IMG/VR virus record: IMGVR_UViG_3300043774_001557 | Direction: 5' to 3' (one strand) | DNA length: 64,000 nt | From: an uncultured virus (IMG/VR IMGVR_UViG_3300043774_001557) | Taxonomy: Duplodnaviria > Heunggongvirae > Uroviricota > Caudoviricetes | Part shown: positions 1 through 64,000 of the stretch, one piece after another | How positions within the stretch are numbered: position 1 is the first letter of the stretch | How the letters are laid out: each line of letters opens with the position of its first letter | Translations under genes and position numbers: made by a program | Notes under the pieces: generated by a model | What the model was told of the DNA's origin: nothing | The model's input: the letters and a program-made list of their open reading frames with translations, nothing else | Database searches by the model: none

Positions 1-1800
1 ACCTTCGCCTACACCTCCACCGCCATGCCGATGCTGACCGGCACGCTGATCACCGCCACGGGTTTCCTGCCGGTGGGGCTGGCGCGTTCGACGGTGGGCG
101 AATACACCTTCGGCATCTTTGCGGTGACGGCGCTGGCACTGGTGCTGTCGTGGTTTGCGGCGGTGGTGTTCGTGCCATACCTGGGCTATCTGCTGCTGCA
201 TACAAAGTCGCACGTGGGCGACGGCGGTCACCATGAGCTGTTCGACACGCCGTTCTACAACCGCTTCCGCGGTTGGGTGAACTGGTGCGTGGAGTATCGC
301 AAGACGGTGATCGTGATCACGCTGGCGGCCTTTGTGCTGGGCGTGTTCGGCTTCAAATACGTGGAGAAGCAGTTCTTCCCGGATTCCAGCCGGCCCGAGC
401 TGATGGTCGAGCTGTGGCTGCCGGAGGGCTCCAGCTTCAGCCAGACCGAGGCCGAGGCCAAGCGCTTTGAAGCGCTGATGCGCCAGGAAAAGAACGTCGA
501 GAGCGTGACGCTGTTCGTCGGCTCCGGCGCGCCGCGCTTCTATTTGCCGCTGGACCAGATCCTGCCGCAGACCAATGTGGCGCAGGCCATCGTGATGCCG
601 ACCTCGCTAGAGGCCCGCGAGGGCGTGCGGGAGCACCTCATCGGTTTGTTGAAATCCCAATTCCCGCAGTTGCGTGGCCGCGTGAAGCTGCTGCCGAACG
701 GGCCGCCGGTGGCGTATCCGGTGCAGTTCCGCGTGATGGGCCCGGACATCGGCGGCGTGCGCAAGATCGCTGACCAGGTCAAGGCCATCATGGTGGCCAA
801 CCCCAACACCGTGGGCGTGAACGACAACTGGAACGAGAACGTCAAGGTGCTGCGCCTGGACATCGACCAGGACAAGGCGCGCGCGCTGGGCGTGTCGACC
901 GGCTCGATCGCGCAGGTCACGCAGACGGTGATGACCGGCGCGCCCATCGCCCAGTACCGTGATGGCGACAAGCTGCTCGATATCGTGATGCGCCCGCAGG
1001 AAGACGAGCGCAATACGCTGGCGGCGCTGGAGACCGTGCAGGTGCCAACGGCCAGCGGCCGCGTGGTGCCGCTCGCGCAAGTGGCGCGCATCGGCTTCAA
1101 GTGGGAGCCCGGCGTGATCTGGCGCGAGAACCGCGACTACGGCATCACCGTGCAGTCCGACGTGGTGGACGGCGTGCAGGGCCCGACCGTGACGGCGCAG
1201 ATCAACCCGCTGCTCGACAAGATTCGCGCGCAGATGCCGCCGGACTACCAGATCAAGATTGCCGGCGCGGAGGAGGAGAGCGCTAACGCCAGCGCCTCCA
1301 TTGCCGCGCAGATGCCGCTGTGCATTTTTATCATCTTCACGCTGCTGATGCTCCAGCTGCACAGTTTCTCGCGCGCCATGCTGGTGTTCCTGACCGGCCC
1401 GCTCGGGTTGATCGGTGCGGCGACGACGCTGTTGTTGCTCCGCGCGCCGATGGGCTTTGTCGCGCAGCTCGGCATTACCGCGCTCATCGGGATGATCATC
1501 CGCAACTCGGTCATCCTGGTCGACCAGATCGAGCAGGACGTAGCGACCGGCGTACCGACCTGGACCGCCATCGTCGAGGCCGCCGTGCGGCGGTTCCGTC
1601 CCATCATCCTGACCGCGGCGGCGGCGGTGCTGGCGATGATCCCGCTGTCGCGCAGCGGCTTCTGGGGCCCGATGGCGGCGGCCATCATGGGTGGCCTGAT
1701 CATCGCCACGGTGCTGACGCTGCTGTTCCTGCCGGCGCTGTATGCGGCGTGGTTCCGCGTCAAGCGGCCTGAAGCCGAAGCCGCCGCGCCAACGGCCTGA
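1..1800 (+). CDS. RND efflux permease (AcrB/AcrD/AcrF family), 5'-truncated by window edge; host gene
   Basis: Multiple TM segments, RND motifs (GMIIRNSVILVD, RFRPIILT, FWGPMA); frame open from base 1. Confidence 0.95.
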   Translation, partial: TFAYTSTAMPMLTGTLITATGFLPVGLARSTVGEYTFGIFAVTALALVLSWFAAVVFVPYLGYLLLHTKSHVGDGGHHELFDTPFYNRFRGWVNWCVEYRKTVIVITLAAFVLGVFGFKYVEKQFFPDSSRPELMVELWLPEGSSFSQTEAEAKRFEALMRQEKNVESVTLFVGSGAPRFYLPLDQILPQTNVAQAIVMPTSLEAREGVREHLIGLLKSQFPQLRGRVKLLPNGPPVAYPVQFRVMGPDIGGVRKIADQVKAIMVANPNTVGVNDNWNENVKVLRLDIDQDKARALGVSTGSIAQVTQTVMTGAPIAQYRDGDKLLDIVMRPQEDERNTLAALETVQVPTASGRVVPLAQVARIGFKWEPGVIWRENRDYGITVQSDVVDGVQGPTVTAQINPLLDKIRAQMPPDYQIKIAGAEEESANASASIAAQMPLCIFIIFTLLMLQLHSFSRAMLVFLTGPLGLIGAATTLLLLRAPMGFVAQLGITALIGMIIRNSVILVDQIEQDVATGVPTWTAIVEAAVRRFRPIILTAAAAVLAMIPLSRSGFWGPMAAAIMGGLIIATVLTLLFLPALYAAWFRVKRPEAEAAAPTA

Positions 1801-1895
1801 CCTGGCGCCGGGGGAGGGCTGGAAACCCTGCGGCGACTGCGATACAATCGCGGGCTTCCTTCCCGGCGCCCCTTGCGGGCGCCGCGGTCCATCCA

Positions 1896-1982
1896 GCGAG
1901 GGTGGCGAAATTGGTAGACGCACCAGGTTTAGGTCCTGACGCCAGCAATGGTGTAGGGGTTCGAGTCCCCTCCCTCGCACCA
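1896..1982 (+). tRNA. tRNA-Leu(TAG), probable prophage attachment locus (attL)
   Basis: GCGAGGG/CCCTCGC acceptor, anticodon loop TT-TAG-GT, long variable arm, GGTTCGAGTCC T-arm, encoded CCA; integrase follows 190 bp later. Confidence 0.97.
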
Positions 1983-2140
1983 AAGCCCATTTTTGGGCTG
2001 TTTTCCACCGTTTCACACGTTCACGCGCTTTCATGCTTTTCAGGCACGCAAAGCCAAGCCAGCAAAGGCTTGGGCTGTCTCTGCATGCCCCCGCTTTCAC
2101 GCGCCTTATCGCTCTAATTTTCACTTATACTCTGTGCCTC

Positions 2141-2172
2141 GGCCCCATTTTGGCCCCACGTTCGGCCCCACG
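2141..2172 (+). repeat. Three direct GGCCCCA repeats, probable integrase arm-type sites
   Basis: GGCCCCA at 2141, 2152, 2164 directly before int start. Confidence 0.55.
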
Positions 2173-2174
2173 CT

Positions 2175-3179
2175 ATGGCATACATCACCAAATCGGGAAC
2201 AGGCTGGCGCGCTCAGGTGAAGGTAAAGGGCGAGCGCGACAGTCGGGTATTCGACACAAAAGCCGAAGCCCATGCCTGGGGGGCGAAGCGCGAGACGGAG
2301 ATGCGCTCCATCGAAGGCGGGATGGGCAGCAAAACCCATACGATCGGCAATGTGCTTGATACCTACCGGCAAAAGGTGAGCCCGAAGAAGCGGGGCGCGC
2401 GCTGGGAAATGCTCCGCCTTGACCTGATCGGCCGGAAGGAGATCGATGGCAAGCTCTTCCGTGACATCCGTTTGGCCGACCTGAAGCCGCGGCACATCAC
2501 GGCCTGGCGTGATGCCAGAGAGCGGGAGGTGGCTGGCTCGTCAGTCTCCCGGGAGATGTCGCTGCTCTCGCATGCGCTCAAGGTGGCGCGCGACGAATGG
2601 GGATGGTTGCTTACCGATCCCATGAAGACGGTTGGCCGGCCAGCCGACAATCCACCGCGCGAGCGCCGCATCACAGACACTGAAATTGAGCGAATCACGC
2701 AGGCGCTCGGATTCCAAGAGGAGCTACCTGTGGAATTGCCGGTTCAACGGGTGGCTGTGGCATTTCTGTTCGCCATTGAGACAGCCATGCGCTCGGGGGA
2801 AATTCTAGGCCTTACCATCCACACCGTGGATAAGGCGGCGCGTGTGGCACATTTGCCGTTGACTAAGAACGGGGGCGCTCGAGACGTCCCGCTATCCACG
2901 CGCGCCCTCGAACTGCTCGAACTGCTGCCCGCAGTAGAGGAGGGGATGCCGCTTTTCAACTTGGGCGACCAGAGCAGAGATGCGCTTTTCCGGAAAGGTC
3001 GAGACCGTTCCGGCATCAAGAACCTCACATTCCACGACACACGCCACGAAGCCATCACGCGGCTGGCAAAGAAGCTCCAGCCGCTGGCCTTGGCCCGAAT
3101 GACGGGGCACACGGACCTCAATGAATTGATGACGTACTACAACGAGTCGGCGGCGGATATTGCCGCCCAGCTCGGCTAG
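2175..3179 (+). CDS. int: Tyrosine recombinase / phage integrase
   Basis: ETAMRSGEI (R), TKNG (K), FHDTRH (HxxR), TGH and YY catalytic residues. Confidence 0.95.
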   Translation: MAYITKSGTGWRAQVKVKGERDSRVFDTKAEAHAWGAKRETEMRSIEGGMGSKTHTIGNVLDTYRQKVSPKKRGARWEMLRLDLIGRKEIDGKLFRDIRLADLKPRHITAWRDAREREVAGSSVSREMSLLSHALKVARDEWGWLLTDPMKTVGRPADNPPRERRITDTEIERITQALGFQEELPVELPVQRVAVAFLFAIETAMRSGEILGLTIHTVDKAARVAHLPLTKNGGARDVPLSTRALELLELLPAVEEGMPLFNLGDQSRDALFRKGRDRSGIKNLTFHDTRHEAITRLAKKLQPLALARMTGHTDLNELMTYYNESAADIAAQLG

Positions 3180-3499
3180 TCCGTCTTGCGGGGGCGGCCA
3201 ATCACCTTGTCTCGGTGCCCCTCAGTCCAGGCGATGACCTCCGATGCCTTCCATAGGGGTTGAGCCTTGCCTTTCCCATCGTCCTCTTCGCCGGCCGTCT
3301 TCGCTCTGGCCGCCGGCAAACGGATTGCCTTCGGGAATCCTGGCAGCGTGACGATGCGCTCTCCAACTACGCGTGTTGAGCGCTGCAAATAGGCGCCGAT
3401 CATCTCCAGATTCCAGAGTTGCACGTCCAGTGGTAGCGCAGGTTTGATGCGTTTTCCGATGGCCTCGGCCAATCTCTCGATCAGGTCCGCTTCGCTCAT
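3176..3499 (-). CDS. Excisionase-like winged-helix protein
   Basis: Convergent on int; GFPKAIRLP...LWKASEVIAW AlpA/Xis-like pattern. Confidence 0.7.
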   Translation of the reverse strand: MSEADLIERLAEAIGKRIKPALPLDVQLWNLEMIGAYLQRSTRVVGERIVTLPGFPKAIRLPAARAKTAGEEDDGKGKAQPLWKASEVIAWTEGHRDKVIGRPRKTD

Positions 3500-4014
3500 G
3501 CTGCCACCCCCGTCAGCCACGCTGCGGCTTCATCCCGCCGCGGCCTACTCTGTTTGGCGTCCAGCCATCGCCTCCGGTTGATCTCGGTCTGCGTCAAAGG
3601 CTTGGGTCGCTTTTCATCCTTGCCGGGGCCAAGCTCCCAAAGTTTCGGGGGATAACCAGCATCGTTGACGCGAGCGCCGTAATCGCCAATGTGCACTTCG
3701 GCTGGATGATGATTCCGAAGCTCTTCATAGACGTGCTGACGAGAAATGCCAATGCGCTTTGATATTTCGAGCGCAGACAGCGCCTCGCCGGATTTCAGCA
3801 CCTGACAGATCATCCGCCATGTGGGGGAGTTACCCGCCTTGCATCCGCTGCCGCGCGGACCAAGTTTTAGCTTTGGTGCACGCTGAATGGCAGCAGCCTC
3901 GTTGCGCCCAGGCAGGCGATCAATCCACATCCTGATTGGCTCCCCATTGTGCCAATGGTCGCGCAGGATCTTGTCTTCTTCGGCGCTCCATTTGCGCCGG
4001 CATGATCTTTCCAT
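3496..4014 (-). CDS. Hypothetical DNA-binding protein (Myb-like WSxEED plus HTH)
   Basis: KWSAEEDKILR; LSALEISKRIGISRQHV; SD upstream. Confidence 0.6.
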   Translation of the reverse strand: MERSCRRKWSAEEDKILRDHWHNGEPIRMWIDRLPGRNEAAAIQRAPKLKLGPRGSGCKAGNSPTWRMICQVLKSGEALSALEISKRIGISRQHVYEELRNHHPAEVHIGDYGARVNDAGYPPKLWELGPGKDEKRPKPLTQTEINRRRWLDAKQSRPRRDEAAAWLTGVAA

Positions 4015-4015
4015 T

Positions 4016-4522
4016 TCACTCCTCCATCGCCTTCTGCACTGCAGCCTTAATGGCTTCCCTCGTTGCATCCCCGCCAGCGTGCAATCCGCGCTGATAGCAG
4101 ATCGCCCTGGACATGCGCGCATACGCACTGGGACTCACCGCGATTTGCGCCTCAACCTGTAGGGCGGCCGCGATTCGCTCGCGCTCTGCCTGATGCTTGG
4201 CGGCCATCTCGTTGATCGACTCGGCGAACTGGTCGGCTGTCAGCGAGAACGTGGCGGCGATGTCTGCGCGCACGTATTCGGTGTCTTCTGGCGAGCCGAT
4301 CGGCTTGGCACCGTCCGGGCCCAGGTAAAGCCGCTCGGGGATACCATCAGTCGGCGCGTGGATGGGCTGACTCAGGCGCTCGGCGATCCAGCGCGCGGCC
4401 GCGTGCTTCTCCTCATCCGTTGCAAAGCCAGTCACCTCGAGCCTCACATCCGGGAAGAGGCGCGCATGCACCACATCGCCGTTTTCGTCCACCAGCCAAT
4501 GGCCGGTTGCTAGGGATTCCAT
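4016..4522 (-). CDS. Phage hypothetical protein
   Basis: Fits tightly packed leftward operon. Confidence 0.6.
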   Translation of the reverse strand: MESLATGHWLVDENGDVVHARLFPDVRLEVTGFATDEEKHAAARWIAERLSQPIHAPTDGIPERLYLGPDGAKPIGSPEDTEYVRADIAATFSLTADQFAESINEMAAKHQAERERIAAALQVEAQIAVSPSAYARMSRAICYQRGLHAGGDATREAIKAAVQKAMEE

Positions 4523-4848
4523 GGCTCAGTGGCCGCAGGGCGGCACTTCTCCATCGTTGACAGGTGCGCCGCAGCCGATGCACTTACGCTCGGCCACGGG
4601 CTCTTCCGGCAAGCTCAGATCGGGATTCGTCCAATCATCCAAGTTCGGTTTCGTTTCCATGATGCGAATGTATTAGCAGTGAGGGCAAAGGAAAGCGGCA
4701 GTCAGCAGGGCCAGCCCTAAGCCGTAGGCACAGCCGGCGAGGCAGTCTCGAATGTCGCCGCTCATGAGCAAGCCATCGAACCAGCGCGACCGGTACTGGA
4801 CGGGGTTGCGGTATTGCAGGCGTCTTCTGAAGTCCATGGCGGCTCCGG

Positions 4849-6477
4849 TCATGCGGCTTGCTTGTGAAGGGCCGTGCCGATGTGGCGTACCAGTGCGTCA
4901 CAGATCAGGTCGAAGTCGCTTTCGTGGTAGAGCTTTGCGGCCTTGTCCGTTGTGGCATGCTTGAAACCGAGCGTTGCCAATCCTTCGGCGGTCAGCGTGA
5001 TCGGCGACAAGCGCTCATTGATCTGGCCGAGTCGCAGCGTGGGGGCACTGGCCGGGGTCGTTCGCGAGACAACTGGACGGCCAGCAGGGATGGGCGAAGG
5101 GTCCGTCGGCCTCGCCATCGCCGTTTCGATGATCGGTTGCTCTGCTGCCGCTTGGGCGATAGCCTCGTCCGCTTTGCGCTTCGCTTCTTTCTCGTCCTCC
5201 TGCCGCTTGTGCTCAGCAATCCGCGCCGTCACTGCGAGCTCGAAATCGTCGGCTGGCTTCTGGATCAGCGCCTGAAGATCGCGGAACAGGAATGCATGCT
5301 CTGCGTGCGGCTTGTACCAGTCCAGTTTGGCGCGCAGATCCTTGGCGGCCGCATCGGCGGCGATCTTCCCATTTGCCAGCGCCGTGTCGAGCTTGTCGTA
5401 AAGGCTGGCGATCGTCTTCAGGCCCTTGATCGCGCCCACAAAGTCGGGCGTCGCAACAACGATCTCCACCGTCTTCAGTTCCGCGTTGATTGCTGCGACG
5501 TGCTCGGTGAACTTCCCGCGGCGCTCGGCGACCGCATTTTCCTTGATCTGCTTCTTGCGGCTCTCGACCAGCTTGTCGAGAGCGAGACGTTTGGTGCGAA
5601 GCTGCTCCCGGACGTGGTTGCCCGTGCGCATCAGTTCATCGACGCTGGCCATCTGCGCGATCGCGGCATCCATTGCAATCTCGATTTCCTTCTCGGCCCG
5701 CTCGCAGAATGTGACGGTGGCCGCCGCATTGACGAAGTCTTCGTCGGTCTGCAGGTCGGTCTTGATGCTGGCGATGTATTGCTCGGCCGCCGTGCGGAAC
5801 GCCGGCAGGTTGCTCGTGATGACTTCGCCGCGGATTTGGACGGCGAGCGCCGGCAATGCCATGATTGCGTCGGCTTTGGGCTTCTCGGGGATGACAATGG
5901 GCGCGTACTCGGCCAGATCCTTGCGAAACTGGCTCCAGCCATCAACGATGTTGTCGAACCAAGCCCGATTCGGTTTGATCTCCAAGCTCACCATGTTGTC
6001 GTCGGTGCCATCCGAGCAGGTGAAAATCAGGCGCTCAGCGCCAGTCACCATCAGCACCTGTTGGGCCTGCGGCATGTATTCGTCAGGCAACTCGCCGTGC
6101 TCAAGCGATTCGGCCAGTGCGGCGTTCCATTGTTTGTGCTCCCACGCCGTGCGCTCATCCATCGTGAGGCCATCACATGATGCCGAGATATCGCCGATGG
6201 ACATGGTGACGGGGTACAAGTCTTCGCCGAGGCTGGCCTCAATGTAGGGCCGCGCCAGCGCCTCCACTTCATGGCCGCGATCAAGGATGTGCTCTTGTAC
6301 CCAGTCGCTGAATTCCTTCGGCATGCTGGTGTGCTTCATGTGCAGCAATTCATTGCGCCTGACTTTCGGCGAGATTCCGAGCATCGCGGCGGCCTCACTT
6401 GCGCCGTGATGCGACAGGCGGAATTCGATCCAGGCGTCGGATCCCTGCACTAGATCATGAGTGATTCGTTCAGTCAT
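4849..6477 (-). CDS. YqaJ/lambda-exonuclease family protein with long coiled-coil C-terminus
   Basis: QGSDAW..R...GASE, RGHEVE, SASCDG, EHK, Y.PQ.QQ motifs. Confidence 0.9.
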   Translation of the reverse strand: MTERITHDLVQGSDAWIEFRLSHHGASEAAAMLGISPKVRRNELLHMKHTSMPKEFSDWVQEHILDRGHEVEALARPYIEASLGEDLYPVTMSIGDISASCDGLTMDERTAWEHKQWNAALAESLEHGELPDEYMPQAQQVLMVTGAERLIFTCSDGTDDNMVSLEIKPNRAWFDNIVDGWSQFRKDLAEYAPIVIPEKPKADAIMALPALAVQIRGEVITSNLPAFRTAAEQYIASIKTDLQTDEDFVNAAATVTFCERAEKEIEIAMDAAIAQMASVDELMRTGNHVREQLRTKRLALDKLVESRKKQIKENAVAERRGKFTEHVAAINAELKTVEIVVATPDFVGAIKGLKTIASLYDKLDTALANGKIAADAAAKDLRAKLDWYKPHAEHAFLFRDLQALIQKPADDFELAVTARIAEHKRQEDEKEAKRKADEAIAQAAAEQPIIETAMARPTDPSPIPAGRPVVSRTTPASAPTLRLGQINERLSPITLTAEGLATLGFKHATTDKAAKLYHESDFDLICDALVRHIGTALHKQAA

Positions 6478-7336
6478 TTTCGTGAGCCCAGCTATCAATG
6501 GTGTTTTGTTGAGCAACGGTGAGTTTTTCGCCCTTCGACTCGATGAACTTGATCATCGCGGCAGGCGTCTTTCGGCCAGATTTCACGACCTCACGCCATG
6601 AGTCCTTGTTTGCATCGAATTTCGTTTGGTCGTAGAACCGTGGCTCGGCGTCCTTTCCGGTGCCACGCGTGGCGGCGGCTTGCCCACCTTGGCTCCCAGG
6701 CTGATCGTCGGCGCCTCCACCATCATCGTCATCACCTTTCGTGGATTTCCCAATGGCCGCGAGCAGGCTGTATCGTTCGAGATAGGTAACGGCGCTCCCG
6801 GCTTGCTGCATGACATTCTTCTTGCCGCTTGTGTCGGGCGGGCCTTCCATCCGGACCCTCTTCGAGTGACCGTCGACATGTGTGACGATGCAATCGACGA
6901 TAATCTTTCCCAACTCTTGCTGAATGTCCCAGTCATAGGTCAAACCATGGCGCGCCATGACGAGGCCAACGGCGTCTTCGATGTCGGAAAGTTCTGCGTG
7001 TTTGTAGCCGACGAAGTCACCCTCTCGGGTCGTGTATCCGACCTGCTTTCGCTTGAAGATCGGTGGGCACTCGGCCTTGAATGCAGCCATCGCGCGCCGA
7101 TAGGTCTTCTTCGCTTCATTGGCCTCCCACTCCATCTGCATCTTCATCAGACGCTCAAGACGATCAAGGTCCGCGCCGCTCTGAATGGCGAAGCGCAAAA
7201 GATCAACCGGCGTCGTAAGCGATGCGGCATTGGGTTGCTGGGCAATAGCCGATTGCTGCTGAACAACCGGCGGCTTTGTGGTCGGCGCTTCTGCGGCCTC
7301 GATGTCGATCACATCGGTCATCGTTGCGGTGCTCAT
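6470..7336 (-). CDS. erf: ERF-family single-strand annealing protein
   Basis: YKHAEL, QQAGSAVTYLERYSL, DDDG motifs. Confidence 0.9.
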   Translation of the reverse strand: MSTATMTDVIDIEAAEAPTTKPPVVQQQSAIAQQPNAASLTTPVDLLRFAIQSGADLDRLERLMKMQMEWEANEAKKTYRRAMAAFKAECPPIFKRKQVGYTTREGDFVGYKHAELSDIEDAVGLVMARHGLTYDWDIQQELGKIIVDCIVTHVDGHSKRVRMEGPPDTSGKKNVMQQAGSAVTYLERYSLLAAIGKSTKGDDDDGGGADDQPGSQGGQAAATRGTGKDAEPRFYDQTKFDANKDSWREVVKSGRKTPAAMIKFIESKGEKLTVAQQNTIDSWAHEND

Positions 7337-7602
7337 GCTTGCTCCAGATTGGCCGACTCAATGCGGGTGTAGGGGAACTTGTCCGGGAACGGCTTGATGT
7401 GCTTGTAGAAGTACGAGCCGATCGACTCGGCGCCCTTGAGCGCGGCGAAGTCATCGGGCGTGAAGTTGCTGTAGTGGTAGACGCTGCCCGGCTTGTCGCT
7501 TTTGCTCTTGAACTGGATCGCGAGCGTCTGCGATTCGGGGTCGTAGCCGATGGCGTCGATTTGGCTGGACTCGACGGAATCCATGGTGATCTGCTGGTTC
7601 AT
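7333..7602 (-). CDS. KTSC domain protein
   Basis: VESSQIDAIGYD...L.IQF...YHY...A.SIGSYF..HIK. Confidence 0.9.
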   Translation of the reverse strand: MNQQITMDSVESSQIDAIGYDPESQTLAIQFKSKSDKPGSVYHYSNFTPDDFAALKGAESIGSYFYKHIKPFPDKFPYTRIESANLEQA

Positions 7603-7680
7603 CTCTTCCTCCTGGTTGTTTGCGAATGTCTTAGCATGCGTGAACATTAGCACGTAGCTAATACATTAGCAAGAACCGGA

Positions 7681-7707
7681 AAGAAAAAAGCGCCACGGCG
7701 GGCGCTT
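7681..7707 (-). terminator. Intrinsic terminator ending the acp/ncRNA transcript
   Basis: AAGCGCC/GGCGCTT hairpin followed by T-run on minus strand. Confidence 0.65.
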
Positions 7708-7894
7708 GTCGGCAGACTATTTCTCTCGGTCTGCCAGCGGAGTCTTATCGCAGCTCTGCGGAGGACTTGTCGCAACCTCGGCGAGGGACTTCCCCTGCGT
7801 CTGGCCTCATGGCCATATGAAGCGGATTTTTCCGCTATTGGGCGCCGCAGCGCCCTGAATGCATGTAGGTAAAGGGCTCATCATGTCAGCGTAC

Positions 7895-8038
7895 CTAGCC
7901 GTACTCCATCTGCAGCGGCCTATATGCCTGGTCTAGTCGGCGTGGCATCTGCGCTCGAAAGCTCCGCCACGGCCATGCTATCCCCGCTGGAGCCCACAGC
8001 AGAGGAATCAACCAGAGAAGCAAGAACCAAACGATCAA
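7895..8038 (-). CDS. 47-aa hydrophobic membrane peptide
   Basis: AGGAG SD then TTG start; MIVWFLLLWLIPLLWAPAGIAWPW. Confidence 0.45.
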   Translation of the reverse strand: MIVWFLLLWLIPLLWAPAGIAWPWRSFRAQMPRRLDQAYRPLQMEYG

Positions 8039-8161
8039 TCGCTGCTCCTGTAAGTGTGGCTGGTGACGGGTTCCAGCGTCCGCCCAATCGTTGCGGCCGG
8101 TTTGTGCCCTCGGCTCGGCTTCCTCGGATGATTGAGGTGCGTACTGCGGTGGCGTGTAATC

Positions 8162-8232
8162 TGGCGCCCCTGCGCGGAATCGAACCGCGCTACTGCACGA
8201 ATAGACAAGTTCGCCGTAGTCCAACCCGGGGC
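8162..8232 (-). ncRNA. tRNA-like RNA (acceptor + T-arm + CCA, no D-arm)
   Basis: GCCCCGG/CAGGGGC-G-CCA; CGCGG-TTCGATT-CCGCG; central hairpin CTAC..GCGAA/TTCGT..GTAG. Confidence 0.7.
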
Positions 8233-8240
8233 ATGATTGT

Positions 8241-8760
8241 TGAGGGGCCGGACGCTACCCCGGCATTGTGTTTCGACTTCATCCTTGGCACCCCAAGGTA
8301 GGGCGGTCTGCGGCCACCTGCCTGCCTTAGTCCGGTTGGATTTCTGTGGTCCGGCTGATCCCACTGTGCGCCTCTCCGATTCCTAGCGCATTCCCTCACG
8401 TCATGGCGCCTGGGCGCGACATCCAGGTAACGCGTCTTCGCCATGCGTGAAGGTTGAGTGTTGCTGGGCTACTTTCACCGCTACGTACTGAGTTGGCCGA
8501 TGGCCCGGTCTTTAACGGGGATGGGTACTAGCCACCCGGATTCAGTCATGCAGAAACACTCAAGGATGGTGGCTTGACGCACTGGCTCTGCACTCAGCGT
8601 CACGCTGGCAATAGCAGGAGCACGCGAAGCCGCCATGCTTGAGAGTGCTGGGTTTAAGCTATAACCCTTCCCGGATATCCAGCCCAGCGAAGCTCTCCGG
8701 TGTAGTCGGTCTAAGGCTCCCCGCTGACTGGGCCGACACCCTCAGCGGATCAATGCTCTC
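8241..8760 (-). ncRNA. Array 1 of abutting structured RNA modules
   Basis: Five consecutive stem-closed domains: 8641-8760, 8560-8642, 8454-8563, 8393-8453, 8241-8398; no credible ORF. Confidence 0.6.
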
Positions 8761-8819
8761 TCGCAGGTATTCGTGCGGCGTCTCACCGCAGCGGCTTATC
8801 TAGCGGCCGTCGCTTCGGG

Positions 8820-9062
8820 TTAAACCTGTGCCGCGACGCGCCCGCTCACGTAGTCGATGGCTTGCTGTACGGTCTCGATCTTCTCGGCATCGTCGTCCGA
8901 GATTTCGAAGCCGAATTCATCTTCGATGGCCATAACCAGCTCAACAGCATCGAGAGAGTCAGCGCCAAGATCAGTGATGATGTTCTGATCCCCTTTCACG
9001 TCGTCGGTCTCGATGGCAAATTGCTGTGCGATGGTCTGCTTGACACGCTCTTCGATGCTCAT
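8820..9062 (-). CDS. acpP: Phage-encoded acyl carrier protein
   Basis: [32 protein letters not shown] with intact DSL serine; AAGGAG SD. Confidence 0.95.
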
Positions 9063-9127
9063 AGCTATCTCCTTATGCGAATATATTAGCAGCCACTGCG
9101 GCATGATTCAAGGGGAATTTGTTTGGG

Positions 9128-10393
9128 CTAGGCGGCTTGGTCGGCGAACAGATCAGGTTGCTTCGCTGCTTCGGTGACAAGCAATTCAACCCGGCTCAAT
9201 TCGTAGTCAATTCTTGCCCTGGCGATCTCGACGTATTCCGGCGTCATGTCGATGCCGATGAATCGGAAGCCTTCACGCATCGCAGCCTTGCCGGTGCTGC
9301 CCGATCCCATGAATGGGTCTAGCACGGTACCGCCGGGTGGCGTCACCAATCGGCACAGATAGGCCATCAAGTCAGTCGGCTTCACGGTCGGATGAAAGTT
9401 TCCGTTGCGCTCTTGCCAATCTGCCGTTTCGCGATCGCGCATCGTCGCTTCTGTCTCGACTGCAGGCGTATCGCTGCCACCGATGCCTTCGTTGCGATCG
9501 GCGCGGGATGCTTTGGCGCAGTAGAAGAAGCGAGCCGCTGATTCGCTCGCATCGATGCGCGGCTCGGCAGACTCCCGGCGCCCAATAAAGCCGCCATACA
9601 TGACTGGCCCGCTAAATCCATTCGCGGTCGGTTCAGTGCCGCGCACCTTGGCCATCTGGCCCGGAGCGTCCGGGAACGCCTCGAGTACTTCCGGCGAGCC
9701 GTCGTGAATGATGTTGGCGGGCCACCTGCCGGCTTTCATCTGCCCGCGAAACTCGACATCCTGTTTCCAGTTGCCATCCTTGACGACGGATGCCCCGGGC
9801 GCGAACCGCTTGACGGTGTATTCTCCGCCGATCGCGTCGTCAGCATGAACGCGACATCCATCGATATTGATCGCGCCGGTACCGTACGCCGCGACGTTCT
9901 CCGCGACCGTGCCGATGAGTGGTTTGCGGGCCATGCAAATCGGCTCGGTCGCGGGCTTGAGTGCGGTACCCCATCCCTCCCACTCGCCATCTAGATTCCG
10001 CGATTTCGGAAAGCCACTTCCGTAGTGCCATGGCACCATGTCGCGGATCTCGAATCCGGCATCCTCGATCGCGCAAGTCATGCGGTGATAGGTCCGGGTT
10101 GCGGCAAACGCCAGCAGATGACCGCCCGGCTTGAGCACTCGCAGGCATTCGGCCCACAGCTCGATGCGGTGCGCAATGTCGCCCCCGTCCCAAACCTTGC
10201 CCATAAATCCCTTGTCGCCGATCCGGTGCCGACCGTGCGGCATTTCCGGATTGTTCTTGCGGGCGTGGCCACCGCGCGAAACCTGCGTCAGGTGATAGGG
10301 TGGATCGGTGACGATGGAATCTACGCTGGCGTCGCCTATGCTGCGCATGATCTCCAGGCAGTCGCCCAGATGGGTCGTGTAGCGCTCACTCAT
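9128..10393 (-). CDS. N6-adenine/N4-cytosine DNA methyltransferase (beta class)
   Basis: TDPPY, HPTVKP, VLDPFMGSGSTG. Confidence 0.93.
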   Translation of the reverse strand: MSERYTTHLGDCLEIMRSIGDASVDSIVTDPPYHLTQVSRGGHARKNNPEMPHGRHRIGDKGFMGKVWDGGDIAHRIELWAECLRVLKPGGHLLAFAATRTYHRMTCAIEDAGFEIRDMVPWHYGSGFPKSRNLDGEWEGWGTALKPATEPICMARKPLIGTVAENVAAYGTGAINIDGCRVHADDAIGGEYTVKRFAPGASVVKDGNWKQDVEFRGQMKAGRWPANIIHDGSPEVLEAFPDAPGQMAKVRGTEPTANGFSGPVMYGGFIGRRESAEPRIDASESAARFFYCAKASRADRNEGIGGSDTPAVETEATMRDRETADWQERNGNFHPTVKPTDLMAYLCRLVTPPGGTVLDPFMGSGSTGKAAMREGFRFIGIDMTPEYVEIARARIDYELSRVELLVTEAAKQPDLFADQAA

Positions 10394-10474
10394 CCTCCGT
10401 TCTCCTATTGATCTTGTTGGGCCACATAGCGCGCCATATGACGGCTAGCCAGATTTGGAATGCTAGGAAGGGGG

Positions 10475-11242
10475 TCATGCTGGTTCCTTATCTGCTAAGT
10501 AGATGCCATGCTGTTGCAGCCACTCGTGGAATCTGCGCATTCCCAAGGGCTCTAAGGCGGTCCATCCCGTTGGGAATCCCTGAAGCCACTCGACCCATTC
10601 GGGGTGCAATCTGGTTTTCGGTTGGATCGACAGGCCATTGGCGGAAAATTCCCGTTGCGCCATTTCCCATGCCAGCGGATGAGTGCCTAGCGAGTTCTCC
10701 GACCTCGCGGCGCCCAGCAATGTCCGCGCATCCCTCACCAATGGCGTGGGCCACAACCCACCACCGCAAGCGCTCGTGATGAGCGCCGGTATTGGCGCCA
10801 GATATGCATCCGTAGCGTCCCACATACCCCATTGCGGCCAAATCGGCGAGGACGATTCCGGCGTATCCGCAAGTAAGGAGCCCTGGGACGTTTTCCAACT
10901 GGACTCGCTTCGGTCGAACACGGCGAATGACATCCGCGGTTGCTGGCCACATGTTTCGTTCGTCGCCTTCGGCAAGCTGTTTTCCGGCAACTGTGAATGG
11001 CTGGCAGGGAAAGCCCGCTGTAACCACGTCCGCAATTCCTCGATACTGGTAGGCTGCACCGGACTGTGCGAACTCACGCACGTCAGTGAAGATTGGCGCG
11101 GCTGGCAAGATGCCGTCGCGGATACGAGCAGCAATGACTCGCTGGCAATACTCGTTCCACTCGACATAGCCGACTGGGCGCCATCCGAGTAGATGCGTTC
11201 CGAGCAAGCCCCCCCCGGCGCCGGTGAAGAGGGATAGTTCAT
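10475..11242 (-). CDS. Overlapping alternate-frame ORF, putative second methyltransferase subunit carrying motif IX
   Basis: 255-codon open frame; LWPTP and RLHPEWVEWLQGFP (motif IX-like); true start may be internal. Confidence 0.7.
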   Translation of the reverse strand: MNYPSSPAPGGACSERIYSDGAQSAMSSGTSIASESLLLVSATASCQPRQSSLTCVSSHSPVQPTSIEELRTWLQRAFPASHSQLPENSLPKATNETCGQQPRMSFAVFDRSESSWKTSQGSLLADTPESSSPIWPQWGMWDATDAYLAPIPALITSACGGGLWPTPLVRDARTLLGAARSENSLGTHPLAWEMAQREFSANGLSIQPKTRLHPEWVEWLQGFPTGWTALEPLGMRRFHEWLQQHGIYLADKEPA

Positions 11243-11246
11243 TCAA
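10488..11246 (-). CDS. C5-cytosine DNA methyltransferase, large subunit (motifs I-VIII and X)
   Basis: LFTGAGG, GFPCQ, ENV, HHERLRWW, LGNAQIP; TTG start overlaps upstream TGA. Confidence 0.88.
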   Translation of the reverse strand: MNELSLFTGAGGGLLGTHLLGWRPVGYVEWNEYCQRVIAARIRDGILPAAPIFTDVREFAQSGAAYQYRGIADVVTAGFPCQPFTVAGKQLAEGDERNMWPATADVIRRVRPKRVQLENVPGLLTCGYAGIVLADLAAMGYVGRYGCISGANTGAHHERLRWWVVAHAIGEGCADIAGRREVGELARHSSAGMGNGATGIFRQWPVDPTENQIAPRMGRVASGIPNGMDRLRALGNAQIPRVAATAWHLLSR

Positions 11247-11521
11247 ACCGCCCCCTCTTCGATCAGATGCCCGGGACATCCGCCGCCGCTGTAATCAAAG
11301 TCTGTGCAACCGGCATCAGAGTGTTTGCAGGGCGAGCCGCATTCTTTGCTCATGGGGATCACCTTGCGGCCCTTCATCGACTCGATGCGGAGAGTGTCGC
11401 GGGCCGCTCGCGGCTCCAGTTCATTGCCAGCGTCATCGCGGAACATGCCGAGGTAGCCACTTGGGAATTTGGTGCTCCGCAGGAACTCTTCGATGTTCAG
11501 GCACAGGTGATAGCGCCTCAT
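11243..11521 (-). CDS. Cys-containing phage hypothetical protein
   Basis: Coupled start/stop overlaps. Confidence 0.6.
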   Translation of the reverse strand: MRRYHLCLNIEEFLRSTKFPSGYLGMFRDDAGNELEPRAARDTLRIESMKGRKVIPMSKECGSPCKHSDAGCTDFDYSGGGCPGHLIEEGAV

Positions 11522-12447
11522 CGCGCGGCTCCTTTTGGGGCGGCGGCGAGCATGGCGGCAAAGAAGTCCCCGGCCGGTGTGTTTTCATGCGCGATCCAGC
11601 GGCCACCGGACGGCGGGTCGATGATCCATCCATGGCCCTCGACGTGCTTGATTGCAAATCCTGTCGGCGCTGCCTTCTGCTGGTTGGCTTGCTCAAGCTC
11701 CGCCTGTCGCCGCCCGTATTGCCAGAACTCAGTGAGCCAATGTCCTTCTGGCGGCGTATGCACGCCCTGATAACCCCAATCCAATGCGCCGCGAATGGCG
11801 TTGACGGGATCGCTGCCGTATTGGTAGGGCGCGTGTGGGCCGGACTGGGCGGTGCGATAGACGGCGGGGGACTCCCCGATCGTGGCTTGCAGGCTAGGGA
11901 CGCGAGCAGGATCGCTCGTCCACGCACGGATGAATCGGTCGTTCTCATCGCCCTTTGTGTGGGCGTGCCAGACATACATGGTGTGCAGTCCGTCGACCAC
12001 CGGCTCATCCTTCCCCGCCCCCCCGCACGAATCGCAGCATTCGCGCACCGTTTCCGTATAGCCGTCTCGCAGGGGAGAGTGGGTGATATCGACCTTGCCG
12101 CTTCCGTGGCAGGTGGGGCAGGTTGAGGGCTTGGCCTCATCCGCTGCGCTAGACTCGCCCAATGCTGCGTAGTGAGATTTTGGCCAGATGGCTCCATCAA
12201 CTTCTGGCCAGATGATTTTTTCAACGCGCAGCATCGCAATATCTAACGTCGATCCATGCGTGCAACTGACGCTTCCAGCGCATGCGTCGAAAAGGCGCTT
12301 GATCGCATCAATATCTGCGGCGGTCAATTGGCGCAAAGCCGGCCTCGCCTCCGCCTCCACGTCCCGCAAAAGATCCCGCAACTTCTCGTCCATCTCGAAG
12401 CCGTGTTCCTGCGCTAGTTCGCATAGGCGGCCGTAGGTTATGGTCAT
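11518..12447 (-). CDS. Phage hypothetical protein with DnaJ-like zinc finger
   Basis: CPTCHGSG...CDSCGGAG. Confidence 0.6.
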   Translation of the reverse strand: MTITYGRLCELAQEHGFEMDEKLRDLLRDVEAEARPALRQLTAADIDAIKRLFDACAGSVSCTHGSTLDIAMLRVEKIIWPEVDGAIWPKSHYAALGESSAADEAKPSTCPTCHGSGKVDITHSPLRDGYTETVRECCDSCGGAGKDEPVVDGLHTMYVWHAHTKGDENDRFIRAWTSDPARVPSLQATIGESPAVYRTAQSGPHAPYQYGSDPVNAIRGALDWGYQGVHTPPEGHWLTEFWQYGRRQAELEQANQQKAAPTGFAIKHVEGHGWIIDPPSGGRWIAHENTPAGDFFAAMLAAAPKGAAR

Positions 12448-13658
12448 GCGACCTCCACGAATTCACCCTTGTCGTTCAGGCTGTAGAACGTGTCGGGCTT
12501 GATTCCGTCCTGACCAACGATGGCCGCTTTGGCGTGGATGATCTTCCAACTGTCGTCGCGGTAGACGAGGAACAGGGCGCAACCTTCCTTGCCTTGTGCT
12601 TTGCCGTAGCGGCCCGATGCCGTGGCCGCGCCGTAGTCGCCCGATGCCGTGGCCGCGCCGTAGTCGCCCGATGCCGTGGCCGCGCCGGAGTCGCCCGATG
12701 CCGTGGCCGCGCCGGAGTCGCCCGATGCCGTGGCCGCGCCGTAGTCGCCCGATGCCGTGGCCGCGCCGGAGTCGCCCGATGCCGTGGCCGCGCCGTAGTC
12801 GCCCGATGCCGTGGCCGCGCCGGAGTCGCCCGATGCCGTGGCCGCGCCGGAGTCGCCCGATGCCGTGGCCGCGCCGTAGTAGCCCGATGCCGTGGCCGCG
12901 CCGGAGTCGCCCGATGCCGTGGCCGCGCCGTAGTCGCCCGATGCCGTGGCCGCGCCGGAGTCGCCCGATGCCGTGGCCGCGCCGTAGTCGCCCGATGCCG
13001 TGGCCGCGCCGGAGTCGCCCGATGCCGTGGCCGCGCCGTAGTCGCCCGATGCCGTGGCCGCGCCGGAGTAGCCCGATGCCGTGGCCGCGCCGGAGTCGCC
13101 CGATGCCGTGGCCGCGCCGTAGTCGCCCGATGCCGTGGCCGCGCCGGAGTCGCCCGATGCCGTGGCCGCGCCGGAGTAGCCCGATGCCGTGGCCGCGCCG
13201 TAGCGGCCCGATGCCGTGGCCGCGCCGTAGCGGCCCGATGCACTTGCAATCTTGTTCTTGCCTTCGGCTTTCACGGCTGTTTTGGGCTGATCGCTTGTCG
13301 CGCCTTCTGCGGGCGTGCAGCGATCTATCGTGTACTTGACCGCTGCCTTGATGATGCCCGCGATATCGAGTTCGGCCTTCACGGTGATGCGCGAACTGGC
13401 CACCTTCGAATCTTCGCCGTGGCGCGAGAGCTTGCCAGCCTGCTCCACAACGGCGAATTTCGATTGCGACGGCTTGTAATAGCGGAAAACGTGCAGCGGG
13501 TATTCGCAGGCATGGAAGCCGCCAGCGCAGGCCTCGACCTCGCCTTCGTGCTCGTAGGTCTTGCCGAGTTCGTACTGGAAGTCGCGGCACGTCCAGTCTT
13601 GGTTGAAGCCCTTGTACGAAACAATCGGCTCTCTGCCCTGATCTTGCTCGTCACTCAT
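12444..13658 (-). CDS. Phage protein with conserved N-terminal domain and 9-aa (GAATASGxx) repeats
   Basis: YKGF...CRDFQYE.G...GFHAC..P N-terminus; about 24 repeats; DGIKPDTFY C-terminus. Confidence 0.85.
   Translation of the reverse strand: MSDEQDQGREPIVSYKGFNQDWTCRDFQYELGKTYEHEGEVEACAGGFHACEYPLHVFRYYKPSQSKFAVVEQAGKLSRHGEDSKVASSRITVKAELDIAGIIKAAVKYTIDRCTPAEGATSDQPKTAVKAEGKNKIASASGRYGAATASGRYGAATASGYSGAATASGDSGAATASGDYGAATASGDSGAATASGYSGAATASGDYGAATASGDSGAATASGDYGAATASGDSGAATASGDYGAATASGDSGAATASGYYGAATASGDSGAATASGDSGAATASGDYGAATASGDSGAATASGDYGAATASGDSGAATASGDSGAATASGDYGAATASGDYGAATASGRYGKAQGKEGCALFLVYRDDSWKIIHAKAAIVGQDGIKPDTFYSLNDKGEFVEVA
12603..13241. repeat. 27-bp tandem repeat, about 24 units
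   Basis: Invariant GCCCGATGCCGTGGCCGCGCCG core; variation only in two codons. Confidence 0.97.
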
Positions 13659-13736
13659 TTGATTCCCCTTTTTGGTTGCCCGCGCTAGCGTGCAATCATA
13701 TTAGCCGAGTGCGAATGTATTCGCAAGCACGATAAG

Positions 13737-14264
13737 CTAAGCGGCGCGACGGATCAGCCCGGCCCGTGCGAAATGTTCGTCGGCCCGATCAAAGAACCGT
13801 GCGCGCAGGGCGTCCATAGCCTGCTTAACCTTGGGCTCGTATCGCTGGATCGTCCGCTTGTGGACGCCGACCTTTTCCGCGATGCTCTCGCATGACATGC
13901 AGCGCTGTTGGCCCAGCTCGATGTGCCGGCGCATGAGCAGGAAGCGCATGAGCCCGTTGACGATGCCGGTTTCGGCCTGCAAATGCAGATCGACCGCGAA
14001 ATTCCCGCCCTTGCGTTCATGCTCGGCCCAGGAATAAGCCGCCCAGGCGTAGGCCTGCAGCAGCTCGGGCATGCCCTCGATGTACCGGCGAATCATCGCT
14101 GCCTGGCCGTGCTGATCCTGAATGCTTAGAGCGCCGTCTGCTGACTTGTTTGTGTCGCTCGCGCCGGCCATGGCTCTCTGCGCATCGGAGACCTTGCAAA
14201 TCGGCTGCTCGACAATGGCGTAGGCCCAGCGGAGCAGGGCGTCGGTGTCGCGGAATACCCTCAT
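13737..14264 (-). CDS. Antiterminator Q-like / late regulator
   Basis: Follows nin-like genes; HGQAAMI motif and C-terminal HTH (ESIAEKVGVHKRTIQRY). Confidence 0.55.
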   Translation of the reverse strand: MRVFRDTDALLRWAYAIVEQPICKVSDAQRAMAGASDTNKSADGALSIQDQHGQAAMIRRYIEGMPELLQAYAWAAYSWAEHERKGGNFAVDLHLQAETGIVNGLMRFLLMRRHIELGQQRCMSCESIAEKVGVHKRTIQRYEPKVKQAMDALRARFFDRADEHFARAGLIRRAA

Positions 14265-14461
14265 TGTTCCCCCTCGTATCGGTGGCAACGTTTCCCATGC
14301 TTGCGCGGGGTGCCGTCGCGGTTCTTGAGCTTGCAGACGTAGATGACGGTGCCGAAGAGTTCTTTGCGCTCTTCGTGGGCGCAGCCGCGGCACTTGAATT
14401 CCTCGGCGCGGATTAGTTGCTCCAGTGGATCGCGGTAGGCGTAATGCGGTAACGGAGGCAT
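14261..14461 (-). CDS. Small Cys-rich protein
   Basis: YRDP...CRGC...C...RC..Y. Confidence 0.6.
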   Translation of the reverse strand: MPPLPHYAYRDPLEQLIRAEEFKCRGCAHEERKELFGTVIYVCKLKNRDGTPRKHGKRCHRYEGEQ

Positions 14462-14739
14462 CAGGTGTTCAATGCCTCAATCGTCCACGCCAACAGATCC
14501 ACCTCGTCCGCCTTTACCTGCTTGAGCGCCATGCGGTTGCCGTGAATGCCTGACTTGCCGCGATGGTGCTCAGGGCACAGTGGCACCGCGAGCCAGTTCT
14601 CGGCGCGTTGCGCCATGCCCTGGCCTTCGCGCACATGGTGAATTTCTGCGGGCGTCGCGCCGTAGCCCAGGCGATCACAGAGGATGCACCCCAGTGACGC
14701 CACGCGACCTAGATAGTCTTTCTCAGCCTTCGTCGTCAT
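14461..14739 (-). CDS. Ref/DUF968-like HNH-type zinc nuclease
   Basis: GCILC...EIHH...PLCPEHH...GIH. Confidence 0.75.
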   Translation of the reverse strand: MTTKAEKDYLGRVASLGCILCDRLGYGATPAEIHHVREGQGMAQRAENWLAVPLCPEHHRGKSGIHGNRMALKQVKADEVDLLAWTIEALNT

Positions 14740-14896
14740 TCCCGCGCCCCTCCATGACTCTCAACGCTGATGCGCGCAATACGCGCGCATCGAGAGCATC
14801 GCCAAGCGCTGATGCAGTAAGTGGGCCGATATTCGCTAGAGACTAGGCGCGGGCGCGAGTGGCCGAGCAGGACGCAGAGGATTCGGTTGATCGCTC

Positions 14897-15313
14897 TCAT
14901 TCGAAAGTCACCCCCAGGTTGTTTGCCGCATATGCCTGGACGGCGGCGGTGTATGCCGAGAACTCTCCGACGCTCATCTGCGTGGTGCTTTTGCGCCGAC
15001 TAATGATTTCGCCGTTTGGTAGGGTCACTTCATCGCAAACGCCATACATGCGCGCGAAGTATTCGTGCCACGTGTCCTTGTCGAACTGGCGCCCATTGAC
15101 CCAGGCCTGTTCCACGATGTCGCGCAGCACTACGCCCCAATAGAACCGGTTCTGCTCGTTATTCCGCTTCCGCTCCTCGCTGGTGAGGATGATGCGCAAT
15201 GGCTCGCCCTTGTCGGCAAAGGCCTTTGCGTTCTCCTTGATCAGCGCGACGAAACCGGCCCATACGGACGGGCCTCTCAGCACGAATTCACGGTACAGGG
15301 GGGCAGCGCTCAT
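14897..15313 (-). CDS. ninB: NinB/Orf-family recombination protein
   Basis: KRNNEQNRFYW...STTQMSVGEFS.Y...V.AYA...GV. Confidence 0.8.
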   Translation of the reverse strand: MSAAPLYREFVLRGPSVWAGFVALIKENAKAFADKGEPLRIILTSEERKRNNEQNRFYWGVVLRDIVEQAWVNGRQFDKDTWHEYFARMYGVCDEVTLPNGEIISRRKSTTQMSVGEFSAYTAAVQAYAANNLGVTFE

Positions 15314-15510
15314 GCCTTCACGCCCTCCGGGATGCTCATGCCTTCCGGCCACTCAATCGTGTAGGTGTTCCACCATTGGGCAGCAGACCATTCCTGCTCA
15401 ATCGCGAAAGTGCCACCATGACGTGCAGCTAGTTCGCACCAGCGTTGCGCCAGCGCGTTCTCCGGTCGGTTGAACAGGATCTTGCTGATCGTTATGCGTC
15501 TGTCACTCAT
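15310..15510 (-). CDS. Phage hypothetical protein
   Basis: 4-bp overlaps on both sides. Confidence 0.55.
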   Translation of the reverse strand: MSDRRITISKILFNRPENALAQRWCELAARHGGTFAIEQEWSAAQWWNTYTIEWPEGMSIPEGVKA

Positions 15511-15689
15511 GATCTGCTCACCGCCTCAAAGATTCGCTGATACCCACGCAACCAATTGATGCGCTGCGTAGTGCCTTGTTGGTATGGACAGAAGGCAAAG
15601 CCGTAGGGCCGGTACAACTTCGCGCGCCGGCCGATCTGGAAGGCTAGGGCGCCTTCGTCTTCTGTGGTGGGGAGGGCGAGGGTGGTCAT
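15507..15689 (-). CDS. Small Rmf-like protein
   Basis: AFQIG...CPY...RINWLRGY. Confidence 0.45.
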   Translation of the reverse strand: MTTLALPTTEDEGALAFQIGRRAKLYRPYGFAFCPYQQGTTQRINWLRGYQRIFEAVSRS

Positions 15690-16135
15690 GCAGCGCCTCT
15701 CGCCGCTTTCACAAACGCCTCAACCTTGTCCGTCAGATTGGTCTGGTAGTCGTAGTCCGATCCGGAGTATTCGAAGTCGGGCTCATCGATCATGCGATCA
15801 ATCATGTTCAGCTCAATGCTCTGCCGCGCCTTCTGGCTGATGAGATGCTGAATCTTCGGGTGGCGCATATTCGGCTCACCCGCCCGCAACGCTCTCACCT
15901 CTGCGATCAGTTCGAGAACGGCGGCCGGTGTGACACCTTCTAGCCACGCCACTACCCCGGGGCCGAACATCAAGTCGGGGTGGTTGTCATGGCGCTGCAC
16001 AACAGGCTCCATCACGCGCGTAGTCGTTCCGCCATCGGATGCCATCACGCGGCGCCAGCTATTGCTGGTCCAGACGTTCCATGTGTCAGCCGGCGCTTCT
16101 TTGGCGATGCGCTCCAGTTTGTCGAGGTCGATCAT
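15686..16135 (-). CDS. Ead/Ea22-like protein
   Basis: MIDLDKLERIAK...TPAAVLELIAEVRALR. Confidence 0.6.
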   Translation of the reverse strand: MIDLDKLERIAKEAPADTWNVWTSNSWRRVMASDGGTTTRVMEPVVQRHDNHPDLMFGPGVVAWLEGVTPAAVLELIAEVRALRAGEPNMRHPKIQHLISQKARQSIELNMIDRMIDEPDFEYSGSDYDYQTNLTDKVEAFVKAARGAA

Positions 16136-16461
16136 TTCGTTTCCTTCACGGTGATTCCATGCACATGCAGCATCAGCTTTGCCTTGAGGATGAAATCCTT
16201 GGTGCGCACGCCTTTCACGTCCTCGACGATCTGCTTGCCCGCCATGTCGTAGACAAAATCGGCGATGTATTTCACGGCCCGGATCGCTTTTCCGTTGGCG
16301 TCTCGTTGCGCCGGAATCAGGATGTATTCGACCTGGCGGCGCAGATTGCTGATTGAGCGCTGGCGCTGCATCATCAGCAGTTCTTGGTAACGGGCATGTT
16401 CGCGCCTGCTGTCGAATGTGCCGGCCTCGGTCGTGACCTTGACGTTGCGATACTTTCTCAA
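16132..16461 (-). CDS. DUF1064-family PD-(D/E)xK endonuclease
   Basis: KYRN...FDSRRE...YIADFVY...VEDVKG; TTG start. Confidence 0.85.
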   Translation of the reverse strand: MRKYRNVKVTTEAGTFDSRREHARYQELLMMQRQRSISNLRRQVEYILIPAQRDANGKAIRAVKYIADFVYDMAGKQIVEDVKGVRTKDFILKAKLMLHVHGITVKETK

Positions 16462-16603
16462 GCGACCCTCTCCCGAGCCCACTCCAGCCCACGAGCAACA
16501 CAGGCCAGCGACCAAATCGCAGCGGCGAACGGGATCATGGCGATGGTGATGACGGCGTAGAGCAGGGCGGAGACGATCGCGCCTGCGAATTTGAGGGCGC
16601 GGG

Positions 16604-17128
16604 TCATGCCGCCTCCCCAACAGGATTGAGGACAGCGAATTCGCCGAAATGCTTGATTGCGGCTTTGTTGTATGCGTGTGCGGCCTCGTCTTTATCGTCA
16701 AAATAGCCGAGGAAAATCGACTTCTTCTCGACTCCAATGCGGGCATACCATTTTTGATTGCCATTACTCCACGACACACCCTTACGTCCGGATGTGCCCT
16801 TGACGAGCTTATTGGTTTCATTCTGAGCCGCAGTCGCATTCCGAAGATTGCCCCATCTGTTGTTGGCTCGATTGCGGTCTGCGTGCTCCGCCATGTGCTC
16901 TGGGAACTTCCCCTCCATGCAGAGGAAGGCAAGTCGATTCGCTCGGTACTCGCGTCCATCAAGGCCGATGATGACGTAGCCGTAATCGGCATGAATGCGC
17001 CCCGCGACATCTCCCGCCTTGACGGGGCCACGCCGTTTCACTCGCCATGTGAATATGCCGGTTTCCGGGTTGTAGTGAAGCAGTTCGCGCAAGCGCTCTG
17101 CGGTGATAGTTTCCGTTCCGTAGGTCAT
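16604..17128 (-). CDS. HNH endonuclease with AP2 domain
   Basis: LHYNPETGIFTW, H.D..R.NNRWGNLR, SG.KGV, LGYF...EAA.AY. Confidence 0.88.
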   Translation of the reverse strand: MTYGTETITAERLRELLHYNPETGIFTWRVKRRGPVKAGDVAGRIHADYGYVIIGLDGREYRANRLAFLCMEGKFPEHMAEHADRNRANNRWGNLRNATAAQNETNKLVKGTSGRKGVSWSNGNQKWYARIGVEKKSIFLGYFDDKDEAAHAYNKAAIKHFGEFAVLNPVGEAA

Positions 17129-17682
17129 GCTTGGACCTCACCCAACAACGCCGCATCAACTTGCATGTGCAGACTTGCAATGGGGCCATCGTTGAAAATC
17201 TGGCGCATATCGGCGTAGTAATCAGCGAGTGCACCTTCACTACGATGTGCCGGGATGGATGTGCCCGCATGGTCGGGGCGCGTGATGTGCCACAGAACAC
17301 CGCCGAGATGCTGGGCTGCCTTCATCTCGTTTTCGAAGCGGCAGTCATCAACGACGACATTCCAGCCGCTGTTGAGATGGGCGCAGGCCTCTTCTTTCCA
17401 TAGACCGGTCCAGAACTCCGCGCCGATCAAGTCGCGCCCCCACTCGGTGCCGAGCGTGACCATAGCGTGCCGCGGTGTTTTCCCGCACAGCAGGTCGCAC
17501 GGCTGCTCCTTGCGCGAGCCTTCAATTTCCTCATCGTCCAGGCCGATGGCGCGAAGCATGGCTTTCAATGGGCCGGCGAACTTCACGCGCTTGTAGCGAT
17601 GTTCGGCGATAAGATAGTCGGCAACCGTCGACTTGCCGGCGCCAGCATTGCCCACCAGGGCGATAACAGATGGCAGTCTCAT
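17125..17682 (-). CDS. Deoxynucleoside monophosphate kinase
   Basis: GNAGAGKST, FAGPLK, TPR.AM..LGTEWGR, DCRFENE, H.SE. Confidence 0.88.
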   Translation of the reverse strand: MRLPSVIALVGNAGAGKSTVADYLIAEHRYKRVKFAGPLKAMLRAIGLDDEEIEGSRKEQPCDLLCGKTPRHAMVTLGTEWGRDLIGAEFWTGLWKEEACAHLNSGWNVVVDDCRFENEMKAAQHLGGVLWHITRPDHAGTSIPAHRSEGALADYYADMRQIFNDGPIASLHMQVDAALLGEVQA

Positions 17683-18146
17683 TGTTCGCATCCTTTTCCG
17701 ACTTCGCCATGGCTGTCGGCAGCAGTGAAAAGCTTCCAGTGAATCCAGCCGCGCTCCATGCAATAGAAGCCCCACTGGCGCACGCGCGGTCCAGTGACAA
17801 ACAGCGTCCAGCAGTGGCCTGCATGGAGCTCTATGCGATGTGGCGCGGCGCCCCAGCGGAACTTGATGTCGCCCAACTTCCGGATTGATCTTTGCAGCAA
17901 GCCGCCGCGCTCAATGACGTGCTCGGTGTATTCGCCTCTCAGCAAAGTGCTGAAGTTGAAGAGCCACGGATGCGAGTGGTGGGCGCGGTCGTCATCGCTG
18001 CGAAGGAAGCAATGCAGGTAGACGTTGCAGATTGGGTTGCGCGGGACCAGCCACCAGCGCAGCAGGTATGGCCGCTCCGGTCCACCGATCACGAAGTCAG
18101 CGGGCCGGCGCGTGACACGCGCGATGATTCGGTCGGCGAGGCTCAC
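17679..18146 (-). CDS. Cupin-like phage protein
   Basis: YLH.F.RSDDDR.HH.HPW...HRIEL...WTLFVTGP. Confidence 0.65.
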   Translation of the reverse strand: MSLADRIIARVTRRPADFVIGGPERPYLLRWWLVPRNPICNVYLHCFLRSDDDRAHHSHPWLFNFSTLLRGEYTEHVIERGGLLQRSIRKLGDIKFRWGAAPHRIELHAGHCWTLFVTGPRVRQWGFYCMERGWIHWKLFTAADSHGEVGKGCEQ

Positions 18147-18319
18147 TCCACCTCCTCATCCGGGCGCATGCCGCCGATGAATCCATGCTCCCATTGCTTG
18201 GCATGTTCGGACCCATGGGGATACGGGTTGGCGCGGAATGGCAGCCCATGACGCGCAGCCTGAGCACCCTCCTCGCGGGTCTGATCGATGTCGATGGTGG
18301 AGAGATTGGGGTGGGTCAT
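18143..18319 (-). CDS. Small Rmf/CrpP-like protein
   Basis: EEG.QAA..G.....NPY......QWE.GF. Confidence 0.5.
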   Translation of the reverse strand: MTHPNLSTIDIDQTREEGAQAARHGLPFRANPYPHGSEHAKQWEHGFIGGMRPDEEVE

Positions 18320-18696
18320 GCGGCCTCCCGTTGATAGCCTTCGGTGTTGCGCCCGAAATGCGTGACAGCCGGACGCGGCTTGTACTTCGGCGGCGCAATG
18401 ACCGCAGCGAGAAGCCGGCGCCAGTTGGCCGCAGTGTTCAGCACGGCCGGACCATCGGCGCCGTCGAACTGATCGGCTGGCGTCGTCATAACAGTCATGG
18501 CGTCCACCACATGCGCTGGCACTGCGATGTTGATGCCTGCGTTGTAGTAGCCGAGATGCGCGCGCACCGCTTCTTCGGCGTAGCGGCCTGCCGTAGACGT
18601 GCGGAACGTGTATCCCTTGTCGTCCGGGCGCCACAGCAGGATGTAGCGATTGCGCTTGTGCGTGTGATGCACGCTGATGACGTAGTAGTCGCTCAT
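18316..18696 (-). CDS. Phage hypothetical protein
   Basis: Coupled overlaps; LWRPDDKGY. Confidence 0.6.
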   Translation of the reverse strand: MSDYYVISVHHTHKRNRYILLWRPDDKGYTFRTSTAGRYAEEAVRAHLGYYNAGINIAVPAHVVDAMTVMTTPADQFDGADGPAVLNTAANWRRLLAAVIAPPKYKPRPAVTHFGRNTEGYQREAA

Positions 18697-19085
18697 GCGG
18701 CTCTCCCGATTTCGGCGGCAGCGCGCACGATGGCGCGACGGGTGGCTGCACCAACATCCGAACCATGGGGTTCGGCTACGTAATGAATCTGTCCGCTTTT
18801 TGACCGATACCCGACGTATTGCTCGGGCTTTCCTTCGTCGTCGTTACCGACGTACGTTTCCAACTCGCAAGCAATCAACAGCCGCAGCGCATCGCCATCG
18901 TCTTCAAGCGGGTCCCAGCATGGGTAGGGGTACTTGTTGAGAATGAAGTGATGCGCGTGTTCCGGCAGAGGAACGATGTACGAGTCAGTGATACCGACAT
19001 CGTGTCGGGTAATCCACTTGACCTTTATGCCCGCTGCTTTAGCGGCCATCTTCAGCAGTTCGCGTCTGTCCATCACCGGCTCCAA
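18693..19085 (-). CDS. Phage hypothetical protein
   Basis: WDPLEDDGDALRL...ATRRAIVRAAAEIG, a recurrent phage motif. Confidence 0.7.
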   Translation of the reverse strand: MEPVMDRRELLKMAAKAAGIKVKWITRHDVGITDSYIVPLPEHAHHFILNKYPYPCWDPLEDDGDALRLLIACELETYVGNDDEGKPEQYVGYRSKSGQIHYVAEPHGSDVGAATRRAIVRAAAEIGRAA

Positions 19086-19408
19086 GGCACGCCTTCACAC
19101 AGGCGCCATTTCGAGTACAGATAATCGGTGTAGCCCGTGAGTTCGCCGTCAGGGATGCCGTACCGGTGCGAGCGGTCGCGCTCGGCGGGGGTCATAGCCC
19201 AGTAGACGCGGTGGCCTGCAGTGTTGCGGCCCGTGCGGAGTTGGAAGGTATCGACGGCCTTGTTGCACAGATTATCAAGGCGCTTCGGCGTCGATTTGAA
19301 GAGATGGACGAGATCGTCAACGGTGAACTGCTCGCCGGCGTACAGGGTCAACTCGTGGACGAGTTCGACCATTCGGACGGCGCGGGGCTTTTCGGTTTGG
19401 GCTCTCAT
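19073..19408 (-). CDS. Phage hypothetical protein
   Basis: Operon packing. Confidence 0.55.
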   Translation of the reverse strand: MRAQTEKPRAVRMVELVHELTLYAGEQFTVDDLVHLFKSTPKRLDNLCNKAVDTFQLRTGRNTAGHRVYWAMTPAERDRSHRYGIPDGELTGYTDYLYSKWRLCEGVPWSR

Positions 19409-19863
19409 GCGGCGGACATCTCCGTGTGTTGTCGAACTTGTCGCGTTGCTGCATCCACCTGACCGACAGTGCAGAGCATCAGTTGGTCAAACCAAAGGTC
19501 GAGTGCTTCACGAATGTCGCGGATTGCATCGCCATCGAAACCAAGGCGGCCGGTGCGCTCGAAGCGTTCACGAGTGCGCATCATTCCGTCGTTTGCCGCC
19601 AGCAGGACGGGCATGATTTCCGGGCCGATGTCGGCTCGCGTGAGTTCCAGTGCATGGTTCATGGCGCTGGCGATGGTGTTCCAATCGCCGGGGGTGCCGA
19701 CGCCCTTGCTGATGCCGTCCAGTGCCGACAGCACGGCGAGGCGGAAGCGATCAGCGTCGCTGTCCTGCATCTGCGAGGCGCGGGCAGATTCCAAGGCTCG
19801 CGTCGCTTGCTTCTGTGCGAGCGACCGGTACTGTTTGCGCGGCTTTCTCGTCGTTCCCATCAC
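19405..19863 (-). CDS. Phage hypothetical protein
   Basis: GTGA overlap with upstream stop. Confidence 0.6.
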   Translation of the reverse strand: MMGTTRKPRKQYRSLAQKQATRALESARASQMQDSDADRFRLAVLSALDGISKGVGTPGDWNTIASAMNHALELTRADIGPEIMPVLLAANDGMMRTRERFERTGRLGFDGDAIRDIREALDLWFDQLMLCTVGQVDAATRQVRQHTEMSAA

Positions 19864-20060
19864 CGTTTCCCCTTTAGCCAATCTCGTCTTGCCTGCGATT
19901 GCTCGGCTGGCAGCGCATCGAACTTCTCGCACTCACGCGGCCAGGTCACGTTCACAAACCTGCCGACCATCGGCTCGAAATCGCAGTGGCCCGTGCCAGC
20001 ACGCGCATTCGCTCTATCGGCCTTCATGTCGCAGTGCTTGCAGTCGATGCACTCGGGCAT
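19860..20060 (-). CDS. Small 4-Cys protein
   Basis: CIDCKH...GHC...RECEKF. Confidence 0.55.
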   Translation of the reverse strand: MPECIDCKHCDMKADRANARAGTGHCDFEPMVGRFVNVTWPRECEKFDALPAEQSQARRDWLKGKR

Positions 20061-20134
20061 GCAAATAAATTAGCGTGTTGCGAAGATATTCGCAGTATAG
20101 ATAAAACTTAGGTAGATGGGTAGTGGTTTTTGCA

Positions 20135-21493
20135 TCAGTCAACCAACCCTTTTGCGCGTCTCGGTGCGGCCGGCGGCGTGTACCCGCGCTGCAGGTCATG
20201 GAATGCCGTGTGCTCGCCCTGGTAGGCCAGTGGCACCATGCCCGTTTCTCCTTGGCGCTGCTTGCCGATGAGAACCTCGCAGATGCCATTGGCTTGGCTG
20301 TTCGGATCGTAGACCTCATCGCGGTACAGGAACATGATCGTGTCGGCATCTTGCTCGATTTCGCCAGAGTCGCGCAGGTCGGCCATGCCGGGGCGCTTGT
20401 CGGCTCTGTTTTCCAGCCCGCGGTTGAGCTGGGCGAGCGCGATGATGGGAATGTCGAGTTCCTTCGCCAGCGCCTTGAGCCCGCGCGAATAGCTGCCAAC
20501 TTCCTGATTGCGGTTCTCACTCGGGCCGCCAGTCATCAGGCCAAGATAGTCGACCACCAGCAGGTTGAGGCCATGCTTGCGCTTCACGGTGCGGGCTTTG
20601 CTGCGGACCTCCAGCAGCGTGAGCGCCGGCTGATCGTCAAGGTACAGATTCAGATCCGTGATCTTGTGGGCCGCGACTGTGAAGCGCTGCCAATCGTCGT
20701 CCGTCATCTTCTCCGGCTGCCGCAGATGCTGCATGTGGATGCGGCCCAGCGCGGCGATGTTTCGATCGTGCAATTGGTCGCGTGGCATTTCCATGGAGAG
20801 CACAAGGGCGCTGTAGTTGAGCGCCACGTTGCGGGCAATGCCGAGCGCGAAGGCGGTCTTGCCCATGGCGGGACGGCCAGCCGCAATAATCAGTTCGCCG
20901 CCGCGCATGCCGCCGCCGAGCTTGTCGTCGAGATCACGGAAGCCGGTCGGTATCGCCTTGATCTTGCCTTCGGCCGCTTCCTGCAGCCGGTCGATGTAGT
21001 TGCCAAGGTCGTCACTGGCTTTGATCGGCTCGCTCTTGACACGCTCTTGCGCCAGGTTCTCGAGCTTGGACTGGATTCGATCAACCACAATCCGCGCCTC
21101 GTCCGCGCCCATCACCATCTCCGGGACATCGGCGGCCAACGTCAGTAGTTGGCGCTTGACAGCTTTGTCGCGCACCAGAGCGGAGTAGCGCTTGATGTTC
21201 GCCGAGCTGGGCGTCGATTGCGCCAATGCGTTCAGGTAGGACAGGCCGCCGATATGCTCCGAGTCACCCTTGGCGGCGAATCGTTCGTAGACCGTCACCA
21301 CGTCGGCGGGCTGGCCAGCAGTTATGAGCTCGCAGATGGCGCCGAAGACAGCGGCATGGTCGGCGCGGTAGAAGTGCTCACGGCCCAGGCCTTCAACACG
21401 GTCTATCGCGTCATTATCGAGCAGCAGGGCGCCGAGAATGGATTGCTCGGCCTCAATGGAGTGGGGAACGTCCCGAATGTCGGCGTGACTCAT
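20135..21493 (-). CDS. dnaB: Replicative DNA helicase
   Basis: EAEQSILG, GRPAMGKT, SMEM, VDYL, QLNR, DLRDSGEIEQDAD, KQRQG. Confidence 0.97.
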   Translation of the reverse strand: MSHADIRDVPHSIEAEQSILGALLLDNDAIDRVEGLGREHFYRADHAAVFGAICELITAGQPADVVTVYERFAAKGDSEHIGGLSYLNALAQSTPSSANIKRYSALVRDKAVKRQLLTLAADVPEMVMGADEARIVVDRIQSKLENLAQERVKSEPIKASDDLGNYIDRLQEAAEGKIKAIPTGFRDLDDKLGGGMRGGELIIAAGRPAMGKTAFALGIARNVALNYSALVLSMEMPRDQLHDRNIAALGRIHMQHLRQPEKMTDDDWQRFTVAAHKITDLNLYLDDQPALTLLEVRSKARTVKRKHGLNLLVVDYLGLMTGGPSENRNQEVGSYSRGLKALAKELDIPIIALAQLNRGLENRADKRPGMADLRDSGEIEQDADTIMFLYRDEVYDPNSQANGICEVLIGKQRQGETGMVPLAYQGEHTAFHDLQRGYTPPAAPRRAKGLVD

Positions 21494-22317
21494 GTGTCCT
21501 TCTTTGCGTGGTAGGTCTTGGCCTGGGTGCCTTGCGTCGTGAGTTCATACGAACCATCAGCCTTTGCGCGCCAAAGCCTGTAGTAGCCCTTCTTCACGTA
21601 GTTCAAAAGGTGTCTACGCCAATCGGCCTGCAAACGGGCCGCCTTTTCGCCATCGCCCAAGTGCTCCTCCTTGAACACCTCCCAGCAAAGCTGGACGAAC
21701 TCCATGGGCAGACCGGTTTTTTCGACGTAGTCAAGCAGCGGCCCGTATTCGCTGATCGCCTTTTCCCCGGCCTGCGCGCAGCGCTCAATGAAGGTCTTGA
21801 GAGAGACGCGGGTTTTGCGTTCTCGCTTTGGTTTTTTCTCGGCAGAACTTTCACCCCCTCCGTCGCCGTCAGGCGATGGGGGGGTAGGGGGGGTGTTTAC
21901 ATGGTTACTGGATACTGGATACTGGATAGCTTTTGATTTGGGTTCTTCTTGGGTATCCGAGATGGAACCCACTGGGTTTTCGTCGCGCTTCTTCTTTGGA
22001 GGCCGGCCACCGGATTTTCCGTTGATCCGGTTCTTCTCGACCTGCTTGCGGTACGCTGCAATCTGTTCCTCAATCTTTTCCTGAAACAGTCTGCCGTCGG
22101 CCACTTCGAAGAACTCCGACGCGACTTTGCGCACCGCTTCGCGCTCAAGTTGAGAGAGCGCCCCGGCGATGCGGCACAGAGTTTCGAGATCAGACGGCAG
22201 CGGCTTTTCGGTGGCGTAGTAGTAGTCCACCAAATCGTTGTACGCACCTCTCTCGGTCAGGTTCAGGTGACGCGTTGCGCTAGAAAAATCCCCGACGTTT
22301 TTGCTGAAATATTTCAT
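21490..22317 (-). CDS. Replication initiator, YdaU/DUF1376 family
   Basis: GDF...T.HL...E.GAY..L.D.YY..E.PLP; NGKSGGRP; adjacent to dnaB. Confidence 0.85.
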   Translation of the reverse strand: MKYFSKNVGDFSSATRHLNLTERGAYNDLVDYYYATEKPLPSDLETLCRIAGALSQLEREAVRKVASEFFEVADGRLFQEKIEEQIAAYRKQVEKNRINGKSGGRPPKKKRDENPVGSISDTQEEPKSKAIQYPVSSNHVNTPPTPPSPDGDGGGESSAEKKPKRERKTRVSLKTFIERCAQAGEKAISEYGPLLDYVEKTGLPMEFVQLCWEVFKEEHLGDGEKAARLQADWRRHLLNYVKKGYYRLWRAKADGSYELTTQGTQAKTYHAKKDT

Positions 22318-22669
22318 CTCGCCACCGGTCTGGGATTTGTTTCGCATACCCACAAAAAACCCACTGGGTTTTTGTGAGAAATGCTTCGCTTTGGCCGGTG
22401 ATCATTACCGCGCCCTTTCGCTCGAAGCATCGCCACCAGCGACTGGCACAAGGTATGTGCCTGGGCCTCCTTGGCGCCCCGCGACTTCAGCTTGCCGATG
22501 TTGCGTGCCATGGCGTCCTGCTTGAAATGCAATTCAGGCCTTGGGTTGAGTAGGCCTCTTTTCATGGGGTTCTCCCAGTCATGCGAGCGATGGCGGCCGA
22601 AGCCGCCCGCGAAGAGATGCAGTCCAGTACTTTTACGCGAATATATTTGCACTGGCGACAAATTTTTGA

Positions 22670-22927
22670 TTACTTCTTCAGGAGCAGCTCGGGCATCTGA
22701 TCCGCGACCTTGAACTCAGCGCTGGTGCCCTTGGTGGCCTTCTCCAAACGGCGTGCCAGCTTGATTCCGATCTTGTTTCGGCACCTGCTGACGAGCAGGG
22801 TGGCGAGGGTGGTATCGGCCTTTTTCAGGACGCGCGCCCTCTCCTTGTGGCGTCTCGCCCGCTCCTCTTTGCTGATGGCCGCTTTGTTCGCGGGGGTAGT
22901 GGCGACAAGCCATTCGGACAGATTCAT
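22670..22927 (-). CDS. Cro-like regulator
   Basis: Divergent from cI-like gene; KLARRLEKATKG...PEL. Confidence 0.7.
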   Translation of the reverse strand: MNLSEWLVATTPANKAAISKEERARRHKERARVLKKADTTLATLLVSRCRNKIGIKLARRLEKATKGTSAEFKVADQMPELLLKK

Positions 22928-22996
22928 GAGGCTCTCCCTCTGTTGTGACAGTGCAAATATCTTAGCACGCTGGATCATTAGCTTTGCGCGCATGCA

Positions 22997-23024
22997 TTGA
23001 CAACCGATGAGCAACCCCTAAAAT
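22997..23024 (+). promoter_or_regulatory. Sigma70 promoter for repressor gene
   Basis: TTGACA-N16-TAAAAT; predicted +1 at about the ATG at 23032. Confidence 0.7.
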
Positions 23025-23031
23025 CCTGTGC

Positions 23032-23592
23032 ATGAACATCAAAAACATTCGCAACAGCCATGACGACATGCGCGCGAGCGGACCTACCGCGTCGCGCTGG
23101 CCTAGCGTTGGACAAGGAAAGACAAGGGGTATGGACATCAATGCCACCCGGCGCATAAACGTCCGCGCCCTCGCGCGAGAGGCCGGGAGCATGTCCAATC
23201 TGGCGAAGCTGGTCGGCACCAATGAGAACTATCTGTCGTCGTGCACCAGCAACAAGGCCTCTCGCAACATTGGCGATACGCTTGCGCGCAAGATGGAGGC
23301 CGCAACCGGGAAGCCTTACGGCTGGATGGACGAGTCCCACATCACAGAGCAACACCTATTGGCCGCGCGGTTTCTGTACGACAAAATGCTAGAGATGTCG
23401 ACCTCTCGGTTACATGCCCTAGTCGAGGTGCTGGATTTGGTGGATAGTGCAGAGCGGGAAGGCTCTTTGGGTCGTATCGAATTAGCCGATCAATCAGACA
23501 GCACAGACAAGGAGGGGGTCGTAACCCTGAAAGACAATGCAACAACAAGCAAAAGCAAAAGTGCTTCCCCTCTTCCAAGGGGCCGCAAATGA
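23032..23592 (+). CDS. CI-like HTH repressor lacking S24 peptidase domain (alternative start 23131)
   Basis: RRINVRAL...LAKLVGT...YLS...RNIGDTLARKME...GWMD. Confidence 0.8.
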   Translation: MNIKNIRNSHDDMRASGPTASRWPSVGQGKTRGMDINATRRINVRALAREAGSMSNLAKLVGTNENYLSSCTSNKASRNIGDTLARKMEAATGKPYGWMDESHITEQHLLAARFLYDKMLEMSTSRLHALVEVLDLVDSAEREGSLGRIELADQSDSTDKEGVVTLKDNATTSKSKSASPLPRGRK

Positions 23593-23800
23593 AGCCCCCA
23601 GCCATCAGCAGCTCAGAGAGTATGCAGACGACCTGGAGGCGGGGCGGATCAAGGGGCTCGTCGTCTCTTACGTGAGAGATGACGGGGAAGTGGGATACAA
23701 GCTGATGGGGTCGCTTGCCAAGACGAGCAATCTTGGCAGCGCCATCGGGATCATTGGCGAATTGAAAAGGAGAGTTGAGCTCCTTTTTTCAGGCGCATGA
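23537..23800 (+). CDS. Hypothetical protein in immunity operon
   Basis: Open 87-codon frame following cI. Confidence 0.5.
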   Translation: MQQQAKAKVLPLFQGAANEAPSHQQLREYADDLEAGRIKGLVVSYVRDDGEVGYKLMGSLAKTSNLGSAIGIIGELKRRVELLFSGA

Positions 23801-23822
23801 TGCAAATACATTTGCAGAATGC

Positions 23823-23931
23823 TTGACTATGTGCGCCGTATGAACTAGGATTTGTGTAAGTTAGAGGTTGCTTTGCCAGTAGCCACGAGCATTCCCCAAG
23901 AGAGCCCGACAACGTTCGGGCTCTTATTGTT
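23823..23931 (+). promoter_or_regulatory. Putative late promoter plus early terminator (pR'/tR'-like)
   Basis: TTGACT-N17-TAGGAT (23823-23851), then AGAGCCCGA/TCGGGCTCT hairpin with T-rich tail. Confidence 0.65.
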
Positions 23932-24302
23932 TCAAGTTCTTAACTTTACCTCCATCCATGCACCAAAGTGTGGCTTTTATGTAGTGGATGCATAAAAGAA
24001 AACCCCACTCTGTGGTGGGGTCGCGTTTCCTCCGCCCGGCGCTGAGCATCCCCGTTCCACGCGACCCCTGCGCCGATTAAGGGGCCGCGCTCAGATTCTT
24101 CTGTTTGAGCCTTTGCGTGCCTGGTGCCATTTGGCGACGAGGCTTAGATGCGCGCGATTCGTCACTGACCATCTCCCAGCCGGGGAATCCGGCGAATCTG
24201 CTAATTAGCTTGCTGATGCGTGCGACTATAGATAAAGCATTAGCATAAAGCAAATATATTCGCCAATTGTGTGGCGCTAAGCACACACTGCCTCAAGCGA
24301 GG

Positions 24303-24981
24303 CGCTTCATCCAATCGCCGAAACTGCGGTCAGCGCCGTTGAACGCGAACACGCTTCGCACGGGTCGCGGCGATTGGATGAGGTGATCGGTTGCGTGCGC
24401 GCGGCCGACATGCTCTAGCCGGTGAGATGGCGAACCCCGGCGAATCTGTGCGCACAGAAGCTGACGGTGCCGGGAGGCACGCCGGAGAACGTAACCGGCT
24501 CCTTCACGCATGACGATCTAGGGCCTGCAATGTGGGGTAGAGCGGGCGGACTTTAGTGATGGCACACCCTAGTCGTCAGCCGTGAGGGACTACCACTTAC
24601 CCGAGAGGTCGGTGCGGCTTGTCCGTCTGGCGCTTGGGGCCCTCGACGATGTGACACCCCGCTAGCTGTGCGTAAGCGCTGGAGCGGTTGAAATGGTTGG
24701 GCCGTTCGCGTCACTGGGGCGGACACGACGCCGAAGGAATAATCGGCCGCTTGGCTGGCGTAACCAGCCTCTTCACTTCTGCCGGTGATGCGTCACAACC
24801 CCGAGGGGCGGCAGACGTGAGGGTGACAGCCCAAACCAACCTTTGATGTCCGTAGCGATCCCAGAACAATCCGCATACGTGCGGGCGCCGGGTAGAGGAC
24901 ATTGCTGCATGGATGCAGCTCCCAAGGTTTGGCCCCACGTAAGCCGTACGGGCTCATTAACCCGGCGCCGTGGTTCCCTCA
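24303..24981 (+). ncRNA. Array 2 of alternating hairpin and cassette RNA modules
   Basis: Hairpins 24303-24385, 24500-24589, 24770-24823; cassettes 24379-24506, 24582-24776, 24818-24981. Confidence 0.65.
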
Positions 24982-24989
24982 ATCCATTT

Positions 24990-25585
24990 GGATCGGTATG
25001 CGCTAAGGACGCGTCGGCTTAAGAATGAAATCGCCTGCTTCCATTCTTGACCTGAGCAAGAGAACCGTAACCAAGGTCATGAAGCGGCTGAACCTCGGCT
25101 GCTCAAACTGCGATTGGAATCTTGCTACCTGCGACATTCATCACATTCAGCCAAAGAGCAGGGGTGGAACTAATGATCACTCGAACCTTACTTATGTTTG
25201 CCCGAATTGCCATCGTCTGGCCCATGCTGGACTGCTGACAGCATTTGTCACCCTTGATCGGCAGATTGGCGATCGATGGAAGGACTGCTATTTCCCCGAG
25301 CGCGCAAAACGACAGTCTCGACCTTCTGACCATGCCAACCTCGGCAAATACATGGCCGAGAAGCGAGTGGTTGCAGACGAGCGAGCGCGAGTGGCCCTAG
25401 AAAGGCTAAAGACAAGTGGAATCGAATTCGGCAAGCGCGGATGGGTCAAGCGTGCATCGGTCGTCATTGGCATATCTCCGCAAAAGGTCGGTTGGTGGTT
25501 TAAGAGGTATGCCCCAGAATTCCTAGAAGTTCACGATCGCTAAGTTGCTTCGGCTGGCTTGGTTCGATGCCAAGACGGTCCACCA
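24990..25585 (+). pseudogene. Split tRNA-like gene enclosing an HNH ORF
   Basis: 5' half GGATCGG..D-arm..TCGGCTT (24990-25020); 3' half GCTAAGTTGC..CTTGG-TTCGATG-CCAAG-ACGGTCC-A-CCA (25539-25585). Confidence 0.65.
25025..25543 (+). CDS. HNH endonuclease
   Basis: CSNC...DIHHIQPKSRGG.N...NL..VCPNCHR..H. Confidence 0.9.
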   Translation: MKSPASILDLSKRTVTKVMKRLNLGCSNCDWNLATCDIHHIQPKSRGGTNDHSNLTYVCPNCHRLAHAGLLTAFVTLDRQIGDRWKDCYFPERAKRQSRPSDHANLGKYMAEKRVVADERARVALERLKTSGIEFGKRGWVKRASVVIGISPQKVGWWFKRYAPEFLEVHDR

Positions 25586-25591
25586 GAACAC

Positions 25592-25682
25592 GGAAGAGTT
25601 AGCCGAATCGGCATAGCGGCAGCGGTCTTGAAAACCGAAGGCCCGAAAGGGTGTGTGAGTTCGAGTCCCACCTCTTCCGCCA
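25592..25682 (+). tRNA. tRNA-Ser(TGA), phage-encoded
   Basis: GGAAGAG/CTCTTCC-G-CCA; loop CT-TGA-AA; long variable arm. Confidence 0.92.
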
Positions 25683-25686
25683 GTTT

Positions 25687-25776
25687 GGAAGGTTGCCAGA
25701 GAGGCAATGGGTCGGCTTGCTAAGCCGTAGCCGGTGCGCGAGCGCCGCGTGCGTTCGATCCGCACACCTTCCGCCA
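25687..25776 (+). tRNA. tRNA-Ser(GCT), phage-encoded
   Basis: GGAAGGT/ACCTTCC-G-CCA; loop TT-GCT-AA; long variable arm. Confidence 0.9.
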
Positions 25777-26004
25777 TCCTCCCCTGCGCATCCGCGCATT
25801 TGGCCCGCGCTGAACGGGCCTTTTCTTACACGATATGCCCCGGCCGCAACGCACCACACCGGATGACGAGATCATCCCCAACAACGGTTGGGCATGCAGC
25901 GTCCTACTGCTCCTGTATGACCAGGACGGCGAAGACGAGGTGGTCGGGGAGATTGGGCGGGAGGGGTGGTTGCACACGGAGGCCGGCATGGGCGGCGACG
26001 CATC

Positions 26005-26175
26005 GTGAGCCGGACGGCCAAGGGCGGCAAAGGCCCGGGATTCGAATACTGGACCGCGCGCCCCGGCAATCGCTGCGGCGGCACGATCAGTCCGAACGGC
26101 GGGAAACACACCAAGAAGCGCACGCACAAGGCGGAGCGGCAGATTGGCCGTCGGGACGCGCGGGAGACGCAATGA
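26005..26175 (+). CDS. Small basic phage protein
   Basis: GTG start; SRT.KG.KGPG.EYW..RP...K..TH..ER; ATGA overlap. Confidence 0.5.
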   Translation: MSRTAKGGKGPGFEYWTARPGNRCGGTISPNGGKHTKKRTHKAERQIGRRDARETQ

Positions 26176-26474
26176 CGCAAGAACAGTTTCTGTACTGGCT
26201 GCAGGGCTTCGCCGAGCTGAGCGCCACGCCGCCGACCGCGGAGCAATGGAAGTCGATCCGCGAGCATCTGGCGCTGTGCTTCAAGAAGGTGACGCCACCG
26301 GTCCAGACCGGACTCGAGAAGGGAGCGCCTGACCCGATGGCCGGCAAGAGCGTCGAAGACTTCAGACGTGCCATGGAAGACTTGCGCAAGCATGGCGGTT
26401 CAGCATTGCCGCCATTTGATCGCGCGGGCATCCCCAACTGGCCCAATATCGACCGAGTAACCATCACATGCTGA
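26172..26474 (+). CDS. Phage hypothetical protein
   Basis: MT.EQF.YWLQGF.EL...P...QW..I..HL...F.KVTP. Confidence 0.7.
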   Translation: MTQEQFLYWLQGFAELSATPPTAEQWKSIREHLALCFKKVTPPVQTGLEKGAPDPMAGKSVEDFRRAMEDLRKHGGSALPPFDRAGIPNWPNIDRVTITC

Positions 26475-26510
26475 CTAACCGTCACATGCTGACACCAATC
26501 TGAATGAGCG

Positions 26511-27302
26511 ATGCCGCTATACCCAAATGACCAAGGCCAAGCCGCAGGCGCAATTCCAACCTACCTGGTAACGGGCGGCGCATCTGCTTCGCCATCAAAT
26601 CCGATCGCCATCTATGACGGATATTTGCCGCCCGGCGTCAACACCTGGACAAGCGCAACGGCACTGAATGCTGCAGTGTCAATGAACACGGCCGGCATGG
26701 ATTCGGTCGCGATCACGATTCAGCCGAGCGGTACGATCACGGCCGGCGCGGTCACGTTTGAGGTATATGACGGCGCGAACTGGGTGCCAATCAAATGCGC
26801 CCGTGAGTCGAGCTACAACACTGACAGCACCTACAACCTCGCCGGCGCGAATTCCATCCAAGGGTGGACGGTGCCGGTGGCGGGGTTCCCCCAATTCCGC
26901 TATCGCCTATCGGCGGCGCTGACTGGAACGACCCCGCAAGCGCTCATTACGACCATCGTGTCGTCTGCGCCGGATGTGTCCATCGTGACCGCCGGCCTGG
27001 ACCCACAACAAGCGTTGCATCCGGGTGCGCTGACGCTGCAGGCACAGCAGTTTCTCGCGATTGGCGCATCCTCGGCGCAATCGGCAGCGGTTCAGGCAAC
27101 GACCAACCGGGTTGTGCTGAGTGCGACGTCTGCGTGCTGGGTGGCGCTTGGCGCGAACCCGACCGCCTCTGCCGCCGCGGGGAGCATCTACGTCCCCGCC
27201 AACTTCCCGATGCCGCCGATTGTGGTGACGCCAGGCGTGACCAAGATCGCTGTGATTCAGGCATCCGCTGCTGGGTCGCTTTCGATCATTGAGTCGGTGT
27301 AG
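26511..27302 (+). CDS. Beta-rich putative virion accessory protein
   Basis: A/T/S/G-rich 263 aa in late region. Confidence 0.65.
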   Translation: MPLYPNDQGQAAGAIPTYLVTGGASASPSNPIAIYDGYLPPGVNTWTSATALNAAVSMNTAGMDSVAITIQPSGTITAGAVTFEVYDGANWVPIKCARESSYNTDSTYNLAGANSIQGWTVPVAGFPQFRYRLSAALTGTTPQALITTIVSSAPDVSIVTAGLDPQQALHPGALTLQAQQFLAIGASSAQSAAVQATTNRVVLSATSACWVALGANPTASAAAGSIYVPANFPMPPIVVTPGVTKIAVIQASAAGSLSIIESV

Positions 27303-27416
27303 GGCTCGCTGGAAGATGGCGGCACGATAGTGTTTTTGCTATCGACGGGACTGAAAGATGTCAAATTTCTCGGGTGAGTATCCCAGGAATTGAGTGTCGC
27401 GATAGGAAAAGACTAA

Positions 27417-28079
27417 ATGTCTCGCAAAAGGCGCGATCCTGAGGTGGAGGCCTTCGCGCGGCGCCCTCGGCCGCCCGGCGCTCTATTCGATGCTGAAAAT
27501 TGGTTTCGGCGCTTCATGCCGGCTGATGGTGTGGCCGAATGGGTTGAAGCCTGCCTGATGCGCGAAGGCTCCCCGCTCCATAACGCCGATCACCAGCATC
27601 TAAGGGACGCCGACATCGCCTACCTTTGGGCGAACCAGCAGAACACGAGCAAGATGCGCCGCGTCGTCGGCCAGTGCGAGGAAGTGACGTTTCGTTCCGG
27701 TGCGTGGCAGAAAGGGCGCCAAGAGCAGCAGATGGAAGAGTGGTTCGGGCGTGTCCCAACCTACCTCATTACGTTTGATGCGCGGTACGCCGCAGAGTGC
27801 TCCGATCTGGAGTGGTGCGCGCTTGTGGAGCATGAGCTTTACCACATAGCCCAGCGCACGGATGAATTCGGGGCGCCGGCCTTCACCCAGGATGGGTATC
27901 CCAAGTTGGGGCTGCGCGGGCACGACGTGGAAGAGTTCGTCGGCATTGTCAGGCGCTATGGCGCGGGTGCCGGTGCAGGCGATACGGCCAAGTTGGTTGC
28001 CGCCGCGCAGAGGGATCCAGAAATTGGGGCGCTCAACATCGCACAGGCTTGTGGGACGTGCCTACTGAGGGCCGCGTAG
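27417..28079 (+). CDS. Putative phage metallopeptidase
   Basis: HELYH (HExxH) and HDVEEF motifs. Confidence 0.8.
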   Translation: MSRKRRDPEVEAFARRPRPPGALFDAENWFRRFMPADGVAEWVEACLMREGSPLHNADHQHLRDADIAYLWANQQNTSKMRRVVGQCEEVTFRSGAWQKGRQEQQMEEWFGRVPTYLITFDARYAAECSDLEWCALVEHELYHIAQRTDEFGAPAFTQDGYPKLGLRGHDVEEFVGIVRRYGAGAGAGDTAKLVAAAQRDPEIGALNIAQACGTCLLRAA

Positions 28080-28110
28080 CTTTCCCTTCTCTTATACAGA
28101 ATTTCACATT

Positions 28111-28608
28111 ATGGCAACGCTCAATGATGACGTGAAGGCGTTCATCGTCCGGGCGCTGGCCTGCTTTGACGCCCCGACTGACGTTTGCCGTCAGGTGAAA
28201 GAGGAATTCGGCATCGAGGTCACGCGCCAGCAAGTCTCGGCGTATGACCCGAATCGGCGCATAGCGAAAGACCTCAGCGCAAAATGGCGTGCGGTTTTTG
28301 ATGAGACTCGAAAGAAGTTTCTCGACGACGTTTCGACCATCCCCATTGCCAACCAGGCGTTCCGTCTTCGCGCGTTGAATCGAATGTATGACCGTGTTCA
28401 AGGTCAGGGGAATATGGCGCTCGCCGCCCAACTCATTGAGCAGGCTGCCAAGGAATCGGGCGGGGCATTCACCAATCGCCGGGAGATGACCGGCAAGGAT
28501 GGGGCTCCACTGATCCCGCCCAAGAGCGCGCAGGACATGACTGATGACGAACTCGCCGCCTACATTGGAGCAAGCGGCGCAAGAGCTGTGGATTCGCCGC
28601 AGGGCTAG
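28111..28608 (+). CDS. terS: Terminase small subunit (DUF2280-like)
   Basis: FIVRALACFD.P, QQV..YDP, EQAAKE.GG.FTN; precedes terL. Confidence 0.85.
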   Translation: MATLNDDVKAFIVRALACFDAPTDVCRQVKEEFGIEVTRQQVSAYDPNRRIAKDLSAKWRAVFDETRKKFLDDVSTIPIANQAFRLRALNRMYDRVQGQGNMALAAQLIEQAAKESGGAFTNRREMTGKDGAPLIPPKSAQDMTDDELAAYIGASGARAVDSPQG

Positions 28609-30088
28609 AGAGGATGTTCTCTCGTACGCTCAAGCGATCGAGATTCCCGGCAAGCCCGCCGGCGAAGATCCGGACACCGAATTCTTCGAGCCCATCGAAA
28701 CCACGATGGCGCAACACCACCGCCTCATTCTTGAGACGATGGAGCGGGTCAGCAAGACTCCGCATGGGCGGGCGATGTTCTTCATGCCGCCCGGGAGCGC
28801 GAAGAGCACGTACGCATCAGTGGTGTTCCCGTCGCGCTATCTCGGTGCGGAGAAGAATCGCAAGGTCATTCTCGCCAGCTATGGCGACGACCTGGCTCGC
28901 AAGATGGGGCGCCGCACGCGCTCGATCATCAAGCAAAAGCGGTTCAAGGGGATCTACGGCTGCGAATTGACGACTGAATCGTCGGCCGCGCAAGAGTTCT
29001 CGCTGACAAACGGCAGCGAGTACATCGCGACCGGCATTCTGGGCGGGGTCACTGGTAACCGCGCCAACGGGATCATCATCGATGATCCGGTGAAGGGCCG
29101 CGAACAGGCGGATTCGCCGACGATCCGTGACAAGACGTGGGATGCCTATAACGACGACCTGAAGACACGCCTGATTCCTGGCGGGTGGGTCGTTCTTATC
29201 CAGACGCGCTGGCACGAAGATGATCTAGCCGGCCGCATCCTTCCCGAAGACTGGAAGGGCGAAAGCGGCCCAATCCTGTGCCGCGACGGAAACGTCTGGG
29301 AAGTCGTCTGCCTGCAAGCGCGATGCGAGGTCCAGAACGACCCGCTCGGACGGAAGATCGGTGAGTACCTGTGGCCGCAGTGGTTCACAGAGAAACACTG
29401 GGCGCAGTTTCAGAACAACGTCCGCACGTGGGCGTCGCTCTATCAGCAGTTGCCGCGCCCGCTTGAGGGCACGCTGTTCAAGGTCGAAAACATGCTGGTC
29501 GATGGCCAGCCTGTTCCGATGCCGAATGGGTGCGATGTGGTCTTTGCGGTGATCGACTCGGCTTTGAAGGTAGGCGATAAGAACGATGGAACGGCCGTCA
29601 CGTATGTGGCGCGCAACAAGTTCTTTGGACATCCGTTGACCATCATTGACTGGGATATCACGCAGATCGAATCCGATTTGATTGCGGATTGGTTCCCGTC
29701 TGTCATTGCGCGACTCGTCGAGCTCGGGAAGCTGACAGGCGCCCGAATGGGCGTGATCGGCGCCTTCGTGGAAGACAAAGGAAGCGGCATCACTTTGCTT
29801 CAGCGCGCGACTCGCAATGGCTGGCCCGCTCATGCCATCGACAGCAAGCTCACCTCAATGAGCAAGGACGCTCGCGGGACGGGCGTGTCCGATTTCGTGC
29901 ATCACGGCAAAGTCAAGATCGCCGACCACGCCTACAACAAGGTTCTGGAATACAAGGGCCGCACCCAAAACCATCTGCTAACCCAAGTATTCGGATATCG
30001 CCTTGGCGTGCCGAACCAATCGGACGATTTGTACGACACGACGGTCTATAGCATCGCCATCGGATTGGGTGATTCGGAAGGACTGTAA
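28544..30088 (+). CDS. terL: Terminase large subunit
   Basis: MPPGSAKS Walker A, IIIDDP Walker B, QTRWHEDDL, nuclease acidic residues. Confidence 0.95.
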   Translation: MTNSPPTLEQAAQELWIRRRAREDVLSYAQAIEIPGKPAGEDPDTEFFEPIETTMAQHHRLILETMERVSKTPHGRAMFFMPPGSAKSTYASVVFPSRYLGAEKNRKVILASYGDDLARKMGRRTRSIIKQKRFKGIYGCELTTESSAAQEFSLTNGSEYIATGILGGVTGNRANGIIIDDPVKGREQADSPTIRDKTWDAYNDDLKTRLIPGGWVVLIQTRWHEDDLAGRILPEDWKGESGPILCRDGNVWEVVCLQARCEVQNDPLGRKIGEYLWPQWFTEKHWAQFQNNVRTWASLYQQLPRPLEGTLFKVENMLVDGQPVPMPNGCDVVFAVIDSALKVGDKNDGTAVTYVARNKFFGHPLTIIDWDITQIESDLIADWFPSVIARLVELGKLTGARMGVIGAFVEDKGSGITLLQRATRNGWPAHAIDSKLTSMSKDARGTGVSDFVHHGKVKIADHAYNKVLEYKGRTQNHLLTQVFGYRLGVPNQSDDLYDTTVYSIAIGLGDSEGL

Positions 30089-30121
30089 CGGCTGCTTTTG
30101 TGGCCGCACTAAAGCGACCAT

Positions 30122-31543
30122 ATGAGCGACAACAGCACCATCGTAATCCCGGGCTCTGCGCTCGGGACGGCTCTGACCGATCTGCTGATGGCCGACGAAA
30201 TGGAGCCGGGCTCCGATGTCAGCTATCAGCTCGCCAAGATCCTTTATCTCTACCATCCGCTTGGCGCCAAGATGGCCGAGTTGCCGGTTGAGATGGCGAT
30301 GAGCCAGCCGCGAACCATCACGATTCCGGGTTCTCCTGAATCGACGGTCAGGGAGGCATTCGAGCGCGAATGGGCCGCACTTAATGCGAACGCTCTGATC
30401 TTCCAGACGAAGACGCTCTCCCGCATCTATGGGGTGGCCTCCCTCGCATATGGCGCCGAAGGGGTGCCGACTGATCGCCCGATCGACCCGAAGGATTTGC
30501 CGAGCCTTGATGTCTATTTCAATACGCTCGACCCGCTGAACACGGCCGGTAGTCTCGTCCTGAATCAGGACCCGAATGCACCGGACTTTCTGAAGCACGC
30601 AGCGATTGCGGTATCAGGAAAACCATACCACCGGTCACGCGCCGTCGTGGTGATGAACGAAAACCCGGTCTATCTCGGGTATTCGAATTCAGCGTTTGGC
30701 TATGTCGGCCGCTCGGTCTATCAGCGTGCGCTTTTCCCGCTGAAGTCGTTCGTTCAGTCGATGATCACCGATGATCTGGTGACGCTCAAAGCGGGCTTGC
30801 TGATCGCCAAGATGAAGGGTGCGGGCAGCATCGTTGACAACCTGATGCTGTCGCTGGCCGGTAACAAGCGGCAAATGATCAAGGAGGCGCAGACCGGCAA
30901 TGTTCTGAATATCGATATCGCGGAAGACATCGAGACGCTGAACATGCAGAACACCGACGTCGCCATGACGACGGCGCGCAAGAACATCATCGAGAACATC
31001 GCCTCGGCGGCGAGAATGCCGGCGAAGTTGCTGTTGTCGGAATCCTATGCCGAGGGATTCGGCGAGGGATCGGAAGACGCGAAGGACATCGCGCGGTACA
31101 TCAGTGGCGTCCGCAAGGATATGCAACCGCTGTATGACTTCTTCGATCCGATCGTCATGCATCGGGCATGGAATCCTGAGTTCTACAAGACCATTCAGGA
31201 CCAGTTCCCGGAATACAAGAAGATCCCATACAACCGCGCTCTGTACGACTGGAAGAACGCCTTTCATGCTGAGTGGCCGAATCTTCTGGAAGAGCCCGAG
31301 TCGGAAAAGGCCAAGGGCGAAGATGTCAAGCTGAAGGCCATCATTGCGATGGTCGAAGTCATGTTGCCGCAGATGGACCCCGAGAACAAGGCGACTCTGC
31401 TGGACTGGGCTGCGTCAAACTTCAACGAGTGCAAAGCGCTGATCCAGCACCCGCTGCTGCTTGATATTCAGGCGCTGATTGATTACACGCCACCCCAACC
31501 GGTCGATCCTGTAGAGCCAAAGCCGTTCTCATCGGAGGCGTAA
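30122..31543 (+). CDS. Portal protein (DUF1073-like)
   Basis: Position after terL, size, SRIYG and GFGEG motifs. Confidence 0.8.
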   Translation: MSDNSTIVIPGSALGTALTDLLMADEMEPGSDVSYQLAKILYLYHPLGAKMAELPVEMAMSQPRTITIPGSPESTVREAFEREWAALNANALIFQTKTLSRIYGVASLAYGAEGVPTDRPIDPKDLPSLDVYFNTLDPLNTAGSLVLNQDPNAPDFLKHAAIAVSGKPYHRSRAVVVMNENPVYLGYSNSAFGYVGRSVYQRALFPLKSFVQSMITDDLVTLKAGLLIAKMKGAGSIVDNLMLSLAGNKRQMIKEAQTGNVLNIDIAEDIETLNMQNTDVAMTTARKNIIENIASAARMPAKLLLSESYAEGFGEGSEDAKDIARYISGVRKDMQPLYDFFDPIVMHRAWNPEFYKTIQDQFPEYKKIPYNRALYDWKNAFHAEWPNLLEEPESEKAKGEDVKLKAIIAMVEVMLPQMDPENKATLLDWAASNFNECKALIQHPLLLDIQALIDYTPPQPVDPVEPKPFSSEA

Positions 31544-34209
<2,666 letters not shown>

Positions 34210-34211
34210 GC

Positions 34212-35090
34212 ATGAGCAACTTCGTCTCGTTTAACCCGATGCTGACGACGAACGCCGCAGGCTCGTTCTCCGTCCAGTCGGAAGGCTACGTCCAGGGCAA
34301 CGCCCTCGATGATCCGGCGATCCGTTATCAGCTGATGAACGGCGTGCTGGCGCAAACCGAATCGCTCCCGATGTGGGGCGGTGTCCCGATCTTCGAGAAC
34401 ATCCCGAACCCGGGCTTCGGCAACATCACCGGCCCGAACGTGGGTCGCTCGACGTCGATCGCCACCATCCAGGGCTTCTCGGTGTTCAACCAGGGCCATG
34501 CAATGGTCAACTGGCCGCAGAACAAGGTGCCCATCGTCGGCCAGGGCGGCACGGTGCCGTTCTTCCGCATGGGATCGAATGCGCGCATCCCGGTTGCCTG
34601 CGATCCGTCGCTGGTGTCGCTGCAAGGCGGCCTGACGTCCCAACAGGTCTCGTGGGACTTCAACAACAACGTCCTGCAGCCGTACAACGCCAGCACAGCC
34701 ACGGTGTCTGTCACTTCGGTGACGTCGACGTTCGCGAATGGTGTCTACACGTTCGCTGTCGTCGCTGCTGCCGCAACGACTGTCGGCGCGGTGGGTGACA
34801 CCATCAACCTGAGCGGCGTGACGGGCACGGGCGCTGCACTCGTGAACGGTAACCAGACCGTCACCGCATTCACCGACAACCAGCACTTCAGCTTCCAGAT
34901 CACGGCGGCGAGCGGCGCGATTGCAACGGGCGCACTGACGGGCACGATCGTGCTGAATGAAGGCACGGGCGCGCTTCCGGTGAAGGTACTGGAAATCAAC
35001 AAGGGCAACAGCAAGACCGTTCTGTGGAACGCGAACCTGCTGACGGCCAACTGGCTTAACACGGGCACCACTGCCCTGATCCAAATCTAA
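34212..35090 (+). CDS. Capsid decoration/cement protein
   Basis: Between scaffold and capsid genes; beta-rich. Confidence 0.65.
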   Translation: MSNFVSFNPMLTTNAAGSFSVQSEGYVQGNALDDPAIRYQLMNGVLAQTESLPMWGGVPIFENIPNPGFGNITGPNVGRSTSIATIQGFSVFNQGHAMVNWPQNKVPIVGQGGTVPFFRMGSNARIPVACDPSLVSLQGGLTSQQVSWDFNNNVLQPYNASTATVSVTSVTSTFANGVYTFAVVAAAATTVGAVGDTINLSGVTGTGAALVNGNQTVTAFTDNQHFSFQITAASGAIATGALTGTIVLNEGTGALPVKVLEINKGNSKTVLWNANLLTANWLNTGTTALIQI

Positions 35091-35099
35091 GGGGCAAAA

Positions 35100-36116
35100 A
35101 TGGCTAACGTTGCATCCAGTTACGTCATCCAGAACCCGTCGTACATCGTCCCCGAAATCCTGACGCAGTATCAACAGGCTTCCGGCGCGTTCGAAGTGCT
35201 GGCGGGCGGCGATCCGATGGTTCGCCTGAGTGATGGCGATCTGCAGGTCTACATCAAGCATCTCGACATTCGCACGAAGGTCGGTGCCGGACAATCGGCC
35301 GGCAACCTCCTGCCGGGCGTGTCGGTGACGAATGACATGATTTCGACGCCGACGTATCTGCTCCGCGTGCGCGCTGAGTACGATCACCATGACACGGCCG
35401 CCATGGGCCGCTGGGGCATCTCGATCGTCGAGGCTCAGCGCCTCGGCATGCGTCAGGGCATCTTCCAGCAGCTCCGCGGCGGTCTGCTGCAGGGCTTCAC
35501 GCCGGCCAACGGCGAAGGCCTGCTCAACACGCAGGGCGCGACGACGCTAAACCTGCCGGCCGACTCGAACGGCAACACCACCATCAGCACCTACGATAGC
35601 GGCCAGCTGGCTCAGTTCATCCTGAACCAGATCGCTGCCGCCAAGGTGCGCACGATGCAAGTCGGTATCCCGCTGCGCGTGACGGTCCTGACCACGCAGC
35701 GCGTCATGACGCAGCTTGCGTATCAGATCGTTCAGCTGGTGCAATTCCAGCGTCCGGGCGCAGGTTCGGGTTCTCCGGGCGTGGTGGTCGATACCGCCGC
35801 GGGCTGGAACGGCGACGAGATCGTGTGGGTGACCGATGACACTCTCATCGGCCAAGGCGCGGGCGGCACGGACGTGATCATGATCACGATCCCGGAAGTC
35901 AAGAAGCCGATCGCGCACAAGCTTAACACGAACGAGTTCTCGAAACTCACCCCCGGCTTGGCGGCCTGCAACCTGCAGTACATGGACATGGCCGCTCCCC
36001 GCGAATTGCCGTGCCCACTGCCGGGTGGCGCAATCGACATCACGTCGGAACTGCGCGCGACGTCGGGCTGGGCGGTTCGCCCCGAGGCTCTGACCATCAT
36101 CTCAGCCGGCTACTAA
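35100..36116 (+). CDS. Major capsid protein
   Basis: 338 aa, strong codon bias, position, followed by terminator. Confidence 0.8.
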   Translation: MANVASSYVIQNPSYIVPEILTQYQQASGAFEVLAGGDPMVRLSDGDLQVYIKHLDIRTKVGAGQSAGNLLPGVSVTNDMISTPTYLLRVRAEYDHHDTAAMGRWGISIVEAQRLGMRQGIFQQLRGGLLQGFTPANGEGLLNTQGATTLNLPADSNGNTTISTYDSGQLAQFILNQIAAAKVRTMQVGIPLRVTVLTTQRVMTQLAYQIVQLVQFQRPGAGSGSPGVVVDTAAGWNGDEIVWVTDDTLIGQGAGGTDVIMITIPEVKKPIAHKLNTNEFSKLTPGLAACNLQYMDMAAPRELPCPLPGGAIDITSELRATSGWAVRPEALTIISAGY

Positions 36117-36137
36117 GTCGGTCTTGCAGTAAGCGAA

Positions 36138-36163
36138 TAAAGGGCGCCAATGGCGCTTTTTTT
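36138..36163 (+). terminator. Terminator after capsid gene
   Basis: GGGCGCCA/TGGCGCTT stem plus T7. Confidence 0.7.
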
Positions 36164-36171
36164 ACGTCTGT

Positions 36172-36284
36172 GCTGCGGCTAGGTTCCGGAACCGAAAGCT
36201 CGCCCCCTGTGCGAGTTGCCGCAGCCCTTCATACAGGGAAACAAGGGCCTCTCGGGGCCCTTTCTTTTTTACAGGGAACCAAGC
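36172..36284 (+). promoter_or_regulatory. Three-way-junction leader RNA, copy 1
   Basis: GCTGCGGC-TAGG..CCGAAA-hairpin(loop CCCCTGT)-GCCGCAGC; ACAGGG at 36233 and 36271. Confidence 0.6.
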
Positions 36285-36779
36285 ATGTCCAAGCTCTACA
36301 TCGCAAACTGCACCCGCCAACGCCATGAATTCATGTACCGCGCGCCGGAGCAGAAGAATCCGATCGTTCAGGTCATCGATATCGGCCAGCAGATCATGGT
36401 GTGGAAGGATGCATCGAAAGACGAACTCAACATCATCGTCGAGCAGCATGAGCATTACGGCCTGATCAACGTCGCGAACATCGATCGTTCGAAGTTCTTC
36501 GTCGGCATGTGCTACCAGTACGACAAGCCGATCGATGTGAGCAAGATCATGTACACGGTCGAGAACAATGACACGGTGCTCGAAGAGCGCGCACTTGAGG
36601 CGCGCAAACAGGCGGCCGCTGTCATCAGTCATTCGCTGAGCCAAGTCGCGCAGGACGCCGGCAACTCGCTGGGCAATGTGGACGTGGAGATCAAGGAACT
36701 GGCACAGCCTGGCAAGGAAGCGAACTTCGCTGAGACCATCACTGTGCAGCGCGGGAGTGGCAAGCGTAGGGGCAACTGA
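36285..36779 (+). CDS. Phage structural-region hypothetical protein
   Basis: SD AGGGA, MSKLYIANC start. Confidence 0.7.
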   Translation: MSKLYIANCTRQRHEFMYRAPEQKNPIVQVIDIGQQIMVWKDASKDELNIIVEQHEHYGLINVANIDRSKFFVGMCYQYDKPIDVSKIMYTVENNDTVLEERALEARKQAAAVISHSLSQVAQDAGNSLGNVDVEIKELAQPGKEANFAETITVQRGSGKRRGN

Positions 36780-37255
36780 TGACCGTCAACGTCACCGACT
36801 ACACAACGTTCATCCAGCAGACGATGGGGATTCCGGTGGCGGCATTGCCGGCGAATTCCCCCTTCATTCTGCAGACGCTCGCGCTCGCGCAGGAGATTGT
36901 CAATCCCGCGCTTCAAACCATCGGAGCGCCGAGCGGAGCGACGAACCTTGGTTATACCGGCCCAGGTATCTACGAGCTGGCCGTGTACAACCTGGCCGGT
37001 GACATGCTGATCAATTTCGCGACTGATCAGTCCGGGCAGACGTTCTTTGCGACTGCACGCACGAATTACGGCATCAACTCATTCGTGGCCGGCGTGATTG
37101 GCTCTAGCGCAGATGAAACGACATCGGAATCGCTGGTCGTGCCAGAGGCGATGAAGAATCTGACGCTTCAGAATCTTCAGAACTTGAAGACTCCGTACGG
37201 GCGTCAATACCTTTACTTCGCGCAGGCCTTTGGGACGAACTGGGGATTGTCATGA
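36779..37255 (+). CDS. Head-tail adaptor (DUF4054-like)
   Basis: KTPYGRQYL motif, position. Confidence 0.65.
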   Translation: MTVNVTDYTTFIQQTMGIPVAALPANSPFILQTLALAQEIVNPALQTIGAPSGATNLGYTGPGIYELAVYNLAGDMLINFATDQSGQTFFATARTNYGINSFVAGVIGSSADETTSESLVVPEAMKNLTLQNLQNLKTPYGRQYLYFAQAFGTNWGLS

Positions 37256-37740
37256 AACTGGTACTCGGCGTGATCGACATTCCATATCAGAATCCGCCGA
37301 GCCAGAAGAGGATTCCACAGGCGAAGAAAGGAAAGGCCAATAAGCCGATCCACGCCGTCAGCCCCACCGAGCAGACGACTGGCGATGTCGCCGTCTGGCT
37401 TGAGGAAGAGTATCTGGTGATGGAGCGCTTTGTGGACCTCCATCGCCAGGAAATCATCCAGGCGATTGAAAACTCGGTGGCCGGCTCCTTGGAGAGTTTG
37501 ATGATGGGCGCCCCGGCCTCATTCAATCCATTCGGATCAGCCGCGAGCGAGATTGAAACCTTGTTCAAGTTCACCTATCTGGACAAGGAAGAAATCACCA
37601 AGACTGGAGCAACTGGTGTTCCGACTGAGGCGGCCTTGAAAGGAGTGAATCATCGGCTGAAGGCTGGCAAAGGCCCGCGTCGTCCGTCGTTCGTCGATAC
37701 GGGCCAATATCAGGCGACCATGAAGGTCTGGACGGAGTGA
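37252..37740 (+). CDS. Neck / tail completion protein
   Basis: RPSFVDTGQY motif. Confidence 0.65.
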   Translation: MKLVLGVIDIPYQNPPSQKRIPQAKKGKANKPIHAVSPTEQTTGDVAVWLEEEYLVMERFVDLHRQEIIQAIENSVAGSLESLMMGAPASFNPFGSAASEIETLFKFTYLDKEEITKTGATGVPTEAALKGVNHRLKAGKGPRRPSFVDTGQYQATMKVWTE

Positions 37741-37741
37741 G

Positions 37742-38740
37742 ATGCCAAGCATAACTGAAACCTCATCCGCCACCGGACAACTTGCGGCAGGCCTGGAAGC
37801 TGGTGTCAATACGCTGGATAACCAGCAGACCGTCACCTTCACGAAGTATGTGCGCCTCGTCCTGCCGCTGGATGGATTCGTTTTCTGGGTGCGCGCCGAT
37901 CTTTTGAGCGCATCCGCCTTGTTCAATGCGGCGAGATTCAATGCAGTAGCCTATAACGCGGCATCAAAGATTATCACGCCCGCGCCGACGGTTACCGTCC
38001 AAGGGTCGCTGCATTACTCGACACAGCGAGATCAGCTCGAAGACGAGACGATCGACGTCAATCGCGTCGTGTTCACGGCGTTGCAGCCGATCGACGAGTT
38101 CAATGAGGTTGGCGAAAACGTCATGTTCATCGGGACGTTTAATGGCGTCCGCTTCAGCTTTAGTCAGCGAAAGTCGTTTTACCAACAGGCGCAACTGAAT
38201 CACTACTGGGGCGATGCAGTCTATCCCGCGTTGGCTTCGCAGATCATCGATAACGTTGCGGCGCTAAATAGCGACCTAATTGTATCGAATAGCCTTCCGA
38301 TCTGGCTGATGCTGACGCAGTTCATGCCGATGTATCCGTCGTTTCTGGTGCCGCAGGACATCTATCCGCCTTATGCGTCGGTTCATATTGACCAGACGGA
38401 GGCAATTGGTGCGGCGCCCTTGCTTGACTCCACGATGACGCATACCCAACTGGCCTGGGATCGCGCCAAGATCACGATGTACGGGATGAACAACCAGCAG
38501 GCCCTGGATTTTCAGGACTACGTGTTTCAGTACATCAGCAACAATGAAAATGCGATCGGCCTTCGAAACATGCCCGTCATCCGCGACGAAAAACGGACCC
38601 AGACAGAACTTGGCGTGATCGCCATGAAGAAGACATTTGACATCGAAGTCAATTACTACCAGACGCGCATCAACAACCTGGCCAGACAGTTCATTCAGTC
38701 CGCAATCCCGACTTTCATAGTCTCGCCCGATCCGCACTAA
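37742..38740 (+). CDS. Head-closure/tail-terminator type structural protein
   Basis: Position only. Confidence 0.6.
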   Translation: MPSITETSSATGQLAAGLEAGVNTLDNQQTVTFTKYVRLVLPLDGFVFWVRADLLSASALFNAARFNAVAYNAASKIITPAPTVTVQGSLHYSTQRDQLEDETIDVNRVVFTALQPIDEFNEVGENVMFIGTFNGVRFSFSQRKSFYQQAQLNHYWGDAVYPALASQIIDNVAALNSDLIVSNSLPIWLMLTQFMPMYPSFLVPQDIYPPYASVHIDQTEAIGAAPLLDSTMTHTQLAWDRAKITMYGMNNQQALDFQDYVFQYISNNENAIGLRNMPVIRDEKRTQTELGVIAMKKTFDIEVNYYQTRINNLARQFIQSAIPTFIVSPDPH

Positions 38741-38767
38741 GCGGCCTCACAAGCAGCGCAACCCATC

Positions 38768-38793
38768 ACCCGCCTTGAGCGGGTTTTTCTTTT
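38768..38793 (+). terminator. Intrinsic terminator
   Basis: ACCCGC-CTTGA-GCGGGT plus T-run. Confidence 0.7.
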
Positions 38794-38808
38794 CTAGGAC
38801 CCGAAATC

Positions 38809-39177
38809 ATGCCTCAAGGCGCTCTTCAAGCAAACGTCGCAACCAATCCGTCTCTCGCTCGCGCTCCTCTGACCGTGGATGCGTCCGGCAATCTTCTGAC
38901 CGGCAGCGGTTCGCTCAGCAAGCTGAACCAGACCGGCACCTTTCTGGTGAAGGGTTCGGCCGGCCGTATCTGCAAGATCAATGTGGTAGGCGGCACAGCC
39001 GCGGCGCTCGTCGTCAATGACGTGGCCACCACTGGCGGCGTGGCGACCGCCAACATCGTCGCGTCTTTGACCTCTGCGCAAGCAGCAGTCGGCACAACGA
39101 TCCCCCTGGACTTCCCTTGCCTGGCGGGCATTGTCGTGCAAGCAGGTACGGCAGTAGTCGCTGTGTCGTTCGACTAA
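38809..39177 (+). CDS. Small virion protein
   Basis: SD AGGA, beta-rich. Confidence 0.65.
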   Translation: MPQGALQANVATNPSLARAPLTVDASGNLLTGSGSLSKLNQTGTFLVKGSAGRICKINVVGGTAAALVVNDVATTGGVATANIVASLTSAQAAVGTTIPLDFPCLAGIVVQAGTAVVAVSFD

Positions 39178-39187
39178 GGAATAAGCC

Positions 39188-40567
39188 ATGGCAAATCCCA
39201 TCGTCCAGGTCAATGTAACGCAGACGATCGCCCCGGCGCCGTCTACGCTACAGAAGACCGGCGTATTCATTTCCCAGGGCGGCACGAGTCTGGCAAAGAA
39301 CGCCAGCAAGCTGTTGACACAGATGTCGGACCTCACGTCCGTCCTAGCCGGCGCCATCACCATCTCGACCATGACCTGGGCGAGCAGCGTGGTAACGGTT
39401 ACGACCGCGACTCCGCACGGCTTTCCCAACGGCGACACGATTGGCGTTGTAATTGCTGGTGTCACCCCGGCTGGCTATAACGGCTCTTTCAACGCGACCA
39501 TTACCGGCGCGTCGACCTTCACCTATCCGCTCGTCAGCAACCCGGGCTCGGTGACAGTGCAGGGCACCGTGACCGATTCGGATGTTGCTGAGCTGACCGC
39601 CATGGGCACGACGTTCTTTGCCCAAGGCAGCAACGTCAATGTGTACGTGCTGGAGCTTGGCCCGGGTACGCCCGCGGAAGGCGTAACGGCCCTGACGGCG
39701 TACATGATTGCCAATCCGCTGCAGTTCTACTCGTATCTGGTGCCGCGCGAGTGGGGTTCGGAGCCGACGTTCCCCGCGCTGATCGCGAGCTACGAGGCCA
39801 CGACGGCGAAGCAATATTTCTTCGTCACGGTCACGCAAGCGAACTACACGAACTTCACCGCCCTGATGAAGAACGTGTTCATGCTGATCGAGGCGCCGAC
39901 GATCCCGGCAACAGAATTCACGCTCGCGTCCACGTTCTACAAGACGCTGAGCTACAGCCCGAGTTCGACCAACAAGGTCGGCCCGCTGTGCTTCTCGTAC
40001 ATGGTCGGTGTGACGCCTTACCCGACGCTGGGCAATTCGTCTCTGCTGACCACTCTCAAGGCAGCGAACGTCAACTACATCGCGACCGGCGCAGAGGGCG
40101 GCATCAGCAACACGATGCTCGTCTGGGGAACGATGTGCGATGGCAACCCGTTCAACTATTGGTACTCGGTTGACTGGATGCAGATCAACGTCGATCTGAA
40201 CATCGCCAACGAGATCATCAACGGGTCGAACAATTCGCTGGCGCCGCTGTACTACGACCAGAACGGCATTGACCGCCTGCAGATCCGGTCGCAGAGCATC
40301 GCGGGGCAGGGTGTCGCCAATGGCCTTGCGCTGGGGCCGGTGAATGCCGTGGCGATGGCATCCGCAGATTTCATCGCGTACCTGACGGGCGGCACCGCAC
40401 CGATCGGCGTCATCGTCAATGCGGTTCCGTTCGCCTCGTACACGAAGCTGAATCCGAGCGACTACTCCATCGGGAAGTATGGTGGCCTGTCGATCGCGTA
40501 CACGCCGGCACGCGGCTTCACGACGATTGTTTTCAACATCAACGTGAGCCAGTTCGTTCAGGTCTAA
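39188..40567 (+). CDS. Tail sheath protein
   Basis: WY.VDW.QIN, Y.QNGI..L C-terminal sheath pattern; 459 aa. Confidence 0.75.
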   Translation: MANPIVQVNVTQTIAPAPSTLQKTGVFISQGGTSLAKNASKLLTQMSDLTSVLAGAITISTMTWASSVVTVTTATPHGFPNGDTIGVVIAGVTPAGYNGSFNATITGASTFTYPLVSNPGSVTVQGTVTDSDVAELTAMGTTFFAQGSNVNVYVLELGPGTPAEGVTALTAYMIANPLQFYSYLVPREWGSEPTFPALIASYEATTAKQYFFVTVTQANYTNFTALMKNVFMLIEAPTIPATEFTLASTFYKTLSYSPSSTNKVGPLCFSYMVGVTPYPTLGNSSLLTTLKAANVNYIATGAEGGISNTMLVWGTMCDGNPFNYWYSVDWMQINVDLNIANEIINGSNNSLAPLYYDQNGIDRLQIRSQSIAGQGVANGLALGPVNAVAMASADFIAYLTGGTAPIGVIVNAVPFASYTKLNPSDYSIGKYGGLSIAYTPARGFTTIVFNINVSQFVQV

Positions 40568-40577
40568 GGGATAAAAC

Positions 40578-41027
40578 ATGGCAACTTCCAACCCCATGAT
40601 CCCGCAAGGGACATTGAACCGGCTACGCGGAAGCGTCAAGTTCGTCAGCAACCCGCAGCTCAACGTCACAGCGAGCTATCTAGTCAAGGATGGGATCGAG
40701 ATCGCACTCGAGGGCGAAGCCACCACGGTTATCCCGACGATGGTCGGCGTGGTGACGAGTCCAGATCCGTACATGATCGCCGCGGTGACGATCAACATCC
40801 TGAAGACGAATGGCCTGGCGGCGACATACAAGTCGCAGATGGAAAACTCGACCGTCATCGGCGATATCGTCATCACGCCCGACACGTCAGCGCTCCCGAC
40901 GTACTACGTCAACAACGCATCCATCGTTGATGTGCGCCCGATGAAGATCAATGGCGAAGAGGCCGGCTGGTCGATCACGCTGCGCGGCTACTACAACATC
41001 AACAACACGTTGTGGAGTCTGCTGTAA
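40578..41027 (+). CDS. Tail tube protein
   Basis: 149 aa directly after sheath. Confidence 0.7.
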   Translation: MATSNPMIPQGTLNRLRGSVKFVSNPQLNVTASYLVKDGIEIALEGEATTVIPTMVGVVTSPDPYMIAAVTINILKTNGLAATYKSQMENSTVIGDIVITPDTSALPTYYVNNASIVDVRPMKINGEEAGWSITLRGYYNINNTLWSLL

Positions 41028-41034
41028 CGCTTAT

Positions 41035-41117
41035 CCGCGCCTAGGGTAGCTCCCGAAATCTGTTCCTTGGCAGGCTGGCGCGGGTTCTCAACAAGGATAT
41101 GACCATCAAGGAAAGTC
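41035..41117 (+). promoter_or_regulatory. Three-way-junction leader RNA, copy 2
   Basis: CCGCGCC-TAGG..CCGAAA-hairpin(loop TCCTTG)-GGCGCGG; CAAGGA at 41092 and 41107. Confidence 0.6.
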
Positions 41118-41690
41118 ATGAAACTAGACAAGCGCCTCAATCTCGTCATTCCCATTGATTCGGACAGCGGAAGGATTTACGCGCACAGCGTCCCTATCTC
41201 GCGCGAAGTATTCGAGGCAAACATTTTCATCATCTCGAAGACGCTCAGCGTGCTCTACGAAGACGGCCTGACCGCCTTTGCTGGCCCGCGCGTGGCCGCA
41301 ACAATGATGAAAAACATTGCCATTGACCGCGGCATCTGGGAGGGCCCGCACGGCGTTGAAAACACGCTGATGAACGAGATCCGCCGCCTGACGAATGTTG
41401 TCATCCCGGGTGAGCGCGGATGGACCACAATCCCCTTCGATGACGCTGTGAGGTCGGGGGCCATTGATGCCGATGCCGCCTCGGAGGTGGAGGGGCAGGT
41501 TGTTTTTTTTACGTGCATCTGCTGGATGCACAAGCCGAAGGAAGCGAATCCCCTGCTTCAGGGCGTGCACGAGATTTGGGAATCGCAAAGCACGTCGCTG
41601 AACTCTACGGAGTGGGCGAACTCATTGCCGACATCGATGCCGGAAGAGAGTTCTGGCGTGATGGCGACAGCATCGTCCATTCCATCCTGA
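41118..41690 (+). CDS. Tail assembly chaperone; -1 frameshift product extends to 41815
   Basis: T8 run at 41503-41510 (T TTT TTT); -1 frame open to TGA overlapping the tape measure ATG. Confidence 0.7.
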   Translation: MKLDKRLNLVIPIDSDSGRIYAHSVPISREVFEANIFIISKTLSVLYEDGLTAFAGPRVAATMMKNIAIDRGIWEGPHGVENTLMNEIRRLTNVVIPGERGWTTIPFDDAVRSGAIDADAASEVEGQVVFFTCICWMHKPKEANPLLQGVHEIWESQSTSLNSTEWANSLPTSMPEESSGVMATASSIPS

Positions 41691-41814
41691 CGTGGATATC
41701 TGAAGCGGGATTCGAGGCTTTCTTCTCTGAATACGACTTTCCATATGCGTCGGCGCATGAGTTCCGGCAGCGGCATCTGATCCACGCACTCAAATCAAAT
41801 AGAGGAATGTTCTG

Positions 41815-43659
41815 ATGGCTGGCACAAAGGCAGTTGTCACCATTGACGTCCGCGATGAGGCCTGGAAGGACTTCCAGAAAAGCTTCCAAAAATACCAAGC
41901 AGCCGTCGCACATGGCGGCTCGGAGTGGAGCAAGGTAAAGGCGAACTTTGCGGCCCATAAGAAGCAACTCGGCTCGATGCCTGCAACGTGGGGGTCGATC
42001 GGCAAGGCGATGAATTCGGCGATGCGTCCGTTCGTCAAGATCGCCGCGGCTACATCCGTCATGAATGCCCGCCTGAAGGCTGCACCTACCTTCATGGGCA
42101 AGCTGCGAGTCATCGCTCAGTCGGTCGTTGGGGTGGTGGACAAGATCGCCAAGGGCGCGTTCTCCATCGCGAAGAACATCGGCAAGGCGACGCTATCGCT
42201 GCTTAAATGGGCCGGCCTGACATCGATCTTTACTGGCCTGATGGGCGGTGTTGGGCTGTTTGGTCTCGACCGTCTGGCGGGCGCCGCGGCAAACTCACGC
42301 CGCCAATCTCAAGGATTGGGCGTTGACCCAGGCGACCTCAAGTCTGCGCAAGTCAATTTCTCCAAATTCGCAGATGTCGATTCGACGCTCGAGAATATTG
42401 CGAACGCGCGAGCGGACCTGAGTAAGCGCTGGATTTTCTCGGCGTTGGGCGTCAATCCCGAGGCGGGCAGCAACGTCGATGTCATGTCGGCATCGCTCAA
42501 GGCCGCCAAGCATTCGTTTGAGCGCGGTGGCCTGACCCAGCAGAATGCTGAGGCGCATGGGCTGACTCAGTTGTACAGCATGGATGATCTTCGTCGTCTG
42601 CATCAGATGACGGACCAAGAAATCGATGATGCTGTGCGCAAACAGAATGCAGACCGCGAAGCGTTGCGCGTCAACGATGAAACGCTAAGGGGCTGGCAAG
42701 ACCTTCGCATTCAATTGGATAAGGCTGGCTCGCAGATTGAAGCCATCCTCATCAAGAAGCTGTCGGGCCTTTCTGGTCCGCTGGCAACGCTCTCCGGCGC
42801 CGTGGCTGATGCAATCGGTACGCTGGCGGGCGACAAGGATCTCCCTGGCTACATCCAGACTTTCGGCGACAAGATCAAGCAGTTCGCCAAGTATCTGGCA
42901 TCCGATGAGTTCAAGTCGGACATGGATAACTTCATCGACAGGGTGAAGAAAGTTGGCTCGGCTCTCGGGGATCTATTTGGCTGGATTTATGACAAGCTGA
43001 AATTCCTTGGAATCGTCAAGTCTGATGCCACACCTTCCGCCCCTGGTGAGGCTCCCAAAAAGCAATCCGATTGGGACAAGCTGACCCCGACGACGCTAGA
43101 TAAGGTCGCCTGGAATGTTCAGCAAGTGAACAAGAAGATGCTCGGCGGAGAGCCGCCGTACTACAAGGAAATTGAGAGGAAAAACGGTCTTCCCCCGGGA
43201 TCGCTCGGCAGGATTCAGTCTACGGAATTTTCTGGCAAGGATCTTTCCAAGGCTGTATCCCCGGTCGGCGCAAAGGGCCCATTCCAGTTCATGGGGGGCA
43301 CCGCTAAACAGTATGGCCTTACCGATCCTTTCAGCCTTCAGGATTCAGCGAATGCCGCGGGCCGAATGCTTGGCGATCTGATGCGCAAGTACCACGGCAA
43401 TTTCGAGAAGGCCGCTGCTGCATATAACTGGGGAGCCGGCAATATCGACAAGGATCTCGCTGCAAATGGAGATCAGTGGAAGGCGCACCTCCCGAGGGAA
43501 ACGCGCGACTACATTACCAAGACGGCTCCAAGCCCCACGAATCTGGAATCTGGACGTTCATCCGGGACGCAACAGCGAGGCTCGACATCGGTTCATGTAG
43601 AGGTGCGGAACAACACGGGTGGCAGCGCCATCGTCACCACCAACGCATTGGCTCACTAA
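41815..43659 (+). CDS. Tape measure protein with C-terminal lytic transglycosylase
   Basis: Helical N-terminus; E..GAKGPFQFM, AAAAYNWGAGN, ETRDY. Confidence 0.88.
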   Translation: MAGTKAVVTIDVRDEAWKDFQKSFQKYQAAVAHGGSEWSKVKANFAAHKKQLGSMPATWGSIGKAMNSAMRPFVKIAAATSVMNARLKAAPTFMGKLRVIAQSVVGVVDKIAKGAFSIAKNIGKATLSLLKWAGLTSIFTGLMGGVGLFGLDRLAGAAANSRRQSQGLGVDPGDLKSAQVNFSKFADVDSTLENIANARADLSKRWIFSALGVNPEAGSNVDVMSASLKAAKHSFERGGLTQQNAEAHGLTQLYSMDDLRRLHQMTDQEIDDAVRKQNADREALRVNDETLRGWQDLRIQLDKAGSQIEAILIKKLSGLSGPLATLSGAVADAIGTLAGDKDLPGYIQTFGDKIKQFAKYLASDEFKSDMDNFIDRVKKVGSALGDLFGWIYDKLKFLGIVKSDATPSAPGEAPKKQSDWDKLTPTTLDKVAWNVQQVNKKMLGGEPPYYKEIERKNGLPPGSLGRIQSTEFSGKDLSKAVSPVGAKGPFQFMGGTAKQYGLTDPFSLQDSANAAGRMLGDLMRKYHGNFEKAAAAYNWGAGNIDKDLAANGDQWKAHLPRETRDYITKTAPSPTNLESGRSSGTQQRGSTSVHVEVRNNTGGSAIVTTNALAH

Positions 43660-43771
43660 TTGGAAACTTCATGGTAAACCCGTGATTTTGCCAATATAAT
43701 GGCGGAAGCCCCGACGTGCTGGACACACGGCCGGGGCCTCCTGACCAAGCCAACCTGTACGAGAGGTCGAA

Positions 43772-44617
43772 ATGGCTGCCCAAGATGCTAGCACATTCTG
43801 TGCTGAGTTCTCCTATGCGCGACGCTGCGGCAAGTTCTATACCTACATCCATCTAACTGGCGACAAGGCCGGCGATCCCGGGCGCGTGTTCTATGTGGGG
43901 AAGGGGCAGAAAACCAGGGCCTGGATGACAAACAGGACGAAATACTGGAAGCACGTGGCAGATAAACACGGGTTTTCAGTCCAGATATGCGCCTACTGGG
44001 ATTCGGAATCCGATGCGTTCTTGCATGAGAGGCTTTTAATTTCGAGTTTTCGGGATATGGGCGTCGCTCTGTCCAATTTGACGGATGGAGGAGAAGGATC
44101 TTCAGGCATAGTTCCATCAGCGGAAAAGCGCGCAAAGATCAGCAAGGCAAGAATGGGGCAAAAGCAGTCTGATGAAGTTTTGGCAAAAATCAGCGCCTCC
44201 TTGACCGGAAGAATTTTCTCGGCGGAGCATAGAGAAAAAATCGCGAAAGCGAACCGAGGAAAGATTCGCGACCCGGAAATTGGGAAAAAGATAAGCGCTG
44301 CCAAGAAGGGAAAGAGGCAGTCCCCTGAATCTGTGGCTAGGCGTGCAGCAACGCAAAAAGCTCTATACGCCACCCCGGAATACAAAAAGATTCTCAGCGC
44401 CGCCTCTATAGGTCGATCCCATACCGAAGAGGCGCGTGCGAAGATTGGCGATGCGCACAGGGGGAAGGTGCTATCTCCGGAGACGCGAAAGAAGATTAGC
44501 GATGCCCGAACGGGAAAGGCCCTCACACCCGAGCACAGGCTAAAGATAAGCGAAGGTCTTAGGGCGAGAAGATCCGCAAACCAGCCGGAATTGAACCTCG
44601 ATAGTCATGTCGACTGA
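43772..44617 (+). CDS. Free-standing GIY-YIG-like homing endonuclease with NUMOD3 repeats
   Basis: FYTYIH..FYVGKG..R, NLTDGGEG, repeated S.E.R.KIS.A..G. Confidence 0.85.
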   Translation: MAAQDASTFCAEFSYARRCGKFYTYIHLTGDKAGDPGRVFYVGKGQKTRAWMTNRTKYWKHVADKHGFSVQICAYWDSESDAFLHERLLISSFRDMGVALSNLTDGGEGSSGIVPSAEKRAKISKARMGQKQSDEVLAKISASLTGRIFSAEHREKIAKANRGKIRDPEIGKKISAAKKGKRQSPESVARRAATQKALYATPEYKKILSAASIGRSHTEEARAKIGDAHRGKVLSPETRKKISDARTGKALTPEHRLKISEGLRARRSANQPELNLDSHVD

Positions 44618-45344
44618 ACGTACTATATGGCAGTTGGGTTTCCAGATAAGTCCCATAATCCTGACGGGTGGTTTGGCGAAATTCATACCTGGCGGGATGC
44701 TACCGATTGTTGCGCTCACACAGACTGGGAATTTCGCACTGGGGCTGCTGCAAGGAAACGTCAATCTGAATCTGGATTCGTTCTTTGCGCAGTTCCGGCC
44801 GCTTCCGGGAACCTCGCTCGTCAACAATCAGATCGGCAAGTATCCCTTTGCCAATCAGGCAGTCGCGGCCAATGCAATCATTGCGCAGCCTTTGAATGTA
44901 TCGCTGCTGATGGCGTGCCCAGCCAATTCGCAGGGCGGGTACATCTCGAAGCTGATGACGATGAGTGCGCTCAAGGTGGCGCTTGACGCGCACAATTCGG
45001 CGGGCGGGACGTACACCATCGCAACGCCTTCTTACATCTACACAGGATGCATTCTCACGAATCTGCGCGATGTTTCGCAGGGAAACGGTAAGCAGGTTCA
45101 AACGGAATGGCAGTGGGACTTTGAGAAGCCCCTGGTGGCGCAAGCTGATGCCGCGCAAGCGCTTAATGGACTGATGGGAAAGATCGGCGGTGGCCTGCCT
45201 TTTAGCGGGCTCCCAACATGGTCTGGCATTGAGTCTGCAATCGGCAGCGTGGCAAGTGGGATCGGTAGTCTGGCAAGCGGATTGGTAGGGGCAGTCGCAG
45301 GCGTAGCGCCGACGCCAACTAGCACTGTGGCGGTAACCCCATGA
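44607..45344 (+). CDS. Tail/baseplate initiator-type protein
   Basis: Position after tape measure; WQWDFEKP. Confidence 0.6.
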   Translation: MSTERTIWQLGFQISPIILTGGLAKFIPGGMLPIVALTQTGNFALGLLQGNVNLNLDSFFAQFRPLPGTSLVNNQIGKYPFANQAVAANAIIAQPLNVSLLMACPANSQGGYISKLMTMSALKVALDAHNSAGGTYTIATPSYIYTGCILTNLRDVSQGNGKQVQTEWQWDFEKPLVAQADAAQALNGLMGKIGGGLPFSGLPTWSGIESAIGSVASGIGSLASGLVGAVAGVAPTPTSTVAVTP

Positions 45345-45610
45345 CGACATACATTCCGTTCGCGCCATCCAGTGCATCAAACTTTCAGTTCCAGCCGACG
45401 CTTGATGGTCAGCAATACACCGCCATCGTTACATGGAATCTGTTCGGGCAGCGCTATTACCTGAATCTGTATACGACGCAGAACGTCCTGGTGTTGTGTG
45501 TGCCGTTGATAGGCTCCCCAGACAACTACAGCATTTCCATGGTATCCGGGCACTTCACATCCACATTGGTGTATCGAGTCTCGAGCGCGCAGTTCGAAGT
45601 GAGTCCGTGA
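45341..45610 (+). CDS. Small baseplate protein
   Basis: TLDGQQY...WN....RYY. Confidence 0.65.
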   Translation: MTTYIPFAPSSASNFQFQPTLDGQQYTAIVTWNLFGQRYYLNLYTTQNVLVLCVPLIGSPDNYSISMVSGHFTSTLVYRVSSAQFEVSP

Positions 45611-45611
45611 G

Positions 45612-46556
45612 ATGCGTTATTACGATGTGCAGATTAGCGACCCCGCCACCGGGAGCATCGTCAAGCGCTTCACGTCAATTGATCAGGCGAGCGGCTCGAC
45701 TCTGCCCGGCGCGCTCAATATCGAGATTGACGTTCCGATCTATACCTATGATGTACCGGCCGGTGCCGCATTCCTGCGAGTATGGGGAATCGCCCTGACG
45801 GACATAGGACAGTCATCGAATTTCAACGGGAAGACGATCAAGATCTTCGCGGGCATGGCGAAGGGTCTACCACTGGCCAATCCCGCGCAGGCCGGTTTGA
45901 TAGCGCAAGGAAGGATCTTCCAGGCATTCGGAAACTGGCAGGGCATCAACCAGACACTCGATTTTGTCTTCTACGCAGATACTGGCAGCGCTGAGGCACC
46001 GCAGAATCTGGTACTCAATTGGAAGGCCGGCATGCAGTTGAGTGTGGCCATTTCCAATACCCTGCAAACAGCTTTCCCCACTTATAAGCAATCGATAAGC
46101 ATCAGCCAGAACCTTGTTCTGGCCCATGATGAACCAGGGGTGCATCAGTCCCTGACACAGTTTGCGGGTTACATCAACACAATCAGCAAATCCATCATCG
46201 GCGGGACGTATAGCGGCGTCAGGATGCTGATCCGCGATGACACGTTTCTGGTGTATGACGGCACAACGCCGACCACGCCCAAGCAGATCATCTTCACGGA
46301 TGTGATAGGCCAGCCAGTCTGGAAAGATTTCGCGACGATAGGGCTTTACTGTGTTCTTCGGCATGACATTCAGGTTGGGGACTACATTGTTTTGCCCAAG
46401 GCCCAGGTGACCACAACAGCGCAGTCCTATCCTGCGTACCGGAATAATCTCGTGTTTCAGGGATCGTTTCTGGTGACTCGCGTGAGGCATGTCGGAAACT
46501 TCAGGGACCCAGATGCAGCATCGTGGGTTACCACGATCGATGCGGTGACAACTTAA
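45612..46556 (+). CDS. Baseplate hub protein
   Basis: Size, position, RHVGNFR. Confidence 0.65.
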   Translation: MRYYDVQISDPATGSIVKRFTSIDQASGSTLPGALNIEIDVPIYTYDVPAGAAFLRVWGIALTDIGQSSNFNGKTIKIFAGMAKGLPLANPAQAGLIAQGRIFQAFGNWQGINQTLDFVFYADTGSAEAPQNLVLNWKAGMQLSVAISNTLQTAFPTYKQSISISQNLVLAHDEPGVHQSLTQFAGYINTISKSIIGGTYSGVRMLIRDDTFLVYDGTTPTTPKQIIFTDVIGQPVWKDFATIGLYCVLRHDIQVGDYIVLPKAQVTTTAQSYPAYRNNLVFQGSFLVTRVRHVGNFRDPDAASWVTTIDAVTT

Positions 46557-47269
46557 TGGACCATCTTCGAACACCGCTCGCTCCGGCATTGACCCAGTTT
46601 GCCGAGAAGATAATCAACGACGCGTTCCAGTTGACCGGGAAAGGCCTGCCATGCTCGGTAGCGGCGGTCTCCGGTTCAATTGTCACGGTCAAGTTCGAGG
46701 TGAACAGCCAGTTCACGCTGCCAGAGGTGACGGTCCCTCTGTTCGGGCCGGAGTACATCCGCTACCCGATTCAGGTCGGCGACAAGGGCGCGGTGATCCC
46801 ATTCGATGCCTATCTTGGCGGGGTGAGTGGGCTTGGCGGAGGTGTGGCGGACCTAACGCAGCGCGCGAATCTCTCGACACTCGTTTTCCTGCCGGTGGGA
46901 AACAAGATCTGGACGTCAGTTGATCCGAATGCAGTGACAATCTACGGCCCCAATGGCGTTGTCTTGCGAGACACAAGCAGCAATTCGATCGTCACCCTGA
47001 CGCCGACGAGTATCACTGTTGTTGCGCTGAACCAAATTCAAATGAAGACGGGCTCGACGACGCTGACGATCACGCCGACCGGATGGAGCATCGCGGGCAC
47101 AAATGGATCGCTTTCGGATGGAGCTCACACGACGTCGGTGACGTTGATGAATCAGGTATGGGCGGCGCTCATCGCCTTTCTAAACGGACACATTCATTCG
47201 AACGGGAACGGCGGCGCCAACACAGGCGTGGCAGTGACACCGTATAGCGGCGGGAGTATCGCACCATGA
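46556..47269 (+). CDS. Baseplate spike protein
   Basis: OB-fold-like N-terminus (PIQVGDKG), C-terminal HxH metal tip (GHIHS). Confidence 0.75.
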   Translation: MDHLRTPLAPALTQFAEKIINDAFQLTGKGLPCSVAAVSGSIVTVKFEVNSQFTLPEVTVPLFGPEYIRYPIQVGDKGAVIPFDAYLGGVSGLGGGVADLTQRANLSTLVFLPVGNKIWTSVDPNAVTIYGPNGVVLRDTSSNSIVTLTPTSITVVALNQIQMKTGSTTLTITPTGWSIAGTNGSLSDGAHTTSVTLMNQVWAALIAFLNGHIHSNGNGGANTGVAVTPYSGGSIAP

Positions 47270-47619
47270 GCAATCGTCGCACGTATGGTCGTGTCGTCAA
47301 CGCAGATGGCACATACAAATGGACGCAAGTCAGCACAGATGCAAACGGAAATTCGGATGCGGTCTATCTGACTACGCTTATTCAATGCCTGAAGTTGAAT
47401 TTGGGTGAATCACCGTTCTTTGCGAACTATGGCATCCCAGCGCATCCGTCCGTTCTGACGCAGGTATTCCCAGATTTCTACGTGAACCAAACACAACAGC
47501 AATTCGCACCGTACTTCGCAAGTCTGACCATAACCAAGACCAACTCGACGACGCCGACATACAACATTCAGGCCATCACGCACAACGGCGCGACGATCTC
47601 GGCGAGCATCCCCGTCTAG
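47266..47619 (+). CDS. Baseplate wedge protein (gp25/gp46-like)
   Basis: LKLNLGESPF..NYGIP. Confidence 0.7.
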   Translation: MSNRRTYGRVVNADGTYKWTQVSTDANGNSDAVYLTTLIQCLKLNLGESPFFANYGIPAHPSVLTQVFPDFYVNQTQQQFAPYFASLTITKTNSTTPTYNIQAITHNGATISASIPV

Positions 47620-48110
47620 TCGCCGCGAGCCAGCCTGACGTTCCGGGTGTTCATGGCGGTGTTTTCTTTCGTCAAGTGGACGACCCAACAGTCGGGGCAG
47701 ATCCATTCGGCCGTCCGCGGTATCTGCTCAAGGAAGTATCCGCAGTCGTGGCATCGATTGGCGTTCGGGTAATCGCGGCTCTCGGCCAGTTCGGGTTCCG
47801 GCTCGGCCATGCCACGAAAGCGTGGGTAATGCGTCTGCCCCGCGTAGAACGCCCTGAAGTCTTTCTCTAGATCTCGCAGCGCCTCATCAAGTGACTTCAG
47901 TGGTGCAGCCGCGAGAAACCGGTATTCCTTCAGTCCGGAAATGACCCTCAGAGCACTGACTGTCTCCGGATAACCGATCTGCGTCTGACGCCAGTACCAC
48001 GCGTCAGAGCGCAATCGCAGCATGTAGTTGTAGACAAAACGCACGCACGCGGCCACGCGGGTCATGGATACGCCATGCTCGCCGGCTGGACGGATTGCGT
48101 GCGCTTTCAT
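47616..48110 (-). CDS. Internally deleted TnpB derivative (N-terminal helical region plus Zn ribbon, no RuvC core)
   Basis: CVRFVYN..L..RSDAWY...IGY...LRDL...F.AF.AG...YPRF joined to RCHDCGY...WICPDC..VH. Confidence 0.8.
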   Translation of the reverse strand: MKAHAIRPAGEHGVSMTRVAACVRFVYNYMLRLRSDAWYWRQTQIGYPETVSALRVISGLKEYRFLAAAPLKSLDEALRDLEKDFRAFYAGQTHYPRFRGMAEPEPELAESRDYPNANRCHDCGYFLEQIPRTAEWICPDCWVVHLTKENTAMNTRNVRLARGD

Positions 48111-48155
48111 TTCTCAGATTGAGGGAGGAATCCTTCAGTTTAGCCCGAATTCTCC

Positions 48156-49580
48156 ATGACCGATCTCGTAACCGTGCCGCCGCTGGTGATGACGTCAGCC
48201 GGCCCGCAACCGCAATCGCCGACGAGCCTGAATTCCCAGCTGATCGCGCTGGCAACACAGCTCTCTCCGGGGTTGACTTCCGATCTTCCGGGTTCGCTCA
48301 TCGAGGACATTTCTAGCACGGATACAGCGGCGCTGGCAATGATTGACCAGGCGCGCGCCGATCTCATCAACTCCCTTAGCCCGTTCGCTGCCAATCCATC
48401 GTTGCTCATTCAGTTGGGGGCAATTTACGGTGTTCCGCAAGGCATCGGATCGAACACATCGGTCTATCTGGTCTTTAGCGGGCCGGTCGGCTACGTCGTG
48501 ACCAAGGGTTTCACCGTTAGCGACGGCACGAACCAATACATCGTGCAAGACGGTGGAATTGTTGGATCGGGCGGAACGACCATTCCGCTTTTTGCGGTTG
48601 CGGTACTTGCTGGAACATGGGCCGTTCCGCAGAACACGGTCAAGCAGCTCATCACGTCAGTTCCATCCACCATTACGCTGACAGTCACGAATCCGAACCC
48701 CGGAACACCGGGGCTATCAGCGCAGTCCGAACAGGACTACCGTTCGCAGGTATTGCAAGCCGGTCTTGCCTCGTCCCAGGGCATGGCGACGTACCTGAAG
48801 ACGTTGCTGCAAAAGGTCTCGGGCGTGCAGCCGAACCTGATCTCTGTGCAGCAGGGCACAGGAACGGGGTGGCGCGTTATCTGTGGTGGCGGCGATCCCT
48901 ACCAGATTGCGTATGCAATCTACTCGGCATTGTTCGACATCTCGACGCTGGTCGGTTCGCAGCTCGCCATCACGGCGATGACCAATGCCAATCCCGTCGT
49001 CATTACGACAAACCTGAATCATGGCTACACCGCAGGACAGACGGTCACGGTCACGGGAGCCACGCCCAACGCGTACAACCTGACGTACACCATTACATCG
49101 GTCACGGCGACGACGATCACGACAACGACGAACGGAACGGGATTCGGCGCGTACTCGAGCGGCGCAACTCTTTCGCCGAACCCTCGGAATGTGACGGTTT
49201 CGATCAACGATTACCCAGACCAGTATCAGGTCACCTTAGTCAATCCGCCCCAGCAGGCTGTATCTATCACGGTAACGTGGAACACGATATCGACGAATTT
49301 CATTTCGCCTGCAGCAATCGCACAGCTCGCCCAACAGCCGCTGGCGAACTATGTGAACGGAATCCCGGTAGGCCAACCAATCAATCAGTTTGAGTTGCAG
49401 AACGTTTTCCAGACGGCTATCGCCTCGGTAATCCAGCCTCAGCTTCTAACGCGCATGGTCTTCCAGGTCATCATCAATGGAACCATTGTTTCTCCCAATA
49501 CGGGAACGGGCATCTACGCATCTGATCCGGAATCTTACTTCTACACGACTGCAGCCCAGATCACAGTCAACCAGGGATAA
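48156..49580 (+). CDS. Baseplate J-like protein
   Basis: LPGSLIED, QSEQDYRSQV. Confidence 0.8.
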   Translation: MTDLVTVPPLVMTSAGPQPQSPTSLNSQLIALATQLSPGLTSDLPGSLIEDISSTDTAALAMIDQARADLINSLSPFAANPSLLIQLGAIYGVPQGIGSNTSVYLVFSGPVGYVVTKGFTVSDGTNQYIVQDGGIVGSGGTTIPLFAVAVLAGTWAVPQNTVKQLITSVPSTITLTVTNPNPGTPGLSAQSEQDYRSQVLQAGLASSQGMATYLKTLLQKVSGVQPNLISVQQGTGTGWRVICGGGDPYQIAYAIYSALFDISTLVGSQLAITAMTNANPVVITTNLNHGYTAGQTVTVTGATPNAYNLTYTITSVTATTITTTTNGTGFGAYSSGATLSPNPRNVTVSINDYPDQYQVTLVNPPQQAVSITVTWNTISTNFISPAAIAQLAQQPLANYVNGIPVGQPINQFELQNVFQTAIASVIQPQLLTRMVFQVIINGTIVSPNTGTGIYASDPESYFYTTAAQITVNQG

Positions 49581-49583
49581 ATC

Positions 49584-49835
49584 GTGTCTACGCAAGTAAC
49601 TGTCACTCTACGCTCGGGCACTACATCTCCGCTGACATTCGCTCAGGTTGATGGAAATTTTTCCTCCCTCGCCTCGGCGATTAATGCCAACGGAGCGCAA
49701 CTCGACAATCTGTCGAATGGCGCAGGCGCGACTTTTTCCGCCGCCATGGTCACATGGTTCAACAGCCTGCCCACGACTTTGCCGGCGACACCCGGTGTAC
49801 TTTGGAACAACATGGGGACGCTCTCCCAATCATGA
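49584..49835 (+). CDS. Small tail-associated protein
   Basis: PLTFAQVDGNF; LPTTLP..PGVLWNN.G. Confidence 0.6.
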   Translation: MSTQVTVTLRSGTTSPLTFAQVDGNFSSLASAINANGAQLDNLSNGAGATFSAAMVTWFNSLPTTLPATPGVLWNNMGTLSQS

Positions 49836-51409
49836 AAAAAATTCTTCTCGCGCTTTTATGGTTCGTTTCGTCCGCAGCTCTTGCCCAAAGCTATCCGAGT
49901 CCGACATACAAGAACGTCACGATCACAGGTGGCATCACTGGTGGCACAATCACCGGCCTCTCTGCACCGATCCCATTCGCCTCGGGCGGCACCAACGCTA
50001 GCACGGCAACGGGCGCTACAAACCAACTTCAATACCTTCAAGGCGCGACTGGCAGTGTTGCTCGCTCGCTGACGAACAAGCTACAGGATTCGGTCAGCGT
50101 ACTGGACTTCACGGGCTGCGACGCGACTGGCGCGGCTGATAGCACGACGTGCCTGCAAAACGTATTGGCAGGAACGTCGGCCGCTTTCATCCCCCCGGGC
50201 ACCTACAAGATTAGCGGCACGCTGAATTTGAGCAAGAATGGTCAAGCGTTAGTTGGCGCAGGTACGGGTCTTGTCACTATCACGAGCACGTCGACTACAG
50301 CCCCGATGCTCACGGCGACTAGCGGACTTGCGAACTTGTACGTAGGCGGGTTTACGCTTACGCGCTCGGTGACGGCAGTACCTGGAGGAAATGGCATCGA
50401 TTTCGCAGGAGCGGTTCTAAGCACGTCCAAGATCGACAGTGTTAATGTCAATAACCAGTGGAATGGCATTACACTGGGTAGCACGGATTTTTCCACCGTA
50501 TCAAACGCCATAGTCCAGACCAATCAGAACTATGGCGTTTATCAGACTAATACTGGCAGTAATGGCCAAGTCCAATGGTATGTGAACAATCTGCTGTCGC
50601 AGAAAAATGGCAACGATGGTTGGCATATCCAGACGCAGACGGGGCCGCCGCAGATCACCGTCGGAACTTGGACAGCGCTGTACACTTTTGCCAACAGCGG
50701 GTTTGGGTTCGCGGCCTTTGGTTCCGCAAGTGTGCCGGTCCAAGATGTTCGCATTGTAGGCGGTTTTCTTGGGCAAGATGCAAAGAGCGAAATCTACTTA
50801 GACACCTACGGGGATCAACACAAGATCGACGGCACTTTTGTTGAACTCGCTGGCACCGCGGCAACCGGCCCCACCTTGGGAACACCTGCAAGCAACGTCG
50901 GCTCCGGCATTGAAGTCACGGGCAACAATACTACGGTGCAACTGACTGGCGTGCACTCATACGGCAACTCGTTGGATGGATTCTATCTGGCCGCAACATC
51001 CAACGGTATCGGAAATTGTCGCTCTATGAACAACGGCGCGGCAGCAACGGCAGGGCGAGCCAACGGCATTAATGTGGTCAGCGGGCGCGCCGTGATCAAT
51101 GGCGGCACGTTCGGAAATACGGGCGCTGGCACTTCTCAAAAATACGGAGTCTTCGTCGCTGATGGCAACAACTTGAGCGTGATGGGTGCGGACCTTTCCA
51201 ACAACGCCACTGGAGCGTGGGGCGCAACGTCGAACCTGAGCTATGTGAGCAGCGTCGGCAATCTGCCAAATACCTTGAATGTCGGCTTGTCGCCACAAGG
51301 GACGGTGCTGGTCGGGGGTGGTGCTACTGGCGGGTTTGGCGCGGGTGCGGGCACCATCAACGTTTCAGGCGGCCTGCTGAAGAACAATACGGCGTATACG
51401 AATCCGTAA
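49832..51409 (+). CDS. Tailspike-like beta-helix (pectate lyase-like) protein with N-terminal signal peptide
   Basis: MKKILLALLWFVSSAALAQ; VSVLDF.G.D.TG..DST, FIPPGTY; G/N/T-rich repeats. Confidence 0.75.
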   Translation: MKKILLALLWFVSSAALAQSYPSPTYKNVTITGGITGGTITGLSAPIPFASGGTNASTATGATNQLQYLQGATGSVARSLTNKLQDSVSVLDFTGCDATGAADSTTCLQNVLAGTSAAFIPPGTYKISGTLNLSKNGQALVGAGTGLVTITSTSTTAPMLTATSGLANLYVGGFTLTRSVTAVPGGNGIDFAGAVLSTSKIDSVNVNNQWNGITLGSTDFSTVSNAIVQTNQNYGVYQTNTGSNGQVQWYVNNLLSQKNGNDGWHIQTQTGPPQITVGTWTALYTFANSGFGFAAFGSASVPVQDVRIVGGFLGQDAKSEIYLDTYGDQHKIDGTFVELAGTAATGPTLGTPASNVGSGIEVTGNNTTVQLTGVHSYGNSLDGFYLAATSNGIGNCRSMNNGAAATAGRANGINVVSGRAVINGGTFGNTGAGTSQKYGVFVADGNNLSVMGADLSNNATGAWGATSNLSYVSSVGNLPNTLNVGLSPQGTVLVGGGATGGFGAGAGTINVSGGLLKNNTAYTNP

Positions 51410-51604
51410 CTTATTGGCGCCACAATGACCATCCATCGTCCGGTACGCAGTTCGCGCTGACCGGCACTACTACGGATACTGTGGCTTTCATGTGCGCGGG
51501 GAACTGACCCGCCGCCACACCCCACACAGCCGCCTCCGGGCGGCATTTCTTTTTGAGCCTGCTGAGTGCGGGTTTTTTAACATGGCCCTCACTAAAGGCA
51601 CACG

Positions 51605-52402
51605 ATGATAACGAGTGTTGTCTATGTGGCAAGCGGATATTGGGTGGATGGGTACGCCATCGCCATTCAGGTGCCCCCGGTTCCAGCACCGTCGACGCTA
51701 CAGCAGATCATCCCATCGTATGCGTATGAGCAGTACAACGATGATCAGGACATTCAGGCTTTTATCACCGCGCTCAACACGCTTGCGCAGCAGTACGTGA
51801 ACTGGTTCAATCAGATCGGCCTTCCGGTCTACACCGGGACACTTATCGTTGGCGCTTTGCTTGACTGGGTCGCCCAAGGGTTGTATGGGATCACACGACC
51901 ATCTCTTCCCGGGGCGGGGCAAACCCGCACATTCGGGCCTTTGAACACGGTGAAATTCAACACACTGGTGTTCAACGGACGGAGATCCCTATCATCCTCG
52001 ATTTATTACCAGACCAATGACGACATTTTCAAGCGTGTCATCACCTGGAATTTTTATAAGGGCGATGGGCGGGTGTTCAACATCCGTTGGTTGAAGCGAA
52101 GAATCATGCGCTTCTTGCTGGGCGCAAATGGTGTCGATTACAATGTCGATAACACCTCGCAGATTGGCGTGACGTTCGGTCTTAACAATCAAGTCAACAT
52201 CAATATCCGGAGCCGGGTGTCAACGCTGAAAAGCGGAGCGCTGCTCAATACGGTGGCGTTCAACAAATCGACGTTCAATGCCTACAAGGTTCAGGTCAAC
52301 AACCTTCCACCTTTGCCTAACTCCCATATTATCGCGTCAGCAATTCAGTCCGGCGCACTTCAATTGCCGTTCCAGTTTCAGTACACCGTAAACATCACCT
52401 GA
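51605..52402 (+). CDS. Baseplate wedge protein (DUF2612/gpI-like)
   Basis: LDWVAQGLYGITRP, DDIFKR. Confidence 0.7.
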   Translation: MITSVVYVASGYWVDGYAIAIQVPPVPAPSTLQQIIPSYAYEQYNDDQDIQAFITALNTLAQQYVNWFNQIGLPVYTGTLIVGALLDWVAQGLYGITRPSLPGAGQTRTFGPLNTVKFNTLVFNGRRSLSSSIYYQTNDDIFKRVITWNFYKGDGRVFNIRWLKRRIMRFLLGANGVDYNVDNTSQIGVTFGLNNQVNINIRSRVSTLKSGALLNTVAFNKSTFNAYKVQVNNLPPLPNSHIIASAIQSGALQLPFQFQYTVNIT

Positions 52403-52460
52403 CGTAACCACCATTCGCCATTCAGCCGCCTCCGGGTGGCTTTTTTATTGCCTGAACGAA

Positions 52461-53873
52461 ATGACCATCTTCATTGCAACGAATAATGCGTCTACCACGC
52501 TGGCGGGCGCAATTACTGCTGGTGCAACGACGTGCGCACTAGCCCCCGGAACCGGCGCCAACTTCCCGAACCCAACAGGGGGACAGCAATTCGCACTGAC
52601 GTTCATCGACGCGGCCACTGGCCTGAATACCGAAATCGTTTATGTGACGGCGCGTTCGGGCGACACGATCACGACGATGGTTCGCGCGCAGGAAGGCACG
52701 ACGGCGAAGGCATGGCTGGCCGGCGATCTGGCAAGCAACTTCTACACCCAGGGCCAAGATGCAGCAAAAGCGCAGATCCCAGGCGTGCAGAACAACACAT
52801 ACACGTACGCAGCAGATACGGGCGCAGCGAACGCCTACGCTGTTGCGCTTTCTCCCGCGCCCACGCTGTCCCAAGGCGCAATCATCGGATTCACCGCGGC
52901 TCACGCCAACACGGCGGCATCAACGCTCGCAGTCAATGGCGGTACGGCCTATCCGATCTGGGGTGCCGCACATCAACCATTGCAGGGCACTGAAATTGCG
53001 CTCAATGGCTATGTCGAGGTTGAATACAACCCCACGCTGAACAGCGGCAATCCGGTCTATCTGCTCCTTGAGTGCACCGGCGGTGCCCTCCAGGTCGCCA
53101 CCGCCACGCAGAGCCAGCATGCGGTGCAATTTGGGCAGTTGACCGGTCTCATCGGCTCGATGCGCAACGCCAAGATGTCGGTTGCCGCCGCTTCTGCGAC
53201 GGCCACATTCACGGCGGATCAGATCGTTGTCGGCACTGCGCTGAACGGTCTGGAATACCTGCTCCCGAGCTATAGCCAGTCGATCAATCTGGCTGCGACC
53301 GGCGCGGGCGGGATGGACACCGGTTCTGCCCCAGTGTCGGGTTATGTCGCGCTGTATGCTATTTACAAGCCAAGCACGAACACGACGAACATCCTCGCGA
53401 CGAACTCTACCAGCGCCGTTCCCTCGACGATTTATAGCGGTGCAAACATGCCAGTGGGTTATACCGCATCGGCGCTGATTGGCATCTGGGGAACCGATGG
53501 TACTGGAAAGTTCCGTATCGGCATTCAGCGCGAGCGGCGGGTGTCTTGCCCGTTTGTTTCTGTTTTGTCGGGCGGAACTGCCACGACTTACACGAGCACA
53601 TCTCTCGTGGCCGCAATACCTCAAGGTGCAAAATCATGGACCGGCAATGCCTCCGTTGCATTGACTGCCGCCGCTGCATCCAATGGCATTTTCGTTGCTG
53701 GCGACGCGAATGATACCGGATTGCAAACGGCAATCAACCCTGTTGGTTCATCGTCAAATCAATCTGGCGGCGGCCTTAGCAATGTTCCAATCATCACGGA
53801 ACAGGTCATGTTTTACAAAAACACTGTCGCAAACGCGACCTCCACCGTTACCGTATCTTCCTACGAGTTCTGA
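52461..53873 (+). CDS. Tail fiber protein
   Basis: NNASTTLA, EIVYVTAR, RAQEGT, DTGAANAY, GAGGMDTG. Confidence 0.8.
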   Translation: MTIFIATNNASTTLAGAITAGATTCALAPGTGANFPNPTGGQQFALTFIDAATGLNTEIVYVTARSGDTITTMVRAQEGTTAKAWLAGDLASNFYTQGQDAAKAQIPGVQNNTYTYAADTGAANAYAVALSPAPTLSQGAIIGFTAAHANTAASTLAVNGGTAYPIWGAAHQPLQGTEIALNGYVEVEYNPTLNSGNPVYLLLECTGGALQVATATQSQHAVQFGQLTGLIGSMRNAKMSVAAASATATFTADQIVVGTALNGLEYLLPSYSQSINLAATGAGGMDTGSAPVSGYVALYAIYKPSTNTTNILATNSTSAVPSTIYSGANMPVGYTASALIGIWGTDGTGKFRIGIQRERRVSCPFVSVLSGGTATTYTSTSLVAAIPQGAKSWTGNASVALTAAAASNGIFVAGDANDTGLQTAINPVGSSSNQSGGGLSNVPIITEQVMFYKNTVANATSTVTVSSYEF

Positions 53874-53875
53874 AA

Positions 53876-54043
53876 ATGAACGCATTCATCGACAAAAACG
53901 GTGTTCTAGTTTGCCTTAGCCAAGATGCGGAGAATGGTGGGGCGACAGCAATTCCAGTTCTTGACGGGACTGTGATGGAGGCCGGAAAATGGAAGTGGGA
54001 TGGGAGCAAGTGGGTCGCCTACGTCGCCCCGAAACAACCCTAA
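53876..54043 (+). CDS. 55-aa tail fiber assembly-like protein (not in ORF track)
   Basis: MNAFIDKNG...WKWDGSKWV directly after fiber. Confidence 0.6.
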   Translation: MNAFIDKNGVLVCLSQDAENGGATAIPVLDGTVMEAGKWKWDGSKWVAYVAPKQP

Positions 54044-55251
54044 ATCCCCAACATCGTTTTCAACAGGATTTGGGCGAATACCACGTACATAAAATCATTT
54101 GGATGCGCTGCGCCGCTGCCGGTGATGTCTGCATAAGTCTTCTTTTGTAGTATCTGCAGCGACGTGGTGCTGAAGTCTGCGACGAACACGTCTGACAGCG
54201 TATTGGCGATTGAGTATTCGACGGCCCGATATTCACCCAACTGGGAATTGTTGCTGACGATCCAATCTGGATTGGATGGCCACGACGCGACAAGTATGAT
54301 TTCGCACGCGGGATTCGCAGCTCGCTGGGCCATGATCAGGGCCATGATGTTGGCTCGGAATTGCTCGGTCGTGACGCCGCCTGGTGGGTCGTTCATACCC
54401 AAGCCAATCACGAGCACATTCGTATTCGGATTGGAGAAAGCCGCAAGATGCTTCGTGAAGTAGGCTGACCCCTCTCCAGGGGCCGACACATTGTTCATCG
54501 TCACTTGGCCAGGGTAGAGCTTGGCGAGGTATGCCGTTGCGAGTGCAGCATATCCAGGCTGGTTCGGCGCTTGTTTGTCGATGGCAGTTGAGTCATCGCC
54601 CTCGGTGATACTGTCACCGGCAAATAGGATGTTCACTGGCTTCCGCGCGTTCAGCTTGGCTAGCATCAGCTTTGTCACCTGACTTGCCGTCGGCGACGTG
54701 CCGACATCTGCCGAGGTGTAGGTCACCGCGATTTGCCGAGATTGGTATCCACCCGCATCAATTCGCAAGGCCTTCCCGTCTTTGCGCACCGGCTGCCAGA
54801 GAGGCGGATTTGTAGGGTCAGCCGTGATCAGCCACGACAATTTGGTTCGTGGGATAGTGGAGCCGGGGGGGATGACGATTTTCCCTGCCACCAGTCGGTA
54901 ATCTAGGTTTGGTTTGTAGAGCTGCCCTGTTTGCCGATTCCTAACCTGTTCGATAGAGATGGCCGGACGCCAGAGCGAATAGGTTGATTTACCGGTGAGA
55001 GGAAAGATCGTTTCGTCGCGGACTGTTTTTGAACTCCAGAACCACTGATCAACGTGGAAAGCTTCGACCAGATCGCTGCTGCAGGATGGAACCGAGCACG
55101 TTCCGGTGAATGTCGGGCTCACCGGAACGGGGGTGGCAATTGCAGTGGTAGCGCTTGGCTTGGATGAGCTAGGATGGCCGCTGTCGCCGCCGCATCCGCC
55201 GCAAACCATCAAAAGCAGTCCGAGAAGAAATGCGATAACTCCGCGCGCCAT
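54040..55251 (-). CDS. SGNH/GDSL hydrolase lipoprotein (moron)
   Basis: Signal with Cys; GDSIT, GMND, HPND. Confidence 0.88.
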   Translation of the reverse strand: MARGVIAFLLGLLLMVCGGCGGDSGHPSSSKPSATTAIATPVPVSPTFTGTCSVPSCSSDLVEAFHVDQWFWSSKTVRDETIFPLTGKSTYSLWRPAISIEQVRNRQTGQLYKPNLDYRLVAGKIVIPPGSTIPRTKLSWLITADPTNPPLWQPVRKDGKALRIDAGGYQSRQIAVTYTSADVGTSPTASQVTKLMLAKLNARKPVNILFAGDSITEGDDSTAIDKQAPNQPGYAALATAYLAKLYPGQVTMNNVSAPGEGSAYFTKHLAAFSNPNTNVLVIGLGMNDPPGGVTTEQFRANIMALIMAQRAANPACEIILVASWPSNPDWIVSNNSQLGEYRAVEYSIANTLSDVFVADFSTTSLQILQKKTYADITGSGAAHPNDFMYVVFAQILLKTMLGI

Positions 55252-55356
55252 GCTTCTTCGCCTTGTTTTCCTTGAAAGGGGCGATGATACCTATCTTTCA
55301 GAAAGGCTCTGCCGATGAGTTCGCAGAAGTGTGGCGCGATGGTGATGCGCCCCTAG

Positions 55357-56880
55357 TCACATGCCCAAGATTGACTTCAGCACCGTCTGCGCATAGAGCG
55401 TGTACATCCAATCATTGGGGTGATTCACCCCGTTGCCTGTGACGTCGTAGAAGCTCTTCGTGTTGAGCATTTCCGAGTTCCAAACTGCGCTCGTCACGTC
55501 AGCCACGGACACGCCCTGCGTCGACCCGGCAAGTTGGTACATCGCCGCGTTGTAATCGACGAAGGCTTGGTTGTTGGTCAGTGTCCAGTCGGGATTGCTC
55601 GGCCAGCTCGACACCAGCAGAACTTCGGTGGCGCTATTGCACCAACGCGCTGCGGCGATGATTTGTTGCAGATTGCTCTGGAACTGGGCGCCGGTGATGC
55701 TGCCGGCCATGTCATTCATACCGACGGCTACGATCACGAGGTCGCTGGCAACATCGGCGAGGTTGGCTGATGCATTAGAAAGCACGCTACCCGACGTGTA
55801 TCCGCCCACGGCATGATTTCGCACGTACACCTGTCCCGGATAGTGCTGCGACAGATAGGCTATGACAAGATCGACGTAGCCTGGTTGCGCCGGCGCCATG
55901 CTCATCGACTTCGTGGAATTCAGTCCAGCCGTGATGCTGTCCCCCTCGATGGTGATTGCGACCTTCTGGCCGGCGGCCAGCTTGGCGAGGAACTTGGCCG
56001 GGTAGGACGACACCAGCGGCGGCGCAGGCTGATACAGCGGCGTGCTGTAGGTCGCGGCGATCTGTTTCGATTGGTAGTCATTTGAGATGCGCAGCGGAGT
56101 GCCTGCCTTGGTGGTTGGCTGCCACATGGCTGGTGTCGTCGGGTCTGCGCTGTTGATCCATGCTGGATCGGTCAAAGGGATCGCTGACCCCGCCGGAATC
56201 ACGAGTTGGTTGCCCTGCAGCGTGTAATCGGTGCCTGGCACGTAGATCTGGCCGGTCTGCCGATTGCGCACCGACTCGATGTTCGCGACGGGGCGCCATA
56301 GCACATAGGAAGCGCGGCCAGACGTGGGCATGATCGATTCATCCCAGACTTTCAGCGATGTCCAGAACCACTGATCGACGTGGAACTGAGCAACGAGATC
56401 GCCAGCGCATGCTGATGATGCGCACACCGTGAATCGGGTGAAATCGTAGGTTGGCGGGTTGGTTGCGGCGGTCTTGCTGGGCGGCGCGACTGCGGTGGCG
56501 GTCGAGTCGGTTGTGTTTTCGCCTCCGCCGCAGGCCGCCAGCGCGAAAGCTACGGCTGCGAGGGCGAATCCAAGTCGATGATGGCGCCGACCTCGCGCAT
56601 GCGATTCATGATGCGCTCGATCGTCTCGGCGTCCAGTTCCAGACGGGCCATGGCGAAAAACAGCATGTACGCGCTGATCTCGCGTCGATTCCGATCGATC
56701 GGCGACCTCGACGTGTACCGGCGAAACGCTCGCCTGTCCGCCACCCCGAACAGATCGGCTATCTGGCTGCCATCCATTCCGAGGCTTTTCTTCAGCGACT
56801 CGATTTGTTCCGCGCTCGGCGGTTCGTAATGCATGCAGGTATCCATATGCGCGAGTAAGCGCACGAAAACTGAGTTTCAT
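55357..56880 (-). CDS. SGNH/GDSL hydrolase lipoprotein paralog; start uncertain
   Basis: LAAC lipobox; GDSIT, GMND, NHPND. Confidence 0.8.
   Translation of the reverse strand: MKLSFRALTRAYGYLHALRTAERGTNRVAEEKPRNGWQPDSRSVRGGGQASVSPVHVEVADRSESTRDQRVHAVFRHGPSGTGRRDDRAHHESHARGRRHHRLGFALAAVAFALAACGGGENTTDSTATAVAPPSKTAATNPPTYDFTRFTVCASSACAGDLVAQFHVDQWFWTSLKVWDESIMPTSGRASYVLWRPVANIESVRNRQTGQIYVPGTDYTLQGNQLVIPAGSAIPLTDPAWINSADPTTPAMWQPTTKAGTPLRISNDYQSKQIAATYSTPLYQPAPPLVSSYPAKFLAKLAAGQKVAITIEGDSITAGLNSTKSMSMAPAQPGYVDLVIAYLSQHYPGQVYVRNHAVGGYTSGSVLSNASANLADVASDLVIVAVGMNDMAGSITGAQFQSNLQQIIAAARWCNSATEVLLVSSWPSNPDWTLTNNQAFVDYNAAMYQLAGSTQGVSVADVTSAVWNSEMLNTKSFYDVTGNGVNHPNDWMYTLYAQTVLKSILGM
56550..56846 (-). 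CDS. Small XRE-like HTH regulator nested in the 5' part of the SGNH ORF
   Basis: YEPP...L.K.LG....QIADLFGV...R.FRRYT...MLFF..ARL. Confidence 0.7.
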   Translation of the reverse strand: MDTCMHYEPPSAEQIESLKKSLGMDGSQIADLFGVADRRAFRRYTSRSPIDRNRREISAYMLFFAMARLELDAETIERIMNRMREVGAIIDLDSPSQP

Positions 56881-57013
56881 GATCGTCCTTTCGGGATGTC
56901 GGACCGCGCGATATGCGAGGTGCCAGTGCGATCAATATAGGTCCGTCGGACCCATCAGTCAAGCAATACCAACACACCGCCTCCGGGCGGTTTTTCTTTT
57001 TCCGGGGCATCTC

Positions 57014-57337
57014 ATGGATTTCACGACGGGCGCCTTTGGCGCTGTTGCGGCTGGCGTTTTTGCTGTCTTCGGATGGGTGCTCAAGCGCTCAGTCGCGCAG
57101 ATGGACCAGAAGCTGAGGGATCACAGCGACGCACTGCAAGAGCAAATCGCGGCGCTGGCTGCGTACAAGCTTCACGTCGCAGAGCACTACGTCACACAGA
57201 GCGAATTGACCAAGGCCATCGAGAGCTTGGACAAGACCATGCAGCGCCTGTTGGACGCCGTTGCTGCGGGCGCTAAAGAAACGCGAGAGGGCTTTGCCGA
57301 AATCCATCGGCGCATTGATACCAAGGCCGACAAATGA
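57014..57337 (+). CDS. Holin/antiholin-like membrane protein
   Basis: One N-terminal TM plus coiled coil, precedes endolysin. Confidence 0.6.
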   Translation: MDFTTGAFGAVAAGVFAVFGWVLKRSVAQMDQKLRDHSDALQEQIAALAAYKLHVAEHYVTQSELTKAIESLDKTMQRLLDAVAAGAKETREGFAEIHRRIDTKADK

Positions 57338-57795
57338 CCCCCCAGGACTTCATTAAAGCCATCGGGCCGGCAGCGCGCGCATCAGCAGTTAAGTCCAAGA
57401 TTCCCGCCAGCTTCACCGTCGCAGAGGCCGCGCTGGAATCAGCCTGGGGCGCCTCGCAGCTCGCGCGTGATGCGTTCAACTTGTTCGGCGTGAAAGCAGA
57501 CCGGGCATGGGGCGGCGCGGTTCTGACGATGCCAACGCGTGAGTACCTGGGCGGCGGCAAATGGGCGATGGTTCAGGCGCGCTGGCGCAAGTACAGCGAC
57601 TGGCTCGGCTCGGTTACCGATCACGCGCAATTCCTGCTGACGAATCCGCGCTACAGGCCCGCATTCCAGCATGCGGACGGAGAGGGCTTTACACGCGCCG
57701 TTGCCGCCGCCGGCTACGCGACCGATCCGCAGTACGCGGACAAGATCATCTCGATTATCCGCCAGCACAACCTAGCCGACTTGGACAAGGCATGA
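57334..57795 (+). CDS. Endolysin, GH73 glucosaminidase/FlgJ-like
   Basis: AALESAWG, NLFGVKA, GYATDPQY. Confidence 0.92.
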   Translation: MTPQDFIKAIGPAARASAVKSKIPASFTVAEAALESAWGASQLARDAFNLFGVKADRAWGGAVLTMPTREYLGGGKWAMVQARWRKYSDWLGSVTDHAQFLLTNPRYRPAFQHADGEGFTRAVAAAGYATDPQYADKIISIIRQHNLADLDKA

Positions 57796-58313
57796 GCAAC
57801 GTAGAGCAAACGCACGAACAAGCGCACTCGTTTCGTGAGGTCGTGGAATTCCCCGGCCACGAGGCTCGCACCGAGTCGAGCGAGTTCCGCAAGAACAAGC
57901 GCGTACTGGTGAAGCAACTGGACCTGCCGTGCTGGATCTGCGGATCGCGCGACAGCCGAGAGGTTCATCACCTCCACGAATGGAGTTTGTGGCCGGCGCT
58001 GGACCCGGAAAAGGTTCTGGACACGCTGCACGTATTCGACCCGTATGGATTCACGCACAAGATGGGCGAGCAGCCCATCGAATCGCCCGACGACATCCGC
58101 AACCTTTTGGTTTTGTGCGGCCACCACGAAGTCGGCGGCGTTCCGGTGCCAGGTGGCCATCATCGCGGCGTCGATCTCGGCGTCCATGACCTGACCATGC
58201 CGACGTGGCTGGCGCTCAAGTCCGTCAAGCCTGGAATCGAAATCACAAAGGCCATCGGCCACGCGCAGGACGAAGACCACAAGCTGCGCGGCACCAAATC
58301 AACCAAGGAGTAA
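57792..58313 (+). CDS. HNH-like zinc-binding protein in lysis cassette
   Basis: CWICG...EVHH...NLLVLC..H...HHR. Confidence 0.6.
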   Translation: MSNVEQTHEQAHSFREVVEFPGHEARTESSEFRKNKRVLVKQLDLPCWICGSRDSREVHHLHEWSLWPALDPEKVLDTLHVFDPYGFTHKMGEQPIESPDDIRNLLVLCGHHEVGGVPVPGGHHRGVDLGVHDLTMPTWLALKSVKPGIEITKAIGHAQDEDHKLRGTKSTKE

Positions 58314-58315
58314 GT

Positions 58316-58537
58316 ATGAACAAGGCAATCATCAGCGGCGGCCTGACCGTCAGCGCCGCCGAACTCGTTCCGGCAGTCGAATGGGCGCTCGGCGGCTTCC
58401 ATGGCGCAGTGCCGACCAATCTGGCGGCTCTCATTGCAGGCGCCATCGTCATGGCGCTGCATGCTGGCTACAACGTGATCGCGGCTCGCGCTGAAGCGAA
58501 AGCGGCTTCGACCGCTCCTGCTACTCCGGCGCAATGA
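58316..58537 (+). CDS. Small holin-like membrane protein
   Basis: AAGGAG SD; two hydrophobic segments. Confidence 0.6.
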   Translation: MNKAIISGGLTVSAAELVPAVEWALGGFHGAVPTNLAALIAGAIVMALHAGYNVIAARAEAKAASTAPATPAQ

Positions 58538-58851
58538 AAGCCGCCGCTCTAGCGCTGCTCCTGCCTCTGGCTGGGTGCGCTGGCCAGGCCGCGTACTCGG
58601 TGCGCCCGTTCTACGAAGAGCATCTACAGCGCATGGTGTGCTGTGAAGCGATGGCTAGCAATTCCAAGGACATCGCCTCGCTGTCGTTTGATCTGGTAAC
58701 GCAGTCTGATGGTGTCGTCACAGTTCACTTTTCCGAGGCCGGAGTCGGCGCGACCGCGCCAATCAAGGCCGATACCACTGCCGTCTCTGCCGTCGCCAGC
58801 GCAGTGACCGCCACGGCAAACGCCGCCTCCAAGTTCTCCCTCAAGCCGTAA
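58534..58851 (+). CDS. Lipoprotein (possible spanin function)
   Basis: LAGC lipobox. Confidence 0.7.
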   Translation: MKAAALALLLPLAGCAGQAAYSVRPFYEEHLQRMVCCEAMASNSKDIASLSFDLVTQSDGVVTVHFSEAGVGATAPIKADTTAVSAVASAVTATANAASKFSLKP

Positions 58852-58860
58852 AGGATTCCC

Positions 58861-59277
58861 ATGCGTAAATTTATGCTGCTCGCGGCAGGTCTTGTCGCGT
58901 CCGTTCTCGTTGGCTGCGCTTCGGCGCCGCAATTGACCTTTGGCCAGCAGGTCAGCATCGCCTGCGGCGCTGCCCAAGGCGAGTTGGCAATTCTCCGTAG
59001 CGACAACGTCTTCACTGGTGGCGCGGCCAACACGCTGACCAACGACATCGAGCCGGCCATCGGCAAGGTCTGCGCAGCCGGCGCGACGGTAACGAGCCCC
59101 GATCTGCAAGCGGTCGTCAATTCGACTCTGCCGCTCATCAAGTCGGTTGTGGATGCGTCCTCGCTGCCGCAGGACAAGAAGAACGCAGCGAACGCGGCGA
59201 TCGACACCGGCATTCTGGCATTCAACATTGCGGTCAATCTGGCGCCGGTTGCCACTTCTGGTGCTGCTGCGAAGTGA
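58861..59277 (+). CDS. Lipoprotein
   Basis: LVGC lipobox. Confidence 0.75.
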   Translation: MRKFMLLAAGLVASVLVGCASAPQLTFGQQVSIACGAAQGELAILRSDNVFTGGAANTLTNDIEPAIGKVCAAGATVTSPDLQAVVNSTLPLIKSVVDASSLPQDKKNAANAAIDTGILAFNIAVNLAPVATSGAAAK

Positions 59278-59376
59278 GCGAATGTATTCGCGCGGCGTGC
59301 TAAAATAGCGGAAGCCCGCAGGTGAAGCAACACCGTGCGGGCCTCCTAACCACCATTCATGATACTGGCATGAACA

Positions 59377-59454
59377 ATGGCTGCGAATGATTTTACCCCA
59401 ATTGGCGCAAGATTCGGGATGCTTGAGGTAGTTGGCCGCCTGAATTGGCTTTGA
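59377..59454 (+). pseudogene. Remnant N-terminus of a homing-endonuclease-like gene
   Basis: MAANDFTPIGARFGMLEVVGR resembles G.RFG.L.V N-termini; same leader as the 43772 gene. Confidence 0.45.
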
Positions 59455-59536
59455 AGCCCCTAACGCGCAGCTAACGAAACTTCCTTTTCTATAGCCCGTC
59501 CGGAGAAATCCCGACGGGCTTTTTGTCGTCTGGAAT

Positions 59537-60343
59537 ATGCCAATCCCCATCAGAATCGCCCTGAGCGGCAGCGGATTTAGACTGCCAGCTCATGTCGGAG
59601 CGCTCAAAGCCGTGCTCGATGCTGATTATAAGCCCGTCGAAATATCCGCCACAAGCGGGGGCGCCATCGTCGCCAGCTTCTATGCAGCTGGCATTTCGCT
59701 GACCGACATGCAAGAGCTAGCGCTGACCATGGACTGGTCACCCATGATGCGTTTCTCGCCGTGGACGCTGCTCACCAAGCAGGCCTTGTGCGATGGCGAT
59801 GCGCTGCTCGATCTGCTGACCAAGCATACCGAGGGCAAGACGTTTGCGGCACTCGACGTCGATCTGAAGGTGATCGCGTCCGACCTGGCAACGGAAAAGG
59901 AGTTTGTCTTCAGTCGGGAGACAACGCCGGATGCGCCGATCGCTCTGGCGGCCCGGGCGTCGGCATCTATCCCGATCGTGTTCGCGCCGGTCACGTATGG
60001 CCAGGTGATTGCCGTAGACGGGGGGTGTGCGAACAACGTCCCCGCAAGCGTTCTGACGGTCGATAGCGTGCCGCGTCTCGGCATCTACCTGCAATCGGAC
60101 GATTCCCCGCTCAAGCCCGGCAAGTACGGACTGGCTACGCTGGCCCCGCGCATCATCGACCTGATGCTGGCATCGAACGAGGCCTCACACGTCGCGCTCG
60201 ATACGCACAACGGCGCGCACATCGTGCCGGTCTCAACTGGGTTCGCGGGCAGCTTTGACAAATCAATGCCGACGGCCACACGCCTGCGCCTGTTCAAGGA
60301 CGGCTATGCCGCAACGCAGGCCGCTCTTGCTACCTGGGGCTGA
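59537..60343 (+). CDS. Patatin-like phospholipase
   Basis: LSGSGFR...HVG.L, ATSGGA nucleophile, ASASIP, VDGG. Confidence 0.9.
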   Translation: MPIPIRIALSGSGFRLPAHVGALKAVLDADYKPVEISATSGGAIVASFYAAGISLTDMQELALTMDWSPMMRFSPWTLLTKQALCDGDALLDLLTKHTEGKTFAALDVDLKVIASDLATEKEFVFSRETTPDAPIALAARASASIPIVFAPVTYGQVIAVDGGCANNVPASVLTVDSVPRLGIYLQSDDSPLKPGKYGLATLAPRIIDLMLASNEASHVALDTHNGAHIVPVSTGFAGSFDKSMPTATRLRLFKDGYAATQAALATWG

Positions 60344-60540
60344 CTGCGGCCAAGAAGAAGCAACCCGAATACCCGCAATGCGGGGCTTGCGCCTATTTCT
60401 TCGCGGAAGACGGCAAGTGCCGGCGCCATCTTCCGGTAATCGTCGGTATCGACGCCGACTACCAACCTATTCAGGCATTCCCTGTGCGAGAGGCTGCATC
60501 AATCGCATGCGGTGAATTCCGCCATCGTCTCAATAGCTAA
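60340..60540 (+). CDS. 66-aa 4-Cys protein with apparent CTG start (not in ORF track)
   Basis: CGACAYF...KCRRH.P...FPV...ACGEF; fills the intergenic gap exactly. Confidence 0.55.
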   Translation: MTAAKKKQPEYPQCGACAYFFAEDGKCRRHLPVIVGIDADYQPIQAFPVREAASIACGEFRHRLNS

Positions 60541-60542
60541 CC

Positions 60543-61718
60543 ATGATCGACAGCCGACTGAAGCAATGGGCCACGCCGCGCGAAATCCAGATTCTGGAGG
60601 CGATCGAATCGGAGGGCAGTGAGCGGAGGGCGGCCAAGGCGCTCGGATTGGGCCATGGCACGATTTCCAATACCGTCGGGCGGCTGCGGAAGAGGGCGGC
60701 GCGGCAGGGGTATAGCCCGTCTCACGATATGCACCGCACCGTGCCCGATGGTTTTCTCGTCAAGGGCGTCAGCACGTACTATGACGAGGAAGGCAAACCG
60801 CGCGGGCAGTGGGTGAAATCCGCTGTTGATCGGGACCGCATGGAAGCGATCATGCGCGAGGCGTATGCGGCGATGGCAGAGACGCTGCCGCGCGTGAAGG
60901 CTGCGCCGGGGCCGATGAAGACAGATGCCGCCCTGTGCAACCTGTACACCTTCACCGATATGCACGTTGGCATGCTCGCATGGGGCAAGGAAACGGGCGG
61001 CGGCGACTGGGATCTGAAGATTGCCGAGCAGACGGTAACGGCCGCTTTTGCGCACATGGTCGATGCGGCCCCCAAAGCCGAAGTTGGTTTCATTGCACAA
61101 CTTGGCGATTGGATGCATTCGGATGGGAGTAATGGGCTCCAGCCGGTGACGCCCCTGCACCACAACGTCTTGGACCAGGACGGGCGCTATTCAAAGATCG
61201 TCGCGGCATCGATCCGCATCCTGCGGCGCATCGTGGATTTCGCATTGGAGCGACACAATCGCGTCGTCGTTCTGATGGCAGAAGGAAATCACGATTTGTC
61301 GTCAAGTGTCTGGCTTCGCGCCATGTTCCGCGCGCTGTACGAGAACGAGCCGCGCGTGACAGTGATCGACTCCGAGATGCCATACTACGTGTATCAGCAC
61401 GGCCAGACAATGCTGGCGTTCCATCACGGACATCTCAAGAAGAAAGACGACCTGCCGATCCTGTTCGCGTCGCAATTCCCCAAAGTGTGGGGAAACACCA
61501 CAAAGCGGTATGCTCACACCGGCCACATGCATCATGTGGACGAGAAAGAGCATAGCGGTATCACGGTGATCCAGCATCCAACGCTGTCGGCCCGCGACGC
61601 TTATGCAGCACGCGGAGGGTGGATCTCGGAGCGGGCAGCGACCGTAATCACGTACCACGAACGATTCGGCCAGGTGGCGCGCAATACGGTCGTGCCGGAG
61701 ATGTTCGAAGAGGTGTAA
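60543..61718 (+). CDS. HTH plus calcineurin-like metallophosphoesterase
   Basis: DMHVG, GDWMH, GNHD, HHGH, GHMH. Confidence 0.88.
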   Translation: MIDSRLKQWATPREIQILEAIESEGSERRAAKALGLGHGTISNTVGRLRKRAARQGYSPSHDMHRTVPDGFLVKGVSTYYDEEGKPRGQWVKSAVDRDRMEAIMREAYAAMAETLPRVKAAPGPMKTDAALCNLYTFTDMHVGMLAWGKETGGGDWDLKIAEQTVTAAFAHMVDAAPKAEVGFIAQLGDWMHSDGSNGLQPVTPLHHNVLDQDGRYSKIVAASIRILRRIVDFALERHNRVVVLMAEGNHDLSSSVWLRAMFRALYENEPRVTVIDSEMPYYVYQHGQTMLAFHHGHLKKKDDLPILFASQFPKVWGNTTKRYAHTGHMHHVDEKEHSGITVIQHPTLSARDAYAARGGWISERAATVITYHERFGQVARNTVVPEMFEEV

Positions 61719-61747
61719 TGTCGCCGCGCGGGCTGTACAATGCCCAG

Positions 61748-62038
61748 ATGGACATCAAAACAATCCGCGCGCGAAATACCCGACTGCTTGCGATAGAAAT
61801 GGGCGGCCTGCATGCGCTCGCCCGTCGGGCGGGCATGTCGCCGGCGTATCTCTCCCAGTGCACTAGTTTTCCCCCGATTCGGTCCGTGGGGGAGAGCGCG
61901 GCGCGCCGACTTGAGCGGTCAATGGGGAAACTCGATGGCTGGCTCGATGAGCCTCGCGAGGCGGAAGGCGAGATGCCGCTTGATCCAAGTCTTGATGAAA
62001 AATTCAAGAGCATTTGGGAGCGCATCACCAAATTGTGA
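61748..62038 (+). CDS. Second CI-like HTH protein
   Basis: MDI..IR..N.R.L...G....LA...G....YLSQC......R.VG...AR.LE...GK..GW.DE, like 23131 onward. Confidence 0.75.
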   Translation: MDIKTIRARNTRLLAIEMGGLHALARRAGMSPAYLSQCTSFPPIRSVGESAARRLERSMGKLDGWLDEPREAEGEMPLDPSLDEKFKSIWERITKL

Positions 62039-62329
62039 GGCGGCAATCTGTCGCTTAGTCCGCCACCCCAGTCGACCCGTCATGCGTCGGGCCGCGCCAT
62101 TCGTGATCTGCGGTGCCGATCTTGACTGGCCGGACCGAATACTTCATTGCCTCTAGTAGTTCTGTTTTCAGGATAGAAACAGCCTTGGTCTGCTCTAGGG
62201 CCAGTTGCAGGGCGGCTTGTTCAATCGATATCCCGAGGTTGACCATTTGGACTGCGCGATATGCTGCTGGATCGTCGCGCGCCAGCTTGGCGATCTCTTC
62301 CCATAGTTCGCCTTAATACATCATCCCTC

Positions 62330-62542
62330 CTAGCCCGCATTCTGCGGCGCGTCTTTGCCCACCACATCCGTCCGCATGCCGACTGGCGTGTATTCGTAAG
62401 CCAGCGCCTTGACTGCATCAACGAACTCGTTTGGCACGATGACGCGCATGTGACAAAAGCCAACGATCTCTTCATACATCCATGGGCAGCCCGATTCCAT
62501 GACTTTCCGGCCAAAGTCAGTGAGGTGTGTGGTGTTGTTCAT
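62330..62542 (-). CDS. Phage hypothetical protein
   Basis: GAGG SD, operon packing. Confidence 0.5.
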   Translation of the reverse strand: MNNTTHLTDFGRKVMESGCPWMYEEIVGFCHMRVIVPNEFVDAVKALAYEYTPVGMRTDVVGKDAPQNAG

Positions 62543-62550
62543 CCCGCCTC

Positions 62551-62892
62551 CTACCCAGCCGATCCCGGCTGCGTGTCCTCTACCTCATCCCCAAATCGAC
62601 TCGCGACATAGGCGCGCATGGCTGCAATGAGAATCGTTGGCCCGTCACCGTAGCAGCCATTTCCCATTGCGTTCCAGCCGTGATTGTCACGCCGAATTTC
62701 CAATCGCTCGCGCTCGATGATCGGGCCACCCTGCGTCCAGTCGGTTGATGGCGAATAGCGGTCGCTGGCTGCGTTTCCGGTATCCGCGCAAACCTCCCAA
62801 TCGATCGAGGATCGTTCAATCCACCACATGATCCCTGCCGCCCGCGCCACCCAGTAGTCCAGAAGCGCGCCCTGTAGATCGGCAACTTTCAT
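62551..62892 (-). CDS. NinX/DUF2591-like protein
   Basis: LDYWVARA...YSPSTDW.QGGPIIERE...GPT.LIAAMRAYV. Confidence 0.8.
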   Translation of the reverse strand: MKVADLQGALLDYWVARAAGIMWWIERSSIDWEVCADTGNAASDRYSPSTDWTQGGPIIERERLEIRRDNHGWNAMGNGCYGDGPTILIAAMRAYVASRFGDEVEDTQPGSAG

Positions 62893-63401
62893 CGTTTCCC
62901 CGCCTCCATCGCCTCGTCAATCATAGCCCGCAGATCCAGTCCGCGGCGCTCGCACTTGTACTCTTCGCCGAAATCATTCCGCTCACTGGTCATGATGACG
63001 CCAGAATCAAGGCGTCGGATGTCGGCCTCGGCACGCTCCAGTCTTTCTTCCGCCTCCCGCCGAAACTGATGCGGCGTCTTTCCTTGCTTGCGCTGCAGCG
63101 TGACAAGCAATTCTCCGACAGCCGGGTCATTGCTGGCTAGATGCACCTCAAGATAGTTCGTCGCGCCACTGTCCTTGAACTGTGCGGCGAATGCCTCAGC
63201 GAAAATCTGCGCTGCCGCTCCCTTCAGCCCAATATCCATGGAATTTTCGTGGATCTGGATGCCGGTCAGTAGGGGATTGGCGATGGCGTCCTCCGCGCAC
63301 TCCAGGCGCTCGATCAGCGCCAGCACGACGGTGGAATTGATGAGAGCCGAGAATTCCGCATCGGGCTGGCAGCCACAACTGCCCACAATCCGGCCCACCA
63401 A
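62889..63401 (-). CDS. Phage hypothetical protein (Ead-like), start uncertain
   Basis: DAEF.A..N..VVLALIERLE; DLRAMID.AM. Confidence 0.5.
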   Translation of the reverse strand: MVGRIVGSCGCQPDAEFSALINSTVVLALIERLECAEDAIANPLLTGIQIHENSMDIGLKGAAAQIFAEAFAAQFKDSGATNYLEVHLASNDPAVGELLVTLQRKQGKTPHQFRREAEERLERAEADIRRLDSGVIMTSERNDFGEEYKCERRGLDLRAMIDEAMEAGKR

Positions 63402-63563
63402 TAACTGCCGGCAGCGAACCGGTTGGCCGTCAAGAGCAGCCCTGTCGGCAAGCCAATGGCGGCACTGAAGAATAGTTGCTTGCTCATCGTCTCTCGGTGA
63501 TATCTGCGGTTTATCGGCTGGGGATGATTATTCGTTGCTGGTGGGCGGGGCATAAACGCGCCA

Positions 63564-63953
63564 TCAATCATCCACAGCCACATCCAGCGGGCAATGCCGG
63601 CCACTGCGTTTTGGCTCGCCGTCACGGATCTGAGGGCACAATGCGTGACAGCATTCGCCGTCTTGTCCGGCTGCGCAGCGCTTCAACGAAATCGGCGTTT
63701 CCGGTTTCCCACTCCCCGTCATCGCGGGCGGTTGCGCGAAGCCGCGCCATGCTGTCATCTTGTCGCGTGCGCTTTCCCACATGTTGAACGGCCCGAGCAC
63801 GCCCCTGTAGAAGAACCAGTCGTAGTGATCGGTATCCTCCAACTTCCTCCAGTGGACAACGATGCGACAGCGCGTTCGTTTCTCGCGGCCCTCATATTCG
63901 CCCGGGCGCACTGGGTTCTGGCCCATGCCAAACCATGGCGTCATCTCACTCAT
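63564..63953 (-). CDS. Phage hypothetical protein
   Basis: GGAGG SD; MTPWF...PVRPGEYE...WRG. Confidence 0.6.
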   Translation of the reverse strand: MSEMTPWFGMGQNPVRPGEYEGREKRTRCRIVVHWRKLEDTDHYDWFFYRGVLGPFNMWESARDKMTAWRGFAQPPAMTGSGKPETPISLKRCAAGQDGECCHALCPQIRDGEPKRSGRHCPLDVAVDD

Positions 63954-64000
63954 GCCCCACCTCCGGCGTTGCGGGCGGTTGGGTGCACTTGTACGCTTTG

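Follow-up and report, generated by a model that had tools for sequence, protein, structure and literature searches.

The 64,000-nucleotide stretch of prophage DNA from an uncultured Caudoviricetes virus analysed here (IMG/VR record IMGVR_UViG_3300043774_001557; hereafter the window) contains two arrays of hairpins and stem-closed segments, one on each strand, which raise the question of what kind of element they are. Well-understood non-coding RNAs are scarce in phage genomes, and the two building blocks of these arrays, a hairpin (module H) and a stem-closed domain (module D), are covarying, unannotated modules that phages of several proteobacterial orders have in common. H and D look like a real, undescribed phage RNA family. 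The statement that the family is not in print is provisional: six conserved words had no literal occurrence in papers and preprints, a search whose scope ended short of supplements and subscription journals. At a minimum, the models R1 and R2 are usable for annotating such regions.

Organisation and genomic setting of the two arrays

Array 1 (8655-8162, minus strand) consists of two hairpins (H1 and H2), two stem-closed domains and a tRNA-like element. Array 2 (24292-24985, plus strand) is followed by an HNH gene and two tRNA-Ser genes. Sequence inspection located every element that an earlier note on this DNA had claimed for array 1, on the minus strand and at the positions given, and the common grammar proposed for both arrays is supported, as the same RNA building blocks are present in each. 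Pairwise alignment of the arrays yields short common blocks only. The exact 16-mer that opens H2 occurs twice in the window, at 8453-8438 (minus) and 24501-24516 (plus), for a chance expectation of ∼6e-5 calculated from pattern length; with up to three mismatches there are 6 matches vs 2.27 expected. Both copies end in CGUGAGGG, and their interiors are unrelated. In the nearest record (G001), the region is identical to that of the window.

The neighbours of array 1 had been named correctly. An ACP-like ORF (PP-binding; 8820-9062, minus; Pfam PF00550, E 5.7e-15) lies directly 5′ of the array, and a KTSC-domain ORF (7333-7602, minus; PF13619, E 5.3e-20) lies 3′ of the intrinsic terminator found by terminator scan at 7688-7707 (minus), which closes the array 1 unit. 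The suggestion that KTSC is a partner of the array is not supported: the gene is present in 3 of 15 hairpin-bearing viral records and is not adjacent, its distance to the hairpin locus being ∼32 kb in one record and 5 kb in another. Ahead of the ACP-like gene, a candidate promoter, TTGAAT-17 nt-TAATAT (9083-9111, minus), was picked out by eye, and its tail ATATTCGC recurs at 24252-24263; a consensus promoter scan of 7500-9300 returned 0 promoters, this candidate scoring below threshold. Between the ACP-like gene and H1, the segment g0, UGAGGGUG (8737-8744, minus), is by eye complementary to CACUCUCA (8647-8640) just 5′ of H1. A CU-rich stretch, AGUCCUCCGC (7758-7767, minus), precedes the terminator and is analogous to GUCUCCUCC, found after D or tRNA at other loci. 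A possible small ORF (7895-8038, minus; 47 aa, hydrophobic, TTG start after AGGAG) ends in ...RPLQMEYG and has no PHROG match; by eye, an ORF ending in ...RPIQTEYG adjoins the hairpin in locus L020.

Array 2 begins with a long hairpin, H0 (24292-24400, plus), which opens with CUCAAGCG, has stems at 24305-24320 and 24368-24383, and gives no R1 match. An HNH endonuclease ORF (25025-25543, plus; PF01844, E 6.5e-10) separates the array from the two tRNA-Ser genes (25592-25776, plus; UGA and GCU anticodons; ARAGORN, with Rfam tRNA scores of 32.8 and 46.8 bits). These are followed by the CU-rich AUCCUCCCC and then an intrinsic terminator (25802-25820; whole segment 25776-25820, plus; terminator scan).

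By Pfam context, array 1 lies within an early-left operon (ERF, YqaJ, KTSC, methylases) and array 2 ahead of packaging genes. The idea of one early and one late array thus holds in this phage and fails for the family as a whole, in which R1 matches a single locus in 14 other records, bar one weak extra match. Of 24 listed runs, all of them Logan contigs, four were compared with the window; contigs from RNA libraries give patchy cover and may contain DNA. One RNA run reached a depth of 589 in the bin 23764-24427, in depth bins that neither rank genes nor resolve RNA ends.

The H hairpin is a conserved RNA structure

The H family is defined by an outer helix YYUCACG/CGUGARG, a 2x2 internal loop and an inner helix UGGCGAUUG/CAGUCGCCA, and its hairpin model, R1, recognises four copies in the window. 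In H1, CUCAAGCAUGGCGG (8643-8630) pairs with CCACCAUCCUUGAG (8572-8559) on the minus strand, with an outer stem CUCAAG/CUUGAG and an inner stem AUGGCGGCUU/AAGCCACCAU; this copy (8549-8655, minus) scores 29.6 bits (E 2e-5) from outside the training set and has a fold z of -4.18. H2 is a consensus hairpin in which CCUUCACGCAUGGCGA (8453-8438) pairs with CGCCAUGACGUGAGGG (8408-8393), giving the arrangement CCUUCACG-CAUGGCGA ... CGCCAUGA-CGUGAGGG (8385-8463, minus; hairpin proper 8453-8393; fold z = -3.32), and a near-identical copy exists in locus L177. Array 2 contributes a second consensus hairpin (24491-24596, plus; fold z = -2.29) and a divergent one, CUCUUCAC...GUGAGGG (24760-24831, plus; 15.9 bits, E 0.04, outside the training set; fold z = -1.35). 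The scores of the two consensus copies, 47.1 bits for H2 and 69.2 bits for its array 2 counterpart, are those of members of the training set.

A gapped two-sided pattern found the H hairpin in at least 55 IMG/VR contigs, representing 45 distinct sequences, and scanning with the 3′ half brought in a further 13 contigs, recognised by R1. The bare 16-mer was rejected as a family marker, since its 61 loci are about the number expected by chance and the closing motif is also needed; GTGAGGG follows the 16-mer at 38-102 nt in 16 of the 61. A distant-mode BLAST search of the region against cultured phages gave no match.

The sequence set was gathered largely with exact conserved words, the conservation of which is therefore partly by construction, and alignment A5 was fitted to the model. 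Across the 45 copies aligned with MAFFT, 92.6% of cells in the H helices are paired and both sides have changed in 8 of 17 pairs, a result equalled by none of 500 shuffles. At the outer-stem position that the scan had left free, all 45 sequences are paired (C-G in 17, U-A in 24, U-G in 4), with 0 of 1000 shuffles as high. The inner helix extends beyond GGCG, with pairing in 38, 39, 43 and 42 of 45 at four positions and in 22 and 20 of 45 at the next two, so that it comprises 12 conserved positions counted from G1. The hairpin bases are kept across phages of Burkholderiales and Xanthomonas hosts. Homologue scans and covariation thus bear out the expectation that the conserved stems would be present and paired in other phages.

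Two H positions carry G-U pairs, in 31 and 23 of the 45 sequences, and in the window R1 scores the sense strand at 69.2 bits vs none for the antisense at one copy, and 47.1 vs 16.5 at the other. Because of these G-U pairs, and because sense scores lie far above antisense ones, the H structure fits RNA and not duplex DNA.

Relationship of the H hairpin to tRNA

An acceptor stem stacked on a T stem spans 12 positions, as does the H inner helix. In locus L002 the H frame is occupied by a tRNA-Gly(GCC) (ARAGORN; Rfam 37.8 bits), the one cloverleaf tRNA among the 45 copies, and a T-arm lies inside 4 of the 45. No CCA is encoded in H, and mismatches at acceptor positions 2:71 and 3:70 are present in most copies. 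With so few cloverleaf or T-arm copies, no CCA and a mismatched acceptor stem, the descent of H from tRNA therefore rests on few members. Neither the window hairpins nor 8232-8162 were called as tRNA by ARAGORN or matched RF00005 at E up to 10.

These observations alter the picture of hairpin interiors and 'cassettes' as variable cargo. What varies is the tip of each tRNA-like hairpin, and there is no sign of guide-like cargo. That the conserved stems serve as processing or recognition handles is our best guess from the sequence.

In loci L002 and L035, tRNA genes lie 7-8 nt 3′ of D, and in the window that place is taken by the tRNA-like element (8162-8232, minus). By sequence and Rfam comparison it has an acceptor stem GCCCCGG/CAGGGGC with one G-A mismatch, no D-arm, a long anticodon-like arm, a T-arm CGCGGUUCGAUUCCGCG and an encoded G-CCA. 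The T-arm (CGCGG-UUCGAUU-CCGCG) has the GGUUCGAnUCC-type loop of a tRNA-like processing element. Its best Rfam match is mascRNA-menRNA (RF01684), which at 23.5 bits vs a gathering score of 42.5 (E 0.069) is a resemblance only. At this element, identity with locus L177 extends over ∼85 nt, beyond which the flanks have diverged, and an IMG/VR scan with its 3′ half recovered the window's own phage only.

The D domain

The first closed domain of array 1, S1 (8454-8563, minus), is formed by UUGAGUGUU (8563-8555) and AACACUCAA (8462-8454), which are perfectly complementary over 9 bp, the 5′ strand overlapping the 3′ strand of H1. The changes GGG>GUG and CCC>CAC that set its stem apart from the family consensus are compensatory. 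In the second, GUGAGGG (8399-8393) pairs with CCCCUCAA (8247-8240). This domain (8238-8399, minus) reads GUGAGGG-AAU-hairpin(UGCGC..GCGCA)-variable part-hairpin(GCCGG..CCGGC)-CCCUCAA, and thus has the closing stem, the AAU linker, the GCGC hairpin and the GCCGG hairpin abutting the 3′ closing strand that characterise D. The earlier note had treated it as a free cassette of variable cargo; a score of 28.4 bits with R2 (E 3e-5, outside the training set) places it instead as a weak, divergent member of a conserved structured family. The loops of its first and last hairpins are not complementary (-1.4 kcal/mol, against -6.3 to -8.8 in ten other members). Single-sequence folding of this domain and of the tRNA-like element was no better than for shuffles (z ∼0).

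Array 2 reaches R2 scores of 8.0-8.7 bits only. It includes a short closed domain, GUGAGGG...CCCUCGA (24582-24648, plus; a weak match of 8.0 bits, E 0.058), and a longer one closed by GUGAGGG (24817-24823) and CCCUCAA (24976-24982), seen in the sequence (24816-24985, plus) and giving no R2 match. By eye, the short domain resembles a 63-nt domain between two tRNA genes in locus L002.

D look-alikes occur in 131 cultured-phage records, and R2 scores the late leader of coliphage HK620 at 62.5 bits (E 8e-17), between pR′/qut and the terminator tQ. The domain is found there without an H hairpin, as it is in Ralstonia phage Raharianne. It is kept across enterobacterial phages too, with compensatory changes, and its closing-stem variants covary (GAGGG/CCCUC, GAGAGUG/CACUCUC, GAGGGUG/CACCCUC and GUGGUG/CACCAC). 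Contiguous pairing in the closing stem averages 4.92, vs 2.40 with shuffled partners (maximum 3.38 in 1000 shuffles). Compensatory changes also preserve loop-loop pairing, at -8.3 vs -3.9 kcal/mol in L031 and -7.7 vs -2.8 in L108. The D middle varies widely (63-173 nt).

Strand competition and a proposed mechanism

Two helices draw on a single purine-rich strand, GUGAGGG in these arrays, which supplies the 3′ side of the outer helix of H and the 5′ side of the closing helix of D. Because this one strand is common to both, the two helices are mutually exclusive, and both pairing partners covary with it. Single-sequence folding favours the H register.

The reading that we prefer, tentatively and with a little under even confidence, is that both arrays are non-coding, tRNA-operon-like precursors of structured RNAs, punctuated by tRNA-like elements, which are cut by host enzymes, switch helices and act in trans; the data establish the family, its helices, their strand specificity and their context, and transcription, cleavage, the switch and trans function are what we infer. 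In module H, the inner part is a 12-position helix in the position of a tRNA acceptor stem, and the outer part an 8 to 10 bp helix between the would-be tRNA 5′ leader and 3′ trailer. Module D consists of a 6 to 9 bp closing stem, a first and a last hairpin, the loops of which are complementary in the majority of members, and a middle that varies. At its 3′ end, each unit has a gene for a tRNA or tRNA-like element together with a CU-rich stretch and a terminator. Such an RNA could adopt two exclusive registers, with either every H stem or every D domain closed. Host tRNA-processing enzymes would cut the long transcript at tRNA-like boundaries, RNase P presumably generating the 5′ ends of both the tRNA-like element and the H minihelix (GCAUGGCG helix). 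Once the H leader is lost, the common strand would be free to close D. This would yield stable RNAs with defined structure, along with a small CU-rich RNA, which would act in trans.

The association with tRNA genes, together with the strict conservation of the helix competition, suggests a directly testable mechanism. Should the modules prove to be processing handles or tRNA mimics, they would be relevant to how small RNAs are produced from operon leaders, to the use of the host tRNA machinery, and to the purpose of the long 'leaders' that lambdoid early and late operons carry.

Alternative explanations

A further reading, which we regard as rather unlikely, is that of a two-register RNA 'zipper', in which each pyrimidine strand would pair with either the preceding or the following purine strand. 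The chain would flip between all-hairpin and all-domain states, driven by leader removal at the tRNA-like minihelix, and would form a processing-coupled refolding device in phages from Burkholderiales to Enterobacteria, timing the release or higher-order particle assembly of an unnamed class of tRNA-shaped RNAs. A triple helix of the three complementary strands was discarded as well, given the U in the purine strand.

The competition between the H outer and D closing stems could alternatively act in cis, setting read-through or termination before the KTSC/recombination or packaging genes in the manner of a riboswitch or the HK022 put RNA. Two exclusive helices on one strand, with both partners covarying, would suit such a switch, as would a terminator followed by genes after each unit, and the position of one unit in the early operon and one before the late genes. 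A closing stem with two hairpins and kissing loops is, moreover, the topology of the purine-riboswitch aptamer as well as of D. However, the competing partner strand is found 5′ of the domain instead of in an expression platform, no complementarity was seen by eye between the D 3′ closing strand and the terminator stems, and the variable middle of D is a poor match to a ligand pocket. In loci L026 and L046 a terminator lies upstream of H-D, beyond rescue by the element, and a put-like antiterminator was set aside on that ground. We consider a cis-acting switch improbable.

Of similarly low probability is that the RNAs are unprocessed tRNA mimics, serving as decoys or sponges for host factors that read the acceptor stem or the overall shape of a tRNA, for example nucleases of tRNA-targeting defences, modification enzymes or, by analogy with YrlA, a protein of the Ro60 type. 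The tRNA-like inner helix of H is consistent with mimicry, and so are the encoded CCA of the tRNA-like element and its identity between two otherwise diverged loci. YrlA RNAs are described as having long stems around a tRNA-like core and as present in phages, and GGCGAAG of H2 fits the YrlA motif GNCGAAN0-1G as it is given there (PMC4201824). Most H copies, however, have GGCGAUUG or GGCGACUG and not this motif, and no Rfam tRNA-like family matches the hairpins at E up to 5-10. None of the 15 viral records with H contains TROVE/Ro60 (PF05731), which did match in control genomes, and among the 61 ORFs of the window none has a TROVE domain such as would adjoin a YrlA gene. The sequence reveals no identifiable defence target.

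It is very unlikely that the modules are decaying phage tRNA genes and spacers, kept by linkage and with no function of their own. The interleaving of tRNA genes with modules is compatible with decay, as are the one H that is still a weak tRNA, the T-arms kept by 4 of the 45 copies and the unrelated hairpin interiors of different phages, but covarying helices kept across Burkholderiales and Xanthomonas (H) and enterobacterial (D) phages are not expected of debris. Self-cleaving ribozymes (HDV-like, hammerhead and others) were rejected by comparison with their consensus features, as the strand topology is unfit and conserved unpaired nucleotides are few.

The attC core sites of integrons are RYYYAAC and GTTRRRY. 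Arrays of imperfect inverted repeats, conserved at the ends and variable over a centre of 30-110 nt, would suit DNA-level elements, either attC-type hairpin sites or miniature inverted-repeat elements with 16-bp termini, but these are almost certainly not the explanation: G-U pairs make the structure strand-specific, the hairpin ends CCUUCACG / CGUGAGGG differ from the core sites, the spacers are non-coding and 60-170 nt long, the sole recombinase seen is a prophage integrase (2175-3179) 5 kb away with no IntI, and mobile copies would have a common interior, which the hairpins do not.

Comparison with known RNAs

No Rfam family covers H or D, either in the window at gathering score or, at E up to 1-10, in both arrays, 28 related loci and HK620; the D domain is absent from Rfam 15. 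GOLLD and ROOL are large, ornate phage RNAs encoded beside tRNA genes, and both are in Rfam. The modules are similar to them as structured phage RNAs adjoining tRNA genes, but give no match to them at gathering or relaxed thresholds. For GOLLD, ROOL, HEARO and tmRNA, the window has no gathering-score match; relaxing the threshold to E 10 brings up just one fragment, a 12.5-bit cyano_tmRNA match that overlies the T-arm.

T4 species 1 and 2 RNAs and the P1/P7 C4 RNA have acceptor-like stems and are made from precursors by tRNA-processing enzymes, in the case of C4 by RNase P. They can be likened to the present RNAs by description, as phage non-tRNA RNAs with acceptor-like stems; a match to the C4 family (RF01695) in locus L060 is a separate element ∼1.3 kb 3′ of H.

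StxS and lambda 6S RNA are small RNAs of lambdoid late leaders. In HK620, D occupies this late-leader position, though as D only, without H. The lambdoid late-leader small RNAs resemble the arrays in placement and terminator, with no sequence or Rfam link found; STnc100, AgvB and AsxR, which are in Rfam, did not match the loci searched. Pas sRNAs, likened here by their description, are placed between the late regulator and lysis/packaging genes and end at an intrinsic terminator, PasA being cut from a longer transcript (bioRxiv 10.64898/2026.05.13.724894).

The Betaproteobacteria toxic small RNA (RF02278; B. cenocepacia ncS03/05/27/62) is described as a CU-rich unpaired stretch with a hairpin and a terminator (PMC5688073). 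The CU-rich tails 3′ of D or of tRNAs are similar, a likeness that is limited to the 3′ tail and does not extend to H or D. Weak matches to RF02278 occur at 25778-25827 (19 bits), in L166 (31.6) and in L024 (26.1), all below the gathering score of 50, with none in 7400-9200.

The closest parallels in principle concern punctuation by tRNA-like structures. In MALAT1/mascRNA, a tRNA-like structure within a longer transcript marks processing ends. Plant mitochondrial t-elements are described in similar terms, a tRNA-like structure in a longer transcript marking the sites at which tRNA enzymes cut neighbouring RNAs (PMC1920247). The window likewise has a tRNA-like structure inside a longer putative transcript. 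It differs from both systems in its phage setting and in its putative cleavage, and in combining arrays, a second conserved domain and mutually exclusive helices.

Arrangement of the two arrays

The earlier note had listed the parts of the first array (8655-8162, minus strand) in order, and all are present between the ORF for an ACP-like (PP-binding) protein (8820-9062, minus) and the KTSC ORF on its other side (7333-7602, minus). Hairpin H1 (8643-8559), with outer stem CUCAAG/CUUGAG, is followed by a domain in which UUGAGUGUU (8563-8555) pairs with AACACUCAA (8462-8454), then by hairpin H2 (8453-8393) and a domain in which GUGAGGG (8399-8393) pairs with CCCCUCAA (8247-8240). A tRNA-like element (8232-8162) closes the series, with CU-rich sequence and, from the terminator scan, an intrinsic terminator (7707-7688, minus) downstream of it. 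After the second array (24292-24985, plus) come an HNH gene and a pair of tRNA-Ser genes, then CU-rich sequence and a terminator (25802-25820, plus). The 16-mer opening H2 is common to both arrays and occurs exactly twice in the window.

The word AATATATTCGC lies at a -10-like position ahead of both arrays (24252-24263, plus; 9088-9077, minus); the two may share a type of phage promoter that escapes scoring by the sigma-70 consensus scan. Also ahead of the second array is a promoter-like TTGACT-17-TAGGAT with a strong terminator ~50 nt further on (23823-23932, plus), a site that would yield a short RNA of ~80 nt. Contig depth in one RNA-library run was 589 in bin 23764-24427 versus 0-31 elsewhere, which is a weak hint only.

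Prophage setting and gene neighbours

Pfam and tRNA searches identify the window as a prophage with its left junction, marked by an AcrB-type host gene (25-1800), a tRNA-Leu (1896-1982) and an integrase (2175-3179). The leftward early operon encodes YqaJ, ERF, KTSC, the ACP-like protein, two DNA methylases and more genes up to DnaB; rightward lie HNH, the two tRNA-Ser, a DUF2280 protein, large terminase, portal and capsid. No neighbouring acyl-transfer partner gene was seen for the ACP-like gene. The nearest copy of the virus record has the same sequence throughout the region. All sampled words (100%) of 7650-9150 were found in runs from numerous studies with no connection to one another, on sediment, soil, hot spring and groundwater, which would be consistent with a host strain that is widespread or a contaminant.

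The 1.1 kb between the ACP-like and KTSC ORFs contains no convincing ORF on the minus strand. One candidate (7895-8038, minus; 47 aa, hydrophobic, preceded by an AGGAG site) has no PHROG match and ends in RPLQMEYG; at locus L020, the hairpin is adjoined by an ORF ending in RPIQTEYG. The KTSC protein, earlier suggested as a partner, did not hold up as one: it occurs in 3 of 15 records, away from the hairpin. TROVE was found in none of the 15 hairpin-bearing records, and small terminase subunits account for four of the 11 downstream ORFs tested from other loci.

Elsewhere in the window, an int-alpA RNA (41034-41096, plus; Rfam RF02996, 46.6 bits, above the gathering score) lies between two tail-region ORFs, with a weaker copy in locus L184, and a 618-aa protein of the head-morphogenesis block (32353-34209, plus) carries a NUDIX domain (E 1.6e-20). 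An ORF within the tail gene block (43772-44614, plus) has NUMOD3 motifs, of the homing-endonuclease DNA-binding type; together with the HNH gene (25025-25543), it suggests that the phage carries mobile endonuclease genes.

A family of strand-specific hairpins

Scanning IMG/VR with the 16-mer returned 61 loci, approximately the chance expectation at such length. Sixteen of these, representing 14 other phages and two copies of the window's phage, have GTGAGGG 38-102 nt further downstream, and their hairpin interiors are unrelated. Model R1 of this family, H, was trained on 20 hairpin copies and has four matches in the window, two of them outside the training set (8549-8655, E 2e-5; 24760-24831, E 0.04). 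A scan with the 3' half only gave 81 loci; R1, applied to 80, added 13 new contigs, three with identical hairpins. A gapped two-sided pattern yielded 55 contigs with 45 distinct H sequences.

In the alignment of these 45 copies, 92.6% of cells are paired and both sides change in 8 of 17 pairs, equalled by none of 500 shuffles. The outer-stem position left free in the scan pattern (C-G 17, U-A 24, U-G 4) is paired in 45/45, with no shuffle among 1000 as high. Because G-U pairs are frequent and antisense scores much weaker, the structure is strand-specific, and it is therefore RNA rather than a DNA cruciform.

A second family of stem-closed domains

The region after H2, described earlier as a 'cassette', proved instead to be a member of a second conserved family, D, whose model R2 (seven training sequences) matches 8399-8238 with 28.4 bits (E 3e-5). 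In its members a closing stem leads through an AAU linker into a GCGC hairpin; the middle is variable, and a final GCCGG hairpin abuts the 3' closing strand. R2 also matches many phage and prophage loci in Cupriavidus, Pandoraea, Xanthomonas and Pseudorhodoferax. The closing stem covaries as GAGGG/CCCUC, GAGAGUG/CACUCUC and GAGGGUG/CACCCUC, and as GUGGUG/CACCAC in coliphage HK620. Across 39 rows from a loose pattern, some of them false, its contiguous pairing averages 4.92; over 1000 shuffles of the partners the average is 2.40 and the maximum 3.38. First and last hairpin have complementary loops, and compensatory changes preserve this pairing in loci L031 and L108; the complementarity is absent from the window's D. 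In L108, the strand opposite the H-D unit carries a Burkholderiales-2 RNA (424-498, minus; Rfam RF02917, 87.9 bits) ~700 nt away from it.

D is found in the absence of H in the Ralstonia phages Raharianne, Albius and Hyacinthe, and likewise in HK620, where it scores 62.5 bits and lies between pR'/qut and terminator tQ. The HK620 copy is unannotated, in the late leader (16095-16188 of its record; 1096-1189 of our locus L244). BLAST with it matched 131 cultured-phage records (56 Klebsiella, 35 Escherichia and 13 Salmonella, with Stx2 phages among them), 30 of the 131 at ≥80% cover, and almost none is annotated at the site. Rfam 15 has a family for neither H nor D.

A shared strand and two registers

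GUGAGGG, or a variant, serves two helices, as 3' strand in the outer one of H and as 5' strand in the closing one of D, and its upstream and downstream partners both covary with it. In tandem units the two pyrimidine strands are direct neighbours (CCCUCAA-CCUUCACG) and are therefore separate elements. The window's minus strand holds a pairing chain: a UGAGGUG-type strand upstream of H1 (8744-8737) with CACUCUCA, CUCAAG with CUUGAG, UUGAGUGUU with AACACUCAA, CCUUCACG with CGUGAGGG, and UGAGGG with CCCUCA; the tRNA-like element follows. Overlap of this kind is also suggested for the second array by a weak R2 alignment. The two registers are mutually exclusive, and single-sequence folding favours the hairpin register.

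Links to tRNA

The element at 8232-8162 combines an acceptor stem of 7 bp, one of them mismatched, with a long anticodon-like arm and a canonical T-arm, and it encodes G-CCA; it has no D-arm, and neither ARAGORN nor the Rfam tRNA model calls it. In L177, a related locus, it is identical over ~85 nt while the flanks and D differ, which argues for constraint. In loci L002 and L035 this position, 7-8 nt after D, is taken by tRNA-Met genes. At several loci the unit's tail is GUCUCCUCC followed by a small hairpin and then a terminator; the likeness of this tail to a Betaproteobacteria toxic small RNA is below threshold only.

In L002, too, the frame of H, with CUUUCACG as leader and CGUGAGGG as trailer, surrounds a tRNA-Gly(GCC) called by ARAGORN (Rfam, 37.8 bits); the helix GCAUGGCG/CGCCAUAC serves as its acceptor stem. 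Among the 45 H hairpins, a canonical T-arm is kept in four and a tRNA called in one. Beyond GGCG/CGCC, the next four positions of the inner helix are paired in 38, 39, 43 and 42 of 45, and the two after those in 22 and 20, the chance level. From G1 the helix thus spans 12 conserved positions, of which 2 and 3 are mostly mismatched; this is the length of a tRNA acceptor stem stacked on a T stem. The link between H and tRNA is real, and is carried by a minority of members.

Interpretation and comparison with known systems

Two conserved, covarying, strand-specific RNA modules thus occur with tRNA or tRNA-like genes, from a promoter-like region to a terminator, in two operons. We propose that the units would be transcribed as precursors and cleaved by tRNA-processing enzymes at the tRNA-like boundaries; removal of the H leader would free the shared strand to close D, and the products may work in trans. 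The strongest rival is a cis-acting switch, which would likewise use the mutually exclusive registers. Unprocessed tRNA mimics come next, favoured by the tRNA-like inner helix of H and the encoded CCA of the tRNA-like element. tRNA debris is a weaker account, set beside the few H copies that keep a T-arm and the covariation across all 45. DNA-level sites come last, given the strand-specific structure of H.

A literal word search of the literature, supplements and subscription journals outside it, gave no match to the H and D modules. Phage tRNA-linked structured RNA is a known kind; the H and D modules and their two-register design appear new.

Follow-up and report, generated by a model that had tools for sequence, protein, structure and literature searches.

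Structured RNAs beside phage tRNA genes and late genes keep emerging. The tRNA cluster of phage T4 contains species 1 and 2, stable structured RNAs that are co-transcribed with the tRNAs and freed by tRNA processing, while the lambdoid late leader, the transcript running from pR' to tR', is the '6S' RNA of lambda. GOLLD and ROOL often adjoin tRNA genes. The three-state add adenine riboswitch of Vibrio vulnificus has a 5' extension able to pair with the 5' half of the helix that closes the aptamer, and this bistable RNA has its functional junction in one state only. GOLLD and ROOL are described as large, ornate, structured non-coding RNAs of phages and prophages (10.1101/2024.12.08.627333; PMC5737381), and the sRNAs of Rfam family RF02278 as having unpaired, CU-rich stretches whose sequence is the reverse complement of the ribosome-binding site (PMC5688073).

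The RNA described here was found in a window of 64,000 nucleotides (the whole stretch of DNA that was analysed) from an uncultured virus. As judged by sequence comparison, positions 24770-24982 (+ strand) are one member of a new structured-RNA family of uncultured temperate phages and prophages, a previously uncatalogued RNA whose conserved fold appears to hold a built-in choice of two competing helices. Conservation beyond close relatives was limited to this 3' part, the last third of a gene-free stretch. Its parts and surroundings are listed in Table 1.

Table 1. Positions of the RNA elements and flanking features in the window
Feature	Position	Strand	Remarks
Promoter-like site TTGACT, 17 nt spacer, TAGGAT	23823-23851	+	9/12 matches; ahead of leader
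Terminator-like hairpin cluster ending short leader RNA	23900-24022	+	23900-23925 with T run; 23956-23973; hairpin 24001-24022
Block 88% identical to related prophage L014	24047-24503	+	includes unit A and cassette 1
Unit A, long hairpin CUUCA...UGAGG, 18-bp stem	24305-24383	+	z = -5.26 against dinucleotide shuffles
Small hairpin GCCGG-AGAACGUAA-CCGGC, loop 9 nt	24481-24499	+	z = -2.69; no tRNA call
Unit B, long hairpin CCUUCACG...CGUGAGGG	24501-24588	+	z = -3.78 against dinucleotide shuffles
Small hairpin GGCUGG-CGUAA-CCAGCC, loop 5 nt	24753-24769	+	z = -2.91; abuts P0
P0, variable hairpin UCUUCAC...GUGAGGG	24770-24823	+	3' strand ends in shared UGAGGG 24818-24823
P1, GAGGG 24819-24823 with CCCUC 24976-24980	24819-24980	+	pairs in 18/18 sequences
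Junction strand UGACAGCC	24824-24831	+	nearly invariant; UAACAGCC in L014
P2, CAAACC 24832-24837 with GGUUUG 24926-24931	24832-24931	+	both-side change in 6/6 pairs; encloses P3 and P4
P3, GAUGUCC 24845-24851 with GGACAUU 24897-24903	within P2	+	both-side change in 6/6 pairs
P4, hairpin GCUGCAU 24904-24910 with AUGCAGC 24913-24919	within P2	+	both-side change in 5/5 pairs
P5, CCAC 24935-24938 with GUGG 24970-24973	24935-24973	+	R-Y pair: GC in 12/18, AU in 5/18
HNH endonuclease ORF	25025-25543	+	Pfam HNH PF01844, E 6.5e-10; outside the RNA; absent from L014
tRNA-Ser(UGA), tRNA-Ser(GCU)	25592-25682, 25687-25776	+	ARAGORN and Rfam tRNA model
CU-rich stretch, hairpin and terminator, weakly RF02278-like	25778-25827	+	19 bits, E 1.1; terminator-like site 25802-25820

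The gene-free stretch and its surroundings

The original prediction had described some 680 bp as overlapping hairpin units and explained them as a precursor of tRNA mimics or small RNAs. What it observed was confirmed in part and its interpretation supported in part; the region is not an array of tRNA mimics. The three long hairpins are real, lie within 1-2 nt of where they had been drawn, include the 18-bp stem in the first, and all beat dinucleotide shuffles, while the 701-nt stretch as a whole does so only moderately (z = -2.13 on the + strand, -2.72 on the - strand). It was also right that the stretch holds no credible ORF: all are of 75 aa or less, and five that were checked had no Pfam match. 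The small CGTAACC hairpins exist too, but they are not T-arms stacked directly on an acceptor strand, with loops of 9 and 5 nt instead of 7, one spacer base before CUUCAC, and both ARAGORN and the Rfam tRNA model silent on them. In the window, ARAGORN calls were limited to tRNA-Leu (1896-1982) and the tRNA-Ser pair, the Rfam tRNA model gave the same to E 10, and no tmRNA, permuted two-piece forms included, was found by ARAGORN in the window or the related loci. The array was said to run straight into the tRNA genes, which is true of L014 and L036, where a tRNA starts 7-8 nt after the element's end, but not of the window, where the tRNA-Ser genes lie 610 nt downstream of the RNA with the HNH gene in between.

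The upstream units are of narrow distribution. Unit A is lineage-specific, its copy in L014 differing by one loop base; unit B is confined to the window's lineage and absent from L014, whose similarity stops just past the hairpin at 24481-24499. Predicted stability is greater on the + strand than on the - strand for both (unit A, -46.0 vs -38.5 kcal/mol; unit B, -41.3 vs -37.2 kcal/mol). L036 has a hairpin similar to the one abutting P0 (GGCUG-AAAC-CAGCC, then CUUCAC), and small hairpins adjoin a CUUCAC strand in the window, L014, L034, L036 and L037. Repeats CGTAACCNGCYYCTTCAC and CGNCAGNCGTGAGGG are present, and the shared motifs of the region are 15-24 nt long. Cassette content, whose comparison had been proposed, does differ between relatives, with a single module at most loci, a pair in L014, and three modules each in the window and L036. 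A tandem-repeat array of the kind seen in ToxI-type antitoxins or CRISPR was rejected, Tandem Repeats Finder giving only a 9-nt, 2.1-copy repeat at 24180-24198. The cassettes were likewise rejected as diverged copies of the core, the covariance model with filters off scoring at most 10.2 bits in the window and 6.9 in L036 with the best matches on the wrong strand, and so was a recurrent module of small hairpin plus CUUCAC, as only 2 of 41 viral pattern loci carry the core, both already known. An earlier pattern built on CGTAACC matched only twins of the window and unrelated sequences. The cassettes had no relatives beyond the window's lineage and L014, and units A and B with their cassettes are probably lineage-specific additions that reuse the CUUCA/UGAGG junction and would extend the exchange described below into a chain.

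All 18 copies of the element are phage-borne, and it always separates the early or replication genes from the terminase module. What adjoins the core on its 3' side differs by locus: terminator-like hairpins were read within about 100 nt in L031, L037, L070, L072, L073 and L111, a ribosome-binding site and start codon follow after 10-25 nt in L033, L095 and L120, and a tRNA called by ARAGORN lies no more than 100 nt downstream at three of the 18 loci (L014, L035 and L036). No constant protein partner was found, phrog_19609 being upstream in three of the eight loci scanned (the window and seven others), and no Q protein was recognised by Pfam among the flanking ORFs. The block shared with L014 holds a candidate promoter read by eye (TTAGCT 24205-24210, TATAGA 24227-24232) and two exact copies of CCGGCGAATCTG (24189-24200 and 24437-24448); an IS3-family element (rve, HTH_Tnp_1) in L014 sits exactly at its left edge.

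Contigs identical to the window occur in four metatranscriptome libraries; they are unstranded and without ends, and may derive from DNA. Coverage of 23800-24012 is of very uneven depth. In run X8 the depth is 1385-2280 over this interval with nothing beyond, and in run X5 it is 64-130 over 23800-23983, with contigs also covering 24092-24282, 24531-24867 and 25493-25899, while 24013-24083 and 24868-25492 are covered by no RNA-library contig. The short leader is by far the most abundant part of the window in an RNA library. The promoter-like site ahead of it is not significant alone, because one site was found against 1.5 expected in shuffles, and gains indirect support because the very deep contigs start in that area.

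A five-helix core and its relatives

The element consists of the variable hairpin P0 followed by a core of 150-190 nt with five helices, P1 to P5, its length with P0 being about 210-300 nt. P1 closes a junction from which two domains branch off, P2-P3-P4 and P5, and the junction strands GAGGG-UGACAGCC, GCCGC and GGAnUCCCUCA are nearly invariant. The 3' domain enclosed by P5 varies between subgroups and was left out of the model. P0 of the window has z = -3.33 against dinucleotide shuffles and folds at -27.0 kcal/mol on the + strand vs -23.0 on the - strand.

Covariation across relatives, which the original prediction had named as a check, was found for the core. When the 18 sequences are aligned by fitting to the model, both sides change in 21 of 26 pairs, and the covariation score is 0.410 vs 0.029-0.072 with partners slid by 1-3 columns; paired cells make up 91.9% vs 73.1% in shuffles, with 0 of 500 shuffles as high, a control inflated because the 18 sequences are related. 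The same helices hold in MAFFT-only alignments that were not fitted to the structure, with 89.3% paired and covariation of 0.364 vs 0.055-0.110 slid for eight sequences, and 93.9% paired and 0.303 vs 0.032-0.057 slid for six. Invariant nucleotides concentrate in the junction strands while the helices vary freely, so that an aptamer-like conserved junction stands together with covariation-supported helices, as looked for in RNAs of riboswitch type. The + strand fits the pairing better, with 298 of 322 cells pairing vs 287 if the RNA were the - strand, G-U cells numbering 19 vs 8 A-C cells, and P0 averaging -36.9 kcal/mol vs -31.4 on the - strand.

Two further pairings were tried and rejected. 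A conserved kissing contact between the P2 and P5 domains, seen in the window as 10 bp of GGCGCCGGGU/ACCCGGCGCC, was not above shuffles in any of 18 sequences (p = 0.10-0.96). Pairing of GAGGGUGACAG with the CU-rich CUGUCUCCUC behind the core reaches at most 10 bp with one bulge, and was dismissed because base composition accounts for it, a fraction of 0.03-0.64 of shuffles being as good. Counted by eye, 9 of the 18 sequences have a tail of RCC after CCCUCA.

The 18 distinct copies come from viral, metagenome and MAG contigs. A pattern derived from the window and L014 returned 10 true relatives among 10 matches in viral contigs, where about two chance matches were expected by our own estimate, and 10 among 20 in metagenomes; further pattern scans added eight distinct members. 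In a held-out test, a covariance model of eight sequences recovered the other six at 33.5-77.2 bits, while chance pattern matches scored at most 19 bits. L071/L077 were left out as doubtful, with the 5' motif present at 10.9 bits. A second scan, for P1 variants, gave only known variants and one unrelated coding family. No match was found by blastn of 50,697 cultured-phage records with the window region and three other cores. For the genome G002 and 200 relatives, blastn of the region gave only chance-size matches outside G002; in a set of 151 genomes, G002 plus 150 relatives, G002 was the only one that the covariance model matched. The exact pattern had no match among 401 genomes of the class to which G002 belongs, and misses G002 because that genome carries UAACAGCC. 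The original prediction had assigned its structured RNA to no named family, and this was borne out by Rfam 15, which has no match on array or core (window 23500-26000 at E up to 10; eight relatives at E up to 1).

A shared strand with two partners

Two partners compete for the strand GAGGG, namely the pyrimidine 5' strand of P0 and the 3' CCCUC of P1, and either pairing excludes the other. In the window, the upstream pairing reads as 7 bp (24817-24823 with 24770-24776) and the downstream pairing as 6 bp (24818-24823 with 24976-24981); forward pairing of a closing UGAGG(G) with the next pyrimidine strand, as had been claimed for the whole array, can be read at the first junction with only 5 bp. 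Minimum-energy folding of the upstream sequence gave, at all 14 loci examined, a P0-type hairpin of 40-118 nt paired with GAGGG, and this pairing recurs at four loci found later; the hairpin's sequence turns over completely between loci while the pairing is kept. Two P1 pairs are compensatory (GC in 17 with UA in one; GC in 17 with AU in one). L096 has GAGAG with the P1 partner CUCUC and the P0 partner CUUUCA, and L120 has GAUGG, matched in P1 by CCAUC and in P0 by an A that faces the U. Because both partners changed to match the altered strand, both exclusive helices are probably under selection, and the overlapping CUUCA/UGAGG junction is, at least at its last occurrence, no accident. The covariation of the shared strand with P0 and P1 comes from these two lineages only, and their triples are direct comparative evidence for a putative two-state RNA, beyond a fold. 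Mutually exclusive conserved helices are a further feature of riboswitch type.

Constrained folds gave a predicted energy gap between the two states of -1.8 to +4.0 kcal/mol. In P0 the final G of GAGGG is often unpaired, and G-U pairs stand where P1 has G-C. The predicted ground state is P0 at 10 of 14 loci but P1 at just two, so P1 might need a factor or form rarely.

Based on these findings, the best explanation, which takes in the family and the two states and is advanced tentatively as falling a little short of probable, is an RNA expressed late, in which strand exchange from P0 to P1 gates the final fold. During late transcription P0 would form first and hold GAGGG. With the core complete, possibly only once it is folded or bound by a factor, CCCUC would take over GAGGG by strand exchange, locking the compact junction and freeing the P0 5' strand. 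The RNA would then act as a discrete late RNA, its 3' end arising from a terminator or from processing of the following tRNA and its 5' side possibly from cleavage in P0; both this processing and whatever the switch would bring about downstream are purely conjectural. In a bolder and unlikely version, the P0/P1 junction would be a true switch that senses a signal before committing the head of the late transcript, with serial copies relaying the exchange like dominoes. The signal might be a metabolite, a protein of host or phage, or the RNA's own fold reaching completion. Such a chain, if real, would be a multi-state RNA device without a described counterpart.

A rather unlikely alternative is a riboswitch-like sensor whose three-way junction binds a small molecule or protein, favours P1 over P0 and thereby alters expression or stability of the late transcript. 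The late transcript following it would hold tRNAs, a small RNA, HNH and terminase. It agrees with the invariant junction strands beside freely varying helices, with two conserved exclusive helices of near-equal predicted energy, and with the fixed place at the late-gene head, where three loci have a start codon close behind the core. However, the competitor strand precedes the aptamer instead of forming part of an expression platform behind it, inspection by eye gave no terminator or Shine-Dalgarno sequence able to pair with the freed strand, the sequence after the core varies (terminator, tRNA, ORF), and the neighbouring genes suggest no ligand. It is improbable that the core is a cis-acting antitermination RNA of the HK022 put type, modifying its own RNA polymerase for read-through of the terminator behind it into the late genes, even though it sits at their head with a strong terminator directly downstream in at least six loci and no Q protein was recognised nearby. 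Strong terminators also lie immediately upstream of P0 in L031, L033 and L035 with no room for a promoter, so read-through must precede synthesis of the core; moreover, a putative protein antiterminator gene (phrog_19609) lies just upstream of the promoter in several loci, and put RNAs are only about half the size of this core.

The polycistronic precursor of the original prediction, from which RNase III or RNase P would release tRNA mimics or small RNAs, with each cassette closed by an acceptor-like stem on a T-arm-like hairpin, is very doubtful. In its favour are the small hairpins adjoining CUUCAC at five loci, the RCC tail in half of the sequences, and L014 and L036, where RNase P must cut at the element's end because a tRNA begins 7-8 nt further on; but tRNA and tmRNA calls are lacking, the hairpin loops have the wrong size, the cassettes are neither conserved nor matched by the core model, most loci have a single module, and few have a tRNA near the core. 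Hardly credible is a DNA-level site (cos, pac, terminase-binding, origin or recombination) or a set of functionless palindromes. Packaging genes are near and an HNH gene follows in the window, yet compensatory changes keep the helices, including G-U pairs that exist on one strand only, P0 pairing survives complete sequence turnover, and RNA-library contigs cover the region.

The element lies where a temperate phage commits to particles, and therefore could be a new control or maturation step in late gene expression. Among the structured RNAs of such places it offers a clear handle, a five-base strand with two matched partners; its small size makes it easy to probe, mutate and place in reporters, and experiments can be directed to the last third of the 'array', since only that piece is conserved.

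Comparison with described RNAs

The resemblance to RF02278, the Betaproteobacteria toxic small RNA, known from the double-hairpin sRNAs ncS03, ncS05, ncS27 and ncS62 of Burkholderia cenocepacia, belongs to the 3' neighbour of the core and not to the core. A similar layout (UGUCUCCUCC, hairpin, GAUU, terminator) stands behind the core in L035, L034, L072, L073, L111 and L031, and behind the tRNAs in the window and L014. Scores are 19-34 bits, the best 33.7 (L035 2668-2732), all below the gathering score of 50. The assignment of a betaproteobacterial host by way of RF02278 was not upheld, the three L014-carrying MAGs having no match above the cut-off.

GOLLD and ROOL are, like this RNA, non-coding, highly structured and phage-borne, but they measure 600-800 nt vs 150-190 nt for the core here, and their Rfam models matched neither window 23500-26000 (E up to 10) nor eight relatives (E up to 1). 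As to their adjacency to tRNA genes, ARAGORN calls a tRNA close to the core (100 nt or less) at only three of the 18 loci, and unlike them the core gave no sign of multimer contacts in a loop-loop pairing test of the 18 sequences. The window resembles the lambdoid late leader in having a promoter and terminators within about 100-200 nt, just ahead of the late genes. This lambdoid-like leader is 23823-24022, upstream of the conserved core, which sits behind the terminators and for which we know of no lambda counterpart. T4 species 1 and 2 may be likened to this RNA as structured RNAs that are transcribed together with phage tRNAs. The add adenine riboswitch, without similarity of sequence or fold and not as a member of the same family, would be alike in mechanism.

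A conserved structured RNA domain

No match was found by blastn against cultured phages. Through a flanking protein, L014-L016 were reached, three MAG contigs titled Pseudomonadota bacterium and identical over the fetched stretch. Their prophage matches the window at 81% over 23000-24053 and at 88% over 24047-24503, and an IS3-family element, with minus-strand ORFs carrying rve and HTH_Tnp_1 domains, lies exactly between the two shared blocks (L014 7033-8362), so that the array is severed from its upstream promoter in that prophage. Similarity breaks off right past the first CGTAACC hairpin, and three tRNAs stand where the window has an HNH gene and tRNA-Ser. The diverged parts have in common the string GAGGGTRACAGCC and, 122-142 nt further on, TCCCTCAA. 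Scanning for this pair gave 10/10 true relatives among viral contigs, and 10 true relatives with 10 chance matches among metagenome contigs, the chance matches reaching at most 19 bits or no score under the covariance model. Three later scans added L064, L070, L072 and L073, and afterwards L095, L096, L111 and L120; the family comprises 18 distinct sequences of 148-189 nt. Two metagenome contigs (L045, L047) are 100% identical to the window across 23319-26482. About 20 viral loci besides L188, L193 and L197 share a conserved 152-nt stretch starting CTCTTGTAGCTCTTGACAGCCGAAGCC, which looks protein-coding and unrelated to the RNA, having been matched through containing the search pattern.

The five-helix core (P1-P5, see table) was drawn by eye before a covariance model was built. 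Trained on eight "group II" sequences with the hand-drawn structure, the model recovered six left-out sequences at 33.5-77.2 bits, with the window copy at 33.5 bits (E about 6e-7). With all 18 sequences aligned by fitting to the model, paired cells make up 91.9% vs 73.1% when shuffled, both sides have changed in 21 of 26 pairs (81 cells), and the covariation score is 0.410 vs 0.029-0.072 with slid partners. Because a fitted alignment is biased to its own model, the helices were recounted on plain MAFFT alignments, where the corresponding values were 89.3%, 10 of 26 pairs and 0.364 vs 0.055-0.110 for eight sequences, and 93.9%, 12 of 33 pairs and 0.303 vs 0.032-0.057 for six. The plus strand, on which 298 of 322 cells pair vs 287 on the minus (19 G-U vs 8 A-C), is the better candidate for the RNA strand. 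Primary sequence is conserved only within three junction segments. A four-pair pseudoknot in group I (GACC with GGUC; zero compensatory changes) is a suggestion. The core is shown to be a conserved structured RNA domain, its newness being judged against Rfam 15 alone, where it had no match.

Features of the window and of the core
Feature	Position	Strand	Description
tRNA-Leu	1896-1982		adjoins integrase
Integrase	2175-3179		
DnaB	20135-21493	-	among the replication genes
Gene-free gap	23800-25024		about 1.2 kb, mostly taken up by the array (24303-24981)
Promoter-like site	23823-23851		5' of a short leader that ends in a terminator-like hairpin cluster
P1	24819-24823, 24976-24980	+	GAGGG with CCCUC
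Core junction strand		+	UGACAGCC, after the 5' strand of P1
P2		+	encloses P3 and hairpin P4
Core junction strand		+	GCCG, between the P2 domain and P5
P5		+	CCRC with GYGG; variable domain inside; 2-3 nt link to P1
HNH endonuclease	25025-25543	+	between array and two tRNA-Ser genes

Two pairings of the shared strand

Just 5' of the core lies a variable hairpin, P0. At all 14 loci first examined, the upstream sequence has as its minimum-energy fold a hairpin that uses this GAGGG as its 3' strand; these hairpins are 40-118 nt long and have energies of -17 to -55 kcal/mol. These hairpins are alike only in the basal pyrimidine strand (CCUUCA, CUUCA, UCUCA, CUCUCA, CUCUCG, CUUUCA or CCAUCA), which pairs with UGAGGG, usually with one or two G-U pairs. 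Since GAGGG belongs both to P0 and to P1, its two partners are mutually exclusive.

P1 was without covariation support in the earlier set because GAGGG and CCCUC were invariant there; P1 variants were scanned with both strands unconstrained and the covariance-model filter applied after. In L096, which L106 and L128 match exactly, the shared strand reads GAGAG, with CUCUC as 3' partner and CUUUCA in P0; in L120 it reads GAUGG, with CCAUC(G) as 3' partner and an A facing the new U in P0. Both partners are thus altered to match the shared strand in both lineages (2/2). In L031 and L073 a C precedes GAGGG, its P0 partner being G and its 3' partner still A, and this mismatch renders the sixth P1 pair optional. 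Comparison of these sequences shows a single strand with two exclusive pairings, both under selection. Under constrained folding the states differ by -1.8 to +4.0 kcal/mol, with P0 favoured in 11 of 14, and the last G of GAGGG, unpaired in P0 in 7 of 18 sequences, could be a toehold for the 3' strand.

Surrounding modules and genes

Upstream of P0 the CUUCA/UGAGG junction is used again (24305-24769) in hairpin units A (24305-24383) and B (24501-24588) and in cassettes 1 and 2 between hairpin units; as copies of the core, these were ruled out by the covariance model. Unit A and cassette 1 are common to the window lineage and L014 only, and at 88% identity are too close for covariation to be testable; unit B and cassette 2 are confined to the window's own lineage. 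Locus L036 carries its own upstream set, unlike the window's, with one mini-cassette closed by GUGAGGG/CCCUCAC and UGACAGC inside, and the majority of loci have P0 and core, nothing more. Module number therefore differs when cassette content is compared across relatives, as the original prediction had proposed doing, and this fits a gain of extra modules by accretion.

The positions it gave for three long and two small CGTAACC hairpins are correct, and all five are more stable than shuffled sequence (z = -5.26, -3.78 and -3.33 for the long, -2.69 and -2.91 for the small), the long ones favouring the plus strand by 4-7.5 kcal/mol. The array has, as claimed, no credible ORF: the longest is at most 75 aa, and five tested had no Pfam match. 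Short motifs recur within it and are genuinely shared; no tandem repeat was found in the array. A 24-nt direct repeat flanks it (24274-24297, GCGCTAAG...CTCAAG; 25000-25023, GCGCTAAG...CTTAAG), the copies being 71% alike and 726 nt apart. Two exact copies of CCGGCGAATCTG, 248 bp apart (24189-24200, 24437-24448) and both kept in L014, may be a protein-binding site; one is just 5' of a candidate promoter (24205-24232; TTAGCT, 16-nt spacer, TATAGA).

The window record is a prophage or virus. The minus strand carries its replication genes as far as about 23014, and from 23032 on a repressor-like gene and an 87-aa ORF on the plus strand precede the gap. The array had been thought to run straight into the tRNAs; in the window the HNH gene intervenes. 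Small ORFs, the small and large terminase and portal follow the tRNA-Ser pair. RF02996 (int-alpA RNA, Rfam) occurs at 41034-41096 (+; 46.6 bits vs a gathering score of 35.8), and a 618-aa ORF with an N-terminal NUDIX domain (E 1.6e-20) occupies 32353-34209 in the head-morphogenesis region, directly after a Mu F-like gene.

Across loci the upstream neighbours are early or replication genes (VapE-like in L034; a phrog_19609 protein in L031, L034 and L036), 3' of which come a promoter-like site and at least one terminator-like hairpin, abutting P0 in L031, L033 and L035. Read from the sequence, a CU-rich strand, hairpin and terminator stand behind the core in L031, L034, L035, L072, L073 and L111, a terminator in L037 and L070, and a ribosome-binding site with start codon in L033, L095 and L120. 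ARAGORN tRNAs follow the core by 7-8 nt in L014 and L036 and by 96 nt in L035. The CU-rich module resembles RF02278 below threshold (33.7, 30.5, 27 and 19 bits, all under 50), sRNAs of which are covered in PMC4603805 and PMC5688073. In the window and L014 this module lies 3' of the tRNAs, which suggests that it first adjoined the core on the 3' side and that tRNAs, together with the HNH gene in the window, were later inserted between the two.

By eye, a tRNA-Gly(UCC) begins 6 nt past the core of L055 and can be read through its 5' half to the anticodon loop (291-330), followed by an ORF (305-682) with an HNH-like CxxCH motif at its end; ARAGORN called no tRNA and Pfam gave no match there, and the tRNA, on a contig that stops early, may be interrupted. 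In L003, an AT-rich phage, a sequence ending GGTTCAACTCCATCATCTCCCACCA (2690-2750), 5' of a relative of the window's HNH gene, reads by eye as T-arm, 3' acceptor strand and CCA, uncalled by ARAGORN.

Transcription and proposed strand exchange

Metatranscriptome contigs identical to the window came from four libraries of two studies, strand and ends not being given by contigs. Library run X8 covers 23800-24012 only, at depth 1385-2280, the remainder of the 2.1 kb examined being uncovered. Depths in X5 are 64-130 (23800-23983), 41 (24092-24282), 7.5-31 (24531-24867) and 13 (25493-25899); X9 covers 24243-24476 at 2.3 and X7 25507-25900 at 13. This hundred-fold unevenness argues for RNA as the source, rather than carried-over DNA. 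The coverage fits a short constitutive leader halting at terminators (23900-24022), with weaker read-through into the array. By analogy with the lambda pR'-tR' transcript (6S RNA), the leader region may encode a late-leader RNA that is made constitutively.

A mechanism is proposed in which strand exchange would be ordered, P0 forming early and P1 afterwards, and would go along with maturation of a discrete late RNA, while the additional modules of the window would prolong the exchange. The element might instead be a ligand- or protein-sensing switch, or a put-like antiterminator. It might also be a tRNA-mimic precursor; the small CGTAACC hairpins, originally taken for T-arms, are not T-arms, as their loops measure 9 and 5 nt and neither tRNA and tmRNA searches nor Rfam gave a call. 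It is unlikely that the element acts purely at the DNA level, since G-U pairs lie on one strand and pairing is retained through complete sequence turnover. Known systems that we take as comparisons for the element and its leader are HK022 put, the add riboswitch, the T4 small RNAs and lambda 6S RNA.

Follow-up and report, generated by a model that had tools for sequence, protein, structure and literature searches.

Two pieces of a tRNA gene flank an open reading frame (ORF) for an HNH endonuclease at positions 24990-25585 of a 64,000-nucleotide stretch of DNA from an uncultured tailed phage (here, the window); the parts of this unit, through the terminator-like hairpin at 25802-25828, are on the plus strand. 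The left piece begins with the 5' acceptor strand GGATCGG (24990-24996), which is identical to positions 5418-5424 of the related phage L203; next come the dinucleotide TA and a 4-bp D arm (24999-25014). Positions 24997-25013, including the D arm, correspond to tRNA-Tyr positions 8-25 and are the last on the left with homology to alleles that lack the HNH gene (empty alleles). They are followed by a left junction remnant, TCGGCTTAAGA (25014-25024), a degenerate 5' strand of an anticodon stem with its loop, which ends 2 nt upstream of the ATG of the ORF. The right piece comprises the end of the 3' strand of the anticodon stem together with a long variable arm containing a GC-TTCG-GC hairpin (25543-25557), as delimited by blastn and alignment A2; a canonical T arm, CTTGG TTCGATG CCAAG (25558-25574), the stem of which is the same in the HNH-free locus L216 and is CTAGG/CCTAG in L203, a compensatory pair relative to the window; and the 3' acceptor strand ACGGTCC with the discriminator A73 and an encoded CCA end (25575-25585), as read from the sequence and its alignments to the empty alleles. 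Six pairs, one of which is T4.G69, form between GGATCG at 24990-24995 and CGGTCC at 25576-25581; A25582 and CCA at 25583-25585 follow. Six of the seven acceptor positions are thus paired; the remaining position, 7:66, is G/A in the window and G/G in HNH-free L203, arguing that this mismatch characterises the lineage and did not arise by decay. Our reading of 24700-26000 bears out the acceptor pairing, D arm, and T arm that were noticed in a previous inspection of the DNA (the sequence-only reading).

ARAGORN did not call the split gene, including when introns of up to 700 nt were allowed, and Rfam at E ≤ 10 gave neither a tRNA nor an intron match there. When every combination of a left end in 25005-25045 and a right end in 25515-25565 was joined in silico and run through ARAGORN (n = 2,091), a single join passed at the default threshold, as against 371 at 90% stringency; among the matches listed, all started at 24990. 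The outer frame is tRNA-like, yet none of the joins gives a convincing anticodon arm. The above-chance tRNA likeness of both pieces is shown by their homology to the sequences described below and not by tRNA finders.

The ORF (25025-25543; 172 amino acids [aa]) separates the tRNA piece at 24990-25013 from that at 25543-25585. That the ORF between the halves is of the HNH type was confirmed by a match to Pfam PF01844 (E = 6.5e-10). Many PHROG HNH families match as well, and there was no GIY-YIG domain among the Pfam and PHROG family matches, which were of the HNH type only. A phmmer-type search returned 125 homologues, the closest being P0002 (64%) and P0003 (58%). The protein consists of an N-terminal HNH core and a conserved helical C-terminal domain. 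The beta-beta-alpha metal nuclease motif is present, including the invariant catalytic and zinc residues, and C26, C29, D37, H39, H40, N54, C59, C62, H63, and H67 are invariant across 21 sequences (alignment A1). The ORF is conserved as a protein over its full length, with the C-terminal half conserved in 21 full-length homologues. The AlphaFold model has a pLDDT of 89; in a fold search with this model, PDB matches were only to HNH cores, the best being McrA (E = 8e-3).

Two intact tRNA genes, tRNA-Ser(TGA) (25592-25682; Rfam, 32.8 bits) and tRNA-Ser(GCT) (25687-25776; Rfam, 46.8 bits), both called by ARAGORN, lie downstream. A terminator-like hairpin with a T tract (25802-25828), the product of a consensus scan only, closes the tRNA/HNH unit. 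This hairpin suggests a single transcription unit with the Ser genes, and the HNH ORF is probably co-transcribed with them up to the terminator at 25802. Upstream, the ~1.2 kb at 23800-24990 contains no ORF longer than 90 aa. Two islands in this region (24639-24825 and 24890-24987) are conserved at 77-91% relative to the related loci L172, L173, and L209, while the remainder diverges. Rfam gave a weak, sub-threshold match to DUF3085-RNA (24732-24807; 17.5 bits), and the fold z-score of 24630-24990 is -0.6. Further downstream, an int-alpA RNA (41034-41096; plus strand) scores 46.6 bits, which exceeds the gathering score; its presence is consistent with an integrative element or prophage.

HNH-free relatives and the identity of the split gene

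We retrieved 49 related phage loci with the 220-aa protein encoded at 27417-28076, 2.4 kb downstream of the split gene. In L203, which has 66% identity to the window in this protein, ARAGORN calls a tRNA-Tyr(gta) gene at 5418-5501, followed by Ser(tga) and Ser(gct). L216 (Burkholderia sp. MAG), which was found using a degenerate pattern of the 3' piece, contains a Tyr-type sequence that is contiguous and lies 6 nt ahead of the same Ser(TGA)/Ser(GCT) pair; this Tyr-type copy has an acceptor mismatch and was not called by ARAGORN. For both loci, blastn homology resumes exactly at window position 25543 and continues through both Ser genes, with identities from 25543 of 80.8% (L203) and 88.2% (L216). 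The 3' piece (25543-25585) matches L203 in 38 of 43 columns and L216 in 40 of 43, and the 5' piece (24990-25013) is identical to positions 1-25 of the L203 tRNA-Tyr gene in 23 of 25 columns, with one gap and one mismatch. In the window, 25014-25542 (529 nt) replaces 16 nt of the empty alleles that comprise most of the anticodon stem and the GTA loop.

Because a contiguous class II tRNA is present at the same spot in L203 and L216, we conclude from sequence comparison that the split gene is a tRNA-Tyr gene of class II with A73. Its acceptor stem, D arm, long variable arm, T arm, and A73 are homologous to those of the called tRNA-Tyr gene of L203. The sequence-only reading had compared the gene to tRNA-Ser while noting that A73 and the variable region are not Ser-like; its identity as tRNA-Tyr(GTA) accounts for both features. 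The HNH-free alleles that this reading had proposed as a check exist and have a contiguous tRNA, an outcome that favours a disrupted tRNA gene; the left insertion point fits three alignments (see below). Other parts of the reading did not hold. The interruption of the anticodon loop is not a clean one, in that the anticodon and other parts of its arm, 16 nt in all, are absent. A GTA anticodon in a 7-nt loop with a 5-bp stem is absent from both window pieces, which argues for a disrupted gene and not a functional tRNA-Tyr. Moreover, the Ser(GCT) gene, which had been regarded as a possible backup, also follows tRNA-Tyr in the empty alleles and is, therefore, an ordinary neighbour.

The resemblance of the junction to tRNA-Ser(GCT) had been deduced by joining 25020 to 25539. 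The 14-mer obtained in this way is identical to 25712-25725 of tRNA-Ser(GCT), but it exists only after the chosen join. The match is largely explained by the GTCGG stem that makes up its left half, which is also found in an orphan Tyr half at L089, the closest HNH locus, and by the near-universal C32-U33. We therefore rejected the Ser(GCT) likeness of the junction; with the 16 nt including the anticodon missing, the joined product has no support as a functional tRNA.

The two halves show no decay: all stems pair, the CCA end is kept, and there are five window-specific changes. Their similarity to the empty alleles is on par with that of the neighbouring tRNA-Ser genes (81-88% over the whole blastn match). 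With only five such changes, recency of the event and constraint on the sequence are inseparable.

The HNH gene is sporadic. Of 39 related loci that extend 2.5 kb or more upstream of the shared 220-aa gene, one was found by tblastn to have it, and that locus is identical to the window. Accordingly, this is a presence/absence polymorphism at a single locus, of which the empty alleles (L203 and L216) keep an intact target. By ARAGORN, the 64-kb window has three tRNA genes (Leu, Ser, and Ser) and no spare tRNA-Tyr, arguing that the phage has lost its tRNA-Tyr gene. The same slot upstream of the 220-aa gene holds different tRNA sets across L172, L173, L179, L184, L198, and L203 (Gly-Met; Tyr; Thr-Phe-Ser; Thr-Ser-Ser-Met; Ile; Tyr-Ser-Ser) and behaves as a tRNA cassette hotspot. 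In HNH-free relatives, tRNA-like fragments consisting of an acceptor strand and D arm fused to a T arm, without an anticodon arm, are located upstream of the slot (L216, ~1129-1185; L173, ~5120-5240).

When viral contigs were scanned for exact patterns of either tRNA half, only the identical contig was returned, and record G001 is identical to the window over 24300-26300. Matches by blastn against phage sequences in GenBank were confined to the tRNA-Ser genes. The allele is found at full identity in sequencing runs of many studies, so the cost of the insertion, if it is costly, is small. Runs in which 24900-25700 is found at full identity are labelled as metagenomes of soil, permafrost, sediment, groundwater, and leaf or as isolates; 16 of the 24 runs listed contain every sampled word of it, and 14 studies contributed the runs with this stretch. 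Its carrier is either very widespread or a recurrent contaminant. Two runs rated as probably DNA (X17 and X18) cover the stretch in full, differing at one position (25519 A>T). In two metatranscriptome runs from one study, contigs begin only at 25493 or 25507 and have no bearing on splicing or transcription. The loose end of one contig, which maps to 26108-26135 on the other strand, was rejected as a fold-back assembly artefact.

The HNH family at phage tRNA-Tyr genes

We fetched 80 viral and 80 metagenomic loci for homologues of the ORF and located the HNH ORF in 158 of 166 loci (8 without). Leaving out the window's own entry gave 157 loci, and merging identical ORFs gave 123. An ARAGORN-called tRNA gene lies within 150 nt of the HNH ORF in 74 of these 123 loci, and a tRNA-Tyr gene does so in 42 (27 downstream only, 11 upstream only, and 4 on both sides). 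Tyr accounts for 45 of the 94 nearest-neighbour tRNAs compared with 51 of all 511 tRNAs in these loci. Thus, the HNH family adjoins phage tRNA-Tyr genes far more often than expected by chance. We relied on the ARAGORN counts because an nhmmer profile built from 52 tRNA-Tyr genes was contaminated by other class II tRNAs, also matching tRNA-Ser and tRNA-Leu, and gave only rough fragment counts.

Most homologues adjoin an intact tRNA-Tyr gene without a matching half on the opposite side, and the retained fragments vary by locus. In many loci, the HNH stop codon is a few bases from, or inside, the 5' half of the intact tRNA-Tyr. Orphan Tyr 5' halves that end at the anticodon loop, CTGTAA(A), immediately before the start codon are present in L013, L020, L028, L050, and L089, and orphan pieces consisting of T arm, acceptor strand, and CCA touch the stop codon in L013, L018, L072, L103, L121, L161, and L094. 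In L003, an AT-rich phage, a Tyr gene with a perfect 7-bp acceptor stem across the HNH gene is split at the variable arm; in L013, the gene is broken after position 38 and again ahead of the T arm. In L050, the ORF and a complete variant tRNA-Tyr travel together inside an older split tRNA-Tyr. The variation of the breakpoints among lineages fits repeated invasion with imprecise repair and not a conserved splice site.

Several further observations were made at these loci. In many of them (e.g., L029, L032, L020, and L089), the HNH ORF extends 20-57 nt into the downstream intact tRNA-Tyr, such that RNase P processing would remove the end of the message, including the stop codon. In L020, the stop codon is the TAA of an anticodon loop. 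A direct repeat of ~70 nt, which joins the final ~30 nt of the HNH ORF to the 5' half of tRNA-Tyr as far as CTGTAA, occurs once upstream of the ORF (~1100-1180) and once at the ORF end (~1747-1818). This repeat resembles the segB/tRNA-Tyr recombination joint reported for phage T6 (PMC13096335). Immediately after the HNH ORF, L050 (~1765-1845), L090 (~1903-1987), and L095 (~2062-2142) have tRNA-Tyr-like genes that ARAGORN misses and that have the unusual T loop ATCGTTA or ATCGACA instead of TTCGAAT; these genes may be cleavage-immune or defence-resistant spares. Finally, Rfam matches in tRNA clusters at these loci include a group I intron in L164 (2127-2323; 50.4 bits), a GOLLD RNA in L121 (2796-3232; 160.9 bits), and a skipping-rope RNA in L013 (2790-2870; 49.7 bits).

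Homing into tRNA-Tyr and the competing readings

Together, the empty alleles, the sporadic occurrence of the gene, and the lack of an intron support the first of the alternatives in the sequence-only reading, namely, an intron-less homing endonuclease that disrupted a tRNA gene. In our interpretation, a free-standing HNH homing endonuclease gene without an intron has probably invaded and inactivated a phage tRNA-Tyr(GTA) gene, and the tRNA-like sequence at either end is most likely what remains of the broken gene rather than part of an intron or of a new kind of RNA. By analogy to SegB, the HNH enzyme would recognise the conserved tRNA-Tyr DNA of HNH-less phages. We speculate that it nicks or cuts this DNA in or near the anticodon arm during co-infection and that repair from the HNH-bearing genome then copies the HNH gene in, i.e., homing. 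The outcome at this locus would be a dead tRNA-Tyr gene, the ends of which may still be tRNA-like because the event was recent or drift is slow.

The left junction (25014-25024) is compatible with three competing alignments, i.e., a resident stem with a 5-nt deletion, a cassette border of the L089 type, and a Ser(GCT) stem; with gaps, the remnant aligns to the stem and loop of L203 and also to the L089 orphan Tyr half. Two insertion routes can be envisioned. The HNH gene may have been inserted directly with loss of the anticodon arm. Alternatively, a cassette comprising an orphan 5' half, the HNH gene, and a spare tRNA-Tyr, as in L089, L020, and L050, may have inserted, and a later deletion may have taken the C-terminal tail of the ORF and the 5' half of the spare, thereby fusing the ORF to the variable arm. 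Based on the homologue alignment, the window ORF stops 10-25 codons before its full-length relatives, which makes the two-step history plausible; both routes fit. An att duplication made by an integrase was rejected, given that the 529-nt insert consists of nothing besides the HNH ORF.

A functional role of the tRNA-like ends, the second of the alternatives in the sequence-only reading, appears improbable. According to this alternative, RNase P would cut at 24990 and the encoded CCA would end the RNA at 25585, generating a ~596-nt HNH mRNA closed by the acceptor stem, D arm, and T arm, in which a coding part of ~520 nt replaces the anticodon arm in a tmRNA-like layout; the ends would then stabilise the endonuclease message or control its translation. 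All elements that such a closure would use are intact and pairable, the ends pair in the minimum free energy and centroid folds, comparison with the empty alleles reveals no visible decay of the halves, and the 7-bp acceptor stem of L003 is perfect across the HNH gene. However, the trait is not conserved in the HNH family, in which the retained fragments differ by locus, ARAGORN finds no tmRNA, and the G3:U70 pair of a tRNA-Ala-like domain is lacking, the pair at 3:70 being A3-T70. If true, such a closure would link a selfish nuclease, through its expression or stability, to the tRNA-processing machinery of its host, in a design born from a homing event.

We consider it very unlikely that the insert is a true intron, whether of group I or of a novel kind, whose splicing would yield a working tRNA. 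Joining 25020 to 25539 would give the anticodon GCT in a Tyr body, with a 7-nt loop, U33, and a purine at position 37; the stop codon is at the junction, and the layout of an ORF within a tRNA gene recurs among loci. Several lines of evidence argue against splicing. First, there is no Rfam match to RF00028 (E ≤ 10) in 24400-26200; the 599-nt RNA folds no better than shuffled sequences (z = 0.07); the ORF is conserved as protein through its C-terminal half and gives a confident AlphaFold model; and only 11 bases within the replaced segment are non-coding, in agreement with the earlier remark that the ORF fills the insert and leaves no room for a group I core. Second, the exons lack an anticodon, as the 16 nt with GTA are missing compared with L203 and L216, and the proposed stem has two G-C pairs, two G.U pairs, and one mismatch and consumes the base of the variable arm. 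Third, ARAGORN rejects the gene with introns allowed and, at its default threshold, accepts only one join out of 2,091. Fourth, the breakpoints vary between loci, as described above for L013 and L003, unlike those of a precise intron. Among 20 homologue loci, Rfam detected no group I model enclosing the HNH gene; the one in L164 is 350 nt downstream of the HNH ORF and does not enclose it. No contigs joining across the insert were found in the runs examined, which are uninformative on splicing. Based on Rfam, ARAGORN, the fold z-score, and the homologue loci, the HNH gene is not enclosed by a self-splicing intron or an intein.

Lastly, HNH-terminase partnerships exist in some phages, and small and large terminase-like ORFs, which we take to be terminase genes, lie ~3 kb downstream (28111-30088), but it is extremely unlikely that the HNH protein is a packaging-associated partner of the phage terminase with an incidental position in the tRNA gene, since 38 of the 39 related phages with the same downstream genes are HNH-free and the homologues track tRNA-Tyr genes and not terminases.

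Comparison with known systems

Homing endonuclease genes usually spare their host by residing in self-splicing introns, inteins, or intergenic sites. The locus described here, with its clean empty alleles, would be a homing gene seated within an RNA gene, where no mechanism restores the interrupted sequence.

The closest parallel to the homing reading is SegB of phages T4 and T6. The SegB recognition site in T4 is described as containing the tRNA T-psi-C motif, and SegB is described as homing within the tRNA cluster and driving the inheritance of the T4 tRNA region (PMC2330249). As in the window, a free-standing nuclease gene is located in a phage tRNA cluster; the SegB target includes tRNA gene sequence (PMC2330249), as that of the window enzyme would. 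Similarly, SegB is described as missing from close relatives and as adjoining tRNA-Tyr in T6 (PMC13096335). SegB lies between tRNA genes with no isotype preference (PMC13096335), whereas the HNH family of the window prefers tRNA-Tyr. SegB is a GIY-YIG enzyme and the window enzyme is of the HNH type; hence, the latter would be SegB-like in its working and is not a member of that family. Moreover, the segB gene is between tRNAs, whereas the HNH gene of the window is inside a tRNA gene from which the anticodon arm has been removed.

The mobE gene of phage Aeh1 is reportedly a free-standing HNH gene that lies within a protein-coding gene. The window gene is similar to this type in being an intron-less, selfish HNH gene able to split a host gene; in contrast to Aeh1, the gene that is split is an RNA gene that has lost an essential part, and retained function is unlikely. 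Group I introns are found in the anticodon loops of bacterial tRNA genes, and phages have intron-encoded HNH enzymes. With these introns, the window shares an insertion in the anticodon region and an HNH ORF inside the insert; however, it has neither a ribozyme core nor space for one, and its exons restore no tRNA.

Phage tRNA-Tyr genes were recently shown to counteract defences that cleave tRNA, and they act against PtuAB/Septu and retron Eco7 (PMC11555353, PMC13096335). This counter-defence role would make tRNA-Tyr common in unrelated phages and, thus, a good homing target. In contrast to phages that supply a tRNA-Tyr against these defences, the window has a tRNA-Tyr gene that is destroyed. 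A nuclease family that spreads through tRNA-Tyr genes, duplicating or destroying them, could shape which phages keep this counter-defence. Our literature search brought up no account of an HNH family specific to tRNA-Tyr, nor of tRNA genes interrupted by an endonuclease gene alone. Altogether, free-standing homing endonucleases in phage tRNA clusters and HNH genes embedded in protein genes are known; the present case stands apart by an HNH family that strongly prefers tRNA-Tyr and by a tRNA gene that is split without an intron.
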